Below, piece after piece: positions 1 through 64,000 of a DNA stretch of 64,000 nt; positions within the stretch are counted from its first letter, which is position 1; every line of letters starts with the position of its first letter. A program made the translations under genes and the position numbers. The stretch lies in NCBI RefSeq assembly GCF_030013595.1, contig NZ_CP122768.1. One strand, given 5' to 3'. The stretch comes from Escherichia coli (lineage in GTDB: Bacteria; Pseudomonadota; Gammaproteobacteria; Enterobacterales; Enterobacteriaceae). Under the pieces are notes generated by a model, which was given only the letters and a program-made list of their open reading frames with translations, had not been told where the DNA came from and did no database searches.

Positions 1-158
1 GAATACCCGCCCGATGCGCCTTTATAGGCGGGCGGCAACCAGACCATATTGATACCAATATCATTAAAACCGTCGGCGCGCTCGGCCAGTTCAGGCCAGA
101 GCTTACCGCCTTCCGGGTAATACCAGTGAAAACATTGTAACAGCGTGGGATTACGCAT
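1..158 (-). CDS. amyA: Cytoplasmic alpha-amylase, 5' end only (gene continues beyond window start)
   Basis: Reverse translation from ATG at 156-158 gives [31 protein letters not shown]..., matching the AmyA N-terminus; position after fliT as in E. coli. Confidence 0.6.
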
Positions 159-235
159 TCTTCGACTCCATTCAAGGGGAACATTAGAAGCGTAGCCGTA
201 ATCGGATTATTCGCGAGCCATCGGCTCGTTAAGAT

Positions 236-601
236 TCAAAAGAGGTTATCCTGCGGAGCCAGCACAAAGCCGCCCTGATCGCCATAGGCACTTAACACCG
301 ATTTTTGCATCGATGACTGACCGACCAGTTTCGCCAGTTCATCCATCCGAATCTGTAATAACTGCTTCACCTTGCTTTCGTTATCGAGAATCAGGCGCAG
401 CATCGGGCGGAGTTGCTCCTGCATCGTGGTGGACGGCTCAACCTCTTCAGTCAGGTGTGCAATCTCCTGCACCGCATTCACATACGCCATTTCGCTGGCG
501 ATGAGTTCGTCCCACTGTTCTTCCGTTGCCAGGCGTAACATGAGCTGGCTTTTTTCGACGAGTTGTTGCCAGGCGAAATACAAATGCGGTGCGTGGTTCA
601 T
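236..601 (-). CDS. fliT: Flagellar export chaperone / FlhDC anti-activator FliT
   Basis: 121-aa [36 protein letters not shown]...; synteny fliD-fliS-fliT. Confidence 0.85.
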
Positions 602-1011
602 CAGACTGGGTCCTGAATCAAAGAAGGGGAGAGTAACGACTCTTTCCAGGCATCGGCAATATTGCGCATTAATGCTTCCACTTCTTCGACTGCGGAGACA
701 TCGTTGCGTAAATTGGCTTGCAGCAAGCGCCTGACCATATAGCTATAAAGAGCAATCAAGTTTTGGGTTAATTCGTCTTTGCTCTCTTCATCAAGACTCA
801 CCCGCAGCCCGTTCTCAATGATGTTGATCGCTTTTGACAAAGAGACGCCTTTGCCTTGCTGATTGTTGTCCTGCATAAACAGGCGCGCTCTAACCAGTGC
901 GCTCAGCACTCCATCAAATAGCATGGTGACCAGCTGTTGCTGGCTGGCGCTCATTACGGCGCTTTCGACGCCAATTTGTGCATAGGCCTGGGTGCCTTTT
1001 GCCGCGTACAT
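601..1011 (-). CDS. fliS: Flagellin-specific chaperone FliS
   Basis: 136-aa ORF, stop overlaps fliT start; recognised FliS sequence and synteny. Confidence 0.9.
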
Positions 1012-1035
1012 GACCTGTCTCCCGATAAATAATGA

Positions 1036-2442
1036 TTACTTGGAATTACTGTTGTTTTCGAACTGCTGCGTTAAGTAGCTGCTGGTGCTATTTAACGAGG
1101 TCATTAAAACGTCCAGTTGGGTAAATTGTTCTTTGTAGCGAGCGACCTGCGCATCAATGCGATCGCTGGCGGCGTTGTAGTCTTTAGTTAACTTATTCAG
1201 GGTCTTACTAACGCCATCGGTAGCGGCTTTAATAATGCCCGTTGTCGAAAGCCAACTGGTCAGGTTGCTGCCGATGGTGGTCGTGATGCCGGTTTTTTTA
1301 CCATCGCCAACAATCAATGCACCTACGCCGCTGGCATCTTTTTTCAATGCAGCGGTGAGTTTGTCGGCATCCAGCTCCAGTTTGCCATCGCTGGGATCGG
1401 TCGTGATACCAATCTGCGCCAACGTTTTATAGTTGGAAGAACTAACGGTATTACTCAGCATCGACTTCAACTGCGTCTGAATCGTCCGCAACGTGGAGTC
1501 GCCGAGCAGTGCGCCATTGCTAGAACTCTGGCTATCAGCTCCCGCATCTACGGCGGTGTATTTGGTCAGGCTGCTGAAGGTATCTATTAGCGAGTTATAG
1601 GCATTCACCCAGTCTTTAATCGCCGTTTGCGCTTTGGAGGTGTCCTGAGTGATGGTCAGCGTCTGGTTGCCCGTGGTGACATCGTTCAGGTTCAGGGTGA
1701 TGTTTTCCAGCGCGTCGCTGATGGTGTTGCTGCTGTTCTCGATGGCGACGTTGTTGACCGTCAGCTGCGCATTCTGGGCGGCGACCGAGACCTCCATGCC
1801 GTTGCTGCTGGCACTGGCGTCATAGCCTATAAAACTTTGTAGCGCATCATCACCGCTAACCGAGAGCGTCATCGCATTGTCAAGGCCGGTGTCATTTGAT
1901 GTGACTGACAGACGATATTCACCGTTACCCACGTTAATGATGCTCGCGCTAACACCCGATTTTGCGTTGTTGATGGCATCACGGATCCCGCTTAACGACG
2001 AGTTAGCCGCGCTGATATCAATGGTAATCGGATCTTTGTCGCCGCCTTGTTGAATGGTGAGTTTGCTGTCGCTGGTGGCGATCGCCGTTTTCGTATCGTC
2101 TCTGGTGGTACGCGTGGTCAGGGTTTGCGCCTGCGCCAGATGGGTGACGCTGATGGTGTATTTCCCGGCGATGGCGTTACCTGCGGTGGTGGCACTGAAC
2201 GCGGTGGTGCTGCTGGTGGTGCTGGTGGCGGAAAAAAGATCGGCTTTAGACAATGCAGTATTGGCGGTCTGGAAAGTCGTCAGCGCGCTTTTCAGCGTAC
2301 CGTAGGCGCTAAGTTTAGCGGTAAACGACGATTGCTGATTTGAAATAGGGGTTAGCGTCGCTTTTTGCGCGGCGGTGAGGCTATCAAGGATTGAACTTAA
2401 ATCCAGGCCTGACCCGACTCCCAGCGATGAAATACTTGCCAT
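1036..2442 (-). CDS. fliD: Flagellar filament cap protein FliD
   Basis: 468-aa ORF with Ser/Thr-rich repetitive sequence typical of FliD; divergent from fliC. Confidence 0.9.
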   Translation of the reverse strand: MASISSLGVGSGLDLSSILDSLTAAQKATLTPISNQQSSFTAKLSAYGTLKSALTTFQTANTALSKADLFSATSTTSSTTAFSATTAGNAIAGKYTISVTHLAQAQTLTTRTTRDDTKTAIATSDSKLTIQQGGDKDPITIDISAANSSLSGIRDAINNAKSGVSASIINVGNGEYRLSVTSNDTGLDNAMTLSVSGDDALQSFIGYDASASSNGMEVSVAAQNAQLTVNNVAIENSSNTISDALENITLNLNDVTTGNQTLTITQDTSKAQTAIKDWVNAYNSLIDTFSSLTKYTAVDAGADSQSSSNGALLGDSTLRTIQTQLKSMLSNTVSSSNYKTLAQIGITTDPSDGKLELDADKLTAALKKDASGVGALIVGDGKKTGITTTIGSNLTSWLSTTGIIKAATDGVSKTLNKLTKDYNAASDRIDAQVARYKEQFTQLDVLMTSLNSTSSYLTQQFENNSNSK

Positions 2443-2485
2443 GCGATTTCCTTTTATCTTTCGACACGTAAAACGAATACCGGGG

Positions 2486-2513
2486 TTATCGGCCTGAATT
2501 GCGCAAAGTTTAC
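2486..2513 (-). promoter_or_regulatory. Sigma-28 (FliA) class 3 promoter for fliDST
   Basis: Minus strand reads TAAACTTT-N11-GCCGATAA, matching the sigma-28 consensus TAAAGTTT-N11-GCCGATAA. Confidence 0.6.
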
Positions 2514-2604
2514 GTTTAATTGTTTTTTTTAATAGCGGGAATAAGGGGCAGAGAAAAGAGTATTTCGGCGACTAACAAAAAATGGCTGTTTGTGAAAAAA
2601 ATTC

Positions 2605-2631
2605 TAAAGGTTGTTTTACGACAGACGATAA
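2605..2631 (+). promoter_or_regulatory. Sigma-28 (FliA) promoter of fliC
   Basis: TAAAGGTT-N11-GACGATAA about 75 bp upstream of the fliC start codon. Confidence 0.65.
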
Positions 2632-2707
2632 CAGGGTTGACGGCGATTGAGCCGACGGGTGGAAACCCAATACGTAATCAACGACTTGCAATATAGGATA
2701 ACGAATC

Positions 2708-4360
2708 ATGGCACAAGTCATTAATACCAACAGCCTCTCGCTGATCACTCAAAATAATATCAACAAGAACCAGTCTGCGCTGTCGAGTTCTATCGAGCGT
2801 CTGTCTTCTGGCTTGCGTATTAACAGCGCGAAGGATGACGCCGCAGGTCAGGCGATTGCTAACCGTTTTACTTCTAATATTAAAGGCCTGACTCAGGCTG
2901 CACGTAACGCCAACGACGGTATTTCTGTTGCACAGACCACCGAAGGCGCGCTGTCCGAAATCAACAACAACTTACAGCGTATTCGTGAACTGACGGTTCA
3001 GGCTTCTACCGGGACTAACTCTGATTCGGATCTGGACTCCATTCAGGACGAAATCAAATCCCGTCTGGACGAAATTGACCGCGTATCCGGTCAAACCCAG
3101 TTCAACGGTGTGAACGTACTGGCGAAAGACGGTTCGATGAAAATTCAGGTTGGTGCGAACGATGGCCAGACTATCACTATCGACCTGAAAAAAATTGACT
3201 CTGATACGCTGGGGCTGAGTGGGTTTAATGTGAATGGTGGCGGTTCTGTCGCTAACACTGCTGCATCTAAAGCTGACTTGGTAGCTGCTAATGCAACTGT
3301 GGTCGGCAACAAATATACTGTGAGTGCGGGTTACGATGCTGCTAAAGCGTCTGATTTGCTGGCTGGAGTTAGTGATGGTGATACTGTTCAGGCAACCATT
3401 AATAACGGCTTCGGAACGGCGGCTAGTGCAACGAATTACAAGTATGATAGTGCAAGTAAGTCTTACTCTTTTGATACCACAACGGCTTCAGCTGCCGATG
3501 TTCAGAAATATTTGACCCCAGGTGTTGGTGATACCGCTAAGGGCACTATTACTATCGATGGTTCTGCACAGGATGTTCAGATCAGTAGTGATGGTAAAAT
3601 TACGGCAAGCAATGGAGATAAACTCTACATTGATACAACTGGGCGCTTAACGAAAAACGGCTCTGGTGCATCTTTGACTGAGGCTAGTCTGTCCACACTT
3701 GCAGCCAATGATACCAAAGCGACAACCATTGACATCGGCGGTACCTCTATCTCCTTTACCGGTAATAGTACTACGCCGGACACTATTACTTATTCAGTAA
3801 CAGGTGCAAAAGTTGATCAGGCAGCTTTCGATAAAGCTGTATCAACCTCTGGAAACAATGTTGATTTCACTACCGCAGGTTATAGCGTAAACGGCACAAC
3901 TGGCGCTGTAACAAAAGGTGGTAATTCGGTTTATGTTGATAACAACGGGGCGTTGACCACATCTGATACTGTAGATTTTTACCTACAGGATGATGGTTCA
4001 GTGACTAACGGCAGCGGTAAGGCAGTTTATAAAGATGCTGACGGTAAATTGACGACAGATGCTGAAACAAAAGCAGCTACGACAGCCGATCCCCTGAAAG
4101 CTCTGGACGAAGCCATCAGCTCCATCGACAAATTCCGCTCCTCCCTCGGTGCCGTTCAAAACCGTCTGGATTCTGCGGTGACCAACCTGAACAACACCAC
4201 TACCAACCTGTCTGAAGCGCAGTCCCGTATTCAGGACGCCGACTATGCGACCGAAGTGTCCAATATGTCGAAAGCGCAGATCATTCAGCAGGCCGGTAAC
4301 TCCGTGCTGGCAAAAGCTAACCAGGTACCGCAGCAGGTTCTGTCTCTGCTGCAGGGTTAA
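2708..4360 (+). CDS. fliC: Flagellin (550 aa; conserved N/C termini, divergent central domain)
   Basis: N-terminus [55 protein letters not shown] and C-terminus ...[11 protein letters not shown] are canonical flagellin; middle is Thr/Ser/Gly-rich variable region. Confidence 0.9.
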
Positions 4361-4402
4361 TCGTCGTACCTGATTAACTGAGACTGACGGCAACGCCAAA
4401 TT

Positions 4403-4502
<100 letters not shown>

Positions 4503-4533
4503 ACTTGAATGGTAATTTGTCAGCAACGTGCTT

Positions 4534-4556
4534 CCCCGCCACCGGCGGGGTTTTTT
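4534..4556 (+). terminator. Rho-independent terminator downstream of fliC
   Basis: GC hairpin ccccgccaccggcgggg followed by a T-run. Confidence 0.6.
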
Positions 4557-4678
4557 CTGTCCGCAATTTACCGGTAACCCCCAAATAACCCCTCATTTCA
4601 CCCACTAATCGTCCGATTAAAAACCCTGCAGAAACGGATAATCATGCCGATAACTCATATAACGCAGGGCTGTTTATC

Positions 4679-5398
4679 GTGAATTCACTCTATACCGCTG
4701 AAGGTGTAATGGATAAACACTCGCTGTGGCAGCGTTATGTCCCGCTGGTGCGTCACGAAGCATTGCGCCTGCAGGTTCGACTGCCCGCGAGCGTGGAACT
4801 AGACGATCTGCTACAGGCGGGCGGCATTGGGTTACTTAATGCCGTCGAACGCTATGACGCCCTACAAGGAACGGCATTTACAACTTACGCAGTGCAGCGT
4901 ATCCGTGGCGCTATGCTGGATGAACTTCGCAGCCGTGACTGGGTGCCGCGCAGCGTGCGACGCAACGCGCGTGAAGTGGCACAGGCAATAGGGCAACTGG
5001 AGCAGGAACTTGGCCGCAACGCCACGGAAACTGAGGTAGCGGAACGTTTAGGGATCGATATTGCCGATTATCGCCAAATGTTGCTCGACACCAATAACAG
5101 CCAGCTCTTCTCCTACGATGAGTGGCGCGAAGAGCACGGCGATAGCATCGAACTGGTTACTGATGATCATCAGCGAGAAAACCCGCTACAACAACTGCTG
5201 GACAGTAATCTGCGCCAGCGGGTGATGGAAGCCATCGAAACGTTGCCGGAGCGCGAAAAACTGGTATTAACCCTCTATTACCAGGAAGAGCTGAATCTCA
5301 AAGAGATTGGCGCGGTGCTGGAGGTCGGGGAGTCGCGGGTCAGTCAGTTACACAGCCAGGCCATTAAACGGTTACGCACTAAACTGGGTAAGTTATAA
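4679..5398 (+). CDS. fliA: Flagellar sigma factor sigma-28 (FliA)
   Basis: 239-aa ORF, GTG start, MNSLYTAEGVMDKHSLWQRYVPLVRHEALRL...; recognised FliA. Confidence 0.9.
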   Translation: MNSLYTAEGVMDKHSLWQRYVPLVRHEALRLQVRLPASVELDDLLQAGGIGLLNAVERYDALQGTAFTTYAVQRIRGAMLDELRSRDWVPRSVRRNAREVAQAIGQLEQELGRNATETEVAERLGIDIADYRQMLLDTNNSQLFSYDEWREEHGDSIELVTDDHQRENPLQQLLDSNLRQRVMEAIETLPEREKLVLTLYYQEELNLKEIGAVLEVGESRVSQLHSQAIKRLRTKLGKL

Positions 5399-5443
5399 CG
5401 TCAGTAAATGCCGCACTTTAACTTTGACTACCAGGAGTTCTTA

Positions 5444-5995
5444 ATGATGGTGCAGCACCTGAAAAGACGGCCATTAAGCCGCTATCTTAAAGACTTTAAA
5501 CACAGCCAGACCCATTGCGCGCATTGCCGTAAATTACTCGATCGTATTACCCTCGTTCGCGATGGCAAAATAGTGAATAAAATCGAGATTTCCCGCCTGG
5601 ACATGCTTCTTGATGAAAATAGCTGGCAAGTGGAACAAAAATCATGGGCGGCATTGTGCCGATTTTGCGGTGATTTACATTGTAAAACGCAGAGTGATTT
5701 TTTCGATATTATCGGCTTTAAGCAATTTCTTTTTGAGCAAACTGAAATGAGCCCTGGTACGGTGCGTGAATATGTCGTTCGTCTGCGCCGTTTGGGGAAT
5801 CATCTTCACGAGCAAAATATTACCCTCGATCAGCTGCAGGACGGTTTCCTTGATGAAATCCTCGCCCCGTGGCTGCCCACCACCAGCACCAACAATTACC
5901 GCATCGCGTTACGGAAGTATCAACACTATCAGCGTCAAACGTGTACCGGACTTGTGCAGAAATCCTCCAGCCTGCCTGCTTCTGATATATATTAA
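5444..5995 (+). CDS. fliZ: Regulator FliZ
   Basis: Immediately downstream of fliA; start taken at internal MMVQHLKRRPL as I recall for FliZ (track ORF begins at 5408). Confidence 0.8.
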   Translation: MMVQHLKRRPLSRYLKDFKHSQTHCAHCRKLLDRITLVRDGKIVNKIEISRLDMLLDENSWQVEQKSWAALCRFCGDLHCKTQSDFFDIIGFKQFLFEQTEMSPGTVREYVVRLRRLGNHLHEQNITLDQLQDGFLDEILAPWLPTTSTNNYRIALRKYQHYQRQTCTGLVQKSSSLPASDIY

Positions 5996-6082
5996 ATAAG
6001 AATAAGATGTAGCGGAGTTGTTTTTGTGTTTACAAACAATGGCTCTACACTGCAAACAGACATAACAACATTCGGGGTGAAT

Positions 6083-7974
<1,892 letters not shown>

Positions 7975-7988
7975 CTCCGGAAACGCTC

Positions 7989-8657
7989 ATGCAAGAAAGT
8001 ATACAACTGGTTATTGATTCCTTGCCGTTCCTGCTGAAAGGGGCTGGGTATACGCTGCAACTCAGTATCGGCGGCATGTTTTTTGGCTTACTGCTAGGGT
8101 TTATTCTCGCGCTGATGCGCCTTTCACCAATCTGGCCCGTGCGCTGGCTGGCGCGTTTTTATATCTCTATTTTTCGTGGTACGCCACTCATCGCACAACT
8201 GTTTATGATCTATTACGGCTTGCCGCAGTTTGGCATCGAACTAGATCCCATTCCGTCAGCAATGATTGGTCTGTCGCTAAACACTGCCGCCTATGCTGCC
8301 GAAACGCTGCGTGCCGCCATTTCTTCTATTGATAAAGGTCAGTGGGAAGCTGCTGCCAGTATTGGTATGACGCCGTGGCAGACCATGCGTCGCGCGATTT
8401 TGCCACAGGCGGCGCGGGTGGCGTTGCCGCCGCTGTCGAACAGCTTTATCAGCCTGGTAAAAGATACGTCGCTGGCCGCGACAATCCAGGTGCCGGAGCT
8501 GTTCCGTCAGGCGCAGTTGATTACCTCGCGCACGCTGGAAGTGTTCACCATGTACCTGGCGGCTTCGCTCATCTACTGGATCATGGCGACAGTATTATCG
8601 ACGTTGCAGAACCATTTTGAGAATCAACTTAATCGCCAGGAGAGAGAACCAAAATGA
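7989..8657 (+). CDS. tcyL: L-cystine ABC transporter permease
   Basis: 222-aa polar amino-acid ABC permease with multiple hydrophobic segments; synteny (yecS). Confidence 0.85.
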   Translation: MQESIQLVIDSLPFLLKGAGYTLQLSIGGMFFGLLLGFILALMRLSPIWPVRWLARFYISIFRGTPLIAQLFMIYYGLPQFGIELDPIPSAMIGLSLNTAAYAAETLRAAISSIDKGQWEAAASIGMTPWQTMRRAILPQAARVALPPLSNSFISLVKDTSLAATIQVPELFRQAQLITSRTLEVFTMYLAASLIYWIMATVLSTLQNHFENQLNRQEREPK

Positions 8658-9406
8658 GTGCCATTGAAGTCAAGAACCTGGTGAAAAAATTCCACGGTCA
8701 GACGGTGCTGCACGGTATCGACCTTGAGGTGAAGCCTGGCGAAGTAGTGGCAATTATCGGTCCAAGTGGTTCCGGCAAAACCACGTTGCTACGCAGCATA
8801 AATCTGCTGGAACAACCGGAAGCGGGAACCATCACCGTTGGCGATATCACCATTGATACTGCACGTTCATTAAGTCAGCAAAAATCGCTGATTCGCCAGT
8901 TGCGTCAGCACGTCGGGTTTGTCTTCCAGAACTTTAATTTGTTTCCGCATCGTACGGTGCTGGAAAACATTATTGAAGGGCCGGTGATCGTCAAAGGTGA
9001 ACCGAAAGAAGAGGCCACGGCGCGCGCTCGCGAGCTGTTGGCGAAAGTTGGGCTGGCAGGTAAAGAAACCAGCTATCCACGTCGTTTGTCTGGCGGTCAA
9101 CAGCAGCGTGTCGCGATTGCGCGAGCGCTGGCAATGCGTCCTGAAGTGATTTTGTTTGACGAGCCAACGTCGGCGCTGGATCCAGAGCTGGTGGGCGAAG
9201 TCCTGAACACCATCCGCCAGCTGGCGCAGGAAAAGCGCACCATGGTGATTGTGACGCACGAAATGAGCTTTGCCCGGGATGTTGCGGACCGGGCGATCTT
9301 TATGGACCAGGGGCGGATAGTCGAGCAGGGGGCCGCAAAAGCGTTATTTGCCGATCCCGAGCAGCCTCGCACCCGCCAGTTCCTCGAGAAGTTTCTGCTG
9401 CAATAA
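8654..9406 (+). CDS. tcyN: L-cystine ABC transporter ATP-binding protein
   Basis: Walker A GPSGSGKTT, ABC signature LSGGQQQR, Walker B ILFDEPTSALD; overlaps tcyL stop (yecC). Confidence 0.85.
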   Translation: MSAIEVKNLVKKFHGQTVLHGIDLEVKPGEVVAIIGPSGSGKTTLLRSINLLEQPEAGTITVGDITIDTARSLSQQKSLIRQLRQHVGFVFQNFNLFPHRTVLENIIEGPVIVKGEPKEEATARARELLAKVGLAGKETSYPRRLSGGQQQRVAIARALAMRPEVILFDEPTSALDPELVGEVLNTIRQLAQEKRTMVIVTHEMSFARDVADRAIFMDQGRIVEQGAAKALFADPEQPRTRQFLEKFLLQ

Positions 9407-9635
9407 TAAGAAAAAATCAGCCCCGACGATTCACCTGTCGGGGCGGGACGCCATTTCAAGCGTAATAAAAGTGCTTAACAAATCAGCATAACTCATTAAT
9501 AACATAAGAGAATACGATAGCTTGCAAAAGTAATTCATTGCCTGAATAATATAAATTATATATAAATCTTATTTATGTGATAGTTTGAATTATCATTATA
9601 AATGATACTCACTCTCAGGGGCGTTGCGGTTTACT

Positions 9636-10358
9636 ATGCAGGATACGGATTTTTTCAGCTGGCGTCGCACGATGCTGTTGCGTTTTCAGAGGATGGAGGC
9701 CGCAGAAGAGGTCTACCATGAAATAGAGCTTCAGGCTCAGCAGCTGGAGTACGATTACTATTCGTTATGTGTTCGCCACCCGGTACCATTCACGCGACCT
9801 AAAGTGGCTTTCTACACCAATTACCCTGAGGCGTGGGTTAGTTATTATCAGGCAAAAAATTTTCTCGCAATTGATCCGGTGCTGAACCCTGAAAACTTTA
9901 GTCAGGGCCATTTAATGTGGAATGATGACTTATTCAGCGAAGCACAGCCGTTATGGGAAGCTGCGCGCGCACATGGTTTACGCCGCGGTGTCACTCAGTA
10001 TTTAATGCTGCCAAATCGGGCGCTGGGCTTTTTGTCCTTTTCCCGTTGCAGCACGCGCGAAATACCCATTCTTAGTGATGAACTGCAATTAAAAATGCAG
10101 TTACTGGTGCGCGAAAGTCTGATGGCTCTGATGCGTTTAAATGATGAAATAGTGATGACGCCAGAGATGAATTTCAGCAAGCGCGAAAAAGAAATTCTGA
10201 AATGGACGGCGGAAGGGAAGACATCAGCAGAGATAGCGATGATTTTGTCAATCTCTGAGAATACGGTCAATTTCCATCAGAAAAACATGCAGAAAAAAAT
10301 CAATGCACCAAATAAGACCCAGGTGGCCTGTTACGCGGCCGCTACTGGCTTAATTTGA
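9636..10358 (+). CDS. sdiA: LuxR-family quorum-sensing regulator SdiA
   Basis: MQDTDFFSWRRTMLLRFQRMEAAEEVYHEI... with C-terminal LuxR HTH (track ORF starts 12 nt upstream). Confidence 0.85.
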   Translation: MQDTDFFSWRRTMLLRFQRMEAAEEVYHEIELQAQQLEYDYYSLCVRHPVPFTRPKVAFYTNYPEAWVSYYQAKNFLAIDPVLNPENFSQGHLMWNDDLFSEAQPLWEAARAHGLRRGVTQYLMLPNRALGFLSFSRCSTREIPILSDELQLKMQLLVRESLMALMRLNDEIVMTPEMNFSKREKEILKWTAEGKTSAEIAMILSISENTVNFHQKNMQKKINAPNKTQVACYAAATGLI

Positions 10359-10386
10359 GCGCTTTTCTTTCTGCGTGCCAGATGCA

Positions 10387-10421
10387 AAAACCGGCTGAAA
10401 GGCACGCTCTCAGCCGGTTTT
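10387..10421. terminator. Bidirectional terminator hairpin between convergent sdiA and yecF
   Basis: aaaaccggctgaaaggcacgctctcagccggtttt, with A-run/T-run on either side. Confidence 0.55.
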
Positions 10422-10424
10422 ATA

Positions 10425-10649
10425 TTACTGACGGTAGGCTTGTTTAATTTGCTTAACCGTTTTGGAAAATACTGCAGCCTGGGTTTCGTCTTCGATCAGC
10501 GCAAGCTGTTTTTCCATCTTTAACATCACGCGGCCCGCGTCAGCTTGTCCCATCGCCTGCAGCATCAGCGTCAGCATCGCTTTCAGGCAGGAGACTTCAT
10601 TTGCCAGTTCTTGATTATTCTCGGCAGTAGAAAAATCAGGCGTACTCAT
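10425..10649 (-). CDS. yecF: Small protein YecF (DUF2594)
   Basis: 74-aa ORF between sdiA and uvrY, position as in E. coli. Confidence 0.7.
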
Positions 10650-11107
10650 TTATTTTCCTCGTCATGTTGCAATGAAAATTTGCGGTGAAAAATGTTAAGG
10701 CGGCGGAGTATACCATAAGCTTCGCTAAAAATAGCAGTGGTTGTTTTTTGAGCGTGATATCGGCAGTGCTATAAAATACGTTAATATAATGACCAATAAA
10801 TATTTTTATCATGAATGTTTTTTGCCCGTATTGTTCGGGTTAATTAATGTTACATATTCAGCGGGCTGATTTTCATTTTTGCTGAATAAAGTCAATTTTT
10901 GTCACATTTCATCGCAGGGCTTACAGTGAAACGATCCCGGAAGCCGTTGGTGACGGGCGTGACCATAACTGTGGACAATCGAATTTACAAAAACGAGAGA
11001 AAAATCGAATACCCACCATTTTTAACGTTTCAAAGTTGCAATAAAAACCGCTAATATACGAATGACTAACTATCAGTAGCGTTATCCCTATTTCTGGAGA
11101 TATTCCT

Positions 11108-11764
11108 TTGATCAACGTTCTACTTGTTGATGACCACGAACTGGTGCGCGCAGGGATACGACGCATTCTGGAAGATATAAAGGGTATAAAAGTCGTCGGT
11201 GAGGCATCGTGCGGTGAAGACGCCGTTAAGTGGTGCCGGGCAAATGCCGTTGACGTGGTGCTAATGGACATGAGTATGCCGGGCATTGGCGGTCTTGAGG
11301 CGACGCGTAAAATCGCGCGTTCCACAGCTGATGTCAAAATCATCATGCTTACCGTCCATACAGAAAACCCTTTACCAGCGAAAGTCATGCAGGCCGGTGC
11401 TGCGGGCTACCTCAGCAAAGGCGCGGCTCCGCAGGAAGTCGTGAGTGCGATCCGTTCTGTCTATTCAGGGCAGCGTTACATTGCTTCTGACATCGCTCAA
11501 CAAATGGCGTTAAGCCAGATCGAACCAGAAAAAACAGAAAGCCCATTTGCCAGTTTGTCTGAACGTGAATTGCAGATTATGCTGATGATCACCAAGGGCC
11601 AGAAGGTCAATGAGATCTCAGAACAGCTCAATCTCAGTCCGAAAACGGTGAACAGCTACCGCTATCGTATGTTCAGTAAACTAAACATTCATGGCGATGT
11701 TGAGCTGACTCACCTGGCAATTCGCCATGGTCTGTGTAATGCGGAGACATTATCAAGTCAGTGA
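11108..11764 (+). CDS. uvrY: Response regulator UvrY (BarA/UvrY two-component system)
   Basis: TTG start; [26 protein letters not shown]... receiver domain plus LuxR-type HTH. Confidence 0.9.
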
Positions 11765-13593
11765 GTGATCAGTTTGACGCAAAAGCGTTTTTAAAAACCG
11801 TAACCAGCCAGCCAGGCGTTTATCGCATGTATGATGCTGGTGGTACGGTTATCTATGTCGGCAAAGCGAAAGACCTGAAAAAACGGCTTTCCAGCTATTT
11901 CCGTAGCAACCTCGCTTCGCGCAAAACCGAAGCGCTGGTCGCCCAGATCCAGCAAATTGATGTAACGGTTACTCATACAGAAACCGAAGCGCTGTTGCTG
12001 GAACACAACTACATCAAACTCTATCAGCCGCGTTACAACGTTTTGCTACGCGATGATAAATCTTATCCTTTTATCTTCCTGAGTGGCGATACTCACCCGC
12101 GTCTGGCGATGCATCGTGGTGCGAAGCATGCCAAAGGTGAATATTTCGGCCCGTTCCCGAATGGCTATGCCGTACGTGAAACACTGGCGCTACTGCAAAA
12201 GATATTCCCCATTCGCCAGTGCGAAAATAGTGTTTATCGCAATCGCTCGCGTCCGTGTCTGCAATATCAGATAGGGCGCTGTCTGGGACCGTGCGTTGAA
12301 GGACTGGTGAGTGAAGAAGAATACGCTCAGCAGGTCGAGTATGTGCGCCTGTTTTTGTCTGGCAAAGATGATCAGGTGCTTACGCAACTCATTAGCCGTA
12401 TGGAAACTGCCAGCCAGAATCTGGAGTTTGAAGAAGCGGCACGTATTCGCGACCAAATTCAGGCGGTGCGACGCGTCACCGAAAAACAGTTTGTGTCCAA
12501 TACCGGCGACGACCTTGACGTTATTGGTGTGGCGTTCGATGCGGGCATGGCTTGTGTCCACGTATTGTTCATTCGTCAGGGTAAAGTGCTCGGCAGCCGC
12601 AGCTATTTCCCGAAAGTGCCTGGCGGTACGGAACTGAGCGAGGTGGTGGAAACCTTCGTAGGTCAGTTCTATTTACAAGGCAGCCAGATGCGCACCTTAC
12701 CGGGTGAGATCCTGCTCGATTTTAATCTTAGCGATAAAACGCTGCTCGCCGATTCCCTTTCAGAACTGGCGGGACGCAAGATTAATGTTCAAACTAAACC
12801 TCGCGGCGATCGGGCGCGTTATCTGAAACTCGCGCGCACCAATGCGGCGACGGCCTTAACCAGCAAACTTTCGCAGCAATCTACCGTTCACCAGCGACTG
12901 ACCGCACTTGCCAGCGTGTTGAAATTGCCGGAAGTGAAGCGGATGGAGTGCTTTGACATCAGCCATACCATGGGTGAACAAACCGTCGCTTCCTGTGTGG
13001 TGTTTGATGCTAACGGCCCGCTGCGTGCGGAGTATCGGCGCTATAACATTACTGGCATTACGCCGGGCGATGATTATGCGGCGATGAATCAGGTGCTGCG
13101 TCGGCGTTATGGTAAAGCCATCGACGACAGTAAGATCCCGGATGTGATCCTTATTGACGGCGGCAAAGGCCAGCTTGCGCAGGCGAAAAATGTCTTCGCC
13201 GAACTGGATGTCTCATGGGATAAAAATCATCCGCTGCTACTTGGCGTTGCCAAAGGAGCAGATAGGAAGGCTGGGCTGGAAACGCTGTTCTTTGAGCCGG
13301 AAGGTGAGGGATTCAGTTTGCCGCCAGATTCTCCCGCGCTGCATGTTATCCAGCATATTCGCGACGAATCACACGATCACGCGATTGGTGGGCACCGTAA
13401 AAAACGGGCGAAGGTCAAAAATACCAGTTCCCTGGAAACCATTGAAGGCGTCGGGCCAAAACGTCGGCAAATGTTGTTGAAATATATGGGCGGTTTGCAA
13501 GGTTTACGTAACGCCAGCGTTGAGGAAATTGCAAAAGTGCCGGGTATTTCGCAAGGTCTGGCAGAAAAGATCTTCTGGTCGTTGAAACATTGA
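11761..13593 (+). CDS. uvrC: Excinuclease ABC subunit C
   Basis: 610-aa ORF, GIY-YIG N-terminus ([25 protein letters not shown]), overlaps uvrY stop. Confidence 0.9.
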
Positions 13594-13649
13594 TGTCTCT
13601 GTAGCAACATAGGGGTAATCTTACTGACAACAGATAGTTACCCGTCATT

Positions 13650-14198
13650 ATGCAATTTAATATCCCTACGTTGCTTACACTGTTCCGTGTCATCCTTATC
13701 CCATTCTTTGTATTGGTCTTTTATCTGCCTGTCACCTGGTCGCCGTTTGCCGCCGCGCTCATTTTCTGCGTCGCGGCGGTGACTGACTGGTTCGATGGTT
13801 TTCTGGCACGCCGCTGGAACCAGAGTACCCGGTTTGGTGCTTTCCTTGACCCTGTAGCAGATAAAGTTCTCGTGGCTATCGCCATGGTGCTGGTAACCGA
13901 GCATTATCACAGCTGGTGGGTGACCTTACCGGCAGCAACGATGATCGCCCGTGAAATTATTATTTCTGCGCTACGCGAATGGATGGCGGAGTTGGGTAAA
14001 CGCAGTAGCGTGGCTGTCTCCTGGATTGGGAAAGTGAAAACCACTGCCCAGATGGTGGCGCTGGCCTGGCTGCTGTGGCGTCCGAACATTTGGGTTGAGT
14101 ACGCCGGTATTGCACTTTTCTTTGTGGCTGCGGTACTGACTCTGTGGTCAATGTTGCAATATTTGAGCGCTGCGCGTGCAGATTTGCTTGATCAGTGA
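13650..14198 (+). CDS. pgsA: CDP-diacylglycerol--glycerol-3-phosphate 3-phosphatidyltransferase
   Basis: 182-aa membrane ORF with CDP-alcohol phosphatidyltransferase motif ([11 protein letters not shown]...G...DPVADK). Confidence 0.9.
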
Positions 14199-14248
14199 TC
14201 GTTTCGGCGCAATTTTCAGCAAACGATCAAAAGTGGTGAAAAATATCG

Positions 14249-14276
14249 TTGACTCATCGCGCCAGGTAAGTAGAAT
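14249..14276 (+). promoter_or_regulatory. Sigma-70 promoter of the glyW-cysT-leuZ tRNA operon
   Basis: TTGACT - 16 bp - TAGAAT about 75 bp upstream of tRNA-Gly. Confidence 0.5.
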
Positions 14277-14349
14277 GCAACGCATCGAACGGCGGCACTG
14301 ATTGCCAGACGATAATAAAATCAAGTTATTAACTGATTGCTTGATGAAT

Positions 14350-14425
<76 letters not shown>

Positions 14426-14479
14426 GTTTAAAAGGCATCGGCGTCAAGCGGATGTCTGGCTGAAAGGCCTGAAGAATTT

Positions 14480-14553
14480 GGCGCGTTAACAAAGCGGTTA
14501 TGTAGCGGATTGCAAATCCGTCTAGTCCGGTTCGACTCCGGAACGCGCCTCCA
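14480..14553 (+). tRNA. cysT: tRNA-Cys (GCA)
   Basis: GGCGCGTTAACAAAGCGGTTATGTAGCGGATTGCAAATCCGTCTAGTCCGGTTCGACTCCGGAACGCGCCTCCA read directly. Confidence 0.92.
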
Positions 14554-14565
14554 CTTTCTTCCCGA

Positions 14566-14652
14566 GCCCGGATGGTGGAATCGGTAGACACAAGGGATTT
14601 AAAATCCCTCGGCGTTCGCGCTGTGCGGGTTCAAGTCCCGCTCCGGGTACCA
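14566..14652 (+). tRNA. leuZ: tRNA-Leu (TAA), long-variable-arm type; 3' part lies inside prophage attL
   Basis: GCCCGGATGGTGGAATCGGTAGACACAAGGGATTTAAAATCCC...GGTTCAAGTCCCGCTCCGGGTACCA read directly. Confidence 0.92.
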
Positions 14653-14722
14653 TGGGAAAGATGAGAATAAAATCAAAGCAATAAGCAGTGTCGTGAAACC
14701 ACCTTCGGGTGGTTTTTTTGTG
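14597..14722. repeat. Prophage attL: 126-bp direct repeat (3' 56 nt of tRNA-Leu plus downstream terminator)
   Basis: Same 126 bp at 60374..60499 with one mismatch (gatgaga vs gataaga); flanks differ on both sides. Confidence 0.85.
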
Positions 14723-14782
14723 TCTTCTTTCTCATTTCCGAAGATGCGTCCGAAGATGATTTTTCTCTGGACGCATCATCAT

Positions 14783-15826
14783 TCATTTTCTCTGGCCACC
14801 AACTACGGGCACTACTTTAACTTTTCGGTCATATGCTGCTGTCTGTCGTGGGTTCTTATGCCCGGAAATTGCTTGCTTCTCTTCCAGGCTGCCTTCCAGA
14901 TCAGAGATACCTTTTGCTTTCAGATCATGAAATGTGAAGTCTATTTGCAGATGAGGATATTTTTCCTGTGCTGCCGCTTTGACATCACGCCAACGAGAGT
15001 TAAAACCATCACGGGTGTACTTGCCTCCGGTAGTTTGATGAATCACAAACAGGCTACTGATTCCCGGTTTTAATGGCAGAGAACGAGCCAGAGCTATCGC
15101 TTTCTGCAGACGAGGCGACCAGGCTTTGATTTGCTTAACGCCGGTTTTTCCCTGACGAATGTAGATCCCGGAATCGAACAGCTGGTCTTTCTGTAATGAA
15201 AGTACATCACTCTGTCTGGCCACACATAAGTAGGCAATCTCCATTGCCACGCGAACAACATCAGGAGACACTTCATAAACGGCCTGATATTCTTCATCCG
15301 TAATATAACGTTCGCGTGCTGTCTCTTTAAACTGCTTAACTCCCTGACAAGGATTCCTCTGGACATAACCTCGTTCATAACCCCAACGGAATACCCTGGA
15401 CATAAAGCTTTTTTCCCTATTTGCCTGAGTTCGGCTTGATAAACCGCGTTGATCCATATAGCGCCGAATATGTTCAGGTTTGATTTTATCCGGGTCGATC
15501 TTCCCGAAGACAGGCAGAACTTTTCCGGAATATTTTGTGTAGTCTTTCCTGGTTTCGACTGCCAAATCCATAAAATCAGGGGAGGTCATGAATTGTTCCG
15601 CGAGCGCCTGAAAAGTATTTCTTTCTTTTTCGTCACCGACCGCTTTTTCATATGCCAGCCATACGGCTGATCGTGGCGCATCCAATGCGCACAGGCGTAT
15701 CGCTTTGTTATCTTTATTCCTGAATTCGTAGGCCGCTTTGCCCTGGTAAACACGAGGCGGCATCCAGTTATCTGCTGGGTTCTTTCTCTTTCCGGCCATT
15801 AAATATTGCTCCAAAATCAGGTTCAT
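14783..15826 (-). CDS. int: Prophage tyrosine integrase
   Basis: 347-aa ORF next to attL/tRNA, opposite orientation; C-terminal region (...HDLKAKGISDLEG...SGHKNPRQTAAYDRK) resembles tyrosine-recombinase catalytic region. Confidence 0.85.
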   Translation of the reverse strand: MNLILEQYLMAGKRKNPADNWMPPRVYQGKAAYEFRNKDNKAIRLCALDAPRSAVWLAYEKAVGDEKERNTFQALAEQFMTSPDFMDLAVETRKDYTKYSGKVLPVFGKIDPDKIKPEHIRRYMDQRGLSSRTQANREKSFMSRVFRWGYERGYVQRNPCQGVKQFKETARERYITDEEYQAVYEVSPDVVRVAMEIAYLCVARQSDVLSLQKDQLFDSGIYIRQGKTGVKQIKAWSPRLQKAIALARSLPLKPGISSLFVIHQTTGGKYTRDGFNSRWRDVKAAAQEKYPHLQIDFTFHDLKAKGISDLEGSLEEKQAISGHKNPRQTAAYDRKVKVVPVVGGQRK

Positions 15827-16031
15827 CTTCTTTTCGCGTCGTCACCTCCTGTAAATTGCGAAATTTTATTGGGTTCAAGAAATGGCCCCAGGTTGTTTTT
15901 GGGTGCCCGTCAGCCCTTTCCATGAAGAAAATTCCAGCCCGGCGAAGAGCCTCACATTGCTTTGATTTAAGTGGGCTTCCCGTCAGCTCGACCATTTCTT
16001 CTCTGGTGATTATGTCGTGATCGCTTTTCAT
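15768..16031 (-). CDS. Putative excisionase / small DNA-binding protein
   Basis: 87-aa ORF immediately upstream of int and overlapping its start, as for lambdoid xis; no diagnostic motif. Confidence 0.35.
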   Translation of the reverse strand: MKSDHDIITREEMVELTGSPLKSKQCEALRRAGIFFMERADGHPKTTWGHFLNPIKFRNLQEVTTRKEDEPDFGAIFNGRKEKEPSR

Positions 16032-16240
16032 GGTCTTTCCTCATTATGTAGCTTATTGCGTCATCTGCCTTCTGGCAGGCACGGGCAATATCAGACTCGG
16101 TCAAAGTCTGTTTCCTGACGCTGGCCGACAGTCGGCCAATTTTGATATCAAATGCGGAGAGCAGAGTTGCTCCCGGTTGCCATCGCAGCATTGTGATCCT
16201 CCGGTTACTGGTGAAACGCAATGCTAGCGATGGTGAGTTT

Positions 16241-16423
16241 TTATTTCTGATTAGGCGTAATCAGTTCTGGTGGGGGGAATGCCGATTTCTCCCGCGTGAC
16301 CTTAATGTTTTCTGGCAGGTGTAGCCCAAGTTCGCAGCGACTCCGTGCTTCAATAATGCCATTGGTACCATCGGCAAGTACCAGGTGAACCGCGTCACCA
16401 CGCTTTAATGTGAGTTTAAGCAT
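16241..16423 (-). CDS. Small early protein with CsrA-like sequence pattern
   Basis: 60 aa MLKLTLKRGDAV...GLHLPENIKVTREK; gapless alignment to CsrA (MLILTRRVGETL...GVNAPKEVSVHREE) conserves M1 L2 L4 T5 G9 G33 P37 V42 R44 E45. Confidence 0.3.
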   Translation of the reverse strand: MLKLTLKRGDAVHLVLADGTNGIIEARSRCELGLHLPENIKVTREKSAFPPPELITPNQK

Positions 16424-16992
16424 TAGCGTACCCTCAGCGAACGTTCGCCGCGTTCCAGATGTGCGCCTGGTACCGGGTTTAATAACTCGGCTGGTGGTGT
16501 TTCTCCACGCGCCAGTATTTCGGCGGCAACCGCCTCCGCAGATTCAATCACTTCTTTAATGGCTCGCTTGTTTGGTGTAATAACCGTTTCTACATCAACA
16601 AGTGACACGCCTTCATACTCATCCGGGATCTTATCTTTGCTATCGATAATTACCCGGATAGCCCCCTGTGCATCAGTAAATGTGTTTTTTGCGGTTTTTA
16701 GTTTATCCAGGCCAGCAGCTTGCAGGCAGGCGAGCATATGCTTCCGAATTGCTTTTTCCTTGCCTTCAAAGGACGTCTTACGGGTAGCCAGGCGAGACAT
16801 TTCTTCAGCGCAGGTACTGGCATTGCCCTGTAAATTACGGCAGATGACCATCATGGCGTCCAGTTTGTCTCCCAGTTCTCCTTCCATACCTTCAAGCGTG
16901 TCGGCGATCATCTCTGGCGTCAGTTCGTCGGAGGTTTCTAACAGGTCAATCAGACTGGCATATTCTTTTGCAATAGCGATAGCAGTGCTCAT
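16423..16992 (-). CDS. Phage recombination-module protein (Gp157-like, tentative)
   Basis: 189-aa acidic ORF directly downstream of the annealing-protein gene; family from memory. Confidence 0.4.
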   Translation of the reverse strand: MSTAIAIAKEYASLIDLLETSDELTPEMIADTLEGMEGELGDKLDAMMVICRNLQGNASTCAEEMSRLATRKTSFEGKEKAIRKHMLACLQAAGLDKLKTAKNTFTDAQGAIRVIIDSKDKIPDEYEGVSLVDVETVITPNKRAIKEVIESAEAVAAEILARGETPPAELLNPVPGAHLERGERSLRVR

Positions 16993-19214
16993 GCTGTTTG
17001 CTCCTGTGCTGCGGTGAGGGCGGTGAGGCGTTCGGTTTTGATTTCATTCAAACGGCGCAGGCGCGAACCAAGATAAGTTGAATACTCCTTATCACCTTTG
17101 GATTCTGCGGCCTTGCGGTGAACTTCTACTTCCCGCGCAATAAGGCCATAGACTTTATTAACTTCATTGGGGGTTACGGCTGCAGCCAGTGTTTTGGCAA
17201 CACCTGAGAGTCGTTCATCCAGTTCTTCACGCAGTCGGGTAGCATCCTCTGCTTTCTCGCTTGCCTTCTTAATACTGTATTCTGTATTCAGCTCGGCGGT
17301 GTAGGCACTATCGTTATGCATATCCATATAAACATCTGCCGCAAATCCCAGATGAGATAGTGCTTTGACGGTGGCATCAGTAAGAGACTTTTTGGAGGCC
17401 TCTTTTTCCATTACCAGTGCCCCTTTGTTATTTTTTGATATGTAATCCGTGTGGCCATATGACGGAATAAATCCTTTCACTCCGTTCCAGATGTACCAGA
17501 GATCTATCCGGATGGTGTGTACTGACAGGCAGAACAGGGAACCGTCAGCATCCCTGACAGGTTTTTGTCCAATAATTTTCCCTGTCTGATCCTGTATAGG
17601 TTCAAGTAATGGCACACCGCGATCCACTCGCTCCTCCTTGATTTCAACTCCCCAACCAATGCCTTCCATTCCCAGCACTTCAGTCGCACGCATCAAAATA
17701 TATTGTGCGCGTATGGAGTGCAGTCCTGCACCGTAATCATTATGTGTGACATACGCAGGATCGGTCCGCTGAACGCGATTCCAGATAGCCAAATTTGCTT
17801 TGCTCTGGTCATCATTCATTGCTGACAGATAATGCTCCATGCGAATTGATGCAGTTTTTTCCTCGGCATGGGGCGGCTCAACCAGCGCGTCAACGTTCTG
17901 CACCAGGTCTTTTACCTGCTCGCTAAGTTTTTCTTGTGGAGGAGTCTCTTCTGCCGGGGTAATAGCTGCAGGTTCCCTCTGTGATACGGCGTTATTTTCA
18001 GGTACGTCATACACATGGCGAGGCGTGACAAACTGCTCACGCAACTGCTGCAAACTACGTTCTCCAGCATTTGCTGCTTCGCTTTTTTCGCCCTGATTTG
18101 AGGGTGTTTCTGACATCATTCCATCAATTGAGAATCGCCCGCCGCCGTGGTTGGTGACTTTTACATCATCCTTTGGTGCTGTTTCCTTTGGCTTCTCTTC
18201 AACAGCATTTGCATCACGCTGCCCGTTAGCTTGCAGCCAGTTGTCGATGTGACTGCGCAGGGATTGCGGGAAGTGGTACGTGTCTTTTGCGGGGGCGCTC
18301 TGAATAACACCGAATACTGATGCGCGGTCATAGGCAAGGATCTGATCCGTTGTGCGCAAGGCCATTGACCAGCGTTTAAAATCCTCCCGATCCTGGCTGA
18401 TTATTTCGTCTGCCGCTTTCAGGACGCTGGGGGTGATTTTTTCCGGGCCAACGGGTAACAGGGCGCAGGCAATTTCACGATCCAGTGTGGCGTGAGTCTG
18501 TTGGTAAGGACGTGCGGATGCTGTTTCTGGTTTTACCTCCGGCAGCATTTCATCGCGTTTACCGGGATTCTCTACCCATTTTTTTATAAATTTGGAGATA
18601 GTCCAACTGGTCGGGTTTTGTTCCTGGGTATCGCAACTTGCCAAAATTGCATGTACCAGATTATTCAATCCAGCAATATGCATGTACTCGATGGGCTTAC
18701 ACGCCACCATGGCATCAAGAACGATGCGGTTAAACGCGTCAACCTCATCCTCACTGTCAGTATCACTGTTGTCGAGCATCTCCAGGTATTCACGCGTCTG
18801 CGCAAGCAATTCACTGTCGACTTCGTTGGCGTCGTGGCTGAACAGCAGGACGGCGGCGAAGCGTTCACGAGCCGGCAGTTTCATCAGGTCGTTAACCTGT
18901 GCGATATCTGCTGAACCGCTATCTGAATCAGCGGGGGTGTTAACTACCCATTTTTCGCCATCAAAACTGTGTTCTGTGGCAAACGTCTCATCAAACTCAC
19001 CGACGCCAGGGCGCGGTTGGCCCGGGGCATCTTCCCAGATTTTAGGTTTGAAATAGTTGTCGCCGTGGTCAGGGTAGGCTTCCCACAATTTGCCGATGAT
19101 GATGTTCTCGGCAACTTTTTTGTTAGGGGCGTCGATGGCGATGGCCAGCGCCGGGATCGCGCCGTTTTTGAGCGCGCCTTTTTTCGCTTCTAACAAGCCG
19201 TTAAAGATGGTCAT
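16989..19214 (-). CDS. Large early protein with C-terminal Erf/Rad52-type single-strand annealing domain (tentative)
   Basis: 741-aa ORF, RBS GAGGAAAGACCA before ATG; C-terminal ...KEASKKSLTDATVKALSHLGFAADVY resembles the Erf signature; N-terminal ~450 aa acidic, unrecognised. Confidence 0.5.
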   Translation of the reverse strand: MTIFNGLLEAKKGALKNGAIPALAIAIDAPNKKVAENIIIGKLWEAYPDHGDNYFKPKIWEDAPGQPRPGVGEFDETFATEHSFDGEKWVVNTPADSDSGSADIAQVNDLMKLPARERFAAVLLFSHDANEVDSELLAQTREYLEMLDNSDTDSEDEVDAFNRIVLDAMVACKPIEYMHIAGLNNLVHAILASCDTQEQNPTSWTISKFIKKWVENPGKRDEMLPEVKPETASARPYQQTHATLDREIACALLPVGPEKITPSVLKAADEIISQDREDFKRWSMALRTTDQILAYDRASVFGVIQSAPAKDTYHFPQSLRSHIDNWLQANGQRDANAVEEKPKETAPKDDVKVTNHGGGRFSIDGMMSETPSNQGEKSEAANAGERSLQQLREQFVTPRHVYDVPENNAVSQREPAAITPAEETPPQEKLSEQVKDLVQNVDALVEPPHAEEKTASIRMEHYLSAMNDDQSKANLAIWNRVQRTDPAYVTHNDYGAGLHSIRAQYILMRATEVLGMEGIGWGVEIKEERVDRGVPLLEPIQDQTGKIIGQKPVRDADGSLFCLSVHTIRIDLWYIWNGVKGFIPSYGHTDYISKNNKGALVMEKEASKKSLTDATVKALSHLGFAADVYMDMHNDSAYTAELNTEYSIKKASEKAEDATRLREELDERLSGVAKTLAAAVTPNEVNKVYGLIAREVEVHRKAAESKGDKEYSTYLGSRLRRLNEIKTERLTALTAAQEQTA

Positions 19215-19244
19215 TGGTCTTTCCTCATTACAGGTCAGTGGTCT

Positions 19245-19565
19245 TTAGTAGGGGATTTCATCAGTATCTGGCGTGTATTCGATGCAAAGTAACTGCTGGA
19301 TTTTGTCATCGATAGCAGCAATACGCTGTTGGGCGTCGGCGACTGTTTTCTGTTTTTGCTCATACAGCTGCTCGACCTGCAAACCGATGATGTCGATTGG
19401 CTGGGGCTGGTTGACGGTAATTTCAATTTCGCGGCTTTCCAGAAGGATGTACCTGTCTGGAAAATTTTTTGACATATCAACAGTCGCAACAAGCAGCTTT
19501 TCGTGGCTGAAAGTTGAAGTTGCATAATTAATAAAGAGTGTTACTGGGATGGTGCGCGCTTCCAT
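19245..19565 (-). CDS. Hypothetical early-left operon protein
   Basis: 106-aa ORF with AAGGAG RBS; first gene after the ORF-poor leader. Confidence 0.45.
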   Translation of the reverse strand: MEARTIPVTLFINYATSTFSHEKLLVATVDMSKNFPDRYILLESREIEITVNQPQPIDIIGLQVEQLYEQKQKTVADAQQRIAAIDDKIQQLLCIEYTPDTDEIPY

Positions 19566-20416
19566 AGCGACTCCTTGGTGATGTATACTCGGGACCGATC
19601 AGCGAATATTGATCAGCTTCCATAGCGTCAGTGTCGTTGGTCTTTCCTCATCACAAGTTTGGTCACTTGTGATAAATCCGAATGGTTTGGTCGCCGTTCG
19701 GGGTAACTGGCCCGCCTTGTGCGGGTCTTTTGCTATCTAAAGGGTGCCGGTTACGTTTCCGGCGTCGTTATGTTTCCATCACGACCGTACGGGGCTGGTC
19801 TTTCCTGTTTTGAGCTGGTCAGGCTCATGGTCAACGCTGGTCAGGCGTGGTACTTCCTCCGGTCTTTCCCTGGTGTCACGCTGCGGGTTTGGCCTCTCCT
19901 GTTGGGGACTCAGGCACAGCGATAAAACCTGGCTGTGTGAAAAAATGGCCCATCGTGCGGACTGGGCAAAGGCTAAACACAGCAAATTGATGATGGGCGC
20001 CCGGAATCGAACCGGGTAACGGGCAGGGAGTTCCCGTTAAACACCTGTTCACCACAACCGGGAGCGCACTCCGCCATTTCAAAATTTAACGACAAAGCTC
20101 AAAGTTGAGTCGATGAAGTGCGCTCTCGTGTTGTAGCCAGGACTCTTCCCTGGTGGTCACACCGTATCGCCTTGATGGTGAATCAATCGCTCATACCTGG
20201 CTGTGGCTTGCACATTCCGGCTAGCTGCTATGGAGACAACGCGTTAAGGCTCCGCTTCCATCCAGACCGCTTCGACACATGTGCCATATGCCGGCGAAGT
20301 CTTTCCCTCTGTCATCGTGTTGGCGCCGACGCGCAAAATTTGATGCCGTCTTTCCGGCTGTCAGAACGTGTTTCTGAACAACTGCCGCTGGGTAAGCGTT
20401 GTTGATGAAAGTGACT

Positions 20417-20436
20417 TTACAATTTGTATTTGTAAT
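20417..20436. promoter_or_regulatory. Putative left operator (OL-like) palindrome
   Basis: ttacaatttgtatttgtaat with TTACAA / TTGTAA half-sites, same half-site as at 21010..21048 on the other side of the repressor gene. Confidence 0.4.
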
Positions 20437-20561
20437 GGTCAACGTATTTTTAAAAAATAATTTGTAGTTAGGGGCAAAAAAATATTCACTGTGTAAAGGT
20501 GTTTTTGTGTTAGGGGGAAAGTTGCATGCCAGCAGCGGCTGGCCTGGAAATTTGAACTGAA

Positions 20562-20975
20562 CTATTTTGTCTGGTTTTTGGCTTCAAGTAGTTCTTTTAG
20601 CAGTAGATCGAAGTGCTCTCTTTTTTCTTTTAGCTCATTGATTAATTTATTTTTTTCGCTCTCAGGCAGTCCTCTGAATAGTTGCAGTAGAGCCTGTTCT
20701 TGCGGGGTTAGTTCTTGATTGTAATTACCCGGGTGTAGCGTGGATTCATCCAAATATTCACCTTCATTCATGAAGAAAAAATGAACAGGGTATCCGGTCA
20801 CTTTTGCTAGCTTGTCTAATTTATCTTTTCTTGGAGTTACCCCATTACACCATGCCTGAACTGATTGAGCCGTAACCCCAATATGGCGAGCTAACTCAGA
20901 TTGAGACCAGCCTAAGTCTTTTAGAATCCGTTGTAGTCGGCTAGCAAAAGCCATGTTTTTCGTTTTTGTGTTCAT
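20562..20975 (-). CDS. Prophage repressor (CI/RacR-like, XRE-family HTH)
   Basis: HTH LGWSQSELARHIGVTAQSVQAWCNG; divergent from cro-like gene; exact start uncertain (track ORF extends to 20990 with TTG). Confidence 0.6.
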   Translation of the reverse strand: MNTKTKNMAFASRLQRILKDLGWSQSELARHIGVTAQSVQAWCNGVTPRKDKLDKLAKVTGYPVHFFFMNEGEYLDESTLHPGNYNQELTPQEQALLQLFRGLPESEKNKLINELKEKREHFDLLLKELLEAKNQTK

Positions 20976-21009
20976 ACCGTAAGGATACAAGGTTTAATTG
21001 TAGGGAGCA

Positions 21010-21048
21010 TTGCAAATATAATTTGTAATTACAGTTATGATTTGTAAT
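21010..21048. promoter_or_regulatory. Putative right operator region (OR-like) between repressor and cro-like gene
   Basis: ttgcaaatataatttgtaa palindrome plus a second atttgtaat half-site. Confidence 0.45.
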
Positions 21049-21073
21049 GATGGCGCGGACACAAGGAGTCCAT

Positions 21074-21304
21074 ATGGATAAACAACTGCAAGACAAAATT
21101 CTTTCCGTAATGAGTCAATCCGAGTTAGGGCGGCGATTAGGGAAAAAACCACAAACGGTAAGCCTCTGGTTCAAAGGAAGGGTTCCCGGTGAAGAGGTTT
21201 TGCGCACATCTGAAGCTCTTGAATGGCGCGTGACCCCCCATGATCTTAGACCGGATCTTTACCCAAACCCAGATGACAGCTTGCCTAAAACGAAAGCAGC
21301 TTAA
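21074..21304 (+). CDS. Cro/YdaS-like HTH regulator
   Basis: AAGGAG RBS before MDKQLQDKIL...; HTH SQSELGRRLGKKPQTVSLWFKG; divergent from repressor. Confidence 0.55.
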   Translation: MDKQLQDKILSVMSQSELGRRLGKKPQTVSLWFKGRVPGEEVLRTSEALEWRVTPHDLRPDLYPNPDDSLPKTKAA

Positions 21305-21362
21305 CTGTTGGTGAGCCCCAAATCTGATTAAGCGTAATCAATTTTTAGCGACAGGAGACGCT

Positions 21363-21839
21363 ATGGAAAACCAAGAGGAATTACAAAAAGAGATTTTGAC
21401 CTGGGCGGCAAGGGCAGGGCAGGAACTCGTCACGATTGAAATCTGCCGGGCCTGGTTCAGTCAGGGACGCAATGATGAGTTGAGACTACATGAATTTGAG
21501 GACGCGGACGGCAATGTGGACTGGAGAGCCATCAACAACAATCGGCAGAAAATCTTTCGCTGGTTACGTGGCGAGACAACGGCGGCGCGCCGAAAAACTC
21601 AGGTGCTGGCCAGTGTGATGAAAGCCGTGCTACCCGCAGAACGGCGGGCGCGTCTGGAGTCGCCGGGCGATCCCGTTTTGCTGGCAACGCTGGCGGCAAA
21701 AGAAGGGGTGGAAGCGATTAACGCTGTACATCTCCACTTCGCGCCAGAGATAACTATTCAGGAAATTGACGAAGCAATAGCGGCGCTGGTAGCGACGCGA
21801 GGGGCAGTGATAAGCACTGCGCAAGGCCATCATGCATGA
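21363..21839 (+). CDS. YdaT-like / CII-like early regulator
   Basis: 158 aa; ...NRQKIFRWLRGET... resembles Rac YdaT as I recall; position after cro. Confidence 0.45.
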   Translation: MENQEELQKEILTWAARAGQELVTIEICRAWFSQGRNDELRLHEFEDADGNVDWRAINNNRQKIFRWLRGETTAARRKTQVLASVMKAVLPAERRARLESPGDPVLLATLAAKEGVEAINAVHLHFAPEITIQEIDEAIAALVATRGAVISTAQGHHA

Positions 21840-21878
21840 GCGCCTGACCAGCGTTTAACTTATACCGAGGAAAGACCG

Positions 21879-22103
21879 ATGTTAAGACATATTGACCGCA
21901 TTACCTGGCGTAACGGCTGGCACCTGAATGGACGCCCGGCACATGTTGCAGAGATCCAACCTATTTTTGATGGGCGTATGGCTGCCGCGCTTTCGGTGTG
22001 GGAGCAGTATGAATCCAGGAAGGTCGAGTTGCGCGACAAAGGGCTGAGCAATGCGGACTATGAAGCCGGTTGTCGTCAGATAGCCGAAGCTCTGGAGATC
22101 TGA
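21879..22103 (+). CDS. Hypothetical early protein
   Basis: 74-aa ORF preceded by the recurring ACCGAGGAAAGACC leader motif. Confidence 0.4.
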   Translation: MLRHIDRITWRNGWHLNGRPAHVAEIQPIFDGRMAAALSVWEQYESRKVELRDKGLSNADYEAGCRQIAEALEI

Positions 22104-22105
22104 GT

Positions 22106-23182
22106 ATGAGTCGTTTGCTGATTAACGAAAACCCCCTTCAGGTCCTGCCCACGTTGGCATGCACTATAGGGTTGAATGAAGCCATCGTTCTACAGCAAAT
22201 CCACTACTGGCTGAATTCATCTCAAAATTTCTTCGAAAATCGCCACTGGGTGTACAACAGTGTGACCGATTGGCAAGAACAATTCCCGTTCTGGAGCGAG
22301 TCGACAATAAAACGCGTGCTGGCCAATCTGGAAAAATTGAATGTGGTATTTACTGGGAACTTTAACAGTGATGCCTGGGATAAAACCAAGTGGTATTCAA
22401 TCAATTATGCCCAGTTATGTAAGATTGAAGAGACAACATTCCCTGTGGCCAATCGATTAGGTCAAGTTGACCCAATCGAAGAGGTCAATGTGACCCAAGC
22501 ATCAGGTCAAGTTGACCCATGCGCTAAGGTCAAAATGACCCAATCTCTTACAGAGAATACAACAGAGAGTACTACAGAGAGTACTACAGAGATAAAAGAT
22601 CCCCCTTACCCCCAAAAGGGGGAGGGCGAGGAAATCATTCTCGCTGACGCTCAAAAAGCTCTGAACTACTACAACGAGAAAGTCGGTACACGCTGCCGCG
22701 ACGTTAAACCGTTTGTCATGCTGCTGACTGCCACCACCACCCGCGCTGGTTACAGCGTGGCTGAGATTCAGTTAGTAATTCGTTGGGTTATTGCGACATG
22801 GCGCCGTCGTAGCGGAAGCGTGCCGAAACCTGCGAACATTTGCCGCGTAAACCGGTTTGACGGATATCTGGCTGACGCTGAGGCGTGGGCCACTGCTGAG
22901 GCTGCCGTTGACCCTGCTGAAGTTGTGAAGGGCTACAACGAGATTCTGGGCGACCTGCTACCTATAGCTGAAATTGATACTGACCGCCGTCGGGCAATCC
23001 TGCGCCTGCTGGCACATATGCGCACGCAAACTCTTGGCGCATTTATCGGCTACTTCGAAAAATTCCGCGATAACGCCCCAGACTTCTATTTCGGCGGCGA
23101 ATATCGCACCGGCTGGCGGGCAGGGTTTGATTACCTGATGAAGCCAGAAACACTGCGTAAAACCAGGGAAGGGGCATTATGA
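22106..23182 (+). CDS. Replication initiator (lambda O-like, ori iterons inside the gene)
   Basis: GGAG RBS before MSRLLINENPL...; four GGTCAA-NN-TGACCCA iterons and a TESTTESTTE-encoding repeat in mid-gene; followed by helicase. Confidence 0.6.
   Translation: MSRLLINENPLQVLPTLACTIGLNEAIVLQQIHYWLNSSQNFFENRHWVYNSVTDWQEQFPFWSESTIKRVLANLEKLNVVFTGNFNSDAWDKTKWYSINYAQLCKIEETTFPVANRLGQVDPIEEVNVTQASGQVDPCAKVKMTQSLTENTTESTTESTTEIKDPPYPQKGEGEEIILADAQKALNYYNEKVGTRCRDVKPFVMLLTATTTRAGYSVAEIQLVIRWVIATWRRRSGSVPKPANICRVNRFDGYLADAEAWATAEAAVDPAEVVKGYNEILGDLLPIAEIDTDRRRAILRLLAHMRTQTLGAFIGYFEKFRDNAPDFYFGGEYRTGWRAGFDYLMKPETLRKTREGAL
22460..22543. repeat. Origin iterons: 4 copies of GGTCAA(NN)TGACCCA at ~23-bp spacing
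   Basis: ggtcaagttgaccca / ggtcaatgtgaccca / ggtcaagttgaccca / ggtcaaaatgaccca, followed by (actacagagagt)n. Confidence 0.6.
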
Positions 23183-24570
23183 ATCCAGAAGAACTGGAAG
23201 CGATCGTTCTCGCTGGTCTGATTAACGGTGGCGCGACGCCTGACGCGTTTGATGTGATTGCCACTACTCCGGAGGAAGCCTTCAGCATCGTGTTTCACCG
23301 TCGCGCTTTCAGCGAAATCAAAAAGCAGGCACTGGCGAACGGCATGATCGACATGTTGTTTATCAGCGAAGCGCTGGGCGGTTCCAGCCTTGCGGATCTG
23401 TCTCAAATATCCCGGATCCCGGCAACGGTACCGAATCTGAAAGGCTATGCCGGGAAAATGGTGCGGGCATGGCGGAGCCGCAAAATGGCGGCATTGTTGC
23501 AATCTGGCGCGGATGGTATCCGTAACGCTGTAAACCAGAGTCAGCGTGATGAGGTTATTGAATCTCATGTTGCTCAGGTGCTGGATATGAGCGCCGCTAC
23601 CGGCACAGTCCAGCCGGTACACATCAAAGAGCTGTTACCGCTCTACATTGACACCGTTGATAAACGGATGTCTGGCGACGCGCAGGAAATGATGCTGAAA
23701 ACCGGAGTCGAGGATCTGGATGTCGCCCTGGGCGGTATCAACATGACCGACCTTGTTGTGGTTGCCGGTCGTCCAGGCATGGGGAAAACGGAATTTACCC
23801 TGAAGATTATCGATGGCGTTACCGCAGATGGCGGCGGCGCACTGTTTTTCAGCATGGAAATGGGCGCTCAGCAGATTGTTGAACGTACCGTTGCCGGGGC
23901 TGGGAATATGTCCACGTCGCGTCTGCGTAATCCAAAAGAAATGGACGATGAGGATTTGACCAGATTAACCGCCGCGCTTGCAATCATGCAGGATCGCGAT
24001 ATCTGGATTGTTGATGCCACTGATTTGACGATTGAGCAGATCCGCGCCATTGCAGAGACTCATAAACGCCGTTATCCGCACCTGAAGTTGATTGGTGTTG
24101 ATTACATGGGCCTGATCAAAAAACCGAAGGCCGAGCGCCACGATCTCGCTGTCGGGCATATCTCCCGCAACATGAAGACTATGGCCATGCGTCTGCATAC
24201 CCCTGTTTTTGCTCTTAGCCAGCTTTCCCGCCAGGTGGATTCTCGACCTGCTGGCCAGCGTCGCCCGGTGATGTCGGACCTGCGCGATTCCGGCAGTGTT
24301 GAGCAGGACGCTGACAGCATTTTGTTTTTGTACCGCGATGAAGTTTACACACCTGATTCACCTGCAAAGGGTATCGCCGAGGTGATTATCGGTAAAAACC
24401 GTTCTGGCGGGGCAGGTGAAATTATTTATCAGGAATTCCGGAATGGGCATTTCCTGCCAATTGATCAACACGTAGCACGCGAAAAATTACGCATCCAGAA
24501 GGAGGCAGAGCAACCGAGAAAACGTGAAAAACGGTATTCAAACAAAAACTTTAATACGGACCCATTTTAA
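23179..24570 (+). CDS. Replicative DNA helicase (DnaB family)
   Basis: 463 aa; Walker A GRPGMGKTEF, DnaB-like C-terminal motifs (SQLSRQVDSR, DLRDSGSVEQDADSILFLYRDEVY). Confidence 0.8.
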   Translation: MNPEELEAIVLAGLINGGATPDAFDVIATTPEEAFSIVFHRRAFSEIKKQALANGMIDMLFISEALGGSSLADLSQISRIPATVPNLKGYAGKMVRAWRSRKMAALLQSGADGIRNAVNQSQRDEVIESHVAQVLDMSAATGTVQPVHIKELLPLYIDTVDKRMSGDAQEMMLKTGVEDLDVALGGINMTDLVVVAGRPGMGKTEFTLKIIDGVTADGGGALFFSMEMGAQQIVERTVAGAGNMSTSRLRNPKEMDDEDLTRLTAALAIMQDRDIWIVDATDLTIEQIRAIAETHKRRYPHLKLIGVDYMGLIKKPKAERHDLAVGHISRNMKTMAMRLHTPVFALSQLSRQVDSRPAGQRRPVMSDLRDSGSVEQDADSILFLYRDEVYTPDSPAKGIAEVIIGKNRSGGAGEIIYQEFRNGHFLPIDQHVAREKLRIQKEAEQPRKREKRYSNKNFNTDPF

Positions 24571-24608
24571 CCACGCATGACCAGCGTGAAATAACCGAGG
24601 AAAGACCA

Positions 24609-25019
24609 ATGACCACCATTTCAGGCAAATTAGAGTACCCGTCGGACAAAGGACACATAGACGACGGTAAAAACTATCTCGACGTCATTTTGTGGAATAT
24701 GAACGCCGGGCCACGTGCGCGCACTCGTGCGGTTTTTGTACCAAGACCCAAAGCAGGCAATTTTTCAACACCAGCTCAGCCTGCCCGTCAGGCATCCGTA
24801 GCCGCAGCGCCAGCAGTGAAATGTAAGGGTAAAACGCACATCGGGATCGCGATTCGCAGAAATGGTGAGCGGCAAGTGAAACTCCACGAAACAGCGACAA
24901 CCTGGTGTGCTTCACCGCATGAAACTTACGACAAGATAACCGGGCAGCGCATTGGTGCGCCTGGTCGCTGTCGCCTGCTGTTGAGCTCCATCACTCCGAT
25001 AGAAAAGAAAGGGGCGTGA
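24609..25019 (+). CDS. Hypothetical nin-region protein
   Basis: 136-aa ORF preceded by ACCGAGGAAAGACCA leader motif. Confidence 0.4.
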   Translation: MTTISGKLEYPSDKGHIDDGKNYLDVILWNMNAGPRARTRAVFVPRPKAGNFSTPAQPARQASVAAAPAVKCKGKTHIGIAIRRNGERQVKLHETATTWCASPHETYDKITGQRIGAPGRCRLLLSSITPIEKKGA

Positions 25020-25020
25020 T

Positions 25021-25257
25021 ATGACCGGGCAATCAGATTACCTGCCGCCCGGCTTACCACACAACCGCGCCAAATGGCCCCAGGAATACCAGCTTAAAGA
25101 GCACTACGACATGCGAGCGGCGGCGCTGATCCGCCAACTCTTTGAGAAACGTATTCCGAGGGGAAGCGTGATTGAGCAAATCGGAATGACGCCGGATACA
25201 TACCGGGAATTTTTCAGAGAGCGTCTGAACTACTGGAGAGGGGTGATGGAACAATGA
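25021..25257 (+). CDS. Hypothetical nin-region protein
   Basis: 78-aa ORF, tightly packed with neighbours. Confidence 0.35.
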   Translation: MTGQSDYLPPGLPHNRAKWPQEYQLKEHYDMRAAALIRQLFEKRIPRGSVIEQIGMTPDTYREFFRERLNYWRGVMEQ

Positions 25258-25565
25258 AATACAAACGGTGGGTGCGTGCGGAAGTCGTAATCATCAAACA
25301 ATGTGCAGGCAGCATGACAGTTGAACGTATAGGGCAGCTTATTGGCAGAACCGGTGCAGCGGTACGCACAAAAGCGCGCGAGCTGAAAATCTGTATGTAT
25401 CTGCGGGGTAATTATCATCAGTCAGCGAAATACTGCCAGGAGGATATCGAGCTGGCAAGGGAATTACATCAGTCGGGTATTAATCGCCAGGATATCGCGG
25501 AAAAACTCGAAATGCCGATCGGAGCGGTGAATCAGTTTGTTTATTTTGAGCGGAGGATTTCATGA
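25254..25565 (+). CDS. Putative HTH DNA-binding protein
   Basis: 103 aa with two HTH-like segments (MTVERIGQLIGRTGAAVRTKAREL; INRQDIAEKLEMPIGAVNQF). Confidence 0.35.
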   Translation: MKYKRWVRAEVVIIKQCAGSMTVERIGQLIGRTGAAVRTKARELKICMYLRGNYHQSAKYCQEDIELARELHQSGINRQDIAEKLEMPIGAVNQFVYFERRIS

Positions 25566-25786
25566 AAGAACTTTTTCTGGCATTTGTGCCCCGGTTTATT
25601 AATGACCAGATCGCACTGACTAATAATGGTGAACAATATGAAATTGCCTGCAGCATGGTGGATGTGAATCCTGGCGAACGGTATGACGCGATGTGTGACC
25701 TGAAAATATTTACCTGGCTGGGTTGGGCTATTCCGTGTGGAGAACCAACCAATATTCGCCCATTTGAGAGCAGGGAGGCTGTATGA
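25562..25786 (+). CDS. Hypothetical protein
   Basis: 74-aa ORF overlapping neighbours by 4 nt. Confidence 0.3.
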   Translation: MKELFLAFVPRFINDQIALTNNGEQYEIACSMVDVNPGERYDAMCDLKIFTWLGWAIPCGEPTNIRPFESREAV

Positions 25787-25949
25787 GTGAATTGAAAATA
25801 CGAATGAACCCAAGTCGCAAGGCGATCAAATTTGCGCAGTGTGTCTTGCAGATGGCTGAAGGTGAATGTTATATAAAAGAGTGTCATGGATAACAAGGCA
25901 CTCACTATCAATGATTATCTGTTAAAAAAGCAATCGACAAGGAGTTGAA

Positions 25950-26207
25950 ATGCAGACTCAATTAAAGGTTAAAGGCGGTTATAGTCATTTTTTCTTCGCC
26001 AATATTGAAGTCTCACAAAGAGAGTCAAATGGCGGTTTGGTTGTCGTTAGGGATGTTAATATACCTATTACAACAACAACTCTCTCTCTGTTAGAGAATT
26101 ACGCTGTAGGGCAGGTGTTGACGTTAGAACAAAAGAATGGCGATTTTTTTGATGTGTATTACGTTGGAACTGATGGGAATAACTTTCAGTTTTCAACGCA
26201 CTGCTAA
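25950..26207 (+). CDS. Hypothetical AT-rich small protein (3' end lies in repeat copy A)
   Basis: 85-aa ORF with AAGGAG RBS; its last ~90 nt reappear degenerate at 31186.. Confidence 0.4.
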   Translation: MQTQLKVKGGYSHFFFANIEVSQRESNGGLVVVRDVNIPITTTTLSLLENYAVGQVLTLEQKNGDFFDVYYVGTDGNNFQFSTHC

Positions 26208-26350
26208 TTTATCAAGGCCCTGTGAGCAGGGCCTTCGAAAGCCTACTAAAGTCTGTTTCATAGAGAGAGTTATTTGCGATTAAAAAGGTATTTGGTCACG
26301 ACCAGCACGATAGAGAATACATCTTTCAAAGTACCGCCCATATAAAACAG
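26118..26350. repeat. Imperfect direct repeat, copy A (~230 bp)
   Basis: Roughly 80-85% identical by eye to 31186..31413 (ttgacgttagaacaaaa ... aaaaggtatttggtcacgacca). Confidence 0.7.
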
Positions 26351-26649
26351 TTACATATGCACTTGATGACTAAGCTGGCACCAGGTTAACACCATGCGCC
26401 AGCTTGAAGGAGACTTCAGTTATTGGTTTCTGAGGAAAGCGATTCTTGAAAGGGTCATTTGCGTCTGGCAGTCGACCATTTTCTTGACTTCAGCATCTGT
26501 TCCTTTCTTGACTTCAGCATCTGTTCCCTGCATTGAAACTTTACCGCACATAGCATCCTTAGTTTTGATCCACTGGCGCTGAGAAGGCAGCAACTTGAAC
26601 CGCCCCGGAAATCCTGGAGACTAAACTCCCTGAGAAAGAGGTAAACAGG

Positions 26650-26976
26650 ATGACTAAAAATACTCGTTTTTCCCCCGAAGTCCGTCAGCGGGCGATTCGT
26701 ATGGTTCTGGAAAGTCAGGATGAATATGACTCACAGTGGGCGGCAATTTGTTCCATTGCCCCAAAGATTGGCTGTACGCCGGAGACTCTGCGTGTCTGGG
26801 TTCGCCAGCATGAGCGGGATACCGGGGGCGGTGATGGTGGGCTCACCAGCGCTGAACGTCAGCGTCTGAAAGAGCTGGAACGTGAAAATCGTGAACTGCG
26901 CCGCAGTAACGATATCCTTCGCCAGGCTTCCGCTTATTTTGCGAAGGCGGAGTTCGACCGCCTCTGGAAAAAATGA
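26650..26976 (+). CDS. IS3-family transposase OrfA (HTH)
   Basis: [41 protein letters not shown]...; ends in AAAAAATGA frameshift window (A-run 26968-26973). Confidence 0.85.
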
Positions 26977-27863
26977 TGCCACTGCTGGATAAGCTGCGTG
27001 AGCAGTACGGGGTCGGACCGGTATGTAGCGAACTGCATATTGCCCCGTCAACGTATTACCATTGTCAGCAACAGCGACATCATCCGGATAAACGCAGTGC
27101 CCGTGCGCAGCACGATGACTGGCTGAAGAAAGAGATACAGCGCGTATACGATGAAAATCACCAGGTATACGGTGTGCGTAAAGTCTGGCGTCAGTTGTTA
27201 CGGGAAGGTATCAGAGTGGCCAGATGCACTGTGGCACGTCTCATGGCAGTTATGGGACTTGCCGGTGTTCTCCGGGGTAAAAAGGTCCGCACTACCGTCA
27301 GCCGGAAAGCCGTTGCCGCAGGCGACCGCGTAAACCGTCAGTTCGTGGCAGAACGACCTGACCAGCTGTGGGTGGCTGATTTTACTTACGTCAGCACATG
27401 GCAGGGCTTCGTCTATGTGGCGTTTATCATTGATGTGTTTGCCGGATACATCGTGGGGTGGCGGGTCTCATCGTCTATGGAAACGACATTCGTGCTGGAT
27501 GCGCTGGAGCAGGCGTTGTGGGCCCGTCGTCCGTCTGGCACCATCCATCACAGCGATAAAGGCTCTCAGTATGTGTCACTGGCCTATACGGAGCGACTAA
27601 AAGAAGCCGGATTACTGGCATCAACAGGGAGTACAGGCGACTCGTATGACAACGCGATGGCTGAGAGCATCAATGGTCTTTACAAAGCGGAGGTAATACA
27701 CCGTAAGAGCTGGAAAAAACGTGCAGAAGTGGAACTGGCCACACTAACGTGGGTGGACTGGTATAACAATCGACGATTGCTGGGAAGGCTGGGCCATACT
27801 CCTCCGGCAGAAGCAGAAAAAGCTTATTATGCTTCCATCGGAAACGATGATCTGGCAGCCTGA
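26973..27863 (+). CDS. IS3-family transposase OrfB (DDE catalytic domain), -1 frame relative to OrfA
   Basis: 296 aa with DDE integrase-core-like region (...[31 protein letters not shown]...[10 protein letters not shown]...[15 protein letters not shown]). Confidence 0.85.
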
Positions 27864-29436
27864 GTTCACAGATAAAACACTCTCCAGGAAACCCGGGGCG
27901 GTTCAACTCTTTTTTCTTCGCCGGGGTTAACTTGCTCCAGACGGTATTCAAATCAGAGTCAGCATTTGCAAATGCCATTCGGGACTGATCAAGGCTTTCA
28001 GATTTTTGCGGCTGAAGTTGTGCCTGCCTCTCTTTTTGCTTCTCCGCCTCATACCTGGCCTGTTCCTGTGCCCTGAGTTGCACCTGTTGTTCCGCTTCAA
28101 TTTGACTCTGTTGGGCATCCTTAGCCTGCTGGATTTTCTGCTGCTCAACGATCGGGTTGATAATGGAAAGCGATGTCAGTAAAGCGGCGCCCACTGATAT
28201 CGGATTATCAGAAGAGGTTTTTACAAAAACGTTTTTCTGATCGTCGGTCGCCTGCACGGTGTAGGTGATACGCCTTGAAAAGGCGTTTGCGTTGTTCTCC
28301 AAAAACAGATTTTCCATTTGCTTATCGAGATTACGATTAAAATTCTTTCTGTAAGCATCTGAAAGCTGGACGTACTCGTTCGCAGGTAGAGTCATCGTCA
28401 CGGTCCCTTCACAAGTTTTCATTGTGCTGCCCGTGTCACTTGATGTTGTGGAGATTTCAGAGACGGCTAGTTTGATCTTGTCCAGTGTGCTTCGTTTGGT
28501 CTGATTAGTGACATCAGGGTATTTATCGACCTGTTCAGAGAGTCCTTCATAAGCAGATTTTTTTAATAAATCCATGAGAGCTGATTGGGTCATTTCCGAA
28601 GAACAACCGATCTCATCTTTTTTGTTATCACAGCCTGTAAGGGCAATGGCGAGTAAGAGTACTGAGTATTTTAATCTCATGAATTCCCTTTAGAGTAAGG
28701 ATTGGTTTTTAAGACGCGGTCTGTAATCAGTTCCGAGAGCTACAGTAAACAACGCTGAGCACTGAACGCATCACAGGCAAGGTAAAAGGTGATATCGGCA
28801 AAGGCTGTGAAACCTTTAATTCAACAGATGGGAACGGTATGCACAGGATCCTGTAACGACGCTCCCAAAACTGGAAACCTGTAAGGCATGTTTTCGCTGC
28901 TGAACTTAATATACGAACCTGCACTATCATGAACATATTTTATATCGTTATACCCCGAGTGATTGTGCCCGGCAATGGATAGTGTCCTGGAGGAATTATT
29001 TCTAATGTAAAAGGAAGATATTTAATTTCGATGTGGGATTATTACCTGTCTATAAGAACAATGACTTTATCTGGCAGTAAGCAGACATCTATTAGCTTAC
29101 TGAAGGGGGGCTGTGATTTGACCATTAACGGCATGAGATATATTGTCTATTGGTGATTGTTCTGAGGCCGATATCACGTTAACGACCAAGTAAAATAACA
29201 TGAAAAATTATTTATTAATGATTGCCAGCATTAAATGTAGTGATACCTCATTAGCAGGGTGCTCCGCAATGACTGCGATGAACTAAAAAATCAGTCATAA
29301 CCATGAAAAAAACAAGTGTATCAGCGAAATTAAATCTGGTGAAAGCATTTAATTACTTGTTAATGACGCAATAAAAACATACTATGGAAATGTAACAGCT
29401 AATCTACAGTTCTTGTCAATAGGGGCGCACAAGAAA

Positions 29437-30027
29437 ATGTTAAATGAATTTAAGGAAAAGCTACTATCCGACGATATCCGCGATGTCTACCAACGATACC
29501 TTTTAGGACATGACATCTGGTATTTTCGGGAACAAAAAAAATCAATAACCTTTGCTAAAGATTATGATGAGTTTAAGCTATATATGTCTAAGAAGCTTGA
29601 AATTCATGTAAATAATATTGCAATTGTTGGAAGTGCTAAGATGGGATTCAGCTTGAGCCCTGATAAAAATTATCGAACATTTAACGATGAGTCAGATATA
29701 GACTTGGTTTTAGTATCCGACAGAATTTATAAATCTTCCTGGATGGCATTTATTGAATTACAATCAAAGAATTATTTGCCTGTATATGCTCCTGTAGCTA
29801 AAAATATTTTCAAAGGATTCGTGTCATTGAAGGAGTTAGATATTAGAGTCGATTTTTTTAATAAATGGTCCCGTAACGTTGAACCATTAAAAAAAGACAT
29901 TCAAACTATTTTTGGAATACCTAACGACATCAACTACAGAATTTATGACTCTTGGGAGTCCGTTGAACGCTATCACATAGCTGGGTTGAATAGTCTAAAA
30001 GATAAGTTACAAGGACAATTGATATGA
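29437..30027 (+). CDS. Nucleotidyltransferase-fold protein (Pol-beta superfamily signature), function unknown
   Basis: IAIVGSAKMGFSLSPDKNYRTFNDESDIDLVLVSD = hG[GS]...[DE]hDh motif; AT-rich; stop overlaps next start (ATGA); track ORF begins at TTG 29413. Confidence 0.5.
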   Translation: MLNEFKEKLLSDDIRDVYQRYLLGHDIWYFREQKKSITFAKDYDEFKLYMSKKLEIHVNNIAIVGSAKMGFSLSPDKNYRTFNDESDIDLVLVSDRIYKSSWMAFIELQSKNYLPVYAPVAKNIFKGFVSLKELDIRVDFFNKWSRNVEPLKKDIQTIFGIPNDINYRIYDSWESVERYHIAGLNSLKDKLQGQLI

Positions 30028-31082
30028 GAGCTATTGATCTAATTAAAGTTGAATCGAAAGACATTAAATGGTTGACGGATAATTTGAAATCAGGTGTTAT
30101 TACAGTTGATAATTCATATCAGAGAAAATATATCTGGCAGCAAAAAGACCAAGTGGCCTTAATTGAGACAATATTAATTGGCTACCCAATCCCTGAGATT
30201 TACCTTTGGGCAAATAATACTGATCCTGACACTGGAGATACTAAATATTCAATTGTAGATGGACAGCAAAGGCTAACCACAATCCAGCGATATTTAAATG
30301 ATGAGTTTAAGTTAAGCAAAGCAGCTATAGATGATAAAGAAGCCGACTATAGTGGGAAAATTTTTTCAGAATTGTCGGCAGATAACAAACGTGATTTTTG
30401 GCGATACCAATTCTCATCCAGATTTATTAATGAATCATTGAGATATGATGAGATTGCAAAGTTATTTTTACGTCTAAATAGAACAAATACTACGTTAAAT
30501 CCTCAAGAACTTCGTAATGCTGAATTTAATGGCGAGTTTTTAAGATTAGCCGAAGAAATTGCACAAAATGAATTTTGGGATAATTATAAGATATTTACTC
30601 AGTCAGATATCCGTCGGATGCAAGACATTCAATTCATCAGCACATTATTGATTTTCTTACGAATGGGTATTGAGCAGGATAATACACAAAAATCAATTAA
30701 TCGAGTGTATGATCAATACAATGAGAATTACCCTGAGGCGACTGAGGACAGAATTATCTTTAACGAAGTGTTAAGGATCATATCTCAAATTATCAACAAT
30801 AAACAAGTATTAGAATCAGTTGTAAAGAAAAAAGGCCATTTGTATTTTATATTTGTGCTGGCATACTATTATTTACAGCTTAGTAAATCTAAGCTTGTTG
30901 ATATGAATGTTATTAGTTCAAAGCTCGAGGATTTTTTTAATATTTATGAGTTAAATGAACAAGATAACCCCCATCCACTGGTTGAGGAATATAGATTCCT
31001 CAGCCAAGAGGGTTCAAAGAAGAGTCATAACAGACAGCGTAGATTTGATATTTTGAAAGAATTTTGCTCTTTACATGATTAA
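30024..31082 (+). CDS. DUF262 / ParB-like protein (GmrS-type N-domain only, no DUF1524/HNH half)
   Basis: YQRKYIW...IVDGQQRLTTI and ...LNRTNTTLNPQELRNAEF motifs typical of DUF262; 352 aa; AT-rich. Confidence 0.6.
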   Translation: MRAIDLIKVESKDIKWLTDNLKSGVITVDNSYQRKYIWQQKDQVALIETILIGYPIPEIYLWANNTDPDTGDTKYSIVDGQQRLTTIQRYLNDEFKLSKAAIDDKEADYSGKIFSELSADNKRDFWRYQFSSRFINESLRYDEIAKLFLRLNRTNTTLNPQELRNAEFNGEFLRLAEEIAQNEFWDNYKIFTQSDIRRMQDIQFISTLLIFLRMGIEQDNTQKSINRVYDQYNENYPEATEDRIIFNEVLRIISQIINNKQVLESVVKKKGHLYFIFVLAYYYLQLSKSKLVDMNVISSKLEDFFNIYELNEQDNPHPLVEEYRFLSQEGSKKSHNRQRRFDILKEFCSLHD

Positions 31083-31185
31083 ATGACGAAAGTGGGTTGT
31101 TTATAAGAATTGAATAAACAACCCATCATTTTAATGTACTCTGAATCCTCTCATTCTTAGTGAAATATTGTTTTTAGAACACGTA

Positions 31186-31413
31186 TTGACGTTAGAACAA
31201 AAAATAGATTTTTTTGTGATGTATTACGTTGGAGTTGATGGGATAATTATATGTTTTCAATACATTGTTAATTTATCAAGACCCTGCGACTAAGGTGTTC
31301 GAAAATCGACTAAAGTCTGTTTCATAGAGAGAGTTACTTGCGTTTAAAAAGGTATTTGGTCACGACCAACACGAGGCCGAATACCTCAGTTTAAGTACCG
31401 CTCATGTACAACA
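31186..31413. repeat. Imperfect direct repeat, copy B (~230 bp)
   Basis: Degenerate duplicate of 26118..26350, including a decayed copy of the 3' end of the 25950..26207 gene. Confidence 0.7.
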
Positions 31414-31603
31414 GTAACGTTTGCTGATAGTGTCGCATTATCTTGCAGAGGACGCAGGTTAAATAGAACAAGCATATGTACCTGGTTTTTGTAATATTGG
31501 GTATAACATATGCTTTATAGGAGCGCGCTCAATGACCAACCGAGAAAGAATCTCCTGACAGATACAGTTATTTTCACCCTCTCCATAACATAAGGGAGTT
31601 TTT

Positions 31604-32152
31604 ATGTCGGAAGTGAGTATCGTAGAAGACGCCCCACGCCCAGTAGTCGCCGAATTGGCAGATCTGTTACAAGCACAACCATTTCATCAGAATCAATATG
31701 ATAACTTATGTCGCTTTATGATTTATTTTTCCCTGGCTGAATCAAAGTTAACATCAATGGCTGCTGGCCTTGGTAGAACTGACGCACTGGCACAGGAACT
31801 GGTTGTGCATAACGGCATGGACAGTCAGACCATAGATGATTGCTATCGTTATTTTATACGACGCTATCGAGACAGCCCTGATAGCGATTACCGCTTCAAT
31901 AAACTGGCCCCGCCTGAGTATGTTAAGAATGCAATCAGAGAACGCTTTGTTACGCTACTTCAGATACAGTCTCCAACAATTGAAGATAAAATCAGCTTTG
32001 TGTTCAAAGTGATTTTTAGGTTACGGCATAATCTTTTCCATGGAGAAAAATGGTCTTACAACCTCGAAGACCAGGAAGCTAATTTTTCACATGCCAGCAA
32101 TGTACTACTATCCTGTTTGACTCTTACTCGCGGGAGTATGTGGCACCCTTGA
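31604..32152 (+). CDS. HEPN-motif protein (putative RNase / abortive-infection-like effector)
   Basis: AAGGGAG RBS; 182 aa containing FRLRHNLFHGEK, which fits the Rx4-6H HEPN motif. Confidence 0.45.
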   Translation: MSEVSIVEDAPRPVVAELADLLQAQPFHQNQYDNLCRFMIYFSLAESKLTSMAAGLGRTDALAQELVVHNGMDSQTIDDCYRYFIRRYRDSPDSDYRFNKLAPPEYVKNAIRERFVTLLQIQSPTIEDKISFVFKVIFRLRHNLFHGEKWSYNLEDQEANFSHASNVLLSCLTLTRGSMWHP

Positions 32153-32403
32153 ATGCTGGATGGATATTACGTATCGTCTGATAAGGGGTATCCAGATGTG
32201 GCTTGCAAAGAATGCCTGAGCATGTCTGTTATCGCAGAGGCGATCCTGCGCAAGCAGCCAGCTGAGTACCTGCATCTAACGCAGACCAGCTGCTCTTAAA
32301 CCGACTTCATTATCAAACATTATTTATTTTTAGCGACTACTTACTACATCTAGTGGTAGCTGAAATAAAATAACCTGCATATAGTGATTTTCGTCGTTTA
32401 AGT

Positions 32404-32500
32404 GCTTGACAATTCTGCACATGGCATTTAACGGTGTCTGTGGTAAACTATCCACAGAATAGTCAACAGTGTTGGATTGTGGATAATCGCCGGATATATG
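32404..32500 (+). promoter_or_regulatory. Putative promoter with palindromic operators upstream of small gene
   Basis: TTGACA at 32404; perfect palindrome tctgtggtaaactatccacaga; second inverted repeat gttggattgtggataatc; strong RBS GGGAGG. Confidence 0.4.
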
Positions 32501-32510
32501 GGGAGGATAA

Positions 32511-32705
32511 ATGGCTAAATATGAACTTCGACCACTGTCAGATAGCCGTAAGGCTGACATTGCTCGCAGTGCATTAGCACAAAATAGAGCCCCTGCTAAG
32601 CCTACTGCTTCAATGTCCTCTGGCTCTGCTTCAATACAGAGATCACGAGATACTGCGCGAGTAATGATGGATCGTGCATTCAGGACAGTTGTAGCCAAAG
32701 GATAA
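32511..32705 (+). CDS. Small hypothetical protein (64 aa)
   Basis: Strong RBS gggaggataaATG; followed by a clean terminator. Confidence 0.45.
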   Translation: MAKYELRPLSDSRKADIARSALAQNRAPAKPTASMSSGSASIQRSRDTARVMMDRAFRTVVAKG

Positions 32706-32722
32706 TTTTACTTTAATTGATT

Positions 32723-32749
32723 AAAGCGCCTTTTTCTGGCGCTTTTTTA
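32723..32749 (+). terminator. Rho-independent terminator
   Basis: agcgcctttttctggcgct hairpin plus T-run. Confidence 0.6.
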
Positions 32750-32764
32750 TTGCGGAAAAACCAA

Positions 32765-33445
32765 ATGGAAAAGCTCTGGGTTTTTACTCAATTAGTTACA
32801 GGGAAAGATGACACATCTGGCTTTTTGGCTTACGCGCTCTATAAGCACGACAAAAATGAATATGCAGAGAAGTTGCGTAGTAGTGGCGAATATACAGAAG
32901 AAGATATTAACGCCCAACTGAAGATCTTTCATGAGCAGACAGTTAACTCGCCAGGCCGAATTGAGTCTTACAAAGAAAAAGCAGAAGCCATCGTCACAAA
33001 CTTAACAGACCAGATAGATGCTGATATCCGGCTTGAGTACGATGCACAGTTAGCCGGTGCTAACTTGCAGGATGTTGAAATAGAACGGCTGAAAGCAGAA
33101 ATACAGGCTATGAAAGCATCACGTGAGAGCGAGCTAAGGAAGGCTGGAGAGGATGCTATTCTCAATTTTCATCGCATGGTTGAAATCACCCAGGCACGCA
33201 AACGTGGGCGTGTTTCCCGCTCGTTAGGATGGTACTGGAATGGGTTTGCCAGCATTTTCGCCACAATAACCTTCGCTGTCATTGTCTATGGTATTTGTAC
33301 TTGGGCATTGCCACAAAAATCCAGAGACGACATTGTGGATGGAGCGTTTAAAAATCTACAGGGATCGTTATTCCAACAGCCAAACATTCAATTTAATAAA
33401 GACAAAAACGAGAACGCTCAGCAACCTAACACAAGTGCCGAATAG
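32765..33445 (+). CDS. Coiled-coil protein with C-terminal transmembrane helix
   Basis: Start at MEKLWVFTQ after the terminator; hydrophobic segment GFASIFATITFAVIVYGICTW; track ORF begins at 32717 inside the terminator. Confidence 0.45.
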   Translation: MEKLWVFTQLVTGKDDTSGFLAYALYKHDKNEYAEKLRSSGEYTEEDINAQLKIFHEQTVNSPGRIESYKEKAEAIVTNLTDQIDADIRLEYDAQLAGANLQDVEIERLKAEIQAMKASRESELRKAGEDAILNFHRMVEITQARKRGRVSRSLGWYWNGFASIFATITFAVIVYGICTWALPQKSRDDIVDGAFKNLQGSLFQQPNIQFNKDKNENAQQPNTSAE

Positions 33446-33622
33446 TATCCCCGCGATGCTCCGGTAGCCTCACCATCTCGCGGGGCTTGCCTTTCCAGGT
33501 GATTGACATGATTACCAGTTTCTGAATACCGTTTTCAACGGTACTGAGCACCCAGGTGACGGTGAAACGTGAAGAATATCGCACCTTATTAAAGGTGCAG
33601 CCCCTCAAAAGAGGGGCTATTC

Positions 33623-33856
33623 TCACTTCTGCAGTATCTCGCCAATACCTGCCAGGTTCTCATCCATCTTGTCACCGTTTTCGATAAGGATGGAGTTGAG
33701 CCGATTCAGTTGCATAGCAATTTCAAGTTTGATTAAAGTATCTACCGATACATCAGTTTCTTTTGCTAACTTAGTAAGAGCCTCAGCCCGATTGGCTAAA
33801 TTAAAATCATCGAACTCATAACGACTTCTGCACGGCTGGTTGCCTAACGTACCCAT
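33623..33856 (-). CDS. Hypothetical small protein (77 aa)
   Basis: Minus-strand ORF with GAGGAA RBS; hairpin gcccctcaaaagaggggc just downstream of its stop. Confidence 0.4.
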   Translation of the reverse strand: MGTLGNQPCRSRYEFDDFNLANRAEALTKLAKETDVSVDTLIKLEIAMQLNRLNSILIENGDKMDENLAGIGEILQK

Positions 33857-34097
33857 AGTGATTCCTCATGATATAAAGACCCAACAATATAAATTACCAG
33901 GCACATCATAAGATAGGGGCCCAGCCCATATTTTCAAATATTTGCAAGTATCACCGTTCAGTCTAAAAACTTGGATGGTTGTTTCACGAGTCATAACAAA
34001 ACCCTGACTCGGCGGGTTTTCTTTTTATAGAACTCTGCGATGCGACAACGAATAATAAATTGTGCAAATAGTGCTGTTTTTATTATTCGAGGTGGAT

Positions 34098-34730
34098 ATG
34101 AGATCATTCTATGAGGACTGGCCTGAAACGTTTGTCACCCGACTTGACATGCTGCGGGCGCTGGATAACCGGGGGGCAACCCGGAGACTCTACACAAAAC
34201 GTACAGGGGCGATTTACAACGCGCTGGCAGACGAGGTTCGTGAGGCTGTGACTGGATTCAATACCAGTGAACTCGACTTAGGACCACTCTACCGGTATTA
34301 CAAACGTGGAGGAGAGAGCGACGCGCTGGCAGACACACTGATCGCACTGGCGCCGACTGTGTGCAGGCGCGTAATGATTTCCCCTGACGTATATACAATA
34401 CCGTACCTGTTTTTTGCGCTGTTGATAGCGCGAGGAGAGGACGACGATGCACGTGATTTTTTCAATATGATGATGCGGCCACTAATCGTGGCGTACCGGT
34501 TCAAACAACTGGCGCGTTATCTGGGAACAAAGGGCGGAGGGAGGCCACAGCACAGGCTAAAAGACGAGGCATTACAGATTGCAGAGGTTTTTTTCACAAA
34601 TAATCCCCACGCACGGGTTAGTGCGGCGGTGGCACGTATTAACGAAATTCTCGTAAAAAAATATGCTGACGTTCCGGCGGAGTCAACTATTAGAAAATGG
34701 TTAACCCATGTTTATGGAAATGAAAAATAA
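34098..34730 (+). CDS. Hypothetical protein (210 aa)
   Basis: RBS gaggtggatATG; track ORF extends upstream from a GTG at 34062. Confidence 0.45.
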   Translation: MRSFYEDWPETFVTRLDMLRALDNRGATRRLYTKRTGAIYNALADEVREAVTGFNTSELDLGPLYRYYKRGGESDALADTLIALAPTVCRRVMISPDVYTIPYLFFALLIARGEDDDARDFFNMMMRPLIVAYRFKQLARYLGTKGGGRPQHRLKDEALQIAEVFFTNNPHARVSAAVARINEILVKKYADVPAESTIRKWLTHVYGNEK

Positions 34731-34877
34731 TAACCATAAACCGTTTTTTCCGGGAATAAACCGTTTAATCAAATTCACGCGGTGAATATAATTGCTCATT
34801 ATTCCCCCATTGCATTTGATGTTATGACATACGATAAAAAATACTGTATATATACAGGGTTTCTGTCAGGGGGAAAT

Positions 34878-35057
34878 ATGAACACACACGAGGCGATCAG
34901 CAAATTACCGGATACGTGCCGGGCTGTAATCAAACGAGAAGAGGGGCGCGTAGTGATTGTACGCGTCCTCAGCGACGACGAGCGGATTGCCAGCCTGCTG
35001 GCGTTTCTCGAGTTGGCAGAAACAGCTGGATATACTATTACACCCCCTGACGCGTAA
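34878..35057 (+). CDS. Hypothetical small protein (59 aa)
   Basis: Internal ATG with GGGGGA RBS. Confidence 0.3.
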   Translation: MNTHEAISKLPDTCRAVIKREEGRVVIVRVLSDDERIASLLAFLELAETAGYTITPPDA

Positions 35058-35134
35058 TACGCGGTATAATACTGGTGCTGGTCTGAACACCCGGCACCAT
35101 TTTCTGAGCACTGCCGCGCCACCTGGAGTTAAAC

Positions 35135-35731
35135 ATGGCGCAGCATTCATTTATCAGGGTATCCGGCGGTTCGCTAATACCCGCGACACCAGACACGCAA
35201 CGCTGGTTGACTGAACGAGTCAAACCAGATGCTGTTGTGTATGCAGATTTCAAACAGGCGCGTAATCCCGCGTTTCATCGTAAATTTTTCTCACTTCTAA
35301 ACCTGGGCTTTGATTACTGGCATCCGTCCGGAGGGGCTATTTCTCCTGCGGAGCGCGAACTGGTCCATGGCTACGTTAAGTTACTGGCGTATTACGGTGG
35401 ACACGGTGATGTCATGGCAGAGCTGGCTGATCAGTATCTTCTCGATGAGTCGGAAAAGCGCGCGGGGAATATCAGTGCGGTGAAGTCGTTCGAGGCGTTT
35501 CGCGCCTGGGCGATTATGGAAGCTGGGTTTTATGACGTTCATCAGATGCCGGATGGCAGTTTGATGCGCGTACCTCGTTCAATCTCGTTTGCTGCGATGG
35601 ACGATCTTGAGTTCGGTCAACTGTATTCAGCCGTTTTAGATGTGCTGTGGAATTATATTTTGTTCCGCACGTTTGCCTCTCAGGAGGCCGCTGAAAATGC
35701 TGCCGCGCAGCTGCTGGATTACACATCATGA
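35135..35731 (+). CDS. Lambdoid nin-region protein (DUF1367-like, tentative)
   Basis: 198-aa ORF with GGAG RBS just upstream of the YbcO-like and Q-like genes. Confidence 0.45.
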   Translation: MAQHSFIRVSGGSLIPATPDTQRWLTERVKPDAVVYADFKQARNPAFHRKFFSLLNLGFDYWHPSGGAISPAERELVHGYVKLLAYYGGHGDVMAELADQYLLDESEKRAGNISAVKSFEAFRAWAIMEAGFYDVHQMPDGSLMRVPRSISFAAMDDLEFGQLYSAVLDVLWNYILFRTFASQEAAENAAAQLLDYTS

Positions 35732-36021
35732 AAAAAATCGACCTGAGAAAAGCTGCATGCGGTCGCGCTTGTACTGTGCGTATCCCCGGTGTGTGTAATC
35801 ACAATCCGGAAACCAGTGTACTGGCTCACTACCGCCTCGCCGGAACGTGCGGCACAGCCATCAAACCTCACGATATGCAGGGCGCTATCGCCTGCAGTGC
35901 GTGTCACGATGCCATCGACGGGCGTACAAAAACGGATTACGAGCACGACTCATTGTTGTTGATGCACGCTGAAGGAGTTTTCAGAACACTGGCTATCTGG
36001 CGCGATGAGGAGTTTATCTGA
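35728..36021 (+). CDS. YbcO-like Cys-rich nin-region protein (putative nuclease)
   Basis: 97 aa with CxxxC ... CSxCHDAIDGRT pattern; resembles DLP12 YbcO as I recall. Confidence 0.45.
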   Translation: MKKIDLRKAACGRACTVRIPGVCNHNPETSVLAHYRLAGTCGTAIKPHDMQGAIACSACHDAIDGRTKTDYEHDSLLLMHAEGVFRTLAIWRDEEFI

Positions 36022-36692
36022 TGAGTAACGAGTATTTATTGGAATATACCCGCATAAAACTGCGTGCTGCATTACGGGATTTGTCTGGTGGTTCTAAGGG
36101 GCAACTGGAAGCATTGTGTGAGCACCCGCCAGCAGATAAAAACGCATACCCACGCAAACATATTCATCGTGTGCAACTGGAGGACCGGACCGTTGATGCT
36201 CTGGTTCCGCCAGTTTATGCCCTGGAAAGTTTCAGCAGACGTCGCCCCGCGCCGCCGATGAATGATTTTGAATTCGCTGATTCATCGTGGCGCCGTGCCG
36301 TGAACGCGCTCGACGTTAGCCAGCAGGCGTGGTTGCGCTATTGCTACGGTGGTAACCTGGCGTTCAAACACCAAACAGCTATTTGTGAGGCTGTCTGGAG
36401 TCGCTATAAAGGAAACATCTCTGCGTCAACTCAGAGAAAAGTAGTCAAGCGCCTGCTTTCGTTGGTGTGGTTGTCCGTGCAGGCGGTCGCAGCAGCAAAT
36501 AAACGCGAGGATTTTAAGGAGATGGCCGGATCTGCGCTAGCTGGAATGTTGTCTGTTTCTCGTTCCACCTGGTGCGAAACATACTCCCCGCACTGGGTAG
36601 GAATGAAAGAGGCGGTGAGAGCACTTGATGAAGTGGCACTTTTTGCAACTTTGCATCATTATCAGAACCATTTAGACGACGTTTGCGTATAA
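36021..36692 (+). CDS. Late-gene antiterminator Q-like protein
   Basis: 223-aa ORF directly upstream of a promoter/terminator pair and the lysis cassette. Confidence 0.5.
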   Translation: MSNEYLLEYTRIKLRAALRDLSGGSKGQLEALCEHPPADKNAYPRKHIHRVQLEDRTVDALVPPVYALESFSRRRPAPPMNDFEFADSSWRRAVNALDVSQQAWLRYCYGGNLAFKHQTAICEAVWSRYKGNISASTQRKVVKRLLSLVWLSVQAVAAANKREDFKEMAGSALAGMLSVSRSTWCETYSPHWVGMKEAVRALDEVALFATLHHYQNHLDDVCV

Positions 36693-36760
36693 TGCTTGCA
36701 AAACCGAACAAAATAGGCCATATTTAACGCTAATTTGGTATGTTGCCAAATTTCTAAGAA

Positions 36761-36784
36761 CCTCGCCACGGCGGGGTTTTGTCG
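36761..36784 (+). terminator. tR'-like terminator in late-operon leader
   Basis: cctcgccacggcgggg hairpin plus ttttgtcgttt between the Q-like gene and holin. Confidence 0.5.
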
Positions 36785-36804
36785 TTTCTGAATCAGGAAA
36801 AATC

Positions 36805-37188
36805 ATGTCTGAACCTCTAACCGCTGGCGTTGCTGCTGGCTCGGCGGGGGTGACGTTTGCTGCGTTATTTCCTGAGGCAACACCTGCAGTGATGATCTGT
36901 GCGCTGGCAGGCGCAGCTCTCTATGTGTTGTCATCCGGGCAGCATCGATTCTGGAAGCAGGTTATTTTCGCACTCATTTCGTTTGTTGGCGGTGTGTATT
37001 GCGCTGAGACAGCATCAGCCATCATTACCGGTATTCTGAATGCGGTGCTGAGTCACCTGAACCCTCCCGTAACAGTAAAAGTCTCTCCCGCCATTGGTGC
37101 ACTGGTTGCATCAGTAATCAGCGTTACATCACTGTTGCGGATCATGTCACAAGCTCGTTTATGGAAATCAGATAAGGGGATGAAATAA
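36805..37188 (+). CDS. Putative holin
   Basis: 127-aa membrane protein with several hydrophobic segments, first late gene before endolysin. Confidence 0.5.
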   Translation: MSEPLTAGVAAGSAGVTFAALFPEATPAVMICALAGAALYVLSSGQHRFWKQVIFALISFVGGVYCAETASAIITGILNAVLSHLNPPVTVKVSPAIGALVASVISVTSLLRIMSQARLWKSDKGMK

Positions 37189-37460
37189 TGACCCTGCACT
37201 CTGTCCTCATCAATGCCAATGCAATTATCTGTCTGATGCTGGCACTGCGGTTGATGTTTTTTCAAAAAACAGGCCGCTATCGTTTTTTTATCTCACTAAC
37301 TGCTTACCTGGCGATTCTGTCTGCTGCGTGGATAGCCCTACGAATTTTTTACGGGAAATATACGCAGGTTGATCCCGCAGAGTTCTTTCTCAACCTCACC
37401 ATCTGTATTGCTGTCTGGCGGGCACGAGGAAATATTTCAAAAATAACAGGAGACAGGTAA
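37188..37460 (+). CDS. Putative holin/antiholin-like membrane protein
   Basis: 90-aa hydrophobic ORF between holin and endolysin. Confidence 0.4.
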   Translation: MTLHSVLINANAIICLMLALRLMFFQKTGRYRFFISLTAYLAILSAAWIALRIFYGKYTQVDPAEFFLNLTICIAVWRARGNISKITGDR

Positions 37461-37939
37461 TGACCGATCCTAAATGGCTAATTGAGGCACGAAAAAATCT
37501 CGGCATCCGGGAAATGAAAGGGAAGCAACATGCTGCAGAAATTGTGCAGTACTGGAAAGATATCAAACGCGGCGGTATTAAGGATGACGAAACACCATGG
37601 TGCGCCGCCTTCACCGGAGCAATGCTGGAACGTGTTGGTATTCGCTCAACGCGTTTTGAGTCTGCGAATTCTTATCTCGATTGGGGTAATGAACTGAAGG
37701 AGCCCGCCTATGGATGCATTGCTATTCTGTCTCGGTCTGGCGGTGGCCACGTTGGTTTTGTTGTCGGGAAAAATGCCGCCGGGGATTTAATGATTTTGGG
37801 TGGCAACCAGGCAGACGCAGTGAATATCAAAGCGTTTCCGAGCTCACGCGTTACCGGCTATCGCTGGCCAACAGGTCAAACGGATGTTCCACAATCACTT
37901 CCATTGGTGAATGCTGAGAAATCTATCTCAGAAGCGTAG
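37460..37939 (+). CDS. Putative endolysin (Cys/His peptidase-type cell-wall hydrolase)
   Basis: 159 aa; ETPWCAAF and GGHVGFVVG motifs suggest CHAP/NlpC-like peptidase; position in lysis cassette. Confidence 0.5.
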   Translation: MTDPKWLIEARKNLGIREMKGKQHAAEIVQYWKDIKRGGIKDDETPWCAAFTGAMLERVGIRSTRFESANSYLDWGNELKEPAYGCIAILSRSGGGHVGFVVGKNAAGDLMILGGNQADAVNIKAFPSSRVTGYRWPTGQTDVPQSLPLVNAEKSISEA

Positions 37940-37946
37940 GTAAAAT

Positions 37947-38138
37947 GTGAAAAAACTCCTCTTAGCTGTCGCGTTCTTCACGCTGGCAGGCTGCACACAT
38001 TCGACATACACCGAAGCGACTCGCGCTGACGGCAGCAGCATTAAACACGTGACGATCGCGCCGGGTACGAAGATTACTACTGCGAACGGTGGTTGTATTG
38101 ATTCAACCGGTGTCGTAACGGCTTGTCAGGCAAAGTGA
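37947..38138 (+). CDS. Small lipoprotein (possible outer-membrane spanin component)
   Basis: MKKLLLAVAFFTLAGC lipobox signal; 63 aa; end of lysis cassette. Confidence 0.45.
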   Translation: MKKLLLAVAFFTLAGCTHSTYTEATRADGSSIKHVTIAPGTKITTANGGCIDSTGVVTACQAK

Positions 38139-38239
38139 TTGTAACTTGCTGTTTTCGGTATTAAGTACCTTGAATTAGGTTTACGAGTTGGCATTATAGA
38201 AAAACTATATGGTTCACTAATGTGACATAAGGAAATATT

Positions 38240-38488
38240 ATGCCTAAGTTAAAACTTGTTAAGACATTGCTATTGCCAGGTAATAATAAGTATGAGATTT
38301 ATGCAAGAAATGAATATAGCAACGTAGAACAAATTATTCACTATAAACTGCGCTCTTGTAAGAACGAGCAAGGCCAGGATGGAATGTCTGAGGCGCAATG
38401 GGTTATTTATGATCCATTGTTTCCATTACCAGATGACCGCAATTATGCAAGTGTATCAAATATAGACGACTATCTGGTCGATTGCTAA
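38240..38488 (+). CDS. Hypothetical moron protein (82 aa)
   Basis: AT-rich; RBS aaggaa; terminator directly downstream. Confidence 0.4.
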   Translation: MPKLKLVKTLLLPGNNKYEIYARNEYSNVEQIIHYKLRSCKNEQGQDGMSEAQWVIYDPLFPLPDDRNYASVSNIDDYLVDC

Positions 38489-38496
38489 GTGAAATC

Positions 38497-38518
38497 AAAC
38501 CGCCTATGGGCGGTTTTT
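38497..38518. terminator. Bidirectional terminator between convergent moron genes
   Basis: aaaccgcctatgggcggttt with A/T runs on both sides. Confidence 0.55.
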
Positions 38519-38561
38519 ATTGCCATCACCATGGGAAGACATATAGTAATGGCATTTATCA

Positions 38562-39032
38562 TTATTCTTTGACGATAATGCTCGACTCTGCTGCTTCGCT
38601 ATCTTTCTTGGCAGAAAGCTCAGCTTTCAACTTCGAAAGGAGAGATGCTTCCATTGCATTAAGTATTGATTCGGTTTCAGAGTTAAATCCAGTGAATTTG
38701 ATAATGCGTTTCGTAACTTTTCCTTTTTCAGCGCTTGCTGCCAGACCGACATCGGTAGCGCTAACTTTCGCGCCTACGTCGCCCTTCAGCGAGTTGCCGT
38801 AATATTCTTCTATTTCGACAGTTTCAGAGATTAAAGTGCGTCTGGCGATGGCAAGTTCTTGCTCGATTTTTGAATAGGAATGTAGAGCCTCAGCTGTAAT
38901 CTCCTCGCTCTCTACTGGGAATGTAGGATTTCTGGTATCGCGAACACTAATATCTCTAACGTCAAAACCAATAATATTCGAGGTAGCAGTTGTTGCTGCG
39001 AGTTTGAGTATTGTCAAAACCAGTTCATTCAT
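38562..39032 (-). CDS. Hypothetical moron protein (156 aa)
   Basis: Minus-strand ORF with GGAGG RBS, convergent with 38240..38488. Confidence 0.4.
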   Translation of the reverse strand: MNELVLTILKLAATTATSNIIGFDVRDISVRDTRNPTFPVESEEITAEALHSYSKIEQELAIARRTLISETVEIEEYYGNSLKGDVGAKVSATDVGLAASAEKGKVTKRIIKFTGFNSETESILNAMEASLLSKLKAELSAKKDSEAAESSIIVKE

Positions 39033-39632
39033 TTTTAGCCTCCAGAGAATTGATTTAAGAATAACAAGTTAATGAAAAATTCCAAATGGCAAACCGGGAC
39101 TGGGCTTGAGCTTCAGAAGCGGTTCCTGTCCGAGTACGTCAAATCATGTGTATCACCGAAAGAATGGTGTGACGCGCAGGGACTGAGCTTCGCAACAGCT
39201 CGCCGACGTATAAAAAACAACTGCGCAATGTGCCAAAGAGCTGGTGGCTGATGAAAGAGACGTTTTACTTAAACGAGAGGCCGCCTTTTTTGTTTCAAGG
39301 CGGCACACATTCAACAGATTAAGGTAACCGATTTGACCATTTAGTTGCGCGCCAGTTGTTCTGAACCATAATCACCTGAAGTATCTCATCTGAAGGCTCC
39401 GCTTCGCGGCGTAAACATTCTCTTAAAGTTGAACAATGTAGATAAGAGGAGCTCGCACGAGTTTGATAGACCTGATGCGAGCCCCCGATTCCTGTCCTGA
39501 AAGGGAGATAGCCCCCCTGGTCGCGGGTCCTTTCCGAAATCCAAAACACCGAGGGTCGGTAGACGCGCAAAAACTCACTCGTTTTTAGTATTTTTTCATT
39601 TTGGGTATTTCCGGTTCCGGTGAGGATTTTTA

Positions 39633-40199
39633 ATGGCAAGTCAGGCTGAGGTCGCAGCACATTTACTGCTATCTGATCGTCGTCTGCGCGATCTTGCAAA
39701 ACTTCCGGGAGCTCCAGTCCCCCAAGGACGTGGCGATTGGGAACTTGACGCATGGCGCCATTTTTATATTCGTTATCTCCGGAGCAATAGACGCGACACA
39801 ACTAGTAATGACGAACCGGAAGCGGGGGACAATTCTCCCGAAAAAAATCGCGAGCAGTGGTTGAAAAATGAGGAACGGCAGGAGCGAATCCTGATGGCTC
39901 GCGTGAAACGCCGCATTCTTGCTAAACGCTACGCGCCAATTGAATTAATCAGCGTAGCTGTATCTCGCGTCGCAGTTGAATTACGTACCCGTGTCGAATC
40001 GTGGCCACCACGGTTAAAAAAGGTGTGGCCGGAAATGCCGCAGGAGGCGAGCAGTGTATTACGAGAGGAGCTGGCAATAGCCCTGAATGAACTGGCAGAC
40101 ATACGAATCGACTTCAGCGATTACGATGTCAGCGATATCGAACGCGATCTCGACAGGGTTGAATCCCTTGCGCGTGACGATACCGATGACGGGGGTTGA
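39633..40199 (+). CDS. Terminase small subunit (Nu1-like)
   Basis: 188-aa ORF immediately upstream of and overlapping the large terminase. Confidence 0.5.
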   Translation: MASQAEVAAHLLLSDRRLRDLAKLPGAPVPQGRGDWELDAWRHFYIRYLRSNRRDTTSNDEPEAGDNSPEKNREQWLKNEERQERILMARVKRRILAKRYAPIELISVAVSRVAVELRTRVESWPPRLKKVWPEMPQEASSVLREELAIALNELADIRIDFSDYDVSDIERDLDRVESLARDDTDDGG

Positions 40200-42048
40200 G
40201 TGGGCTGATAAACATTTTTATCTTCCCGAAGGCTCAAGCCATATTGCTGGCCACTGGACGACTCAGCCGGTCCAGGTAGTGATGTTAAATATGATGACGA
40301 ACGACGCGATAAAAATCGTGTCTGTTCGCAAATCAGCTCGTCTCGGTTATACAAAAATACTCGTCGCGGCGCTGCTCTATTTCGCTGAGCACAAAAAACG
40401 TAGTGCCGTGGTCTATCAGCCTATCGATGACGAATCGGATGGATTTGTCGCCGACGAGGTTGACCCCGCTATCGCCGAAATGCCGGTGATTCAGAAAATT
40501 TTCCCCGACTGGGATAAAAGCAACGAGCGTAACAATCTCCAGCGTAAAGAGATGAACGGGGCGATTATCGATTTTCGTGGCGCGAGTGCACCAGGAAATT
40601 TCCGGCGACTGACGAAACAGGTTGTCGAGGGTGACGAAGTCGACGGCTGGCCGCTGGAGGTTGCAAAAAAAGGCAAGGGCGAGGGCTCGCCCATCGAGCT
40701 GGCGCTCGTTCGAATTAAAGGTGCAGCGTACCCAAAAGCAATTTTCGGTTCGACGCCGACCGTTACCGGCAAAAGCCATATAGAAATGTTGGAAGACGCG
40801 GCTGATCTGACGTTTCGTTTTTACCTGAAGTGTCCGCATTGTGGCGAGGAGCAGGTCCTGGTATTTGGTTTCGACGGTATCGAATACGGTCTCAAGTGGG
40901 ATGACAGCCTGCAGACCAACGAGTCGAAATCGTCGTCCGCGTATTACCAGTGCTGCCACTGCCCGGAGCATTTTTACTATCGCGATCTCGAAAAAATGGA
41001 GCTCGCGGGGCGCTGGATAGCAGAGGACTGCACCTAGACGCGGGACGGCATTCATTTTTTTGATCACGACGGTGGTGTCGTTCGCGCGCCGAAACACGCG
41101 GCGATCGTGATAAACGCCCTGTATTCACTGAATCTCGACGGCTGGGGCGAGATTGTCAGCGAGTGGCTGAAAGCGAAAGGCGACCCACTCAAAGAAAAAA
41201 CGTTTCATAACACGACGCTCGGCGAGCTCTGGAGCGACGTGGCCAGCGAGCAGCTGGAGCACGATATTCTCGTTAATCGCCGGGAAAAATACGCCAGCCA
41301 GGTTCCTGACGGTGTTGTTTATATAACCGGCGGCATCGACTCTCAGACGTCCGGGCGCTACGAGTGTTACGTGTGGGGCTGGGGATCTGAGGAGGAGTGT
41401 TGGCTGATTGATAAAACAATCGTCCTCGGTCGCTACGACGAGGAGGACACGCTGCAGCGCGTCGACGGAGTGATTCGTAAACAATACCAGCGCAGCGACG
41501 GGACCACAATCGGCGTCAGTCGTTGGGCGTGGGATACCGGTGGTATAGACGCGCAGGTCGTTTATAACCGCTCGCTCAAACTCGGTCCGCTGTGGGTCAT
41601 TCCGATCAAAGGCGCGAGCTCATACGGCCAGCCGGTCGTAAATATGCCGCGTACCCGTAACGCGAATAAAGTTTATTTATCGTTAATCGGTACTGATACG
41701 GCAAAAGATTTGCTCGCGATGCGTCTGCCGCTGGAACCCGACCCTAAATCGGCGACACCGGGCGCAATTCATTTTCCCAACGACGATGAAATATTCGGCA
41801 CGACAGAGGCAAAACAGCTCGTCTCCGAAGTTCTGATCCCAAAACTCATTAACGGTCGCGTCGTTTATCGCTGGGACAATCAGGGCCGGCGAAATGAAGC
41901 GCTCGACTGCTGGGTGTACGGACTGGCGGCGCTGCGTATCAGTAAAATTCGTTTTCAGCTCAATCTCGAGACGCTCGCTGAGCAACGGAAAAAATCACAA
42001 AACAAACTGTCTCTCGAGGAGATGGCCAGAATGCTCGGAGGGAGCTAA
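40186..42048 (+). pseudogene. Terminase large subunit (lambda gpA-like) with in-frame amber codon at 41035..41037
   Basis: VEWADKHFYLPE..., CPHCGEEQ, ...TRDG..., GIDSQ, WGWG, NEALDC all align to lambda gpA as I recall it; TAG sits where gpA has Trp (IW-TRDG); reading continues in same frame; start ambiguous (40087 or 40186). Confidence 0.75.
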
Positions 42049-42281
42049 TGACGTCGCGCGAGGTTTTAACAGAACGACTGCTGGAAGCGGAAATCGCTCT
42101 GCACAAATTATTAACGGGTAAATCGACCGTGTCGCTGTCTCACGGCGATTCAGCAGGAAATAACCGGAGCTATCAATACTCGCAGGCGAGTATTGAGCAG
42201 CTCCGAACGTACATTATCGAGCTGAAATCACAGCTCGGTCTGAGTACGGGACGCCGTCGGCCCGTGGGAGTTCGATTATGA
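42048..42281 (+). CDS. Head-tail joining protein (lambda gpW-like)
   Basis: 77 aa, pattern similar to lambda W; between terminase and portal. Confidence 0.5.
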   Translation: MTSREVLTERLLEAEIALHKLLTGKSTVSLSHGDSAGNNRSYQYSQASIEQLRTYIIELKSQLGLSTGRRRPVGVRL

Positions 42282-43852
42282 CTGCTCCGCAGCAGCTGCT
42301 CGGGCCTGACGGTAAAACGCCACTACGCCGTTACGCGGGGTATAACGGCGGCGGTCCCGGTTTCGGTGGCCAGCTGATTGACTGGAACGCACCACAGCAG
42401 AGCGCCGACGCAGCACTGTTGCCGAATTTTTATCGCGGTAACGCGCGAGCAGACGATCTCGTTCGCAATAACGGCGTCGCGTCGAACGCCGTGCAACTGC
42501 ACCAGGATCATATCGTCGGCAATCTGTTTAAGTTGAGTTATCGCCCTAACTGGCGTTACCTCGGCATATCTCGCGAGGACGCCAGGGCGCTGGCGCGTGA
42601 CGTCGAGGTAGCGTGGACTGAATACGCCGAGGACCCTCACTGCACGATTGATATCGAGCGGAAACGGACGTTCACAATGATGATCCGCGAGGGCGTGGCT
42701 ACTCACGCTTTCAACGGTGAAACCTGCGTACAACCAGTCTGGGAGAGTAGTGCCGGCAGCGTTTTTCGGACGCGATTCAAAATGGTCTCACCGAAACGGA
42801 TTCGAAATCCGGGTTACGCAGCTGACACTCAATTTCGCCGCGCCGGTGTTGATATCGATAAAAACGGGGCCGCGGTCGGGTACTGGATAGCCGAGGATAC
42901 TTACCCTCTCGGCGGAGTCGGTAAATGCCGGCGTATCCCAGCACAGCTCAGCAGCGGCAGACACGCATTCATCCACATATTCGAGCCGCTCGAGGACGGA
43001 CAGACCCGCGGGGACAATATTTTTTACAGCGTCATGGAGCGCCTGAAAATGCTCGATACGTTGCAGCAAACACAGCTGCAGAGCGCCATCGTGAAAGCGA
43101 TGTACGCCGCGACAATCGAATCAGAGCTCGATAGCCAGCAGGCGTTTGAATATATCGCCGGCGCGGGTACTGATATCGATTCGAACCCGCTGAATTCGTT
43201 TATTCAGAGTTACGTGACGTACTACAACGGCGCAAATATCAAGCTCGGTGGCGTGAAAGTTCCCCACCTGCATCCCGGCGACAAACTCAGTTTACAGACC
43301 GCTCAGAATGCTGATGCTGGTTTTAGTTCACTGGAAAAATCACTCCTGCGTTACGTTGCAGCTGGCGTTGGCGCGTCATACGAAGAACTGAGCCGGGACT
43401 ACAGCCAGGTCAGTTACTCCAGCGCCCGGGCCAGCGCTAACGTCAGCTGGCGATTTTTCATGGGGCGTCGACGTTTTATCGCCGCGCGACAGGCGTCGCT
43501 GATGTTCTGCTGTTGGTTTGAAGAGGCGCTGGCACGCGGGATTATCACTCTGCCTAGCTCCGCGGTTCGGTCGTTTTATGAGGCGCGGAACTCCTGGACG
43601 AACGCGCTCTGGATCGGTGCTGGCCGAATGGCGATCGACGGACTGAAAGAAGTTCAGGAGAGCGCAATGCGAATCACGACTGGCCTCAGCACGTATCAGA
43701 ATGAACTGGCGCTGCAGGGGCAGGACTACGAAGAGGTTATGGAGCAACAGGAATACGAAATTCAGCGCCGGCGCGAAATGGGGTTGAGCGAGCCGTCCTG
43801 GTCTGTCTCTCATCCTTCAAATACCAACGATAACGGCTGGGGAGGTAACTGA
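42278..43852 (+). CDS. Portal protein (lambda gpB family)
   Basis: 524-aa ORF after terminase/W; lambda-type head gene order. Confidence 0.75.
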   Translation: MTAPQQLLGPDGKTPLRRYAGYNGGGPGFGGQLIDWNAPQQSADAALLPNFYRGNARADDLVRNNGVASNAVQLHQDHIVGNLFKLSYRPNWRYLGISREDARALARDVEVAWTEYAEDPHCTIDIERKRTFTMMIREGVATHAFNGETCVQPVWESSAGSVFRTRFKMVSPKRIRNPGYAADTQFRRAGVDIDKNGAAVGYWIAEDTYPLGGVGKCRRIPAQLSSGRHAFIHIFEPLEDGQTRGDNIFYSVMERLKMLDTLQQTQLQSAIVKAMYAATIESELDSQQAFEYIAGAGTDIDSNPLNSFIQSYVTYYNGANIKLGGVKVPHLHPGDKLSLQTAQNADAGFSSLEKSLLRYVAAGVGASYEELSRDYSQVSYSSARASANVSWRFFMGRRRFIAARQASLMFCCWFEEALARGIITLPSSAVRSFYEARNSWTNALWIGAGRMAIDGLKEVQESAMRITTGLSTYQNELALQGQDYEEVMEQQEYEIQRRREMGLSEPSWSVSHPSNTNDNGWGGN

Positions 43853-45159
43853 TGCCGTGGAATAATTTTCCGCACCTCGCCGCCCGGGCGTTCAATCAAC
43901 CGCTGTTGCTGGAGCCCACTTACGCGCGTGTATTTTTTTTGGCGCTGAGCGATCGGTTCGGTGCCAGACGACTGATTGATACAGCGTCCGGAGAGGTAAT
44001 GAGCAGCGACGAAATGAACGCGCTCGCGATGGGGTGGGACAGCAGCGAGCGATCGCGTCAGAAGTCGTACCGCGTGGAGCGTGGTATAGCCGTTCTGCCT
44101 GTTACCGGGACGCTGGTTCATAAATTGGGTTATATCAATCCGGTCAGTGGGATGAGCGGTTACGACGGAATCGCAAAACGTCTGCAGCAGGCGATTGCTG
44201 ATCCCGATGTTAAGGGGGTCTTGCTGGATATTGACTCCCCTGGCGGTGAGGTCGCCGGCGCGTTTGATACCGCTGATCTAATCGCCCGGGCGCGAGAGCA
44301 AAAACCGGTGTGGGCGCTGGCCAGCGATACGGCCTGCAGCGCCGCATATTTGCTGGCGTCAGCGTGTTCGCGCCGGCTGATAACGCAGACCGGCACGGTT
44401 GGTTCAATCGGTGTTCTGATGGCCCACCGCTGTGTCGAAAAGGCGCTGGAGATTGCCGGCGTTGACGTGACACTGATTTACGCCGGCGCGCACAAAGTCG
44501 ACGGTAACCCGTATTCCCAGCTGCCTGACGACGTTCGCGACGAATTCCAGCTGAGTATTAACAGCACGCGCGAGCAGTTCGCGCAAAAAGTCTCGGATTA
44601 TACCGGTCTGAAAAAATCCAGGGTGCTGGCCACGGAGGCCGCAGTATTTACCGGCGCAGACGCGATCAAATCTGGTCTCGCTGATCAACTCGTTAATTAC
44701 GCAGACGCTATCGCAGTGATGGCCGACGCACTGAAACCAAAAATGGAGCGATTTATGCCAGGTACAGAAACCACGGCGGAGACCACGACAACAGAACAAA
44801 CCGCGGACACGTCCACGGTCGCGCCGGTTGTGTTAAACACGGAGCAGATTCGCACGGACGCCGCATCGGGTGAACTGGCGCGCGTAATGGCCATTATCAA
44901 CTGCCCCGAAGCTGTCGGTCGCGAAGCACAGGCAAAAGCGCTCGCCGGCGTCCCCGGGATGACCGTCGAGCAGGCGCAGGTGGTCCTCGCGGCAGCACCG
45001 CAAACGGCGCAGGCGCGGACAGAAACGGCGCTCGATACACTAATGAGCACTGAATCACCGGCAACGATTCAGGATGCCGGCAGCACTACGGCAACAGGAA
45101 CAACCGCAAACGTCTCGATGCTCGTCGCGGCAGGGCGTTCAATTTTAGGGGATGAATAA
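43852..45159 (+). CDS. Head maturation protease / scaffold (lambda gpC-like, S49 family)
   Basis: 435-aa ORF after portal with ClpP/SppA-like region (GVLLDIDSPGGEVAG...). Confidence 0.65.
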   Translation: MPWNNFPHLAARAFNQPLLLEPTYARVFFLALSDRFGARRLIDTASGEVMSSDEMNALAMGWDSSERSRQKSYRVERGIAVLPVTGTLVHKLGYINPVSGMSGYDGIAKRLQQAIADPDVKGVLLDIDSPGGEVAGAFDTADLIARAREQKPVWALASDTACSAAYLLASACSRRLITQTGTVGSIGVLMAHRCVEKALEIAGVDVTLIYAGAHKVDGNPYSQLPDDVRDEFQLSINSTREQFAQKVSDYTGLKKSRVLATEAAVFTGADAIKSGLADQLVNYADAIAVMADALKPKMERFMPGTETTAETTTTEQTADTSTVAPVVLNTEQIRTDAASGELARVMAIINCPEAVGREAQAKALAGVPGMTVEQAQVVLAAAPQTAQARTETALDTLMSTESPATIQDAGSTTATGTTANVSMLVAAGRSILGDE

Positions 45160-45488
45160 TGACCACAGAAACGTATAGCCCAGATGATTTTATTCTGGGA
45201 CCCGATCTCGTTGTGACGACCGTCGGTCATTTTCAGGGCGGGATCAACGTACCCCGGCTGACGCCGGTCATGGTGGATGCTACCGCGGGGTCGTTTAAAG
45301 TGTGGGACGGCTCAGTCGGTAAAGCTGTCGGCCTTACGGCCACTGCGGTCAATACGGGCTCCAGTACTGTAGACTGCTCGTACTATAAATCAGGATCGTT
45401 CCGTTATACGGCGATTAACTGGGGGACGGTTACCGACGTAGCTAAACGCAAATCAGCGTTTGCTGGTACGCCGATCAGCGTCAGCTGA
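45159..45488 (+). CDS. Head decoration protein (gpD-like)
   Basis: 109-aa ORF between protease and major capsid gene; terminator hairpin follows at ~45509-45533. Confidence 0.5.
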   Translation: MTTETYSPDDFILGPDLVVTTVGHFQGGINVPRLTPVMVDATAGSFKVWDGSVGKAVGLTATAVNTGSSTVDCSYYKSGSFRYTAINWGTVTDVAKRKSAFAGTPISVS

Positions 45489-45547
45489 TAGCCCCAAGAA
45501 TTCAAAACAAGCCGCCTACGGGCGGTTTTTTTATACAGGATATATAA

Positions 45548-46582
45548 ATGAGCGATTCGTTTACTACGTCAGAACTGATTACCGCAACGCAGCAGGTATT
45601 TAAGTTCAATCCGTTGTTTTTAAGATTGTTTTTCCGTGAGACCTATACGTTTAAGAGCGAAGAGGTTTTTCTGGATAAAATCCCGGGAAAAGTGAACATG
45701 GCCGTGTATTGCGCGCCGATGATCACCGGCAAAGTTGACCGCACTCGCGGCTATTCAACGAACCATTTCAAACCGGGTTACACGAAGCCGAAGCACACGA
45801 TCAATCCGAATATGAGCATCAAGCGCTCCGCCGGTGAGCAGATTGGCCAGCCGGAAATGCCGGTCGAACGTCGTGCAAAAATCATCATGCAGAATCTGCT
45901 CGACGAGGAGCTCAGCATCAGCCAGCTCGAAGAGTTCCAGGCAGTGCAGGCGGTTCTGTACGGTAAGTACACCGTCTCCGGCAGCAATATCGAGACCTAT
46001 GAGATCGACATGAGCCGCAGCGCGACGAATAACGTTACTCAGTCCGGTTCGACAGCCTGGTCTACGCAGGACGCGGAAACGTATGACCCGAGCGACGATA
46101 TCGAATCCTACGCGGACCTCGCCTCCGGTGCAGTCAACGTCATCATTATGGACGGTAAAGCCTGGAAGCAGCTTAAACGCTTTAAAAAATTCTGGACGGC
46201 GCTGGATACGCGTCGCGGCTCAAACAGCCAGCTCGAGATCGCGCTGAAAAACCTGGGCGACGTTGTTAGCTTTAAGGGCTATTACGGTGACACAGCGTTG
46301 TTTGTCTACAAAGGACAATACATCGATCCGGAGACAGGCACTGAAAAGCGTTATATGCCGGATAGCACGATGATTTTGGGCAACACAAAAAATCGCGGAC
46401 TCCGCACTTATGGCGCAATCCAGGACGAAGACGCTTTGAAAGAGGGTATCAGCGAGGCCACGCGCTATCCGAAAGTCTGGACCACTACCGGTGATCCGGC
46501 AGTGACGCAGACAATGACCCAATCCGCGCCAGCAATGGTGCTCACGGACGCTGATGCGTTTGTCGTCGTAAAAATCGCGTAA
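45548..46582 (+). CDS. Major capsid protein (lambda gpE-like)
   Basis: 344-aa ORF in major-capsid position; terminator hairpin after stop (~46583-46604). Confidence 0.75.
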   Translation: MSDSFTTSELITATQQVFKFNPLFLRLFFRETYTFKSEEVFLDKIPGKVNMAVYCAPMITGKVDRTRGYSTNHFKPGYTKPKHTINPNMSIKRSAGEQIGQPEMPVERRAKIIMQNLLDEELSISQLEEFQAVQAVLYGKYTVSGSNIETYEIDMSRSATNNVTQSGSTAWSTQDAETYDPSDDIESYADLASGAVNVIIMDGKAWKQLKRFKKFWTALDTRRGSNSQLEIALKNLGDVVSFKGYYGDTALFVYKGQYIDPETGTEKRYMPDSTMILGNTKNRGLRTYGAIQDEDALKEGISEATRYPKVWTTTGDPAVTQTMTQSAPAMVLTDADAFVVVKIA

Positions 46583-46616
46583 GAGCCGAAAGGCTCTTTT
46601 TTGTTAAGGAAGCAAC

Positions 46617-47030
46617 ATGAGCACAAAAACAGAATTGCTGGCGCGCATTGACGATCTGAGCGCTCAGCTCGGTCGCGAATTACCGCGCAGCGGGACTATT
46701 GCTGAACTGGAATCAATCGTCGCTGGCGCTGAGTCAGAGCTCGATATTTTGAACGAGCAATCCGGTGACGCGAGTGATGCCAACATTAATGCGAACGCAT
46801 CAGATGAAACTGATGATGACAGCGCAGAACAACCGTCAATCGCGAGCACGACGTCACAACCAGAACTGTCTCCCGCTACGCGCCGCGTTAAGCTGCGTAA
46901 CACGCTGGATGTATATCACTACGTGAACGGGCGTCGCGTTCGCGAGATTGTTGCCGCTGGCCGTGAAATTGTTGTTGATTCACCAGAGGTTGCAGACCTC
47001 ATCGCAGCTGATCACGTTTACGCTCTATGA
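46617..47030 (+). CDS. DNA packaging protein (gpFI-like)
   Basis: 137-aa acidic ORF after capsid gene. Confidence 0.45.
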   Translation: MSTKTELLARIDDLSAQLGRELPRSGTIAELESIVAGAESELDILNEQSGDASDANINANASDETDDDSAEQPSIASTTSQPELSPATRRVKLRNTLDVYHYVNGRRVREIVAAGREIVVDSPEVADLIAADHVYAL

Positions 47031-47407
47031 GCTACTACGATGACCTCCGGGCCGGCGATGAGGAGATGATTCTGGAGTGGGGACGGCCCGTTAAATTACG
47101 CGGTAAAACCGACCCCATTATCGCTATTTTCAACGAGCCTTACGCGCGCGTTGACGTTCCTCACGCTGGTTTTATTACCGGTACAGTAACGAGCCTGACA
47201 GCGCTCTCAGACGACGTCGCCGGCATTGTTGCGCGTGACGTCGTCCGGGTTCCAAAGCAGCGCAGCATCGAACCTGACGGCTCTGTTACCTGGTCTGGCT
47301 GGACCGATTACGTGGTTAAAGAGTCTCAGCCAGACGGTGTCGGGCTCACGAATATTTTTTTAGAGCCTCATACGTCCAGCGAAAACAGCGAGTATTCAAA
47401 ATACTAA
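47027..47407 (+). CDS. Head-tail joining protein (gpFII-like)
   Basis: 126-aa ORF overlapping FI stop. Confidence 0.45.
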   Translation: MSYYDDLRAGDEEMILEWGRPVKLRGKTDPIIAIFNEPYARVDVPHAGFITGTVTSLTALSDDVAGIVARDVVRVPKQRSIEPDGSVTWSGWTDYVVKESQPDGVGLTNIFLEPHTSSENSEYSKY

Positions 47408-47437
47408 GTGGGACCGCGGTCCTACTAAGGGGGAACC

Positions 47438-48118
47438 GTGGCCGATTTACGTAGTAACGCGCAGATGTTCGATATCGATGTTTCGGCGCTGGAGCAGCTC
47501 AGAGTCGAAATCAGCGCGACGCAACATCAAATGTTAATGGCATACAACAGGGCGCTGAACCGAACTGCAAAACATATGCACCGAATTTCAGCAGGAATGA
47601 TTTTGACTGCACTGGCAGCTAAAAATCATAAGGCCGTAGATAAACGAATCAAACCGTTCATTAAGCGCCGCGATTTTACAAAAGAAGGGGCAGGAGATCT
47701 GAGTAGCGTAAAACTCTGGTACGGCCTGAACGATTTCCGTGTATCTGAGCTAAAGGGGCGATTACAAAATCCCAGGAAGCAGAAGCAGCCTCGCAATCCA
47801 GAGACCGGTCAATTTTTGAAAACAAAAAAAGGCGCTCGAGGGGCAACTTTTACACCCAAAAGTGCAGGGCTGGCGATGCTGAGCTGGCCCGATTCATTCG
47901 TAGCGAAACGCTACGGTGCGAAAAGTGTCTGGATTCGACTGGCTCGCGGAGGAATCGAAGAGGCTCGCGTACCGGTGCACGAAGCGCTGGAGGATGCTAT
48001 CGATGATTATATTTTTGAAAACATTGGCACCGTGTTCATGGGTTTTTTTGAACAGGACTTGCGTGGTCGCGTGAAAGGTAATGTCCACGTAGACCCAAAA
48101 ACAGGGAAACGATTATGA
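47438..48118 (+). CDS. Hypothetical virion morphogenesis / tail completion protein
   Basis: 226-aa ORF between head and baseplate genes. Confidence 0.35.
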   Translation: MADLRSNAQMFDIDVSALEQLRVEISATQHQMLMAYNRALNRTAKHMHRISAGMILTALAAKNHKAVDKRIKPFIKRRDFTKEGAGDLSSVKLWYGLNDFRVSELKGRLQNPRKQKQPRNPETGQFLKTKKGARGATFTPKSAGLAMLSWPDSFVAKRYGAKSVWIRLARGGIEEARVPVHEALEDAIDDYIFENIGTVFMGFFEQDLRGRVKGNVHVDPKTGKRL

Positions 48119-48651
48119 GCGGACTGGATGCATTTGACGAATATCTTGATCGCGTTAAAGGCGCGGTTTTACAAATACCGTTCATCAAAACATTCGGCAT
48201 TTATCCAGAAATTCCGGCAGGATTTGAAACGCCAGCTCTGTTCCTGGAAATCAGCAACTGGTCACAGAGTGACGAATCGGTTCCAGGCTCAATTCAGTCA
48301 GTCGAGCTGTCGTGTAATTTGTATTTGCTGCGTGAGTTTGCGGCTGATCAGTACGGACTGAAATCGCAGAATGCAGCGCTCTATATGACGAGCTGGATTA
48401 ATGGGCGAATGTTTGGTGCCGGAACTAAACCAGCAAAATTCAGCGACGCGGAACCGTGTGACTGGATTAAAAACGGGCAGTCAGTCGGTTCGCATTCAGT
48501 TCAGTGCGTGTCGTTCACGCAGGTTGTAGGCGTTGGTCCAGATATTTTCGATTATCCCTCACAGGGAACCCTGAAAAATATATACGTCGGAATAGCGCCA
48601 GATATCGGCGCAGAACATGAGGGCGACTACTATGGCCCAATCGGACGATGA
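48115..48651 (+). CDS. Hypothetical virion morphogenesis protein
   Basis: 178-aa ORF, translationally coupled to neighbours. Confidence 0.35.
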   Translation: MSGLDAFDEYLDRVKGAVLQIPFIKTFGIYPEIPAGFETPALFLEISNWSQSDESVPGSIQSVELSCNLYLLREFAADQYGLKSQNAALYMTSWINGRMFGAGTKPAKFSDAEPCDWIKNGQSVGSHSVQCVSFTQVVGVGPDIFDYPSQGTLKNIYVGIAPDIGAEHEGDYYGPIGR

Positions 48652-49534
48652 ATATGCCGCAGCGGAGAACGCGCGTCGGCTGCGTGACGCAGTTAAACGC
48701 GGCACGATAGCTGCAGTTAAAATGAATCCTCCCCGTTGCCGCGTCTCATTTGGCGGCGAGCACCAGTCAGGCTGGCTACAGTGGTTTACACACGCAACGT
48801 CTGAGCGCGTCGACTGGAGCGCTCCATCAGTGGGTGATCCCGTTACCGTTGTTTCTGAGGGCGGGGACACGCGGAACGGTGTAGTTATGCTCGGGTTACA
48901 CATTGACGACAAAGCTCCGCCCAGTAGTGACCCACATGATCATGTCACTGCATACTGTGACGGGGCTACGATGACGTATAACACAAAAAATCACACTCTG
49001 ACATGGCAGGGCGTACCGGACGGCGTAGTAAAAATACTCGGTGAGTCTGAAATAGAAATATTCGGACGTGCAGACGTTACTATTAATAGCGAAAACGTTG
49101 TCAATATTCACGGTGGAAAATTAATTAACGCAGACGCTGATATTATTAATGTGACAGCGACAGATACAATTAACGCACATGCTGATTTAGTGAACGTTAT
49201 AGCAACGAGTTCTGTTAGTGTTACTGCTGCGAACAGAATATCGCTGACAGCTCAAACAATCAGTGCGTGGGCTCCGGGTGGGATAACACTAGCTGGTCCA
49301 ACTCATATTACCGAGACATTAGTAGTAGATAAATTAGCGACATTCCATAACGATATTTCTGTCACTGGAGATAACGGTGGAACAGGTAATATCACAACTC
49401 GCGGTAGTGTGTTAGCAGGGCAAGAGGTGCAGGATCGACAAGGCACAATAGCTGAAGTCCGCACAACGTATAACGGACACACTCATATATGTCCGGACGG
49501 GGAAACACAACAACCGAACCAACCAATGGCGTAA
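48617..49534 (+). CDS. Baseplate spike protein (P2 gpV-like)
   Basis: 305 aa; first gene of a V-W-J-I-H order. Confidence 0.6.
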   Translation: MRATTMAQSDDEYAAAENARRLRDAVKRGTIAAVKMNPPRCRVSFGGEHQSGWLQWFTHATSERVDWSAPSVGDPVTVVSEGGDTRNGVVMLGLHIDDKAPPSSDPHDHVTAYCDGATMTYNTKNHTLTWQGVPDGVVKILGESEIEIFGRADVTINSENVVNIHGGKLINADADIINVTATDTINAHADLVNVIATSSVSVTAANRISLTAQTISAWAPGGITLAGPTHITETLVVDKLATFHNDISVTGDNGGTGNITTRGSVLAGQEVQDRQGTIAEVRTTYNGHTHICPDGETQQPNQPMA

Positions 49535-49878
49535 ATATGCTTGGAATGGACCGTAACACTGGTAAACCTTTATCCGGGGTTGACCACATTTGTCAGTCTA
49601 TCGTTGATATTTTAACGACCCCGCTGGGAACACGTGTAATGCTGCCGGAATATGGAAGCAAATTATTTGACCTCGTTGATAATCCCACTGATCCGTCGCT
49701 TGCTATGAGAATAATGATGGAAAGTGCAGGAGCAATAGCACGCTGGGAACCACGCGTCAGAATTGACAGAATAAATGTGTTAGCAGTGGATATCGGGAAA
49801 ATAACAATATTAATTATCGCAACAGATATCGAAACACAACAGCGATTAGAGTTTAATAATATGGAGCTGATATTTTGA
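49489..49878 (+). CDS. Baseplate protein (P2 gpW-like)
   Basis: 129-aa ORF after V. Confidence 0.55.
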   Translation: MSGRGNTTTEPTNGVNMLGMDRNTGKPLSGVDHICQSIVDILTTPLGTRVMLPEYGSKLFDLVDNPTDPSLAMRIMMESAGAIARWEPRVRIDRINVLAVDIGKITILIIATDIETQQRLEFNNMELIF

Positions 49879-50795
49879 TAACATTAACAGTTCAGAATTC
49901 GATAGTGAAAACTATTGATATGAGTCTGCTGCCGCCGCCCGCGTTTGTTAAAACCCCGCTATTTTCAGATGTTAAATCTAATCTATTGTCAGAGCTGCAG
50001 ATATTATATCCACAATTTAACGCACTCCTGGAGTCAGACCCGGCCGTTAAACTGCTGGAAATAGTTGCATACAGAGAAATTATCATTACAGCGCGGGTAA
50101 ATCAGGGGATGCTCGCGGTATTACTCGCGTTTGCAAAAGAGTGGGACCTCGACCAGATTGGCGCTAATTTTGACTGCCTGCGGCTGTTGATAACGCCAGC
50201 TAATCGTGATGCGATTCCCCCGACTGAGGCGGTTTACGAGAGTGACGACGAGTATCGTCATCGCATACAGCTATCGTGGTACGCGCGGAATACTGCCGGC
50301 AGTACAAACGCGTATAACTATTTCGCGCTATCGAGTGATCCCGACGTTCTGTCAGCTCAGGCATACGGACCGCCGGTGACACAACCAGGGTACGTCGATA
50401 TGTATGTCCTGTCGCGAACCGGCGACGGCACTCCGCCTCAATCACTACTGAATACAGTTAATGCAGCGCTGTCTCCTGATGACACCCGACCGCTAACCGA
50501 TTTCGTTACAGTAAAACCTGCGTCGAACCTGAATTACCGGGTTGAGGCCGTTATCGTAGCCGGGCTTGGACCCGACCAGAACGTTTTGCTTAACGGTGCT
50601 CAGAGCGATTTGGCGATATATGTGGATACGCAGCATAAAATCGGAGCGACGGCAGCTCTGTCAGGAATTTACGACGCGATACATCGTGACGGCACTGAAC
50701 GTGTGATTCTGATATCGCCAACAGAGGACGTGATTGCTGGCGTCGGACAGGCTCCGCACTGCACTGAAATTAAACTCAGCGTGCAAATGGGGTAG
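49875..50795 (+). CDS. Baseplate protein J
   Basis: 306-aa ORF in J position. Confidence 0.65.
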   Translation: MITLTVQNSIVKTIDMSLLPPPAFVKTPLFSDVKSNLLSELQILYPQFNALLESDPAVKLLEIVAYREIIITARVNQGMLAVLLAFAKEWDLDQIGANFDCLRLLITPANRDAIPPTEAVYESDDEYRHRIQLSWYARNTAGSTNAYNYFALSSDPDVLSAQAYGPPVTQPGYVDMYVLSRTGDGTPPQSLLNTVNAALSPDDTRPLTDFVTVKPASNLNYRVEAVIVAGLGPDQNVLLNGAQSDLAIYVDTQHKIGATAALSGIYDAIHRDGTERVILISPTEDVIAGVGQAPHCTEIKLSVQMG

Positions 50796-50797
50796 CT

Positions 50798-51424
50798 ATG
50801 GCAAGTCAAAGTGTGCTGCCTCCGAACGCAATAACTCCCGAGAGGGCGCTTGAGGTTGTTTTATCTCACGTCGGCGATCTGCCTGGCGATATTCGAATTA
50901 TTAAAAATCCCGATTTGTGCCCTGCAAATCTGTTGCCGTGGCTGGCGTGGGAGTACGCGGTCACCTACTGGAACCCCGACTGGAGTGAGCAGCAAAAACG
51001 CGAAATTATTAAGGCCGCAGCCTGGCAAAATAAATATCGCGGCACGCGTGGTGCCGTCGAACGAGCATTATTAACGGTGGGATTTGAGAGCAAAATGAGA
51101 GAGTGGTTTGAAGCCACGCCCAGGGACGACCCGTATACATTCGCAATTAAAATATATCTGCTAAAAAGTATAGGGTTAGATTTAGAACTATTGAATACCT
51201 TTATTGCACAAATATTTGATGCAAAAAATTGCCGTTCCTTATTAAAAGAAATAAATTTTGAAACGGGTGTCGATGGTGAGTTTTTTATAGCTGGTGCACC
51301 TTACGCGAAAATAGGCGTAAATATTCCAGCAGACGGCGACGGCGGTGTAAAAATTAACGGCGGGCTATATATATCAGGCTCACCAATTGTTAGTTTAAAT
51401 GTGGAGATAGGGCCAAATGGCTGA
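50798..51424 (+). CDS. Tail protein I-like
   Basis: 208-aa ORF in I position. Confidence 0.55.
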   Translation: MASQSVLPPNAITPERALEVVLSHVGDLPGDIRIIKNPDLCPANLLPWLAWEYAVTYWNPDWSEQQKREIIKAAAWQNKYRGTRGAVERALLTVGFESKMREWFEATPRDDPYTFAIKIYLLKSIGLDLELLNTFIAQIFDAKNCRSLLKEINFETGVDGEFFIAGAPYAKIGVNIPADGDGGVKINGGLYISGSPIVSLNVEIGPNG

Positions 51425-52595
51425 AAATAAAATTTACGCAGTACTGACAGACCGGGGGGCACAACTTGAGGCCGCGGCATTAGCATCAGGTGTGCCGGTA
51501 GTACTGAATAAATTCGTTATTGGTGACGCGAACGGAAACGACGACGTAACACCGGACCCGTCACGAACAGTATTAATTCACGAAACGTATCGCGGAGATA
51601 TTAAATCGTCAGAAAATAGCGGCAATCAGGTTATTTTTACACTGTACGTACCACCGGAAACCGGCGGTTATACTATTCGAGAGGTTGGAATATTAACAGA
51701 TAAAGGCGAGCTGTACTCTGTAGCACGCTCGCCGGATATTTTAAAACCCACGGACAGCAACGGCGCGCTGATTTCAATCACATATAAATACACTCTCGCG
51801 GTGTCCAGCGCGTCTACTGTTAACGTTGTCATTGATAACAGTAGTGGAATGAGCCAAGCAGATGCAGATAAGCGTTATTTGCAGATAAGCAAAAATTTAT
51901 CTGAAATTAAAGATAAGGGCGCGGCGGCGCAACAAGCTGGGCGAGAAAATCTCGGCGTTAACTTAAATAACTATTATAAAAAAGAAGAGATAGATAATAA
52001 ATTTTCAGAAGTGGATAATGAGTTAAATAATATAAACCCAGTCATGACGGTTAACCATTTACAGCCTGATTCTGACGGCAATGTTAATGTGGATTCGGGA
52101 TACGCAAAACTGGGCGGCGACGGGGCATTTAATTTAGTTGCTCTGTTTCCGCAGCAATCTGAACCTGACGCGACAAATAAAACCATGCCTGGTTACCGGC
52201 TTTCTTCTGTGATATTTAAAGCGAATCCCAGCCTTGAAATTTTGGCTCATGGATATTTATTTGGATTGTGGGAATTAATTGCCATTCCGTTAGTGACAGT
52301 ATCTAGCGGATACGAACTGAATGGCGGTGTTTCTGGTGCTGTAATGGCTCGGCGAATTCCTGTTGGCAATATAAACAAATTCAGCAATATAAAAAAACCT
52401 CATTATCCTCAGGGCCGTGGCGTGGTGGGAACGTATGAAACTGCCTACATAAACATTGAATGCGATATTGAGGGAGTTGGAACCGGACTAATATTCACGA
52501 CAAATAATAATGATGTTGAGGAATACGGTCGTCAATTATATCAAAACGCAATAAACGGTATGTACGGCACAGTAACAAACGGTTATCAAAGTTGA
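51417..52595 (+). CDS. Tail fiber protein (P2 gpH-like N-terminal domain)
   Basis: 392 aa; N-terminus (...VIGDANGNDD...TVLIHETYRGDI...VPPETGGYTIREVGILTDKGELYSVA) follows the P2 H N-terminal pattern. Confidence 0.6.
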   Translation: MAENKIYAVLTDRGAQLEAAALASGVPVVLNKFVIGDANGNDDVTPDPSRTVLIHETYRGDIKSSENSGNQVIFTLYVPPETGGYTIREVGILTDKGELYSVARSPDILKPTDSNGALISITYKYTLAVSSASTVNVVIDNSSGMSQADADKRYLQISKNLSEIKDKGAAAQQAGRENLGVNLNNYYKKEEIDNKFSEVDNELNNINPVMTVNHLQPDSDGNVNVDSGYAKLGGDGAFNLVALFPQQSEPDATNKTMPGYRLSSVIFKANPSLEILAHGYLFGLWELIAIPLVTVSSGYELNGGVSGAVMARRIPVGNINKFSNIKKPHYPQGRGVVGTYETAYINIECDIEGVGTGLIFTTNNNDVEEYGRQLYQNAINGMYGTVTNGYQS

Positions 52596-52607
52596 TGGAG
52601 GTAATAA

Positions 52608-54107
52608 ATGAGCACTAATTTTTTGCACGGCCCCCGCACGCTCGAATACGACGACGGAACAAAAGAGATCAGCACGGTCGATATTTCCGTTATCGGTATC
52701 GTCGGCACTGCCCCGGATGCGAGCGCCCCCACATGCGCATCACTACTATGGGGATCAGAACTCGCAGATAATCTTGTTCAGTTTTCCACTGTCATGCCTG
52801 GGGCCGACGGAAACAACTGGATTGTCGAAATCGTCAATCTCGGTATTAACGGGAATGTAGCAACTCCAGGATACAGCACACTGCCCGACGGTTCGAGAAA
52901 ATTAACAATGATCACGGACGGTGCCATGACTCCGTCAAAAATGTACGATCAGAACCAGCAGTATAAAGAAGGACTCCAGATTGGAGAATATATTAACGTC
53001 ACATTCGGTGGTGATCACGCAGGAACGGGGACTGTATTCGCGCTCCCCCCAACAAATTTATCCGGTGGTAAAGACGAATCGTTCAAATATAATGTTCCGA
53101 CGTTAATTGCAGGCAGTCAAAAAAAAGCTGGATTGCTCGGTGGGTCTGGCACCCTTCCTCCCGCTGTATCTGAAATCCTAAATCAGGATGACGCTATTAT
53201 TGTTGTTGTCCGCGTTGAAGAAGACAGTGACGAAACAAAAATGAGGCAGAACGTCGTTAACGGGATTAACGCATTGTTGACGTCTGCACAAATAAATCAA
53301 GTGACTCCGAGAATTTTAATTGCTCCAGATTATAGTGCTAACGATTATATCGCTGAACAACTTGAAGTGGTGACAAATAAATTACGAGGTGTTGGGTATA
53401 TCGATTCACCGCGAGGCGCTACGCCTGCTGACGTTGTGAATCGTCGTCAGAGATATGGCGCCAGGATGGAAATTTTACGCCCTCGCGTTTATTCTACGAG
53501 TGATGTCAGTGGGTTATCTCGTCCGTATTCAGCTATCGCTGCTGGTTTGCGAGCCAGAATTGATAATGAAAAAGGATTCTGGTGGAGTAAATCGAACCAG
53601 AATATCTACGGAGTTACAGGGCTTGAACAAGTCGACGATTTTATTATTGGTGAGACAAACTGCACAGCGAACCTGTTGAACGCCAGTCAGGTCAGCACAA
53701 TTATTCGCTATGACGGGTTCCGGCACTGGGGTAACTATCTGTGTAGCCTCAGTCCCCAATGGTCCTTTGAATGCGTTCGTCGAACAGCTGACGTAATTGA
53801 GGATTCTATAGCCCGGGCAATGATGACCGATTTTATTGATCGTCCGATAGATCTGCACCTCGGAACAGACGTTGTCGAGTCGATAAACGCATATCTGCAC
53901 AAATTAGAGGAGCAGGGCGCGATTAACGGAGGGCGTGCGTGGTTAGACGGTGAGCTGAATACAAAAGAAAGTCTGGCCGCTGGTAATCTTTATATTAATG
54001 TTGATTTTGGTCCGAAATCTCCGGCACAAACAATTACGTTAATGTACCGCATTAATAATGACTATACAGTTGAAGCACTGGCCTCACTTTTTAAAGAAAC
54101 AGCCTGA
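52608..54107 (+). CDS. Contractile tail sheath protein
   Basis: 499-aa ORF followed by tube gene; myovirus sheath position. Confidence 0.75.
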   Translation: MSTNFLHGPRTLEYDDGTKEISTVDISVIGIVGTAPDASAPTCASLLWGSELADNLVQFSTVMPGADGNNWIVEIVNLGINGNVATPGYSTLPDGSRKLTMITDGAMTPSKMYDQNQQYKEGLQIGEYINVTFGGDHAGTGTVFALPPTNLSGGKDESFKYNVPTLIAGSQKKAGLLGGSGTLPPAVSEILNQDDAIIVVVRVEEDSDETKMRQNVVNGINALLTSAQINQVTPRILIAPDYSANDYIAEQLEVVTNKLRGVGYIDSPRGATPADVVNRRQRYGARMEILRPRVYSTSDVSGLSRPYSAIAAGLRARIDNEKGFWWSKSNQNIYGVTGLEQVDDFIIGETNCTANLLNASQVSTIIRYDGFRHWGNYLCSLSPQWSFECVRRTADVIEDSIARAMMTDFIDRPIDLHLGTDVVESINAYLHKLEEQGAINGGRAWLDGELNTKESLAAGNLYINVDFGPKSPAQTITLMYRINNDYTVEALASLFKETA

Positions 54108-54124
54108 TAATTCGGAGAGTAAAT

Positions 54125-54637
54125 ATGTCAGATAGCAACGCTTACCGCGCGTTTGCGCTATTCGTGCAAGGTGAACGGGTTTTAAATTGTACTGAATATA
54201 CTCCTGTTGATATGAAAATAATCGAGGACGAGTTTAAAACAGGCGCGATGGATACAGCCATAACACTGGATGGGGGGATGGAGAAAATGTCAGCCAGTTT
54301 TAAAGTTTCTGGTTCTGATTCTGGTGTTATGAGCTATTTCGGGTTAATACCGGGAGTCAAGACGCGGTTTGAAATTCGTAGTGCGTACACAGACTCCTAT
54401 GGAATAAATTTTGAGCGTATTGATACCTACGAGGGACTTATTACGGCAATCACTGATGACGCTCAGGGGACTGATTCAAAATCGTCAGTGGGGCAATCAG
54501 TAACGATTGCTCCGAGCTATTATAAACGAGTTCAAAATGGACGAATTATTTACGAAATTCATCCTGCAAAAATGAAGCGTGTTATCAACGGTGTTGATGT
54601 TCTTGCAGGCGTCGCTCGAATCCTTCATGTATATTAA
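54125..54637 (+). CDS. Tail tube protein
   Basis: 170-aa ORF directly after sheath. Confidence 0.7.
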   Translation: MSDSNAYRAFALFVQGERVLNCTEYTPVDMKIIEDEFKTGAMDTAITLDGGMEKMSASFKVSGSDSGVMSYFGLIPGVKTRFEIRSAYTDSYGINFERIDTYEGLITAITDDAQGTDSKSSVGQSVTIAPSYYKRVQNGRIIYEIHPAKMKRVINGVDVLAGVARILHVY

Positions 54638-54649
54638 AAGGTAAGTAAA

Positions 54650-54931
54650 ATGGAATCCTTATTAGACAGTATGACTATTACGCTCTCTCGCCCGTTTATT
54701 ATTAAGGGCGAGAGTTGCGATACAATTACTATTCGCGAACCAAAATTACGCGACCGCATTATGTTCAGTAACGATAAAAGTGGTCTTGAAGAGCGGACAG
54801 CGACAATGCTGGCGCGCCTGGCAAATCTGGAGCGAGATGATTTATATGCACTGCCTGCGTGCGATTACGATCAAATGGAGGCCGCGTTTAACGAACTGGT
54901 AAAGCCCCCGAAAGGCCGACGTCAGATATAG
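54650..54931 (+). CDS. Tail assembly chaperone-like protein
   Basis: 93-aa ORF between tube and tape measure. Confidence 0.4.
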   Translation: MESLLDSMTITLSRPFIIKGESCDTITIREPKLRDRIMFSNDKSGLEERTATMLARLANLERDDLYALPACDYDQMEAAFNELVKPPKGRRQI

Positions 54932-55039
54932 TTATTCTGATTCCGTTTATTGCGAAAAAACTTGCCATCCCGCCCGATACGCAAATGGACCTGCCGTATC
55001 GGGTTTTTAATTTCTATGTAAACGAGGTCATGAAAACCG

Positions 55040-56680
55040 ATGGCTATTTCTCAAAACTTTAAAACTCAGGTTGTATTCGGGGGGCGAATAGACCCGTCGT
55101 TTCGGCGTGGTACAACAGAACTCAACGATGCAATTCGGCAGACGTCGTCTACTGTCGGAAAATTAACGAAAAGCCAGGATAAATTAAAAGACAAAATCGC
55201 AGCAATGAAACTGGCGGGTAAAGACGTTTCTGATTTATCTGCTCAGTATCAAAAGCTGGACCGTCGGATAAAAGCGACAACACAGGACCAGGAAGCTCTG
55301 AATACTCAGCTCGCTAAAAAACAGCGGCTGGAGAAATGGACGGGGCGCGCAAAAGGGGCTGCAAAATGGGGAGGGCGAGCGGCTGCAAGAACGATAAAGG
55401 CAACAGGAAAAGGCATCAAATGGGGGACGCTTGGCGCGGCGGGGCTCATTGGCGGTGCAGCTGCTGGTGCGCTGGCAATGAATGCAGAGACGTCAGAAAA
55501 ACTCGGTCTGGCGAAGTCCTACGGCGTTGGCGTCGAAAAATACGCCGCGTGGGACAATATCGGTAAAGCAGCCGGGCTTAACGGCGAAAATATCGGGGAT
55601 TTGTCAGAAGAACTTACAAATAAAATCGGCGAAATCGGAAACGAAAAAAACCTGAATCCCATGTTGTTTCAAATCGGCCTGACGAAAAAACGAATGGCTA
55701 GCTGGGATCGGGAAAAACAGTTTAATGAGGTTATGCGTCGCATCTCTGAAATGAAAGATGAGAAGCAAGCGGCGAGTCTTGCTGACCAGCTCATGGGGGG
55801 CGAAGCTAATAAAATCATGACGTATATGAAGGCCACTGGTAAAAGTTGGGAACAGACAATGGCCGACGCGCAAAAATCGAATCTGTTAACAAAAGAGGGT
55901 GCGGAAGGAGCGGCGCGTGCGCATGTATCAGTGACAAATCTGTGGGGCTCTATTACGTCGGGGCTTGCAGATACACTCGGTAAAATCGGGGGGGAACTCG
56001 CGCCGACGTTTGACTCAGTACGCGAAACATTTACAGCATGGTTTAAGGACAATCAGGGCGGATTTGTCAGCACAATTACTGAGTGGGTAAAGCCCGAAAG
56101 CATGAAAAAAATGTGGGAGGGGATAGTCAGTTTTGGCGAAGCTTGCGTTAAATTCGGAAAAATAATTTGGGCAGTAGCAAAAAAACTTGAGTGGTTAATT
56201 CCGGACGAGAAAACAGACGAGGAACAGCGCGTATATAACGAAGAATATAATAAGGCGTATCAGGAATTCATGGATAGTGGTGGTAAATATTCACCGAATC
56301 CCGGACAGGCAGCAGATAATGTAGCAAAAGCAAAAGCCGACGAAGCCGTAGATAATATGCGACACCCTGAACGTCTTGCTCGTGCAAAATCACAGGCTGA
56401 ATCAATGCTCTCATTTGCTAACCCGTTTACTGGATTAATAAATAAAAACTCAACGCCTGAATCACAAAACTCAGCAACGTTGAATATTGACGCGCTGAGA
56501 CAGGCAGTCGCAACTCCTGCTCCAGAGCAAAACAATAAAATTGAAATCAATATTGTCGGAGCAACTGATCCGCAATCAATACAGCAATCTGCAGCATCGG
56601 GGGTGCTCGATGGGTTGAGACAAGTTGCGAGTTCGTACAATCGTGGCGCGATGTTTGATAAACCAGCTCCGGCGGGGTGA
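55040..56680 (+). CDS. Tail tape measure protein
   Basis: 546 aa, Ala/Gly/Lys-rich with coiled-coil-like repeats; position before U-X-D. Confidence 0.65.
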   Translation: MAISQNFKTQVVFGGRIDPSFRRGTTELNDAIRQTSSTVGKLTKSQDKLKDKIAAMKLAGKDVSDLSAQYQKLDRRIKATTQDQEALNTQLAKKQRLEKWTGRAKGAAKWGGRAAARTIKATGKGIKWGTLGAAGLIGGAAAGALAMNAETSEKLGLAKSYGVGVEKYAAWDNIGKAAGLNGENIGDLSEELTNKIGEIGNEKNLNPMLFQIGLTKKRMASWDREKQFNEVMRRISEMKDEKQAASLADQLMGGEANKIMTYMKATGKSWEQTMADAQKSNLLTKEGAEGAARAHVSVTNLWGSITSGLADTLGKIGGELAPTFDSVRETFTAWFKDNQGGFVSTITEWVKPESMKKMWEGIVSFGEACVKFGKIIWAVAKKLEWLIPDEKTDEEQRVYNEEYNKAYQEFMDSGGKYSPNPGQAADNVAKAKADEAVDNMRHPERLARAKSQAESMLSFANPFTGLINKNSTPESQNSATLNIDALRQAVATPAPEQNNKIEINIVGATDPQSIQQSAASGVLDGLRQVASSYNRGAMFDKPAPAG

Positions 56681-57105
56681 CAATGAGTGATGCAATAAAC
56701 GGTGCTGAAGACATCATGCTCGGCTTGGGTGATTTCATTTTTGCTATATCAACAGTAGCGTACAACAAACTGCAACGTAGTGACGCCTGGCGCTGGGCTC
56801 AGCAAACACGATTCGGGAAAAACGACGCGTTGCAGATAACTGGACGACCGAACCCCACTATCACGATTGATGGAAAAATAAACGCGTTATTTCTTGACGG
56901 GTGCGGCGTTGGCCTGTTGACGGATTTGCGGGCATTGGGAAACACGGGAGAACCCCAGCAGCTAGTGCTGGGGACTGGGGAAGTGAAGGGGTACTGGGTG
57001 CTGCGGGAACTAACTGAAACGCAAAACAGCTTTTTGATGGGCGGAACCCCAAAATCGCAGGACTTTTCACTCACGCTCGAATATTATGGAGTTTCGCTAG
57101 ATTAA
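56677..57105 (+). CDS. Tail protein (P2 gpU-like)
   Basis: 142-aa ORF overlapping tape-measure stop. Confidence 0.5.
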   Translation: MTMSDAINGAEDIMLGLGDFIFAISTVAYNKLQRSDAWRWAQQTRFGKNDALQITGRPNPTITIDGKINALFLDGCGVGLLTDLRALGNTGEPQQLVLGTGEVKGYWVLRELTETQNSFLMGGTPKSQDFSLTLEYYGVSLD

Positions 57106-57262
57106 TACAAAATCAAGCGCTACCAGAGCACTTAACAAGTATAAAAATAAAAAAAACTACGAACATAAATGTAAAACAACCTGATGGTATTTTTTTGACG
57201 CCGAAATACTAATACCTCTCCGACTACTAAAATTAATTCTCATTATGAAATCCTTTTAATTA

Positions 57263-57487
57263 ATGGGGCCCCAAATGATTACATACACTACACGGGACGG
57301 TGACCGTCTCGATCAGATCTGCCTTGCTGTCTACGGGAGAACAGCAAAAACGACAGAAACCGTGTTATATCAGGTTTTAAATTACGGCGTAACGGATATG
57401 TGTGCCGTGTTTCGTGCAGGAGAAAAAATTGTTTTACCAGAAATCGACCCCGAACCGGTTAAAAAAGAAACGCAATTATGGGATTGA
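57263..57487 (+). CDS. Tail protein X-like
   Basis: 74-aa ORF between U and D. Confidence 0.5.
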   Translation: MGPQMITYTTRDGDRLDQICLAVYGRTAKTTETVLYQVLNYGVTDMCAVFRAGEKIVLPEIDPEPVKKETQLWD

Positions 57488-57490
57488 TGA

Positions 57491-58534
57491 ATGAGTGATT
57501 ACGTAAATACTGGCGTGGAAGCATGGAAGCCCAATTTTTATATATCTGCTGATAATGAAAACATCACGGATAAAATAAGAAAAGGTTTGATCAATATCAC
57601 GCTCACAGATTATGGTGGTTCGAGTAAACAGACAGACGAATTACGCGTAGCAATCGTTTCTGAAACTCTGAAAATTCCGGCCCGCGGAGTAAAAATCAGT
57701 ATTGGGCTCGGTTTCGGTAATCAGATAATTGATAAGGGTGTATACATCGTTGATGGTGCGAGCAGTGGCGGTGAACCCCGGGTAGTTGATTTCACAGCAA
57801 AAGCAGCGCCGATGAACGCATCAAAAGGCTCTCCGACAGTTCAGAGCAAAAAAACTCGCTCCTGGAGCGACGTCACTGTCAGCAATATCGTTGCAACAAT
57901 AGCGAGCGATAACGGGCTAAAACCACGCGTATCAAAGCGGTTTGCAGACAATATTATCACGCAACTCGATCAAGTCGGCGAGTCAGATATGCACCTGATG
58001 TCGAGACTAGCAACACGATTCGATGCGGTGAGTAAACCCGCGGGAGGGTACTGGATATTCCTGCCGCGCGGCGCGGGCGAATCTGTTAGCGGAGCGCCGC
58101 TTCAGCACTACACGCTCACGCGTCGTGATAACTCCAGCTGGGGTTATTCACGAAACGGACAAAGTGGCGATAGTGGTAGCGGTGGCGAAAATCCGGAACC
58201 GACGTATCTGATTAAATATCACGACACAGCAACTGGGCAGATCAAAGAATTGCGGACAGGTAGTGGCGGCGATCCTGTCATTGAATGGCCGACAGTTGAG
58301 CCGTCGCTCGACGCAGCGAAAGAAGCTGCACCAGGGCTCAAGGGCGGTGCAGCTAAAAAAGAGTTCTCTATGACGTACACGACGCCAGCGACGCTCGATT
58401 TAGTGTCGCTGACAGCAGAATGCAAAGTCACAACTCAAGGATTCGGGACCGAGGAGGACCGGGACTGGACTATCAACACGCTGAGCCTGACGCTTGCTGA
58501 AAACGGCTTTTCGGTTCGACTGTCACTGGAGTAA
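57491..58534 (+). CDS. Tail protein D-like (late control D)
   Basis: 347-aa ORF, end of the contractile-tail gene set. Confidence 0.65.
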   Translation: MSDYVNTGVEAWKPNFYISADNENITDKIRKGLINITLTDYGGSSKQTDELRVAIVSETLKIPARGVKISIGLGFGNQIIDKGVYIVDGASSGGEPRVVDFTAKAAPMNASKGSPTVQSKKTRSWSDVTVSNIVATIASDNGLKPRVSKRFADNIITQLDQVGESDMHLMSRLATRFDAVSKPAGGYWIFLPRGAGESVSGAPLQHYTLTRRDNSSWGYSRNGQSGDSGSGGENPEPTYLIKYHDTATGQIKELRTGSGGDPVIEWPTVEPSLDAAKEAAPGLKGGAAKKEFSMTYTTPATLDLVSLTAECKVTTQGFGTEEDRDWTINTLSLTLAENGFSVRLSLE

Positions 58535-58539
58535 ATGAA

Positions 58540-59487
58540 ATGGCAGTAATATCGGGTGTATACGCAAACGGGATCGGTGGGCCAGTTGTCGGCGTTCAGT
58601 TAGTATTAACAGCGCGGGTCACGAGTTCAGGCGTAGTAATGACCACCGTTGTAGAGCAAAAAACAGGCGCGGCGGGTGAGTACAAATTTGATATGAAGCC
58701 CGGCGTTTATGTCGTCACTGGTTGTGGCGCGTATCTGGGCGTGATTAATGTTAATCCGGACAGCCCAGACGGTACGCTAAACAACTATTTAACTAATTTT
58801 AGCGCAGACGAAATGACGCCGGCGGCGCTGACCGAGATCCAGGAACTGGTTAACGAGGCGAAGGCCGCGGCGGCTACTGCTCAGGATGCTGCTGCGCAGG
58901 CGATAACCGCAGTAGAAAAAATCGGCACGCCTGCGCCGTACATCCCGCCAGCGTGGGACGCCCCGGGGAGCACAATTTTTGGATATCTTTATATTGATAA
59001 AGGCACGTCATATCTACGGCCGGGGGAGATTGTTTCCGCGTCGTCAATTTACGTTGGCAACGTGACAATGATCGATAAGGGGAGCGGCCCGATGATCGGC
59101 ATGAGTCACACGCAGCAGCCCAGCGGTGGGAGTTGGCGTTTGCAAGGCAGCACAACACCAAATACAGACGCGAGTGTTAAATCAATGCGCAGCGCATTGA
59201 TTTTTCTCAGAATTGATAGCGACAGCCTGTTAACGCCCTCTCTGTTAAAAAGCGGTCGCGGCTCTGCGCGGGTGCGTAATTGCCGTTACGTAAACGCAGA
59301 GGGGACCTCGATTGATTGCGAGATTTTCACAGCAAACAGATGGATTCCGTTTACAGCGGCCGCTGATGACGTAACTGATTGGGGACGAAAAATTTTCAGC
59401 GACGCCCTAGCCGGTTTGTACGGTGTGATTGGCGTATTCGGCGCCCCCCTTTTTCCAGCTAATTGCAGTGAATCACCAGTAGTCTAG
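58540..59487 (+). CDS. Tail-fiber-related protein with Stf-like N-terminal domain
   Basis: N-terminus MAVISGVYANGIGGPVVGVQLVLTARVTSSGVV... resembles lambdoid side-tail-fiber N-termini; C-terminal part unrecognised. Confidence 0.4.
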   Translation: MAVISGVYANGIGGPVVGVQLVLTARVTSSGVVMTTVVEQKTGAAGEYKFDMKPGVYVVTGCGAYLGVINVNPDSPDGTLNNYLTNFSADEMTPAALTEIQELVNEAKAAAATAQDAAAQAITAVEKIGTPAPYIPPAWDAPGSTIFGYLYIDKGTSYLRPGEIVSASSIYVGNVTMIDKGSGPMIGMSHTQQPSGGSWRLQGSTTPNTDASVKSMRSALIFLRIDSDSLLTPSLLKSGRGSARVRNCRYVNAEGTSIDCEIFTANRWIPFTAAADDVTDWGRKIFSDALAGLYGVIGVFGAPLFPANCSESPVV

Positions 59488-59732
59488 CCCCCTGACCATC
59501 ATGGTGTAACAGGAGTTCGCTTGGCTGAAACGGATTCTCGGCGCGGTTATCTCTTGAGTAAATGAAACGGACTTGGGGAGGCTATAGAGAGCGCCAATTT
59601 AGTATTAACGACAGTCGACTGCAAACGGCACCTGCGTTATTTTTATGTGTAAGCCGAAGGACGAAGAGCCTCTGGTGCTGGACGTTGTTATCGTTAGATG
59701 CTGACAATTTTTAATATTGGGAGTTTTCAAAC

Positions 59733-60152
59733 ATGGTCGTTAAAAATGCTCTTGCCTGTGGGATTATGCTTGCTCTTGTCGGTTGTGCTACAAAACCTGT
59801 CTCAAATGAACAAGCCACACCTGTTCCTGAAAAACAAATAATCAGTACCGCGTTACTCGAAAAACGAGACGGTACGGGAGAGGTGATCATCAAGCGTGAC
59901 TCGGGGTTCTTTGGAAGCGCGTGCTTTTCCCGTGTTTATGTTGATGGTAAAGAGGTGGCAGATTTAGGTACAGCTCAGAAAGTCGTTGTATACCCAACGA
60001 TTGGAGATCATGTCTTCAGCGCGTGGCCTAAAGGGGTATGTGGCGGTGGCATGAGCGAACAGGCGGGCAAGGTGACAACAGAACGTACTTTGATGTATCG
60101 CATAGGGTATGGATCAAACGGTGAATATGGCATTCACCCAACTGCGTTTTAA
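59733..60152 (+). CDS. Prophage-end lipoprotein (moron)
   Basis: MVVKNALACGIMLALVGC lipobox; 139 aa; last gene before attR; hairpin at ~60172-60200. Confidence 0.5.
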   Translation: MVVKNALACGIMLALVGCATKPVSNEQATPVPEKQIISTALLEKRDGTGEVIIKRDSGFFGSACFSRVYVDGKEVADLGTAQKVVVYPTIGDHVFSAWPKGVCGGGMSEQAGKVTTERTLMYRIGYGSNGEYGIHPTAF

Positions 60153-60373
60153 TTTGTGTTGGGGTATGTGAGTTTTTCTCATACCCCTTTACCTCACTTT
60201 GCTCTTGACTGTTTGGTCACATCAAGGCGCAAAACATCACCATTTTTTGCCAAAAACCTTCAGAAGATGATGAGTAAGACGTGTCATAACTATATGATTA
60301 TTTGATATTCACACACACCATTATGTCCGGATAATTTACCATAATCATTTGAAATTATTGCACAAAACGAACA

Positions 60374-60499
60374 ATTTAAAATCCCTCGGCGTTCGCGCTG
60401 TGCGGGTTCAAGTCCCGCTCCGGGTACCATGGGAAAGATAAGAATAAAATCAAAGCAATAAGCAGTGTCGTGAAACCACCTTCGGGTGGTTTTTTTGTG
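60374..60499. repeat. Prophage attR: second copy of 126-bp repeat (includes 3' 56 nt of tRNA-Leu, 60374..60429)
   Basis: Identical to 14597..14722 except one base. Confidence 0.85.
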
Positions 60500-60624
60500 C
60501 CTGCAACTTGTCGTTACACCCTCCTTAATTTTTAATCACCGGCAAAGCCACTCAAAAAGTATCTCTGTTACGGACCGACATGTAAGATAGGTGCTGGCGA
60601 GTTGAGATCCACAAGGAAAAGCGT

Positions 60625-61290
60625 ATGAAAACGGGACCGTTAAACGAAAGTGAGTTGGAATGGCTGGACGATATTCTGACCAAATACAACACTGACCACG
60701 CCATTCTTGATGTGGCGGAGCTGGACGGTTTATTGACGGCGGTGTTGAGTTCTCCGCAAGAGATTGAACCGGCACAGTGGCTGGTTGCCGTGTGGGGTGG
60801 GGCTGACTATGTGCCACGCTGGGCGTCAGAGAAAGAGATGACGCGCTTTATGAACCTGGCTTTTCAGCATATGGCCGATACCGCAGAGCGTCTGAACGAA
60901 TTCCCGGAGCAGTTTGAGCCGTTATTCGGCTTGCGAGAAGTCGATGGCAGCGAGCTGACGATTGTTGAGGAGTGGTGCTTTGGCTATATGCGGGGCGTGG
61001 CACTTTCTGACTGGTCAACGTTACCCGATTCGTTAAAACCAGCGCTGGAGGCGATTGCGCTGCACGGTACTGAGGAAAACTTCGAGCGGGTAGAGAAGAT
61101 GTCGCCAGAAGCGTTTGAAGAGAGCGTAGATGCCATTCGACTGGCGGCGCTTGATCTACATGCGTACTGGATGGCGCATCCGCAGGAAAAAGCTGTTCAG
61201 CAACCGATCAAAGCAGAAGAGAAACCGGGGCGTAATGATCCTTGCCCGTGCGGTAGTGGTAAGAAATTTAAGCAGTGCTGCCTGCATTAA
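60625..61290 (+). CDS. yecA: UPF0149/SEC-C motif protein YecA
   Basis: 221 aa ending in [18 protein letters not shown] (SEC-C metal-binding motif); position next to leuZ. Confidence 0.85.
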
Positions 61291-61351
61291 GAGATCAAAT
61301 TGGGTGTCAGCGTTAATTCTGGCACCCAATAAGGAATTTGAGGCTATCTGA

Positions 61352-62563
61352 TCACCCCACTTCTGGTAACAAGCCTGCTGCAATCAAAAATTGCACGCTA
61401 ATCACAGCAATACCACAGAGAAACACCACCACCAGCGCCGGACGACCACCTTTCACCCGGTAACCCGCCTGAGGATTGTGCTTTCTGCTTTGCCAGGTCA
61501 ACAGCGAAGGGATAATCAATGCCAGTACCGCCAGCGCCACACCGGCGTAACCCAGCGCCATCACAAATCCTCGTGGATAAAACAGTGCAAATGCTAACGG
61601 CGGCAGAAAGGTAATTGCACCAGTTTGCAATCGTCCACCAACGGTATTTGAACGCTGAAACAAATCTGCCAGATAATCAAATAAACCTAACGCAACGCCG
61701 AGAAATGACGTGGCGAGGGCTAAATCAGCAAATAAATGCACCGCCAGCTCAACATGCGGAGAGGCCACCATTTCGCGTAATGCCTGTAACAGCCCGTTTA
61801 ATCCGGCATGATTAGCCAGCAATCCCATAAAGGTTGTTGAATCAATGCTGCCAAGCGTTGCCACCTGCCAGAAAATATATGCCACCAGGGGGATCGCACT
61901 ACCGGTTATAAACACCCAGCGTAGCTTACGAATGTTGCCATCCATATAGCTGACAATACTCGGCACGCTACCGTGAAAACCAAACGACGTAAAAATCACC
62001 GGGATTGCAGACAGTGCCAGCCCCTGTTGCAACGGCAGGGTTAAAAGATTCACTTTGTGAATATGCGGTAGCAGTAGTACCAGCATTACCACCAGAAAAA
62101 TAATCTTAGCGCTGAACAGAAAACGGTTAAACAAATCGACCAGCGATGTCCCGACACAAACCACGCCACCGGCAACAAAAGTGAACAACAGCACGCCAGC
62201 GGTTGCCGACATTGAAATACCTGTCCAGTCGCTGATGCTGGAGGCCAACAATTCACCAGCCCCGCTGATGTATGCCGCAGTCAGAGCATACATTAAGAAC
62301 ATCATACTGAAGCCTGTCAGCCACTGACCGTAGCGTCCCAGATAGCGTTTTGCCAGCGTGCCCAGACCGGTATCTGCCGGGACATGCTGGTACACCTCCA
62401 GTAGTAATAGCGCCGTGTAGCACATCAACGCCCAAAGCCCAATCAACAAGATTAACGTGACGCTAAAACCAACACCTGCCGCAGCCAGCGGCATTGCCAG
62501 CATGCCTGCGCCAATTGTGGTTCCCGCCACGATAAAAACACTTCCCAGAGTTCTGTTTTTCAC
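61352..62563 (-). CDS. tyrP: Tyrosine-specific permease
   Basis: 403-aa polytopic membrane protein of the aromatic amino-acid permease family; TyrR box upstream. Confidence 0.88.
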
Positions 62564-62654
62564 GCTTTCTTCTGTCCTGACGATCTTTATGAGTGATATC
62601 TGCGGCGCAGGTTAAGGCATAACGGCTGCTTCGTCAAACCGGCGTTACATATGG

Positions 62655-62672
62655 TGTAAATATAAATGTACA
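62655..62672. promoter_or_regulatory. TyrR box in tyrP regulatory region
   Basis: TGTAAATATAAATGTACA matches TGTAAA-N6-TTTACA. Confidence 0.55.
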
Positions 62673-62753
62673 ATAAAATGCATTCAGTCCTGCGCTGGCG
62701 CAAAGTCTTGGTAAGCGGCAATCGCTACGCTAGCCTTTTTTCGAGGAGGAACG

Positions 62754-62993
62754 ATGGACTCTATTCACGGTCATGAAGTGTTAAATATGATGATTGAATC
62801 AGGTGAGCAATATACGCATGCCAGTCTGGAAGCTGCGATTAAAGCGCGTTTTGGTGAACAGGCACGTTTTCACACTTGCTCGGCAGAAGGGATGACAGCG
62901 GGAGAGCTGGTAGCGTTTCTGGCAGCAAAAGGCAAATTTATACCTTCGGAAGAAGGTTTTTCGACCGATCAGAGTAAGATTTGCCGTCACTGA
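62754..62993 (+). CDS. yecH: Small protein YecH
   Basis: 79-aa ORF with GGAGG RBS between tyrP and ftnA. Confidence 0.65.
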   Translation: MDSIHGHEVLNMMIESGEQYTHASLEAAIKARFGEQARFHTCSAEGMTAGELVAFLAAKGKFIPSEEGFSTDQSKICRH

Positions 62994-63030
62994 TTTGAAA
63001 CGGCGGCAGTAAACCTGCCGCCGGAGAACA

Positions 63031-63528
63031 TTAGTTTTGTGTGTCGAGGGTAGAGAGTTCTTTGTCGATAAAATACAAACCTTCGCCGCTTTTGCCTGCC
63101 AGACTTAATTTATCAATAATCGATTTGAACAGTTTCTCTTCTTCATGCTGCTCAGAAACATACCATTGCAGGAAATTAAATGTTGGGTAGTCCTGATTGG
63201 TCATTGCAGCATGAGCCAGTTCGTTAATTTTCTGCGTGATTAATTGTTCGTGTTTATAGGTTTCCTGGAATAATTCATCAAGTGAGGAATATTCAGCAAA
63301 CGGAGATTCAACGGTATTAATACGCGGTAAATTGCCGGTATCAGTCAGATAATCAAACAGACGCTGCATATGCGTCATCTCTTCCTGGGCGTGACGGCGC
63401 AGGAACGCGGCAGCACCTTCGAAGGTATGATAGCTGCACCAGGCGCTCATTTGCTGATAAAGCAGTGAAGAGTACAGTTCCAGGTTCATCTGCTCATTAA
63501 GTTTTTCAATCATTTCTGGTTTCAGCAT
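63031..63528 (-). CDS. ftnA: Ferritin (non-haem iron storage)
   Basis: [31 protein letters not shown]... ferritin-like four-helix sequence; start at internal Met of track ORF. Confidence 0.85.
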
Positions 63529-63698
63529 GATAGTGCTCCACAAAGGTTATATTTGTTGCTGTGGCGTCACTATAATTTGTTATTTTATTATTTGCAAAAG
63601 GTAAAATATAAACTTCATTTATTAAAAATACGAATGGGAATAAAACGCATTACCGCTATTTCTTTAATCAGCGAAGATCCCCTCGCTGATTAAAATAT

Positions 63699-63953
63699 TT
63701 AGAGAAAGACAGGGAAGGCGGAATGATGGCACTGATATGACAAAGTGAATTCCGTATTCAAACATAAGGAACCCGCAAAGAGGCTACAGTTGCCTACTGG
63801 CTGACCAAAGGGGATAGCGTGGGTATAGCCTTCCTGCTGGCATGCGCGATCGGCGATCCCGCGACTGACATAACGATCGGTATGGGCATGCTGCAAAAAA
63901 GCCTGGTCATAAACCAACCGTACAATACCTGTTGCCGCGTCAACTTCGCTCAC
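63699..63953 (-). CDS. Hypothetical small ORF (84 aa)
   Basis: ORF only; not recognised, and strand does not match what I expect for yecJ. Confidence 0.2.
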   Translation of the reverse strand: MSEVDAATGIVRLVYDQAFLQHAHTDRYVSRGIADRACQQEGYTHAIPFGQPVGNCSLFAGSLCLNTEFTLSYQCHHSAFPVFL

Positions 63954-64000
63954 ATGGGCCTGGCGAGTAACCGTACACCCCGCCAGCGTTATTAATGAAA

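Follow-up and report, generated by a model that had tools for sequence, protein, structure and literature searches.

Relaxed homologous recombination acting on short, diverged homology has been documented in temperate coliphages (PMC3945230). Some of the cargo described here also resembles components of known anti-phage systems. Menshen is defined by the gene of the ABC-ATPase NsnB lying directly after NsnA, followed by the gene of the effector NsnC (PMC12065111), and the domains found in PD-T4-2 include DUF262 and HEPN (PF18735) (PMC10952713). The locus analyzed here touches both subjects. A 64-kb stretch of DNA, referred to as the window, carries a lambdoid-like E. coli prophage in which two imperfect direct copies, A and B, of a sequence called R bracket accessory genes. 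It is highly probable that R is a fossil gene junction whose A and B alleles were combined by phage recombination, and that R serves as portable homology for the exchange of modules.

The repeats sit in an accessory region that is hypervariable and lies between the replication genes and antiterminator Q. The features that define its left side and the repeats are as follows.

25562..25786, plus strand: 74-aa gene (phrog_2241), the backbone's final gene ahead of the hypervariable region
25950..26207, plus strand: intact 85-aa gene, whose last ~100 nt are R1 of copy A
26107..26360, unstranded: repeat copy A, in which R1 is the 3′-terminal part of the 85-aa gene, R2 contains the hairpin and R3 is what remains of a minus-strand gene at its 3′ end
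31175..31424, unstranded: repeat copy B, its hairpin decayed (31278–31299, dG -4.1)

The 74-aa protein is identical to WP_000661082.1, which is annotated in relatives. Shortly downstream, at about 25802, similarity to all relatives stops; the backbone HSPs of ST131-type and EC28-type prophages end there, and similarity to ST131 resumes near 33552, where the variable region ends. Beyond this same breakpoint lie more than six different sets of cargo, which among relatives contain genes for DUF262, GIY-YIG, HNH, methyltransferase, ImmA/IrrE and other proteins. The proposal that this is a prophage hotspot is therefore upheld by a backbone shared up to 25802 and differing cargo beyond it; relatives do not always carry both repeat copies with the same cargo. 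Some related prophages have a terminase of the P27 family. IS elements also cluster here, with an IS3-family element at window positions 31178–31184 in two relatives (L002 and L014) and IS1 in three others (L005–L007).

Copies A and B align over 254 gapped columns with 202 matches, 48 mismatches and 4 gap columns, which amounts to 79.5% identity. The BLAST score of the pair is 224 bits (E=3e-60), whereas copy A reached 27.4 bits at most against 100 shuffled 12-kb regions. The initial annotation had read the direct repeats by eye as ~230 bp; they are real and slightly longer, at ~250 bp, and the similarity is neither shorter nor weaker than it had appeared. BLAST detected no third copy of R in the 64-kb window. 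Only two long exact runs, of 28 and 25 nt, are shared by the copies, both within 26245–26304, and this central stretch of ~60 nt, with 2 differences between A and B, is far better conserved than the rest of R. The GAGAGAGTT motif is kept in every R allele. The right ends of A and B lie in the same register (26360 and 31424), a coincidence that is explained only by assuming one truncated ancestral allele or a recurrent breakpoint.

Each copy of R is the relic of a convergent gene junction, consisting of the end of the 85-aa gene on the plus strand, a hairpin, and, on the minus strand, some 27 codons (~27) from the end of a 201-aa gene. The elements are listed below.

26214..26235, unstranded: GC-rich hairpin AAGGCCCTG-TGAG-CAGGGCCTT between the convergent gene ends of copy A (dG -17 kcal/mol, z -3.5)
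26270..26344, minus strand: relic of the 201-aa gene in copy A, its last 24 codons and stop in an open frame lacking a start codon, YMGGTLKDVFSIVLVVTKYLFNRK*
31138..31242, plus strand: relic of the 85-aa gene, a pseudogene forming R1 of copy B, 5′-truncated and with indels
31334..31420, minus strand: relic of the 201-aa gene in copy B, its last 28 codons and stop with one internal stop, TLLLYMSGT*TEVFGLVLVVTKYLFKRK*

As first described, the 3′ end of the gene at 25950..26207 lies in copy A and a decayed version of it in copy B; the latter is recovered by tblastn with residues 41–76 of the 85-aa protein (31138–31242, 56% identity, E=2e-5). Homologs of the 85-aa gene are conserved in E. coli, E. 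albertii, Klebsiella and Raoultella, where they lie upstream of DUF1367-YbcO-antiterminator genes; the protein has no match in Pfam, NCBIfam or PHROG. The 201-aa gene is intact in ST131 prophages, and its product matches phrog_5346 over the full length. In tblastn, this ST131 protein aligns with copy A over residues 178–201 (79% identity, E=1.5e-7) and with copy B from residue 174 to 201 (89% identity, E=5e-10), each alignment being followed by a stop codon. The prophage ST131_B comes closest to the complete arrangement, for its intact 201-aa gene faces the final 30 codons of the 85-aa gene with the hairpin between them; no genome among the contexts examined has both genes intact and convergent. 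A fully intact ancestral pair would presumably have preceded these forms. The repeats, taken at first as the signature of a cassette insertion, are thus the 3′ ends of two convergent genes together with a hairpin.

The hairpin was also considered as an intrinsic terminator and rejected, there being no T-run after it on either strand and no call by the terminator scan. More broadly, R might be retained twice for a function that it performs at either flank of the cargo, be it that of a small RNA, of a regulatory region or of a terminator/insulator. Stops and frameshifts in the relics and the collapse of the hairpin in copy B argue against such a role, which the good conservation of the core (26245–26304) between A and B, the strong hairpin of copy A and the presence of GAGAGAGTT in all alleles would otherwise favor. 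Nor does the core hold its sequence generally, since the allele of the relatives with a single R copy, described below, differs at 10–11 of 31 positions within it. No Rfam match was obtained at E<=1, and apart from the hairpin, fold energies do not stand out (z 0.11 and -1.02). The scan for promoters and terminators called neither in copy A and one promoter-like site in copy B, a weak 9/12 match; such sites are fewer overall than in shuffled sequences. A function of this kind is improbable, and R is better read as the remains of the gene junction.

The two copies have not aged alike. Copy A retains the 85-aa gene and a strong hairpin, whereas copy B is decayed on both sides: one relic is interrupted by a stop, a frameshift has arisen and the hairpin has collapsed (dG -4.1 versus -17 in A). 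Within the end of the 85-aa gene, the alignment places one 3-nt and one 1-nt deletion in B relative to A; against the ST131/EC28-type allele, the relic in B reaches further left, to about 31138–31149. A 2-nt insertion is common to copy B, ST131_B and EC28, a TGGCGAT>TAGAT deletion is common to copy B and EC28, and relics in prophages of the ST131 and EC28 types lacking copy A are truncated at the 5′ end as copy B is. Over 26112–26207, ST131_B is nearer to A (90 matches, 6 mismatches) than B is to A (74 and 18). Because these derived indels are shared with relics of other lineages, copy B is an older allele and not an in-situ duplicate of A; the description of it as a degenerate duplicate has to be given up. 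The possibility that A and B are each other's closest relatives, as expected of a target-site duplication or an att core, was likewise discarded, since B groups with the relics of ST131_B and EC28. By these alignments, A and B are diverged alleles joined by recombination between phages.

These comparisons bear directly on the simplest account of the locus, in which one 5-kb cassette was inserted beside the 85-aa gene, a ~230-bp target was duplicated and copy B then decayed in place. The bracketing of the cargo by direct repeats agrees with that account, and so do relatives with an empty site in which the 85-aa gene comes directly before the 182-aa gene. Yet copy B predates the arrangement, for it shares derived indels with ST131-type and EC28-type relics lacking A, and the shared indels already refute the insertion of a single cassette to a large extent. 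The cargo modules are independently distributed. The gene module attached to copy A shows 0 differences in 451 nt from the empty-site genomes, against ~20% divergence between A and B, which makes a recent duplication followed by decay unlikely; the cassette, moreover, encodes no mechanism for duplicating a 250-bp target. Insertion of one cassette is accordingly given little credence, and joining of diverged alleles is preferred.

Recombination within R is recorded most clearly in the empty-site relatives. Comparison with related prophages, as had been proposed, found the 25950 gene followed directly by the 31604 gene in JNE151685 (L001) and L013, with a single R copy between them. The left part of this R equals A at 139/139 positions and its right part equals B at 79/79; informative sites divide 34:0 (A:B) on the left and 0:16 on the right (Fisher p=2e-13). 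The empty-site R is a chimera of A on the left and B on the right, and therefore testifies to past recombination within R. The 28- and 25-nt exact runs of A and B fall in the zone where the chimera switches, and all four pairings of flanks exist, an intact or pseudo-85 gene on the left with the 182-aa gene or another gene on the right. Nevertheless, the empty-site R is not a simple A × B product of a genome of the present window type because of a 31-nt central patch (26251–26281) that has 11 mismatches to A and 10 to B, a span over which only 2 differences separate A from B. The patch calls for a third allele or for gene conversion. The longest exact runs, at 25–28 nt, fall short of the minimal length for RecA pairing given in PMC3945230, and no single-strand-annealing or Rad52-like recombinase was identified in the prophage. 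The recombination enzymes that would act on R are a matter of inference, and so is the direction of change, in which either a deletion made the empty-site form or an insertion made the window form.

Alternatively, the empty-site form may be ancestral, the window form having arisen by homologous insertion of a donor segment flanked by R rather than the empty site by deletion between A and B. The A-left/B-right chimera is expected from either direction, and a donor exists among ST131-type prophages, where R-like sequence flanks LprI plus cargo at either end. Against this order of events, the relic in B shares derived changes with ST131_B and EC28; the junction of pseudo-85, R and the 182-aa gene thus once existed without an intact 85-aa gene, and the empty-site form therefore looks recombinant, not ancestral. 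The central patch fits neither direction in a simple way. We regard an ancestral empty site as possible but rather doubtful.

The fossil-junction model may then be put as follows. The bodies of the 85-aa and 201-aa genes would have been replaced by cargo across phage lineages while the junction was retained. Several diverged R alleles would result, each tied to LprI, to the 182-aa gene or to an intact 201-aa gene. A window-type prophage would arise when A (intact 85-aa gene, R and LprI) was joined with B (pseudo-85, R and the 182-aa gene), so that repeats of ~80% identity came to bracket LprI, hit later by IS629, and an AT-rich pair of NTase-like and DUF262 genes. Recombination inside R, between phages or between both copies in one genome, could join or remove whole modules. 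R can act as portable homology because it is common to otherwise unrelated modules.

The cargo next to copy A consists of an interrupted gene and the element that interrupts it.

26420..28680, minus strand: LprI-family lipoprotein gene (phrog_5094), interrupted by IS629 near codon 258 and 315 aa long when whole
26596..27905, plus strand: IS629 (IS3 family), 1310 bp, with terminal inverted repeats and an ACT target duplication (26593–26595 and 27906–27908)

Intact homologs of the LprI gene occur in L002 and L011, annotated as 'lysozyme inhibitor LprI family' (PF07007). Both lack IS629, and L011 is otherwise identical. The LprI gene of the window carries a 24-bp tandem duplication at 26480–26527. 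This copy of IS629 is 98.9% identical to annotated IS629 in Stx phages and has its two ORFs at 26650–26976 and 26973–27863 and an ALIL frameshift pseudoknot at 26931–27047 (119 bits). With inverted repeats, a 3-bp duplication, two ORFs and the -1 frameshift signal, it has every hallmark of IS629 and the IS3 family that was tested and nothing unusual. Its insertion came secondarily, disabled LprI and has nothing to do with the ~250-bp repeats. The combination of R3 and LprI has many different neighbors elsewhere, recurring with ORF6N upstream or other cargo downstream. Hence the 5-kb interval is not the single unit first supposed; R3 with LprI, the NTase-like/DUF262 pair and the later IS629 are separate.

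The same observations weigh on the idea that R is a site of site-specific or transpositional insertion (att-like, integron-like or a composite of IS elements), the repeats being ends of a mobile element. IS629, with inverted repeats and a 3-bp duplication of its own, lies well within the cassette and is missing from L011, and its transposase is the only one between the repeats, where no integrase or recombinase gene is present. The clustering of IS629, IS3-family and IS1 elements in the region is what such an idea would draw on, but IS positions differ among relatives and R consists of decaying coding-sequence relics. That R marks the ends of a mobile element is very improbable, unlike its reading as a fossil junction.

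Four genes occupy the remainder of the variable region.

29413..30027, plus strand: NTase-like gene, 204 aa from TTG 29413 or 196 aa from ATG 29437 (RefSeq), its stop overlapping the DUF262 start
30024..31082, plus strand: gene of a 352-aa DUF262/GmrSD_N protein (Pfam PF03235, 1e-24) with a DGQQR motif (VDGQQR in the translation)
31604..32152, plus strand: 182-aa gene, the right-hand neighbor, directly after the single repeat in empty-site relatives, with an invariant FRLRHNLFHGEKWS block (Rx4H)
32717..33445, plus strand: 242-aa ORF (phrog_25194), 226 aa from 32765 (RefSeq), annotated in L001, L002 and L004

All cargo had been described as AT-rich, which holds only for 29000–31250, the NTase-like and DUF262 genes (30–35% GC); IS629 has 51–55% GC and LprI ~42–49%. 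The 204-aa protein contains the G[GS]...[DE]x[DE] catalytic motif of Pol-beta-superfamily nucleotidyltransferases. Its family counts 660 representatives, and among 78 members G73, S94, D95 and D97 never vary and S74 hardly does. The AF2 model has a pLDDT of 96.4, with weak fold matches, some of them to minimal NTases, and no Pfam match was found. The NTase label of the initial annotation is therefore backed by the conserved motif but not significantly by Pfam or fold searches. A similar verdict applies to the label HEPN-like for the 182-aa protein: the Rx4H motif is conserved, with RHNLFH invariant in 11 homologs and an all-helical model, yet Pfam, PDB-sequence and fold searches yielded no match. 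The 242-aa ORF travels with the 182-aa gene.

GmrSD and BrxU type IV restriction enzymes carry a DUF1524 nuclease domain. The 352-aa protein has GmrSD_N in common with them, matched at residues 22–168 only, but DUF1524 is missing from it and from its neighbors. It matches the NsnA model of PADLOC (E=4e-41), with residues 9–348 aligned to model positions 48–379 of 385, and it also matches PD-T4-2_A (PADLOC, E=2.5e-19). The NTase-like/DUF262 pair is conserved beside restriction or restriction-modification genes in unrelated genomes, and it is flagged as a candidate defense module. Tentatively, the GS...SDxD protein, translationally coupled to an NsnA-like DUF262 protein, might form an undescribed two-gene anti-phage system, and R and the LprI flank might provide standing homology arms by which such systems are swapped as units.

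Several implications follow for the accessory regions of temperate phages. Scraps of former gene ends can outlive the replacement of cargo and then supply the homology on which a further exchange takes place. Cargo can in this way come to lie between direct repeats with no dedicated insertion machinery, which calls for caution in reading such repeats as insertion scars. Three swap slots are defined in a prophage family widespread in E. coli, ST131 included. Current understanding is not overturned by these findings on R; the repeats are ordinary mosaic-phage biology in unusual detail.

The 352-aa protein resembles NsnA of Menshen, characterized by ParB-DUF262 and a DNA-binding domain at the C-terminus, over nearly its full length, with the ParB-DUF262 domain and its DGQQR. 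It differs from Menshen in having a ~200-aa NTase-like gene upstream, with overlapping stop and start; downstream of 31082, NsnB and NsnC are absent, their place being taken by copy B and the 182-aa gene, and the neighbors have no PADLOC match. The DUF262 component is common to PD-T4-2 (Vassallo et al. 2022), but no protein here matches the PD-T4-2_B model or PF18735. The 182-aa Rx4H protein was rejected as a PD-T4-2 partner, since copy B lies between its gene and the DUF262 gene and it occurs without DUF262 in empty-site genomes. Like the anti-phage hotspots of P2 and P4 (Rousset et al. 2022, PMC9122126) and phage 'morons', the locus holds varied accessory or defense-like cargo at a fixed backbone position; here, however, the family is lambdoid-like, the position lies between the replication genes and Q, and the defense role of the cargo is putative. 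The mosaicism of temperate phages under the modular genome hypothesis (De Paepe et al. 2014, PMC3945230) likewise involves exchange of modules at patches of short, diverged homology (here ~250 bp and ~80%), with the recombinant junction within the shared patch. What distinguishes the present case is that the patch is the relic of two convergent 3′ ends with a hairpin and occurs twice in one genome.

Gapped alignment confirmed the direct repeats that the initial annotation had placed on either side of the cassette, and they are slightly longer than it had stated. A repeat search gave three collinear families at a spacing of 5064–5068 nt (26107–26134, 26142–26178 and 26176–26360, matched within 31175–31424), which merge in the alignment into a single unit, R, with two small indels. 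Copy A (26107–26360) and copy B (31175–31424) are identical in 202 of 254 columns (79.5%) and match in BLAST with 224 bits (E = 3e-60), against a maximum of 27.4 bits for copy A in 100 shuffled 12-kb regions. The repeat is real and non-random. BLAST found no third copy in the 64-kb window. Among 5426 complete E. coli genomes, 449 carry R-like sequence, chiefly in ST131-type prophages, the median being two places in each. When deposited phage genomes were compared with the window, IS629 was the sole match and R stayed unmatched even in a distant-mode search; hence no annotated phage reference was available.

The window holds an E. coli prophage in which an integrase, a Gam-like protein, a 741-aa exonuclease, a replication initiator and a DnaB-type helicase precede the R region in rightward order. 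In relatives, the genes that come after the variable region are DUF1367, YbcO, antiterminator Q, lysis genes and terminase. The left arm (14783–19214) carries the integrase, the Mu Gam-like protein and the exonuclease, which is RecE-like (phrog_2489). Features of the window include:

14783–15826, integrase gene
26214–26235, GC-rich hairpin to the right of R1, the left segment of R (dG −17 kcal/mol, z −3.5)
26596–27905, IS629 with an ACT duplication and an ALIL pseudoknot, splitting the LprI gene
29117–31148, segment with the NTase-like and DUF262 genes (30–35% GC)

R1, the left ~100 nt of R, consists of the 3′ end of the 85-aa gene (25950–26207). That gene is real and conserved: homologs of the same length, 85 aa, lie upstream of DUF1367-YbcO-antiterminator genes in E. 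coli, E. albertii, Klebsiella and Raoultella. On the minus strand the right ~90 nt, R3, encode the C-terminus, stop codon included, of a 201-aa protein. ST131 prophages carry this protein intact (10122–10727 in L003), and it matches phrog_5346 over its full length. By tblastn this protein matches copy A at 26344–26273 (24 residues, 79%, E = 1.5e-7) and copy B at 31420–31337 (28 residues, 89%, with an internal stop, E = 5e-10); its relic adjoining LprI is also matched in ST131-type viral contigs. With one gene end on the left, a hairpin in the middle and an opposing gene end on the right, R is therefore what remains of a convergent gene junction, its two genes meeting at a common hairpin. At the ST131 junction the 201-aa gene is intact and the 85-aa gene is a frameshifted fragment with its last 30 codons still readable. 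A divergent intact 85-aa allele in ST131-type or EC28-type prophages was considered and rejected, as only frameshifted fragments were present. A search through the contexts of the 85-aa protein, those of two alleles of the 201-aa protein and viral contigs found no genome with both genes intact, so the ancestral step in which both were intact and convergent is inferred. In five Klebsiella lambdoid prophages (L015–L019), 85-aa homologs of 56% identity lie in the equivalent region, and the genes after them are on the same strand (one of 86 aa, one for an acetyltransferase, and DinI); only the E. coli family thus has the convergent arrangement.

A function of R itself was not upheld. A small RNA or cis-regulatory element was rejected, with no Rfam match and no fold-energy signal. 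So was a promoter or terminator: none was called in copy A, promoter-like sites were overall fewer than in shuffles, copy B has a single weak promoter-like match (9/12, minus strand, 31271–31243), and the hairpin has no U-tract. An imperfect inverted repeat, 26075–26100 with 26249–26274 (also 31313–31335) and core AACTCTCTC...GAGAGAGTT, connects the 85-aa coding region with the central, conserved part of R. Every allele of the hairpin segment retains the GAGAGAGTT core. This inverted repeat could be chance or long-range RNA pairing around the hairpin.

Copy B had been taken for a degenerate duplicate of copy A, a reading not borne out by its indels. It carries 3-nt and 1-nt deletions in R1 and a stop codon in R3, and its hairpin has collapsed (dG −4.1, z −0.2). 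A 2-nt insertion after 26103 in R1 is common to copy B and the relics of the ST131_B and EC28 alleles, and a TGGCGAT>TAGAT deletion is common to copy B and EC28, both of which are linked to the 182-aa gene. The copy A gene module (25800–26250) shows 0 differences in 451 nt from genomes of the empty-site form, in which a single R joins the 85-aa and 182-aa genes, while the adjoining backbone differs by 2–6%. These shared derived indels and this identity indicate that copy B is an old relic and that A and B are diverged alleles of the same junction, now in one genome. An IS-mediated origin of copy B was also weighed, as an IS3-family element in L002 and L014 falls at 31178–31184. That position is only the apparent left edge: against the EC28-type allele the relic reaches left to about 31138–31149, so the coincidence with the IS edge is not meaningful. 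In both loci the IS3-family element lies within the relic of the 85-aa gene, and L014 also has an IS4-like element.

Nor did the 5-kb cassette prove to be a single inserted unit; its parts are distributed separately among relatives, and it is composite. R3 with LprI (26271–26593 and 27904–29116) is also found in ST131 prophages at 89–95% identity, downstream of ORF6N, which takes the place of the 85-aa gene. In L009, L010 and L012, R3 and LprI are present, quite different genes follow LprI, and the second R is absent. IS629 is missing from L002 and L011. The slot of the NTase-like and DUF262 genes holds a 232-aa gene in ST131 and a GIY-YIG gene in L006, and all contexts found for the exact DUF262 protein have the same arrangement, with no independent ones. 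There are three swap slots, from 25803 to R3, from 29117 to about 31144 and from 31425 to about 33551. The proposal of a prophage hotspot holds, since the slots of relatives carry different genes (ORF6N, the 232-aa gene, GIY-YIG).

Insertion sequences accumulate across the variable region (window 26596–27905; L002 10899–12227; L005 7288–7985; L006 6903–7600; L007 9362–10059; L014 9513–10721). IS1 occupies three different positions in ST131-type relatives; in L007 tail genes follow it directly, which suggests an IS-associated deletion. The 3′ part of LprI contains a perfect 24-bp tandem duplication (26480–26527) giving a second GTDAEVKK unit, which brings LprI to 315 aa in the window and L002 versus 307 aa in ST131 prophages.

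The 352-aa cargo protein matches GmrSD_N/DUF262 (1e-24, VDGQQR motif) and, in PADLOC, NsnA (4e-41) and PD-T4-2_A (2.5e-19). The 204-aa protein upstream (196 aa in RefSeq) has a family of 660 cluster representatives, in which G73, S94, D95 and D97 are invariant and S74 nearly so. It has nothing in Pfam, and a PDB sequence search was empty; its model (pLDDT 96.4) gave insignificant fold matches, minimal nucleotidyltransferases among them. Loci of the pair were compared from the window (29413–31082), L022, L023 and L025–L029. In all four distant homolog contexts (23–47% identity) the NTase-like gene is followed immediately by a 353–390-aa gene, with stop and start overlapping or near-abutting; three of the four followers match GmrSD_N (Pfam is not on record for L025), and three of the four contexts adjoin type I R-M, NaeI, methylase or Vsr genes. 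The pair is a conserved two-gene module of defence-island contexts, present in genomes unrelated to one another, and is a candidate for a defence role. As a system it is absent from PADLOC v2 and was not found in a limited literature search. Menshen requires NsnB and NsnC (PMC12065111), whereas the NsnA-like protein here stands without them; PD-T4-2 is listed with a HEPN domain besides DUF262, and GmrSD has a DUF1524 (PMC10952713), neither of which accompanies the DUF262 component here.

To the right of copy B, the 182-aa protein has an invariant FRLRHNLFHGEKWS block (RHNLFH) and an all-helical model, with no family match, no significant fold match and an empty PDB sequence search. It always occurs with the downstream 226/242-aa protein (phrog_25194), which has a predicted C-terminal hydrophobic segment; the two genes together span 31604–33445. 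In ST131 prophages the 201-aa protein and an ImmA/IrrE metallopeptidase replace these two, and each pair may form an accessory or defence module.

Comparison with relatives showed, as the initial annotation had envisaged, the 25950 gene followed directly by the 31604 (182-aa) gene, across one R, in L001 (JNE151685) and L013. This empty-site R agrees with copy A at all 139 positions of 26112–26250 and with copy B at all 79 positions in the register of 26282–26360; where the copies differ, all 34 sites on the left are A-type (34:0) and all 16 on the right are B-type (0:16; Fisher p = 2e-13). The left state (intact or relic 85-aa gene) and the right neighbour (182-aa gene or other) occur in each of the four possible combinations, which requires recombination within R. 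A simple A × B deletion would yield such a chimera, but is contradicted by the 31-nt patch at 26251–26281, where the empty-site R has 11 mismatches with A and 10 with B, and A and B differ at only 2 positions. The patch is a third allele, neither window copy, with a partial match to ST131_B. By the same patch, the window form is not a simple insertion into the empty-site form. The repeats, initially read as a signature of cassette insertion, instead most likely reflect homologous exchange at relic gene-end junctions within a mosaic prophage.

We regard the R locus as a well-resolved case of known phage mosaicism, with a cargo that includes a modestly interesting candidate defence pair. In a search of the prophage for a phage annealing recombinase, only the integrase, the Gam-like protein and the RecE-like exonuclease were recognised, and no single-strand-annealing protein was recognisable. 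Efficient recombination at short, diverged homology has been shown for temperate coliphages, and the pairing segments are 23–27 nt for Red-beta and 31–34 nt for RecA (PMC3945230). Long exact runs between copies A and B occur only at 26245–26304, the switch zone, and at 28 and 25 nt they are near the length for Red-beta and below that for RecA.

Follow-up and report, generated by a model that had tools for sequence, protein, structure and literature searches.

An IS629-like element of the IS3 family in a lipoprotein gene of an Escherichia coli prophage, flanked by a 3-bp target duplication

The window, the whole 64-kb stretch of E. coli DNA analysed here, contains a prophage in which a minus-strand ORF begins like a lipoprotein gene and ends inside an insertion sequence. 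This raises the question of whether the ORF, 336 codons long, encodes a protein of its own or is what is left of a longer gene, and, if so, what cut the gene and how long ago. The original prediction was that an IS3-family, IS629-like element of 1310 bp had been inserted into a prophage lipoprotein gene with a 3-bp ACT target duplication, and that the disruption was clean and probably recent. These points held up, and only the length of the lost part of the gene had to be corrected. We consider it almost certain that an intact IS629/IS1203 element transposed into codon 259 of the lipoprotein gene, duplicating ACT and truncating the product.

The element, its ends and its genes

Sequence reading and a script placed the complete element, which belongs to the IS629/IS1203 group of the IS3 family, at 26596..27905, with its transposase genes on the plus strand. 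TGAACCGCCCCGG begins at 26596 and its reverse complement ends at 27905, which gives a length of exactly 1,310 bp. The left terminal inverted repeat (IRL, 26596..26620, plus strand) starts with 5'-TG and the right one (IRR, 27881..27905, plus strand; repeat search and script) ends with CA-3'. The repeats, TGAACC...GGTTCA, match at 22 of 25 positions when IRL is compared to the complement of IRR, and the outermost 13 nt are perfect. The inverted-repeat search gives arms of 26 nt with 88% complementarity, including one flank base that is complementary by chance. The element is bordered by ACT on the left (26593..26595) and on the right (27906..27908), both copies found by reading and by script, and these are the positions that had been predicted for the repeats and their flanks. 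A duplication of 4 bp is ruled out, as the fourth bases outward are unlike (AACT as compared to ACTC), and uninterrupted sites, that of strain HCP5S3_I2 among them, have a single ACT as compared to the ACT/ACT around the IS. Sister copies of the IS have target duplications of ATT (3 bp) and TACC (4 bp), and IS629 is reported to duplicate 3-4 bp (PMC3271280). A resemblance of the target to the IS ends, in the form of a CCGGGG hexamer 15 nt to the right of the insertion, was considered and rejected, there being no pattern common to the two other insertion sites examined. IS3-family elements are about 1.2-1.55 kb long, with imperfect TG...CA inverted repeats and a direct target duplication of 3-4 bp, and 26596..27905 has all of these features.

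The coding content is also that of the family. OrfA (26650..26976, plus strand, 108 aa) has an HTH DNA-binding domain (Pfam HTH_Tnp_1, 47 bits) and leucine heptads at L76/L83/L90, and OrfB (26973..27863, plus strand, 296 aa) has the DDE (rve) catalytic domain (Pfam rve, 97 bits; HTH_21, 68 bits; rve_3 was also matched). In OrfB, D136, D195 and E231 have the DD(35)E spacing and K238 lies seven residues past the glutamate, which agrees with the HTH in OrfA, the DD(35)E triad in OrfB and the K or R at +7 from the glutamate that characterise IS3-family transposases. The orfB gene is in the -1 frame relative to orfA and overlaps the orfA stop inside TGG AAA AAA TGA. The A6 slippery run was read from the sequence at 26968..26973 (plus strand), the exact slip position within it being putative. 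An ALIL pseudoknot, the frameshift-stimulating RNA of IS3-family elements (Rfam RF01497, 26931..27047, plus strand), spans the slip site and covers the full model, 1-117, with 119.2 bits as compared to a gathering score of 50 (E = 8.6e-32). Overlapping orfA and orfB in frames 0/-1, a slippery site and an RNA structure, as in the rest of the family, are therefore all found at the sequence level. The fused OrfAB of 404 aa scores 366 bits on the NCBIfam model NF033516 (transpos_IS3, cut-off 160), and its length agrees with the joined 'programmed frameshift' CDS that PGAP gives for other copies. The element would make either OrfA alone or, when ribosomes slip into the -1 frame at the A6 run, a step that ALIL stimulates, the OrfAB transposase, and its movement would be by copy-out-paste-in via a circular intermediate. 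Judged by its sequence, this copy is intact and potentially active.

Within the 64-kb window there is one copy of the element, but copies are common in the species. A megablast search of 5,426 complete E. coli genomes matched the 1,310 bp end to end in 4,483 records, and IS629-type elements are multicopy in many E. coli genomes, with a median of 4 places per genome. The best matches, 99.9%, are in the porcine strains UMNF18 and O139:H1 W13-16, where PGAP describes them as 'IS3-like element IS1203 family transposase' and 'AL1L pseudoknot'. A chromosomal copy of O157:H7, which has the 3-bp duplication ATT and is annotated by PGAP as 'IS3-like element IS1203 family', is identical at 1295 of 1310 positions (98.9%). 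The sequence variant itself is uncommon: only 22 of the 7,006 records with a match contain a copy of at least 99% identity, and several of these 22 come from pigs. We identify the element as IS629/IS1203, a name that rests on these PGAP-annotated proxy copies and on the published statement that IS1203 is an isoform of IS629 (PMC3271280), not on the ISfinder references, which come from Shigella sonnei for IS629 and from E. coli O111:H- for IS1203. The copies in O157:H7 have been described as IS629/IS1203 subtypes, with 4-5% divergence between IS629 subtypes (PMC3271280). The IS3-family layout of orfA and orfB with a -1 frameshift, the formation of circles and copy-out-paste-in are all reviewed for IS629 by Chandler and colleagues (bioRxiv 10.1101/2023.06.07.543989). 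The known element, found in E. coli and Shigella with the isoforms IS1203v and IS3411, has the same 1,310 bp, the same TGAACCGCCCCGG termini and the same orfA and orfB of 108 and 296 aa in frames 0/-1 as the element described here. The ALIL pseudoknot, the DD(35)E triad and the 3-bp duplication are likewise common to both, and the identity to copies annotated as IS1203 family is 98.9-99.9%. There is no structural difference between the two; what sets this element apart is that the variant is uncommon and that an insertion at this site is not seen in other complete genomes.

The interrupted lipoprotein gene

The IS splits a minus-strand gene, 26420..28680, at codon 259 of 315. The 5' fragment (27906..28680, minus strand) holds codons 1-258 and the first base of codon 259, and the 3' fragment (26420..26595, minus strand) holds codons 259-315 and the TAA stop, free of any mutation as compared to the intact allele. 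When the IS and one ACT are excised by script, a minus-strand ORF of 315 codons is obtained, from the ATG at 28680 to the TAA at 26420-26422. If the IS alone is removed, or the IS and 4 bp, the frame is broken with stops at codon 258 or 303. It had been predicted that excision would restore the frame to the stop at 26420..26422, which it does, but this brings back 57 codons (residues 259-315) and not about 53. In the interrupted state the ORF continues antisense into the IS for 78 non-native codons (27670..27905, minus strand) until the stop at 27670-27672, and the chimeric ORF 27670..28680 (minus strand) is in this way composed of 258 native residues and 78 IS-derived codons, 336 aa together. 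The 3' fragment also contains a perfect 24-bp tandem duplication (26480..26527, GTDAEVKK twice), which is a feature of the allele and not caused by the IS; it is carried by the HCP5S3_I2 allele (315 aa) and missing from the E24377A allele (307 aa).

The N-terminus, MRLKYSVLLLAIALTG|C, was read by eye as a signal peptide ending in the lipobox LTGC, with Cys17 followed by Asp18 at position +2. This agrees with the pattern [LVI][ASTVI][GAS]C at the end of an N-terminal signal peptide by which bacterial lipoproteins are recognised, and with the prediction that the gene encodes a lipoprotein. An Asp at +2 retains lipoproteins in the inner membrane, and this sequence predicts that the protein is held there. 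The reconstructed protein matches PF07007 (LprI/DUF1311) at residues 230-312 with 34.9 bits, above the gathering cut-off of 22, a region that includes the conserved Cys274 and Cys300. It also covers the whole profile, 1-272 of 272, of phrog_5094, a PHROG family of unknown function, with 602 bits. The searches gave little else; for the N-terminal approximately 210 residues there was no Pfam or NCBIfam family and no PDB sequence, the lipoprotein had no NCBIfam family and no PADLOC match, and the PDB sequence search with it returned noise only (E > 0.3). A tblastn search of 50,697 phage records with the reconstructed lipoprotein was empty despite the 602-bit match, which suggests that the members of phrog_5094 are presumably prophage-derived and the gene undocumented in sequenced virions.

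LprI/DUF1311 proteins include LprI of Mycobacterium tuberculosis, ScwA of Salmonella and the T6SS immunity protein Etsi4, and what they have in common with the lipoprotein studied here is the C-terminal PF07007. Its signal peptide makes this lipoprotein, too, a protein of the envelope. The likeness to ScwA rests on this domain and on the layout of the cysteines, as both proteins have four non-lipobox cysteines in a 2 + 2 arrangement, here C26, C90, C274 and C300. ScwA is a soluble periplasmic protein, whereas this one is a lipoprotein with Asp at +2, and LprI of M. tuberculosis has an MliC domain that is lacking here. In ScwA, C30/C100/C237/C259 are reported to form two disulfides that join the N- and C-terminal parts, and mutation of them destabilises the protein (PMC7933661). 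No lysozyme phenotype was found for ScwA, the inhibition by M. tuberculosis LprI is ascribed to its MliC domain, and the LprI domain itself has not been shown to inhibit lysozyme; through ScwA, DUF1311 proteins are tied to the control of peptidoglycan enzymes (PMC7933661). Etsi4, also a DUF1311 protein, gives immunity against periplasmic T6SS effectors (PMC12981562). Our best guess, of low confidence, is that the intact lipoprotein may work in the envelope, binding a peptidoglycan hydrolase or keeping it in check.

With the cut at codon 259, the protein loses Cys274 and Cys300 together with some two thirds of the PF07007 domain (residues 230-312). Lacking two of its four conserved cysteines and the greater part of the LprI domain, the truncated lipoprotein, which would consist of 258 native residues and a nonsense tail of 78, is probably non-functional. 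It is likely to be unstable or inactive, since ScwA is destabilised by cysteine mutation and has the same 2 + 2 layout. We infer this loss of function, and any effect on fitness, from the truncation.

The prophage, the empty site and the age of the insertion

The host prophage is about 46 kb and is integrated at tRNA-Leu(taa), with attachment-site repeats at 14597..14722 and 60374..60499, the integrase (14783..15826, minus strand) in its left part and yecA beyond its right end. The lipoprotein gene, correctly predicted to be a prophage gene, is located between the replication module, with the replicative helicase, and the antiterminator Q, and is read in the direction opposite to that of the early genes. 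Such an orientation in such a position is usual for a moron. Next to it lies a two-gene operon, 29413..31082 (plus strand), encoding an unknown protein and a GmrSD_N/NsnA-like protein. The lipoprotein moron and this two-gene defence candidate are found between direct repeats of about 240 bp.

The whole window is collinear with the genome of HCP5S3_I2 at 99.9% identity or more, apart from five insertion sequences. The IS629/IS1203 element at 26596..27905 is found in this window only. The four others are in HCP5S3_I2 only: an IS629-type copy with the duplication TACC in the gene of a 741-aa exonuclease (window-equivalent position approximately 17915), another IS3-family element at approximately 31181, and ISVsa5 in both yecU and terL. 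The IS629-type copy in the HCP5S3_I2 prophage is 95.3% identical to the element described here, which makes it a different subtype. In the sister strain an IS lies just after the DUF262 gene, an independent hit in the same region.

The excised sequence of 1,188 nt was found end to end, in one piece and at 99.9%, in NZ_CM149870.1 and NZ_CM149862.1 (E. coli HCP5S3_I2 and LCP30S3_I5, pig faeces). In HCP5S3_I2, PGAP annotates it as a CDS of 948 nt, WP_112024906.1 (315 aa), whose ends map exactly to 28680 and 26420, and the excised allele differs from it by 1 nt in the 1,188 nt and by one amino acid (E29D). A match that covers 80% or more of the sequence is present in 438 genomes, always as one CDS, 'lysozyme inhibitor LprI family protein'. 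Uninterrupted alleles at only 96% identity exist too, in E24377A and SE11, and the 307-aa allele of E24377A runs uninterrupted across the site. The reconstructed ORF has full-length homologues in WP_112024906.1 (315 aa), WP_001237643.1 (307 aa) and phrog_5094, as would be expected if the original prediction of an interrupted gene is right. Since the IS aligns end to end to annotated copies and the excised locus to an uninterrupted one, both at 99.9%, the alignments exclude chance as the origin of either the IS or the excision reading.

Queries made of the left and the right junction gave no record covering 80% or more in the 5,426 complete E. coli genomes, and the 336-aa chimeric ORF, searched as an exact match in an index of public assemblies, had no entry there. 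Because neither junction is found in these genomes, the insertion is specific to the lineage of the source strain, and probably recent, where recent is relative and means after the split from HCP5S3_I2, at about 0.08% divergence in the prophage, with no absolute date. The insertion most probably took place in this lineage after its divergence from a near-identical prophage with an intact gene, leaving a truncated lipoprotein as the outcome.

Other explanations and what the insertion means

An opposite order of events would be that the insertion is ancestral and that the uninterrupted alleles in HCP5S3_I2 and other strains come from precise excision, stimulated by IEE, which restored the target exactly. 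Such excision of IS629/IS1203v is documented and requires both the transposase and the IS-excision enhancer IEE (bioRxiv 10.1101/2023.06.07.543989), and the intact duplication would permit it. However, the gene is uninterrupted in at least 438 genomes, including alleles of only 96% identity, and the junctions are found in none of the 5,426. One insertion accounts for this much more parsimoniously than a series of excisions, and we find an ancestral insertion hardly credible. It is also conceivable that there is no real insertion and that the IS was misplaced during assembly as a collapsed multicopy repeat, since elements of this type, with a median of 4 places per genome, commonly confound assemblies. 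The exact boundaries and the perfect 3-bp duplication of a triplet that is present once in the empty site speak against this. A misjoin would produce neither a target duplication nor a frame that is restored on excision, which makes misassembly very unlikely.

Two further explanations accept the insertion but assign to it an effect on the operon 29413..31082. Insertion sequences are known to activate genes next to them, and plus-strand transcription from the right end of the IS, antisense through the lipoprotein remnant, could alter the operon. The geometry would permit this, since the operon lies on the plus strand like the transposase genes, at a distance of 1.5 kb, and a scan found no plus-strand terminator-like site between orfB and 28112. 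On the other hand, there is no outward promoter-like site (consensus match) at the right end of the IS according to the scan, transcripts would meet a terminator-like hairpin at 28112-28128 on the plus strand, and a promoter-like site of the operon's own is found at 29118-29146, which leaves this rewiring only a slight probability. It is likewise improbable, and somewhat more so, that the IS both inactivates an LprI-domain lipoprotein moron of the inner membrane and, through transcription leaving it, alters the expression of the GmrSD_N/NsnA-like defence-candidate operon, so that IS629 would be remodelling a defence hotspot of the prophage. The explanation we prefer is the simple one, transposition of an intact IS629/IS1203 into codon 259 of the lipoprotein gene.

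The insertion is an ordinary event, in which a known element acts as documented. Insertions of IS629 in prophages are well documented, and the location found here fits this bias, as prophages hold 62% of the IS629 copies of O157 (PMC3271280). The correct annotation of the 336-aa ORF at 27670..28680 would be pseudogene rather than protein. As a clean marker specific to the strain's lineage, the insertion can be used for PCR typing across the site. For the candidate system at 29413..31082, it implies that the adjoining lipoprotein is dispensable in the source strain, and HCP5S3_I2, which is without an IS at this site, offers a natural comparison.

The prophage and its sister copy in HCP5S3_I2

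The prophage of about 46 kb is sited at tRNA-Leu(taa) and bounded by attL and attR, 126-bp direct repeats with one mismatch at 14597..14722 and 60374..60499 of the window, with pgsA-glyW-cysT-leuZ flanking it on one side and yecA on the other. Its early, lysis and head genes are similar to those of lambda, and the contractile tail module resembles that of P2.

The sister strain HCP5S3_I2 carries a near-identical prophage, and the total difference between the two amounts to five IS events and approximately 0.08% point divergence. The HCP5S3_I2 copy has two IS3-family insertions that are absent from the window. One, an IS629-type element belonging to a different subtype, sits at 2304..3613 of the matching locus L001, inside the gene of a 741-aa exonuclease, with the target-site duplication TACC (empty site at ~17913..17918 of the window), and the other lies directly after the DUF262 gene, at 15573..16901 of L001 (empty site at ~31178..31184). 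Further IS differences are the ISVsa5 insertions in yecU and terL, the large terminase gene.

In the window, terL is broken by an in-frame amber codon (TAG) at 41035..41037, between the ATPase and nuclease domains, and the gene is thereby split into the ORFs 40087..41037 and 41107..42048. The HCP5S3_I2 prophage has TGG (Trp) at this position; its terL lacks the amber codon and is broken by ISVsa5. Inactivation of this packaging gene has therefore occurred twice, independently, once in each sister prophage.

Distribution of the lipoprotein gene

The lipoprotein with its LprI domain was reconstructed by joining 26420..26595 and 27909..28680 on the minus strand, leaving out the IS629/IS1203 copy. 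A 24-bp perfect tandem duplication (GTDAEVKK twice) was found at 26480..26527 in the LprI-domain region, common to the window and HCP5S3_I2 (315 aa) and missing in the uninterrupted allele of strain E24377A (307 aa). A tblastn search of 50,697 deposited phage genomes gave no homologues of the reconstructed protein, yet it matches the full length of the PHROG family phrog_5094 (602 bits) and the gene is present in 585 of 5,426 E. coli chromosomes. Thus, it appears that the gene is restricted to prophages.

The operon and the flanking repeats

Adjoining the lipoprotein gene are two plus-strand genes, 29413..30027 and 30024..31082, the stop of the first overlapping the start of the second; this operon is presumably what the original prediction named the "candidate system". 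The product of the first gene is 204 aa long, and its only match is phrog_32008, with none in Pfam or PADLOC; that of the second is a 352-aa GmrSD_N/DUF262 protein matching NsnA (139 bits) and PD-T4-2_A (68 bits) of PADLOC.

The lipoprotein gene and the operon are flanked by a direct repeat of ~240 bp, about 81% identical, at 26112..26360 and 31180..31424. The repeat contains the 3' end of an 85-aa ORF (25950..26207), followed by a spacer with a hairpin, and the segment in between is about 3.75 kb when the IS629/IS1203 copy is not counted. In E24377A only the distal ~90 bp of the repeat is retained, next to the lipoprotein gene, and the neighbouring genes are different (HNH and GIY-YIG). The arrangement suggests that the bracketed segment is a cassette swapped through recombination.

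Follow-up and report, generated by a model that had tools for sequence, protein, structure and literature searches.

The window, a stretch of 64,000 nucleotides from Escherichia coli, carries on its minus strand a lipoprotein gene of the LprI/DUF1311 family that is split into two parts by IS629. The 24-bp tandem repeat analyzed here lies in the C-terminal part. The gene belongs to a prophage-like region, where it lies downstream of a DnaB-type helicase gene. A tRNA Gly-Cys-Leu cluster and an integrase gene are located next to the region. This organization suggests that the prophage-like region is integrated beside tRNA-Leu. The features of the interrupted gene are listed in Table 1.

Table 1. 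Positions in the window of the repeat, the two parts of the lipoprotein gene and the insertion element.
Feature	Position	Strand	Evidence
C-terminal fragment of the LprI/DUF1311 lipoprotein gene (58 codons and stop)	26420..26595	-	ORF list, reconstruction, PF07007, annotation of relatives
3'-proximal copy of the duplication, encoding the second GTDAEVKK	26480..26503	-	TRF, sequence; single identical unit and identical flanks in E24377A
5'-proximal copy of the duplication, encoding the first GTDAEVKK (reconstructed protein, residues 281-288)	26504..26527	-	TRF, sequence
Left target-site duplication ACT, 3 bp	26593..26595		sequence; reconstruction
IS629 (IS3 family), 1310 bp, with orfA 26650-26976 and orfB 26973-27863	26596..27905	+	inverted repeats, ORFs, identity
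Right target-site duplication ACT, 3 bp	27906..27908		sequence; reconstruction
N-terminal 257 codons of the lipoprotein gene (signal peptide/lipobox, alpha/beta domain, long Q/E-rich helix, start of LprI)	27909..28680	-	ORF, reconstruction, AlphaFold
ORF of 336 aa: N-terminal part of the lipoprotein reading on into the IS to 27670	27670..28680	-	

Over its full length, the 1310-bp element shares 98.9% identity with elements that Stx-phage records annotate as IS629. It possesses terminal inverted repeats of approximately 25 nt and overlapping orfA and orfB, and it is bordered by a 3-bp target duplication. Its assignment to IS629 is based on the near-identity and on these structural features. 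Insertional inactivation by IS629 is common in E. coli O157 and in Stx prophages. The insertion in the window agrees with those cases in the length and identity of the element, the inverted repeats and the target duplication, and nothing notable differs. On the plus strand, IS629 is located 65 bp beyond the repeat, which is approximately 22 codons upstream of the repeat in the gene.

When the element and one ACT were removed, so that 28680-27909 was joined to 26595-26420 on the minus strand, an uninterrupted ORF of 948 nt (315 codons) was obtained. The 315-aa product of this ORF matches the public protein P0114 exactly. It possesses a signal peptide and the lipobox LTGC (MRLKYSVLLLAIALTG-C17), which were read directly from the sequence, and C17 is invariant in the family alignment, as expected for a lipoprotein. 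A match to Pfam PF07007 (LprI, formerly DUF1311) was detected at residues 230-312 with 34.9 bits (E = 2.1e-08), where the gathering cut-off is 22 bits. The relatives are named 'lysozyme inhibitor LprI family protein' in the RefSeq annotation. No MliC domain was detected in the reconstructed protein by the domain search. The original prediction had placed the repeat in a C-terminal fragment of a lipoprotein gene, and this was right, since removal of the IS restores the 315-aa ORF with its signal peptide and lipobox. The lipoprotein gene in the window is an IS-disrupted pseudogene. Because IS629 splits the gene, the repeat has no effect on a full-length product in the window.

The 24-bp tandem repeat

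Tandem Repeats Finder (TRF) detected a single array at 26480-26527 with a period of 24, 2.0 copies and 100% matches. The unit is TTTCTTGACTTCAGCATCTGTTCC, and inspection of the sequence showed that both 24-mers are identical. The repeat cannot be extended at its ends (26479 is T and 26503 is C; 26528 is C and 26504 is T), and it is flanked by GGCAGTCGACCAT...CTGCATTGAAAC. The minus-strand ORF 26420-26593 contains GTDAEVKK twice (...QGTDAEVKKGTDAEVKKMVDC... / ...MQGTDAEVKKGTDAEVKKMVDCQ...). A perfect 24-bp tandem duplication encoding two in-frame copies of these eight codons on the minus strand had been proposed beforehand. TRF and direct reading bore out the duplication, and the ORF bore out the two peptide copies. 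The position given for it, 26481-26528, was one base too far to the right, although the 22-mer quoted with it does occur twice.

The chance of a perfect 24-base tandem match is approximately 4^-24 per position, and simple arithmetic gives approximately 2e-10 over the 64-kb window. Thus, the 24-bp repeat is not a product of chance. Only three other small tandem arrays are present in the whole window. The repeat is a simple tandem duplication: it has two exact head-to-tail copies here, where the closest relatives have a single unit between identical flanks.

Misassembly can produce short tandem duplications. For the possibility that the repeat is a sequencing or assembly artefact, nothing was found beyond this general consideration. 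Besides the window, two complete chromosomes and three more assemblies fetched from different projects contain the identical duplication. Its presence in independent assemblies rules out an assembly artefact, and the probability that we assign to this explanation is negligible.

Copy number in E. coli genomes and in the two-copy lineage

The native two-copy segment (196 nt) matched 441 of 5,426 complete E. coli genomes. For 438 of the 441, the 'identity' was 80-90%, and in the listed records the aligned part of the query exceeded the match by exactly 24 nt. With a one-copy query, from which one unit had been removed, 417 genomes matched at 99% or more, 22 at 95-99% and only 2 at 80-90%, which is the band expected for a 24-nt gap. 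The genomes with the segment therefore carry one copy in 439 cases and two copies in 2 cases. No three-copy allele was found among the 5,426 complete genomes: the one-copy query gave nothing under 80%, where such an allele would fall. The two-copy genomes are those of HCP5S3_I2 and LCP30S3_I5, a pair of near-identical pig isolates in which the 948-nt gene is intact and encodes WP_112024906.1.

In E24377A, the 24-mer is present once and the flanks are identical. After removal of one copy, the window gene shares 99.7% identity with the alleles of E24377A, SE11 and C41, which are the closest one-copy alleles. This match shows that the duplication is exact and recent, and that its backbone is approximately three substitutions away from known one-copy alleles.

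The exact two-copy protein of 315 aa is already public as P0114 (WP_112024906.1, several NCBI accessions, and UniRef A0A2S8JPL6), and it is listed in 44 collection blocks with at least 24 contigs. In all 24 contigs that were read, the neighbouring genes are the same, and the gene always lies in one prophage. Exactly two perfect copies are present in 5 of 5 loci (L001, L003-L005 and the window), whose flanks are 99.7-100% identical to the window over approximately 6 kb on each side. The locus L005 carries the two-copy allele without the IS, and its flanks are 100% identical to the window.

Draft genomes were covered by exact-protein look-ups, and the DNA scan covered complete genomes. One-copy and three-copy versions of the exact 315-aa protein were absent from approximately 15 billion proteins by exact look-up, a search that is blind to reverted or expanded alleles with any other substitution. 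The IS-fused 336-aa ORF of the window has no entry in this collection either. An exact scan of metagenome contigs with the 25-nt copy-to-copy junction gave 0 matches, and the allele was seen in isolate genomes only. In a tblastn search of 50,697 phage records, the reconstructed protein had no match, and these records provided no phage homologue for comparison. In the family alignment, the GTDAEVKK site is single-copy in 30 of 30 homologues from at least eight genera. Within one near-clonal prophage lineage, the copy number is fixed at two; elsewhere, the site is single-copy. The 315-aa two-copy allele is an ordinary indel allele that is already catalogued.

The repeat had originally been regarded as a possible slipped-strand variable site, with comparison of copy number among homologues as the check. 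Copy number is not invariant (one in most homologues, two here), and in this respect the proposal stands. However, the difference amounts to one single step in one lineage. If the repeat were a slipped-strand contingency locus, the 24-bp unit would expand and contract often and would vary an exposed segment of the lipoprotein. Perfect tandem repeats slip more readily than unique sequence; the unit is in frame and both copies are perfect, alleles with 1 and 2 copies exist, and the E. coli allele P0002 carries another 8-codon duplication in its Q/E-rich helix. However, there are only two states, and they track the prophage lineage. The fetched two-copy carriers are near-identical in their flanks and all have exactly 2 copies. 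Neither the complete genomes nor the exact look-up yielded a three-copy allele, and no one-copy version of the exact protein was recovered. Furthermore, all other genera have one copy, and the ancestral site is without repeat structure. We therefore consider a contingency locus very improbable. The claim of a slipped-strand variable site is not supported: what is observed is a single step from one copy to two in one near-clonal prophage lineage, with one copy in the remaining genomes of the scan and three copies in none.

As in contingency loci and variable-number tandem repeats (VNTRs) of surface-protein genes, the unit is in frame and lies inside a gene for an exported lipoprotein. In contrast to them, the window repeat has two copies only, higher numbers were not seen, and homologues have no repeat at the site. 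It is not classed as a VNTR, as there is no polymorphism among close relatives and no range of copy numbers (states 1 and 2 only). A hypermutable or phase-variable tract is largely refuted by the fixed copy number within the lineage. The repeat reveals no new variable-surface system, and in this sense it matters little.

The prophage of L001 (NZ_CM149870.1) is essentially identical to window 15000-26595, but it is approximately 1.3 kb longer there. An 'IS3 family transposase' is annotated in the extra stretch, and a second IS is present near window 31184. The differing IS sites in L001 and the window indicate that the same prophage gained different IS insertions in different hosts.

The repeat site in the LprI family

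Homologues of the lipoprotein were found in 113 clusters, from Citrobacter, Enterobacter, Yersinia, Pantoea, Erwinia, Proteus, Morganella and other genera. Their lengths are 301-333 aa, and in the alignment all of the length variation lies within the Q/E-rich helix. P0002, an E. coli protein of 315 aa encoded by another allele of the gene, has a different exact 8-residue duplication (AEQQVQLR twice, residues 196-211) in this helix.

Outside the lipobox, the alignment shows four conserved cysteines, C26, C90, C274 and C300. Of these, C274 and C300 are present in every one of 31 aligned sequences, in agreement with the cysteine conservation described for the LprI family (PMC7933661). The spacing between the last two cysteines was counted in 127 proteins from the searches, which ranged from Escherichia to Proteus/Morganella at approximately 45% identity and of which 118 possess the motif. 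It is 18 residues in 117 of these 118 proteins and 26 residues in the window allele alone. The constant 18-residue spacing suggests that the Cys274-Cys300 loop is under tight structural constraint in a domain that is not otherwise characterised.

The AlphaFold model (mean pLDDT 83) consists of an N-terminal alpha/beta domain, a 60-residue helix and a helical LprI domain, with a loop at approximately 270-290 and a last helix at 291-313. Residues 281-288, the first repeat copy, are placed in a loop segment with pLDDT below 50 (residues 280-287), a low value that is partly owed to an alignment gap in the model input, and the second copy starts the last helix. From the model, the extra eight residues are probably accommodated as a longer Cys274-Cys300 loop and tolerated there. 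For the LprI domain, phmmer gave only chance-level sequence matches in the PDB (E of approximately 0.24). With the full AlphaFold model, Foldseek gave no PDB fold match at E of 0.001 or below; the best were weak NTF2-like matches to the N-terminal domain (E of approximately 0.12).

The protein shares a C-terminal PF07007 domain above the cut-off with LprI/DUF1311 proteins such as Mycobacterium tuberculosis LprI and Salmonella ScwA. Its C26, C90, C274 and C300 parallel C30, C100, C237 and C259 of ScwA, in which the four conserved cysteines form disulfide bridges required for stability (PMC7933661). ScwA has an LprI domain without MliC, and a lysozyme-inhibitor role was not found for it (PMC7933661). 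Unlike ScwA, which is a soluble periplasmic protein, the window protein is a predicted lipoprotein. It further differs from other LprI/DUF1311 proteins in that no MliC was detected, in its long Q/E-rich helix of variable length, and in the wider spacing of the last two cysteines (26 residues in the window allele, as against 18).

A rival explanation is that the duplication is adaptive. According to this explanation, the eight extra residues would alter the partner specificity or the stability of the lipoprotein, and the allele would have been selected and spread with the prophage. The insertion lies between family-invariant cysteines, whose ScwA counterparts need their disulfides for stability (PMC7933661), and the ORF of the two-copy allele has stayed intact in at least 24 assemblies and in 2 complete genomes. 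However, its carriers constitute one near-clonal prophage lineage, so that descent alone explains its persistence. Moreover, the gene is dispensable enough to have been knocked out by IS629 in the window, and no independent recurrence of the duplication was seen. Selection for the eight residues is thus unlikely. That the insertion is a functional, selected variant, acting for example on disulfide-dependent folding or on a binding partner, or else that the repeat is an incipient variable site, is very unlikely. As a natural insertion mutant, the 315-aa allele is a possible probe of the little-understood LprI/DUF1311 domain.

Origin of the duplication and other features of the region

It is highly likely that the repeat is one spontaneous duplication, stably inherited as a marker of a prophage lineage and older than the IS629 insertion. 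The exact in-frame 24-bp duplication would have arisen once, in the LprI/DUF1311 lipoprotein gene of an E. coli prophage adjacent to tRNA-Leu. It adds GTDAEVKK between the conserved C-terminal cysteines, at the junction of the loop and the last helix, and the two-copy allele would then have been passed on unchanged as a marker of its prophage lineage. In a later step, IS629 split the gene in the window genome and left the duplication in a pseudogene fragment.

The duplication preceded the IS629 insertion. This order is given by the IS-free two-copy alleles with 100% identical flanks (L005) and by the junction of IS629 with the lipoprotein gene, which was found in 0 of the 5,426 complete E. coli genomes and in no other genome. 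The duplication serves as a convenient lineage marker for one E. coli prophage, and together with IS629 it gives the order of two mutations.

Replication slippage or unequal sister-strand exchange is the usual explanation for spontaneous in-frame tandem duplications, and many short ones are bounded by a few shared bases. The duplication in the window has the same exact head-to-tail copy, a unit that is unique in the ancestral sequence, a length that is a multiple of three and stability within the clone. It differs from them in the absence of junction microhomology: inspection of the duplication boundaries found zero shared bases. At the ancestral single-copy site, no imperfect 24-nt periodicity was found by eye. 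With neither microhomology nor ancestral periodicity, there is no support for an origin by simple slippage between short direct repeats that were already present. We infer that the duplication arose by replication slippage, template switching or unequal sister-strand exchange and that it is near-neutral. The invariant 18-residue spacing argues for a constrained loop length, and judged from the alignment, the insertion might not be neutral.

Several other features were observed in the region. The tRNA Gly(GCC)-Cys(GCA)-Leu(TAA) cluster is located at 14350-14652 and is followed by a 347-aa minus-strand ORF at 14783-15826. In close relatives, a tyrosine recombinase/integrase is annotated somewhere within the match to window 15000-26595. 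The ORF 22070-23182, which immediately precedes the DnaB-type helicase gene 23179-24570, contains two adjacent tandem arrays, 22449-22545 (23 bp, 4.3 copies) and 22549-22592 (12 bp, 3.7 copies). These arrays resemble the iterons of a lambdoid replication origin within an O-like initiator gene.

A direct repeat of approximately 240 bp with 82% identity (26112-26351 and 31180-31415) brackets the LprI-DUF262 gene block. In L001, an IS3-family element is found at the edge of the second copy of this repeat (window approximately 31178-31184). Beside the lipoprotein gene, two overlapping genes are present at 29413-30027 and 30024-31082, the second of which encodes a DUF262/GmrSD_N-domain protein as prophage cargo. 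Proteins of the DUF262/GmrSD_N type are often tied to anti-phage defence.

Follow-up and report, generated by a model that had tools for sequence, protein, structure and literature searches.

DUF262 proteins recur as phage-defence sensors, in GmrSD, BrxU, SspE, Menshen, PD-T4-2 and Dazbog. The nucleotidyltransferase (NTase) MntA keeps HepT inactive by nucleotidylation; in mntA-hepT the gene for the NTase precedes that for HepT and the ORFs overlap, and MNT and HEPN proteins are classic partners. NsnA (Menshen) and PD-T4-2_A come from validated defence systems without HNH (PMC12065111, PMC9519451). PD-T4-2, from E. coli ECOR65 (Vassallo et al., 2022), consists of a DUF262 protein and a ~165-aa RiboL-PSP-type HEPN protein, and operons of the HEPN(RiboL-PSP/MAE_28990)-ParB-methylase type were called restriction-modification (R-M)-like by Anantharaman et al. 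(2013; PMC3710099). The gene pair presented in this study is not one of these named systems, as Menshen, PD-T4-2 and GmrSD each miss at least one defining feature. The original prediction knew of no described system combining an NTase with a DUF262 protein, in agreement with our PADLOC and NCBIfam searches and with a literature search that found no paper describing such a pair.

The window analyzed here is a stretch of 64,000 nt from Escherichia coli (contig NZ_CP122768.1). The two genes it carries constitute one conserved, translationally coupled module, part of the accessory cargo of a lambdoid prophage:

28681..29436, + strand: non-coding spacer 5' of gene 1, 756 bp, GC 0.386; putative promoter region.
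29437..30027, + strand: gene 1, nucleotidyltransferase-fold protein of an unnamed family, 196 aa; MNT-like core with N- and C-terminal helices.
30024..31082, + strand: gene 2, DUF262 (ParB/Srx-like NTPase) protein, 352 aa; helical ParBDB-type C-terminal domain, no HNH/DUF1524.

The two-gene operon with an ATGA overlap was borne out at these positions, and the peptide motifs quoted in its support were all found in the two ORFs. The junction reads TTG ATA TGA for the end of gene 1 and ATG AGA for the start of gene 2, which share 4 nt. The ATG start of gene 1 agrees with the RefSeq annotation of a near-identical genome and with the N-termini of homologs; a TTG at 29413 is an alternative. As claimed, the pair is AT-rich, with a GC content of 0.326 (32.6%) vs 0.485 (48.5%) for the window and GC3 values of 0.32 and 0.295. 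The AT-rich upstream region of about 750 bp was right in length, but its AT-richness is moderate only. A promoter scan of this spacer returned fewer sites than shuffled sequence, promoter and terminator scans were no better than on shuffled sequence, and an Rfam search of the spacer gave no match.

Residues 22-168 of gene 2 match Pfam GmrSD_N (E 1e-24), which, together with the clusters of gene 1 homologs described below, indicates that both are real genes and not chance ORFs. GmrSD_N is the sole Pfam domain in the 352 aa, and PADLOC agrees with the initial reading of a DUF262 protein without the DUF1524/HNH nuclease half; its neighbors are the NTase-fold gene and unrelated ORFs. The QR, DGQQR and FxRxN motifs are kept, and Q33, R34, W38, D79-R83, F148, R150, N152, E162, R198, R337 and R340 do not vary in any of 87 loci. 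The closest PADLOC profiles are NsnA (4.3e-41, profile positions 48-379 of 385) and PD-T4-2_A (2.5e-19). The match to Menshen NsnA is thus near end-to-end, and both proteins have a DUF262 domain, a ParBDB-type C-terminus and the same three nucleotide-pocket motifs (PMC12065111). However, the NsnB ABC ATPase and the NsnC effector are absent beside the pair, both in the window and in related loci, and an unrelated NTase-fold gene lies upstream instead. With GmrSD, BrxU and SspE, gene 2 shares the DUF262 NTPase domain and the QR, DGQQR and FxxxN motifs, but their cutting DUF1524 His-Me nuclease half is missing and the invariable partner is a separate NTase-fold protein. Foldseek of a fused gene1-linker-gene2 AlphaFold model, which was run on 20 paired sequences only and without PAE (pTM 0.64), gave weak matches to BrxU, ParB-CTP, SspE and a DndBCDE-DndI chain.

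PD-T4-2 resembles the pair in having a DUF262 protein of ~350 aa without HNH and one small partner, in occurring in E. coli, and in that relatives can share an operon with a DNA methylase. It differs in its partner, which is of the HEPN RNase type and is encoded by the second CDS, whereas the partner here has an NTase fold, is encoded by the first CDS and has no match to PD-T4-2_B. In addition, gene 2 scores far higher on NsnA than on PD-T4-2_A. Other candidates were set aside. PADLOC REase_II matches the DUF262 domain only, and weakly, even in methylase-linked homologs, which sets this family apart from that REBASE-derived enzyme. WonAB of V. cholerae (an ABC ATPase and a PD-(D/E)xK nuclease) and GrwAB of V. 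cholerae (which contains DUF1524) are unrelated, and HEC-05 and HEC-06 are GmrSD-like proteins with HNH.

The product of gene 1 could not be assigned by sequence profiles. Pfam gave no match at E<=0.001, the sole listing being DUF7074 at 0.11, and neither NCBIfam nor PADLOC nor a profile search of the PDB returned a match. Its NTase fold is supported by structure prediction: the model (pLDDT 95) has minimal nucleotidyltransferases as top PDB matches, and the UniProt labels of its structural neighbors agree. The GS...SDxD residues are invariant in the 87 aligned loci. The NTase signature that had been read from the letters is thus upheld; the Pol-beta NTase fold with G[SG]...DxD, the criterion for MNT proteins, is present, and a Pfam NTP_transf_2 or Polbeta-type match is absent.

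By structure, gene 1 matched best the MNT antitoxins of HEPN-MNT pairs (HI0073, 1wot, 8xeh_E and 5yep), and the order of the genes, NTase first with overlapping stop and start, is that of mntA-hepT. These observations speak for a type VII toxin-antitoxin logic, in which the DUF262/ParB-like protein would be the harmful effector, acting for example as a DNase of ParB type or as an NTPase that depletes NTPs, and would be kept inactive through nucleotidylation by the NTase as antitoxin, in an abortive-infection or addiction cassette. ParB-like domains have indeed been classed as endoDNase domains in operons of R-M type (PMC3710099). On the other hand, DUF262 is a sensor or regulator and not the effector in all characterised DUF262 systems (GmrSD, BrxU, SspE) and in the Menshen model (PMC12065111, PMC10952713). 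Gene 1 shares the core fold and the GS...SDxD signature with MNT antitoxins, but the partner there is a HEPN protein and here DUF262. Moreover, at 196 aa gene 1 is roughly double the size of MNT antitoxins and has additional helical regions; it matches neither an MNT family nor any other NTase family of Pfam, and has no conserved third carboxylate among its homologs. We consider a toxin-antitoxin pair unlikely.

Conservation of the pair in other genomes, which had been set in advance as a test able to refute the proposal, proved strong. In 99/100 loci the gene immediately after a gene 1 homolog, in the same orientation, encodes a DUF262 protein; among these are 79/80 species-level genome loci from at least 10 phyla, including Proteobacteria, Bacteroidota, Bacillota, Actinobacteria, Cyanobacteria, Nitrospirota, Poribacteria, Synergistota and Chloroflexota. 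The paired ORFs mostly overlap or abut. When the search was started from the DUF262 side, gene 1 was upstream or fused in 16 of the 18 top-scoring relatives on viral contigs, and lower-scoring DUF262 proteins occurred without it. Two fused ORFs were found, L106 (628 aa, with the gene 1 part, E 2.6e-55, running in frame into DUF262) and P0242. The two proteins co-vary in pairwise identity (r 0.94, Mantel p 0.001), and the catalytic-type motifs of both are 100% conserved (87 loci). The pairing of the gene 1 family with DUF262 is therefore nearly obligatory, and it is near certain that the two genes form one functional module. The pair stands alone in most loci, with no third gene, as a toxin-antitoxin cassette would, and no conserved gene was found downstream across the 99 loci. 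The pair is rare in E. coli (2/5426 complete genomes) and was not found in the sequenced phage isolates searched, which counts against the immunity reading given below; only two plasmids carry it, and no complete E. coli genome has its P2-borne variant.

A dcm-type C5 methyltransferase, scoring above the NCBIfam cutoff, adjoins the pair in 33/99 loci, a linkage with a third of loci that is unexpected for a simple toxin-antitoxin pair. In 26 of these 33 loci the methyltransferase gene immediately precedes the pair, at a distance of -8 to +13 nt, and Vsr genes are near the pair in 11 loci. This M(C5)-gene1-DUF262 order of the sister subfamilies is reminiscent of type II R-M systems (m5C methylase plus Vsr), but there is no known endonuclease fold here and the window locus has no methylase. 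Linkage follows sequence subfamily, being found in 20/21 loci of the Bacillota subfamily, in 7/8 of the long-form Bacteroidota subfamily and in 0/16 of the window's subfamily. A profile of the linked methylases detected no C5-methyltransferase ORF in the whole 64-kb window. One ORF (22070-23182) was considered as a hidden methylase; it has a DPPY tetrapeptide but no family match, and the tetrapeptide was regarded as chance.

The operon linkage of sister subfamilies to C5 DNA methyltransferases indicates a DNA-directed, restriction-like logic. For the window's own subfamily this logic is borrowed from its sisters, since neither that subfamily nor the 64-kb window has a methylase. PADLOC and Pfam detected no nuclease domain of known type in either protein, and so no cutting activity behind the term "restriction", which counts against this reading.

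The surroundings of the pair in the window are those of mobile cargo:

26107..26360, no strand: direct repeat, left copy, bounding a 5.07-kb cargo segment; repeat families D1-D3, 80-86% identity, spacing ~5065 nt.
26595..27906, + strand: IS3-family element with 26-nt inverted repeats, transposase ORFs and an ALIL pseudoknot (26931-27047); not part of the module.
27670-28680, - strand: LprI-like gene, its 3' end cut by IS3.
31175..31424, no strand: direct repeat, right copy, between gene 2 and HEPN-like gene 3; 80-86% identity to the left copy.
31604-32152: HEPN-like gene 3, 182 aa, with an RHNLFH (Rx4H) motif; 521 bp downstream of gene 2.

The flanking repeats and the adjacent IS of the original prediction are thus in place, the latter with its inverted repeats and ALIL frameshift pseudoknot. 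The repeat unit (~80% identity) is present in roughly 400 other E. coli genomes. A HEPN-like gene downstream had also been proposed; the Rx4H motif is there and is the sole basis for the name, but the gene is not co-inherited with the pair.

Gene 3 nevertheless invites comparison with PD-T4-2. Its size and Rx4H motif recall the ~165-aa RiboL-PSP-type HEPN protein that accompanies DUF262 in that system, and with the classic MNT-HEPN partnership in mind, NTase, DUF262 and gene 3 could be read as one three-gene unit, a PD-T4-2-type system in which the HEPN protein has an MNT-like partner in addition. Against this, gene 3 has no match in Pfam, PADLOC (PD-T4-2_B included) or NCBIfam, and neither it nor the next downstream ORF, gene 4, matches PADLOC. 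It occurs only in 4 loci of near-identical prophages and in 0 of the other ~95. It also lies 521 bp away, past the right-hand cargo repeat, and in L001, where the IS3 copies are elsewhere than in the LprI gene, one IS3 separates gene 2 from gene 3. A three-gene unit is very improbable.

Elsewhere, too, the pair sits in cargo hotspots: the lambdoid slot, a region of P2, integrase-adjacent islands, and positions beside DRT or PARIS-like genes. In P2-like prophages it is found between a gpA-type replication gene and the portal gene, and in related prophages the corresponding lambdoid slot is occupied by other cargo, as it is in L100. Neighbors in a few hand-picked loci include the DRT UG19 reverse transcriptase, PDC-S20, an AriA/PtuA-like ATPase, a TIR protein and integrases. 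These contexts bear on a further reading, in which the pair has no immune role and serves DNA transactions of its own element (ParB-like partition or silencing, replication control, DNA modification), or is a functionless orphan left after methylase loss. ParB-family CTPase clamps are among the structural neighbors, as the former would lead one to expect, and the lack of a methylase in the window's subfamily suits the latter. However, the contexts are unrelated (chromosomes, P2-like and lambdoid prophages, integrase islands) and define no single replicon type, and the slots occupied are variable cargo slots and not core phage modules. No centromere-like repeat array was seen, only one weak inverted repeat within gene 2. 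In addition, all catalytic-type residues are kept in the methylase-less subfamilies as well, which argues against decay. We regard the absence of an immune role as improbable.

A role of the module in immunity or restriction, in turn, appears fairly likely. The more specific reading that we prefer, DNA-directed, restriction-like immunity against phages or other mobile elements, with DUF262 as the DNA sensor, the NTase as its enzymatic partner and the methylase marking self in sister subfamilies, seems to us evenly poised between right and wrong. The data show the gene structure, the folds and motifs, the pairing with its co-divergence, the methylase linkage and the hotspot contexts; complex formation, the roles of sensor and actor, the target, and defence itself are what we infer in proposing it. 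The NsnA-like DUF262/ParBDB protein would bind DNA, and NTP binding and hydrolysis at its QR/DGQQR/FxRxN pocket may act as a switch reporting non-self DNA. It would couple physically to the Pol-beta-type nucleotidyltransferase encoded by gene 1, and this enzyme might provide the output by nucleotidylating a nucleic-acid or protein target, thereby stopping the invader or the infected cell. Such a mechanism of a sensor with NTase output is tentative, and we would not be surprised to see it replaced. In sister subfamilies the co-operonic cytosine-5 methyltransferase would mark self DNA. In the window's subfamily the methylase may have been lost or never present; lacking it, this subfamily would tell self from non-self in some other way. 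It might, for instance, respond to modified DNA of phages or to a different phage signal, like GmrSD-type DUF262 proteins.

If these proposals were to hold together, the family would represent a new class of restriction-like immunity, spread over at least 10 phyla and prophage-borne, in which a DUF262/ParBDB NTP switch reads DNA modification and the output is nucleotidyl transfer by a Pol-beta-fold enzyme, not classical nuclease cleavage. It would exist in methylase-protected (R-M-like) and methylase-free (type IV-like or abortive) forms. We offer this as a speculative view, with only modest expectation that it is correct.

The gene 1 family itself is widespread, with 121 clusters at 90% identity and ~990 clusters at 50% identity (E<=1e-10), yet it has no Pfam or NCBIfam model. 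Sister subfamilies with and without a co-operonic m5C methylase amount to a natural experiment, and this contrast makes it testable what the DUF262 protein senses and what the NTase output does in a restriction-like system. In this regard, the E. coli copy, which lies on a prophage together with its native upstream region, offers a practical starting point for cloning and for challenge with phages.

The original prediction singled out, from sequence alone, an NTase-fold gene followed by a DUF262 gene on a prophage as a candidate novel defence or toxin module. The ORF listing and the gene junction bear out two same-strand, overlapping genes, and every peptide motif that had been quoted is found in the ORFs.

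29437-30027, + strand: gene 1, NTase-fold protein, 196 aa
30024-31082, + strand: gene 2, DUF262 protein, 352 aa
31604-32152, + strand: gene 3, HEPN-like ORF, 182 aa, with an RHNLFH (Rx4H, HEPN-like) motif

Genes 1 and 2 share a 4-nt ATGA overlap (...TTG ATA TGA onto ATG AGA...), and gene 1 might alternatively begin at a TTG further upstream (29413). GC content is 32.6% in the pair and 48.5% in the window, with GC3 of 0.32 (gene 1) and 0.295 (gene 2); the 756-bp spacer 5' of gene 1 has 38.6% GC. In a 98.5%-identical region of two pig-derived E. coli genomes, RefSeq names the products 'hypothetical protein' and 'DUF262 domain-containing protein'.

Relatives of gene 1 were collected from viral contigs (10 loci), exact-protein look-ups and one-genome-per-species contigs, the last yielding 116 relatives, of which 80 were kept. 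A DUF262 gene comes next on the same strand in 99 of 100 loci, usually overlapping or at most about 15 nt away, and in the single locus lacking one gene 1 is frameshifted. The paired loci span at least 10 phyla. Seen from the side of gene 2, gene 1 is upstream or fused in 16 of the 18 best-scoring DUF262 relatives from viral contigs; one of the other two lies at a contig end and one has no gene 1, and DUF262 proteins scoring below these 18 have different neighbours. When pairwise identities are compared between the two proteins, they are correlated (r 0.94, Mantel p 0.001), a signal to which shared ancestry alone contributes; the two proteins move and diverge as a unit. In one viral contig (L106 2227-4113, IMG/VR UViG_2910832237_000010) a 628-aa ORF runs in frame from a complete gene-1 domain (E 2.6e-55) into DUF262, and a related protein of 392 aa (P0242) joins an NTase-fold domain to DUF262. 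Since each may be a natural fusion or an artefact of an indel where the genes overlap, these two ORFs are weak evidence.

Gene 1 had no match in Pfam, NCBIfam, PADLOC or PDB sequences, and its sole family match is phrog_32008, of unknown function. Its family is real and sizeable, with 121 clusters at 90% identity; a 50%-identity library gives 1622 clusters at the E<=1e-3 level (990 at E<=1e-10), and almost every one is a stand-alone protein of about 200 aa. The invariant residues (V64 G65 S66 K68 G70 S72 ... S86 D87 x D89, and Y179) follow the hG[GS]...DxD signature of Pol-beta-type nucleotidyltransferases. Because this signature is conserved and a search of the family for a third conserved acidic residue found none, support for the predicted NTase fold is moderate, and catalysis is putative.

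The only Pfam match of gene 2 is GmrSD_N/DUF262 (E 1e-24, residues 22-168); DUF1524 was not found in this search. Its best PADLOC model is NsnA, the DUF262 component of Menshen (4.3e-41, profile positions 48-379 of 385), followed by PD-T4-2_A (2.5e-19) and by weak, domain-level matches to REase_II, SspE and HEC-05/06. NsnA combines DUF262 with a helical ParBDB DNA-binding domain (PMC12065111), and, by the PADLOC and Pfam matches, gene 2 shares this architecture. Across 87 non-redundant loci, Q33 R34 W38, D79 G80 Q81 Q82 R83, F148 R150 N152, E162, R198, R337 and R340 are invariant, and the nucleotide pocket is intact. We rejected an REase_II identity, since that PADLOC model covers the DUF262 domain only, in methylase-linked homologs as well.

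When neighbours of the pair were clustered across 99 loci, one was recurrent, a cytosine-5 DNA methyltransferase (PF00145; TIGR00675 above cutoff) present in 33 of them. In 26 of the 33 it immediately precedes the pair in the same orientation, separated by -8 to +13 nt, and Vsr mismatch endonuclease genes are near the pair in 11 loci. This layout, an M-X-Y operon with a Vsr gene close by, is how m5C restriction-modification loci are recognised, and the linkage places the business of the pair, in all likelihood, on DNA, where methylation would serve as the self mark in the methylase-linked subfamilies. The linkage tracks sequence subfamily. A C5 methylase accompanies 20 of 21 Bacillota loci (the remaining one is at a contig end), 7 of 8 long-form Bacteroidota loci, 3 of 7 loci of a Cyanobacteria-rich subfamily, and none of the loci in a large mixed subfamily (32) or in the window's own (16), which is the nearest relative of the Bacillota subfamily. 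No C5-MTase ORF was found anywhere in the 64-kb window.

Two further features of the methylase-linked loci are worth recording. Most DUF262 partners of the long-form Bacteroidota (L056, L061, L069, L073, L075, L078) are about 500 aa long, with a C-terminal extension of about 150 aa, and their co-operonic C5 methylases (about 530-750 aa) carry additional N-terminal sequence. Lachnospiraceae-type loci (L031, L033, L035, L036, L043, L047, L048, L049) have, some 1.0-2.4 kb ahead of gene 1, a conserved gene of 244-251 aa flanked on either side by a C5 methylase gene; it has no NCBIfam match and may be an added component or controller.

The prophage in the window is lambdoid and appears to be integrated beside the tRNA-Leu gene.

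14350-14652: tRNA-Gly(GCC), tRNA-Cys(GCA), tRNA-Leu(UAA) cluster, just before the integrase gene
14783-15826, - strand: tyrosine integrase gene, directly after the tRNA cluster
26107-26360 and 31175-31424: diverged direct repeats (80-86% identity) bracketing a 5.07-kb cargo segment
26595-27906: IS3-family element with 26-nt inverted repeats and an ALIL frameshift pseudoknot at 26931-27047
27670-28680, - strand: LprI-family (lysozyme inhibitor-like) gene, 3' end interrupted by the IS3 element
32717-33445, + strand: 242-aa ORF, phrog_25194 (E 2e-23), its middle region coiled-coil-like and its C-terminal segment hydrophobic

The cargo segment, which holds the IS3 element, the cut LprI-like gene, the spacer and the pair, is flanked by the replication genes on one side and the DUF1367-DUF1364-Q antiterminator block on the other. 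Its repeat unit is present in about 400 other E. coli genomes, and the pair in 2 of 5426 complete ones. Because the same slot in a repeat-bearing genome (L100, 1-10246) holds instead an ORF6N protein, LprI, a 232-aa hypothetical protein and an ImmA/IrrE pair, it is a variable cargo hotspot, and exchange there looks recombination-driven. In L001, a related genome, the LprI-family gene is uninterrupted, and IS3 copies occupy other sites, including one that separates the DUF262 gene from gene 3. The 242-aa ORF is conserved in near-identical prophages only.

Among sequenced phage isolates none carried the pair, and among plasmids only two did. P2-like prophages of E. coli carry a pair of 49% identity, flanked by a gpA-type replication gene and by the portal gene, where P2 has its tin/old cargo locus. 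In other settings the pair lies beside integrases and an NYN gene, or near a TIR protein. In single genomes a DRT UG19 reverse transcriptase (E 2.5e-182; L023 1841-3949) or a PDC-S20 candidate (L014 8624-10366) comes immediately after it, or an AriA/PtuA-like ABC ATPase (L084 6212-7858) immediately before it; the remaining neighbours are housekeeping genes. Coming from individual loci, these contexts are suggestive of defence islands.

Every named system considered misses a defining feature in the pair. Unlike GmrSD, BrxU and SspE it has no DUF1524; it lacks the NsnB and NsnC of Menshen and the HEPN partner of PD-T4-2; and it differs from MNT-HEPN in having no HEPN protein and no Pfam NTase match in gene 1. 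WonAB, GrwAB and HEC-05/06 were rejected as equivalents, being unrelated or HNH-containing. Gene 3, whose only match is phrog_27260 (none in Pfam, PADLOC or NCBIfam), was rejected as part of the module: it is limited to four near-identical prophage loci, lies past the right cargo repeat, and in L001 has an IS3 between itself and gene 2. Gene 3 could be a HEPN-type gene in its own right. Operons joining ParB-like proteins, HEPN proteins of the RiboL-PSP or MAE_28990 type and DNA methylases have been described (Anantharaman et al., 2013; PMC3710099), and PD-T4-2 is a validated E. coli case of DUF262 with such a HEPN protein. In the NTase-DUF262 family an NTase-fold protein seems to fill the place of HEPN, as a parallel solution. 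No description of the pairing was found in full-text literature, including DUF262 papers since 2024, and neither protein is covered by a model of NCBIfam release 20; the pair is provisionally undescribed.

The observation behind the original prediction is thus confirmed: these are two intact, co-inherited genes; the product of gene 2 has a ParB/Srx NTP pocket along with a DNA-binding-type domain, and that of gene 1 an NTase core. In GmrSD, SspE and the model for Menshen, DUF262 senses DNA state and NTP hydrolysis licenses an effector (PMC12065111, PMC10952713). By analogy, the DUF262 protein would be sensor and switch, and the NTase would be the output enzyme. The chief rival reading swaps these roles: the NTase would be an MntA-like modifier that restrains a harmful ParB-like protein. 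An AlphaFold run on the fused chain, from 20 paired sequences and read without PAE, gave a pTM of 0.64 with both domains well folded.

The reading as a defence-type module is supported at candidate level, and we see the pair as a new form of DUF262-centred immune or restriction-like system, with a candidate role in defence. Its NTase-fold partner family was previously unannotated, and its phyletic spread is wide. The split between methylase-linked and methylase-free subfamilies is informative, and the pair is a good experimental target.

Follow-up and report, generated by a model that had tools for sequence, protein, structure and literature searches.

Introduction

HEPN domains are metal-independent RNases with a composite active site, made of two Rx4-6H motifs across a dimer, and their products carry a 2′,3′-cyclic phosphate (PMC3710099). 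The motif occupies the end of a helix and the loop that follows, the residue after its arginine is 'mostly N, D or H', further helices are often inserted between helices 2 and 3, and a second acidic residue, in an Ex3[K/R] pattern of helix 2 near the motif, is usual (PMC3710099).

Several described systems are close to the locus analysed here. HepS (STM14_3211), from the Salmonella prophage Gifsy-1, is a 'HEPN Solo' abortive-infection anticodon nuclease (PDB 9OIJ/9OIK; Nature 2026, PMC13043305). It is a latent tetramer, which a siphovirus tail-tip protein opens, leading to cleavage of tRNA anticodon loops (PMC13043305). [quoted passage not shown] Smaller HEPN proteins are known as well: HepT of the HepT/MntA pair (HEPN-MNT, DUF86; PDB 5YEP, 7AE2, 8XDJ; MNT-adjacent HEPN TTHA0636, 1WWP), and the pEK499_p136 HEPN family (PF18736) of Enterobacteria, small too (~160 aa), which appears as a 163-aa nuclease in DefensePredictor DS-28, a validated defence system. 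To our knowledge, HepS is the only solo HEPN protein whose mechanism has been worked out so far, ApeA being a larger, multidomain relative.

Results

A HEPN-like gene in the variable slot of a lambdoid prophage

The window, a stretch of 64,000 nucleotides of Escherichia coli DNA (NZ_CP122768.1), is a lambdoid E. coli prophage. The 182-aa ORF with a ribosome binding site reported by the initial annotation is present: its ATG lies at 31604, 5 nt beyond a Shine-Dalgarno sequence that is read directly in the DNA. The features used below are the following.

26107..26360, + strand: repeat copy A, left flank of the cargo, made of the 3′ end of an 85-aa gene (25950-26207) and the spacer after it
31175..31424, + strand: repeat copy B, right flank of the cargo, in which the 3′ end of the 85-aa gene is degenerate
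31592..31598, + strand: Shine-Dalgarno sequence AAGGGAG
31604..32152, + strand: ATG-start ORF for a predicted stand-alone HEPN-like protein (putative RNase), 182 aa
32153..32299, + strand: 48-aa ORF, remnant of a phage DNA polymerase III theta (HOT) homologue, starting right after the stop codon of the HEPN-like gene
32511-32705: unannotated 64-aa basic ORF, its ATG preceded at 5 nt by a GGAGG box, and followed by a terminator-like hairpin
32723..32745, + strand: terminator-like hairpin with a T-run (consensus scan), conserved in strain EC28
32765-33445: gene for a 226-aa protein (phrog_25194) that has a coiled coil and, at its C-terminus, a membrane helix
35135-35731: DUF1367 (NinB-like)
35728-36021: DUF1364 (rus-like)
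36021-36692: antiterminator Q

The gene is rare in E. coli. It was found in 7 of 5,426 complete genomes, where RefSeq annotates the 549-bp CDS as 'hypothetical protein'. In close relatives of the prophage, repressor/cro-like genes come first, then the replication genes, among them one for a DnaB-type helicase, some small genes, a cargo that varies, and the HEPN-like gene; further downstream come DUF1367, DUF1364, antiterminator Q, and the lysis and packaging genes. The rest of the variable region includes a 77-aa gene on the minus strand (33623-33856, phrog_5550).

Three different cargoes were found upstream of the HEPN-like gene among E. coli prophages. An LprI-like gene and an NTase-like/DUF262 gene pair make up the cargo of the window and of two pig isolates. 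In EC28, it includes a methyltransferase and a SMEK-domain gene. For A42, ECO20, ECO21 and EC28, the match to the window begins only at position 31393. JNE151685 has the HEPN-like gene directly after the 85-aa gene, and its one repeat is a hybrid, identical in its left part to copy A and 97 to 100% identical in its right part to copy B. Copies A and B are ~80% identical to each other, and by this sequence comparison they are the homologous flanks of an inserted cargo of ~5 kb. The HEPN-like gene had been placed immediately after copy B; copy B is real, but 180 nt separate it from the ATG. Base composition is layered as well, with 32-35% GC in the cargo, ~42-43% in the HEPN-like gene and the next gene, and 50-52% in the phage backbone.

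The cargo of the window also carries an IS3-family element (26650-27863), whose frameshift pseudoknot ALIL was recognised at 26931-27047 (Rfam, 119 bits). The element occupies the 3′ end of the LprI-like gene (27670-28680, minus strand), the ORF of which runs on into the IS, and just to its left is a perfect 24-bp tandem duplication (TTTCTTGACTTCAGCATCTGTTCC twice, 26480-26527). In the HCP5S3_I2 prophage, otherwise 99% identical, an IS3 is found instead between the DUF262 and HEPN-like genes.

On the other side of the HEPN-like gene, the segment 32153-32299 was matched by tblastn to an intact theta gene of ~85 aa (phrog_1105, 1.7e-38), which lies upstream of relatives of the HEPN-like gene in other prophages. 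The remnant has lost its start codon in EC28 and has a broken frame in JNE151685. The 48-aa ORF that abuts the stop codon was therefore rejected as an antitoxin or partner, being a fragment of a decayed theta/HOT gene, and it marks a recombination junction.

A conserved Rx4H motif in a large protein family

The 182-aa protein contains FRLRHNLFHGEK (residues 138-149, nt 32015-32050), which had been noticed as fitting the Rx4-6H motif of HEPN proteins. The motif is there, but its occurrence in one sequence is not significant, since shuffling this Arg-rich protein yields an Rx4-6H match 74% of the time. A third match, R176-H181, is unconserved. A word-indexed search gave ten close relatives, all from Enterobacteriaceae and 59 to 96% identical. 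A profile of these ten, run against 1.84 billion cluster representatives at E≤1e-3, retrieved 561 proteins, i.e. 561 clusters at 50% identity, mostly from Proteobacteria. Almost all of the best 150 of the 561 are 120-220 aa long, which makes the family overwhelmingly single-domain. All relatives are named 'hypothetical protein' in their sources, and a precomputed Pfam domain is present in none.

In an alignment of 102 relatives, six residues are invariant (E46, R87, R141, H146, G147 and K149), and seven more are nearly so (F38, Y88, R139, N142, N143, Q157 and N160). The predicted catalytic motif is encoded as follows:

32018..32050, + strand: predicted catalytic Rx4H motif, R139-L-R141-H142-N143-L-F-H146-G147-E-K149

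What goes beyond chance at the sequence level is the invariance of R141, H146, G147 and K149 in 102 of 102 relatives, the mean column identity being 27%. The motif residues are therefore conserved in homologues, R141 and H146 have the spacing of the HEPN motif, and the arginine is followed by a polar residue of the expected kind: at position 142, 93 of the 102 relatives have N and 8 have H, the residue of the window protein, and N143 is found in 101. The consensus of the block reads YRLRNNLFHGxKW.

The predicted fold places the motif as in HEPN nucleases

AlphaFold2 (AF2) gave a moderate model with the alignment of ten sequences (pLDDT 83.5). With the 102-sequence alignment, the five models agree, with pLDDT values of 91.8-93.2 and a pTM of 0.89. 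The model is all-alpha, with helices at residues 14-21, 29-48, 50-53, 56-68, 74-90, 94-101, 109-120, 126-143, 150-153 and 155-175. At the end of helix 126-143 stands R141, and H146 is in the loop beyond, ahead of the long final helix 155-175, so that the motif sits at a helix end and in the next loop (pLDDT 93.2). Helices 94-101 and 109-120 are intercalated between the long helices 74-90 and 126-143. The model thus fits the HEPN rules of PMC3710099 for the site of the motif, the residue after the arginine and the helical inserts. As to the other invariant residues, E46 is at the end of the first long helix with a +4 residue that is not K/R, and R87 is in helix 74-90; these two are placed by sequence and helix only, and the usual Ex3[KR] acidic residue of helix 2 was not located. 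From the model, we infer which helices would correspond to H1 and H2 in HEPN terms.

A fold search among solved structures ranked five HEPN chains among the best 60 of 48,164. HepT is among the matches, and SO_3166 (5yep_B) was seen with the first, ten-sequence model. Generic helical proteins such as dynein, plexin, RasGAP and acyl-CoA dehydrogenase score as well as the HEPN chains, which means that the fold search taken alone is suggestive, not decisive. A Foldseek search of AFDB50 returned 57 matches at E≤1e-3; the 50 listed are nearly all 155-195 aa long and 18-52% identical, and are the family itself. The UniProt names of these neighbours are Apea-like, RiboL-PSP, MAE_28990 or TIGR02391 (Ymh) HEPN. 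We presume that the 'Apea-like HEPN' names may be machine-predicted rather than model-based, and we keep the HEPN names as a lead only, because the Pfam HMM does not reproduce them.

The helical model, with the motif in HEPN position, agrees with the HEPN fold for which the initial annotation looked to structure prediction. One could also suppose that the protein is no enzyme, but a helical bundle, similar to HEPN by convergence, whose RNNLFHGxKW block serves in binding or structure. We regard this as quite improbable: an Arg and a His that never vary, four residues apart, the Arg being followed by Asn or His, and both in the topological position that HEPN RNases use, are hard to explain without catalysis, and chance would give far fewer HEPN chains than the five among the best 60. 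That the 182-aa protein is a HEPN-fold nuclease is, in our judgement, likely.

No named HEPN family matches the protein

Comparison with HMMs of HEPN families, proposed as a check at the outset, gave no HEPN match in Pfam, NCBIfam or PADLOC. Pfam gave no match at all to the 182-aa protein at E≤10, and in the per-member Pfam tables of 126 relatives neither a HEPN family nor HepT/DUF86 appeared. NCBIfam gave none for the protein and 10 relatives. PADLOC had none for the protein and no HEPN family match for the 20 relatives scanned; the only matches were weak ones of a single relative, P0025 (PDC-M47A, 4.8e-4; PD-T4-10_B, 2.9e-3), which were not reproduced by 10 further members. No named HEPN family can therefore be assigned. 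In PHROGs, phrog_27260 alone was matched (1.2e-9), with no function assigned there. Searches of PDB sequences, with the single protein and with the family profile, gave chance matches only. A profile comparison with the pEK499_p136 HEPN family (hhalign) indicated no relation, with the single sequence or with the alignment (probability of 0.3% for the latter). Literature searches on the RefSeq accessions and the PHROG number returned nothing. One protein from the machine-learning screen DefensePredictor, WP_226756922.1, is a family member (hhalign probability of 99.9%), independently listed as a 'predicted novel defense gene' without validation.

The gene is not tied to the upstream NTase-like/DUF262 pair

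HEPN-MNT pairs are common (PMC3710099), and the HEPN-like gene had been proposed to be the partner of an NTase-fold gene lying ~1.6 kb upstream, either as the HEPN half of a HEPN-MNT module or in a three-component system with the DUF262 gene. The DUF262 gene (30024-31082) was confirmed, its PADLOC match to NsnA (4e-41) agreeing with its RefSeq name; the 352-aa product also matches PD-T4-2_A (2.5e-19). NsnA is a component of Menshen, and neither NsnB nor NsnC was seen beside the gene. The NTase identity stands less firmly: the 204-aa product of the other gene (29413-30027) has a polymerase beta-like GS...DID motif, on which its assignment is based, and it matched nothing in Pfam, NCBIfam or PADLOC, including NTase and MNT HMMs.

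The stop codon of the NTase-like gene overlaps the DUF262 start (ATGA), and no such overlap exists with the HEPN-like gene. The whole cassette is missing from five of the seven E. coli genomes that carry the HEPN-like gene (JNE151685, EC28, A42, ECO20 and ECO21), and in the other two, both pig isolates, IS3 stands between the DUF262 gene and the HEPN-like gene. The GC contents of the cassette (32-35%) and of the HEPN-like gene (42-43%) differ. By tblastn, no NTase-like homologue was found beside the family members at other loci; for DUF262, the only trace was one marginal match of 58 residues (E 2.7e-4), ~3.5 kb downstream of the relative at locus L050. No conserved neighbour, such as an adjacent, co-inherited MNT gene would be, appeared at 77 genomic and 57 viral loci, and a DUF86/HepT model was matched neither by the protein (Pfam, E≤10) nor by the 126 relatives. 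Against the GS...DID motif and the frequency of HEPN-MNT pairs, these data make the partnership very improbable, and the identification of the protein as a HepT/MntA toxin was rejected in the absence of an MNT gene and of a DUF86 match. The low-GC NTase-like and DUF262 (NsnA-like) cassette, 29413-31082, may be a candidate defence pair of its own.

No conserved neighbour accompanies the gene

To look at neighbours more widely, ORF families within 2.5 kb of the gene were counted at 77 loci from different species. None is conserved: no family was found at more than 6 of the 77 genomic loci (8%). The 226-aa membrane protein gene accompanies the HEPN-like gene in the same seven genomes, inside one 2.1-kb block that is at least 96% identical, but the homologues with 69%, 62% and 51% identity do not have it beside them. 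It was rejected as a partner, being confined to this near-identical block and missing beside the 69 and 62% homologues. Its RefSeq start at 32765 (226 aa) is likelier than the TTG start of a 242-aa ORF, which the hairpin 32723-32745 overlaps. Compared with EC28, an antisense ORF of 122 aa (32330-32698) has 7 non-synonymous codon changes and 2 synonymous ones, and it was discarded on that ground.

Since an antidote is required by many HEPN toxins, the protein might be the toxin of a TA pair, with an antitoxin that would be either the 64-aa ORF or an RNA from the non-coding DNA that extends ~500 nt on either side of the gene. The strong Shine-Dalgarno sequence of the 64-aa ORF and the hairpin after it fit such a scheme, as does the presence, in some distant relatives, of a small HTH gene just upstream or of an overlapping downstream gene. 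However, the 64-aa ORF is confined to the seven near-identical E. coli prophages; tblastn (E<0.5) showed no relative of it next to other family members, and it has no PHROG match. Its 4 nucleotide differences with EC28 (2 synonymous, 2 non-synonymous) are uninformative either way. As for an RNA antitoxin, the Rfam scan of 25000-37000 recognised the IS3 ALIL pseudoknot only and no RNA near the HEPN-like gene, and the flanks are unconserved among the 52-69% identical homologues. With no neighbour common to more than 8% of the loci, a TA pair appears unlikely.

In some lineages, family members do have a close neighbour. The gene immediately before them encodes a TrlF-family AAA-like ATPase (8e-206), a relative of the anti-phage protein Ppl (L039 927-3908, L078 696-3788), the TIR-like PADLOC candidate PDC-S35 (1.5e-96; L034 3084-3938, L040, L041), or a 167-aa PDC-S57-like protein (L097 3395-3898, L099, L100). 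In several cases, stop and start codons overlap or the gap is at most ~30 nt. These pairings may be lineage-specific two-gene systems with the HEPN protein as effector.

We conclude from these genomic comparisons that the HEPN-like gene is a stand-alone 'moron' with its own ribosome binding site and no obligatory partner, because three different cargoes lie upstream of it, the 226-aa gene is missing beside homologues, and no neighbour is shared.

Expression signals and occurrence outside phages

A GAGGG/GGAG box is kept in homologous loci at the position equivalent to the Shine-Dalgarno sequence of the window. In the 69%, 62% and 51% identical homologues, a TATAAT-type box is found ~25 nt before the ATG (L024 4948-5000, and the equivalent positions of L028 and L004), and in one of them the site is complete (TCGAAA-17-TATAAT). 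In the same three homologues, a hairpin pairs CCCTC with the GAGGG of the Shine-Dalgarno sequence (z -1.4 to -2.4), and its paired positions differ in sequence from locus to locus; it may be a translation-limiting 5′ structure. In the window (31570-31603), the TATAAT box and the hairpin are both weak, and sequestration of the Shine-Dalgarno sequence was not retained for this copy, where the hairpin is not significant (z -0.27). A consensus scan found no sigma-70-like site upstream of the window copy on the plus strand, and because of this, expression in the lysogen is only presumed. The hairpin at 32723-32745 is possibly the end of the transcription unit. Further upstream, ~90-130 nt before the gene start, a perfect 9-bp inverted repeat, AGCATATGT ... 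ACATATGCT (31471-31479 / 31506-31514, spacing of 26 nt), could be an operator or a hairpin.

Relatives were found on 60 viral contigs, mostly prophages of isolate genomes, which fall by sequence into 22 groups. Downstream of the relative, 11 of these have a rus-like DUF1364 gene and 8 to 9 have NinB-, RusA- and Q-like genes, which is the slot seen in the window. A theta (HOT) homologue lies just upstream in 9 of the 22. By tblastn, neither the 182-aa protein nor a 196-aa prophage relative had a match in 50,697 deposited phage genomes. Most family members lie outside phages, on chromosomes or in transposons, ICEs and defence-gene neighbourhoods, with individual loci beside hipAB (in an ICE), vapBC, a Cap4 nuclease, NTase-conflict/nSTAND genes, or KwaA.

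These observations bear on whether the gene serves the phage itself, as an early-operon RNase acting in host shut-off, in lysis-lysogeny regulation or in counter-defence. Its orientation is that of the early-right operon, which runs from the replication genes to ninB, rus and Q, so that lytic transcription is expected, and no promoter of its own was detected in the window copy. Yet the family lives mostly outside phages, it is missing from the deposited phage genomes, and the TATAAT box of the homologues, ~25 nt upstream, is typical of independently expressed morons. We hold a phage-serving role to be unlikely.

Discussion

The reading we lean towards, with modest confidence, is that the gene encodes a solo HEPN abortive-infection RNase, as a self-contained accessory gene of a lambdoid prophage, the defence role being suggested by context and by analogy. 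The family is probably an uncharacterised one of the HEPN superfamily, acting as a solo defence effector.

The analogy is closest with HepS. Each is a small HEPN protein that stands alone and carries an Rx4H motif, and each gene sits in the accessory part of a lambdoid prophage, past the replication genes. Neither has a conserved partner, the homologues of both being scattered in prophages. The 182-aa protein thus shares with HepS the situation of a solo HEPN protein in a lambdoid accessory region, which is a functional analogy and not homology. No sequence or close structural similarity to HepS (PDB 9OIJ) was found, in a comparison made without direct sequence alignment; the LT2 Gifsy-1 record contains no ORF with R100/H105, and HepS is not in that record.

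With ApeA, the likeness would be in the fold. The HEPN domain of ApeA has extra helical insertions around a four-helix core, as in the model of the 182-aa protein, and its closest structural relative is HepT, which is also among the fold matches of our protein. However, ApeA is multidomain, whereas the 182-aa protein has no N-terminal or Mid domain, and the match to Pfam HEPN_Apea or to PADLOC models is absent for the protein and the relatives scanned. ApeA identity was excluded on these two grounds. The HepT/MntA proteins are only ~10% identical to the 182-aa protein, which has roughly 50 more residues that form the added helices. The pEK499_p136 HEPN, finally, needs a second gene.

From HEPN biochemistry and from the precedents of HepS and ApeA, the two defence nucleases of this kind that work with no partner gene and whose mechanism is resolved, we infer RNase activity, dimerisation, latency, a trigger and a defence phenotype for the 182-aa protein, which could be articulated as follows. 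The gene would be a moron in the variable slot of the prophage, between the replication genes and ninB/rus/Q, and the lysogen would make a latent, self-inhibited oligomer of its product. Two subunits would bring their R-x4-H motifs together into an active site, and the helices outside the four-helix core would be the candidate sensing or autoinhibitory surface. A product of an infecting phage would then switch the protein on; once activated, it would cut host RNA (tRNA anticodon loops or mRNA), translation would stop, and phage production would be blocked.

Tentatively, and with less confidence than for the solo RNase itself, we also put forward a wider possibility. The protein might be the first recognised E. 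coli member of a large unannotated family of self-sufficient HEPN nucleases of 160-195 aa, which would sense infection and kill, and would make up a defence family of their own, apart from HepS and ApeA. The family-specific helices beyond the four-helix core (residues ~50-68 and 94-120) would be the sensor or the autoinhibitory oligomerisation surface.

As regards the neighbourhood, the idea of a three-component NTase/DUF262/HEPN system can be dropped, and the NTase-like and DUF262 pair is better treated as a unit of its own. A HEPN moron in a prophage will not surprise the specialist; what makes this one attractive is a compact family together with natural cargo variants. The family is small in protein size, widespread, and absent from Pfam, NCBIfam and PADLOC v2. 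The gene exists with and without adjacent cargo in near-identical E. coli prophages, which makes for an easy genetic system. The question that solo HEPN proteins pose is how a 20-kDa toxic RNase with no antidote gene is kept silent, and then triggered by infection. If the defence role is false, the gene would be one more uncharacterised prophage moron; if it is true, the family would provide another single-gene immune module, possibly with a new trigger logic.
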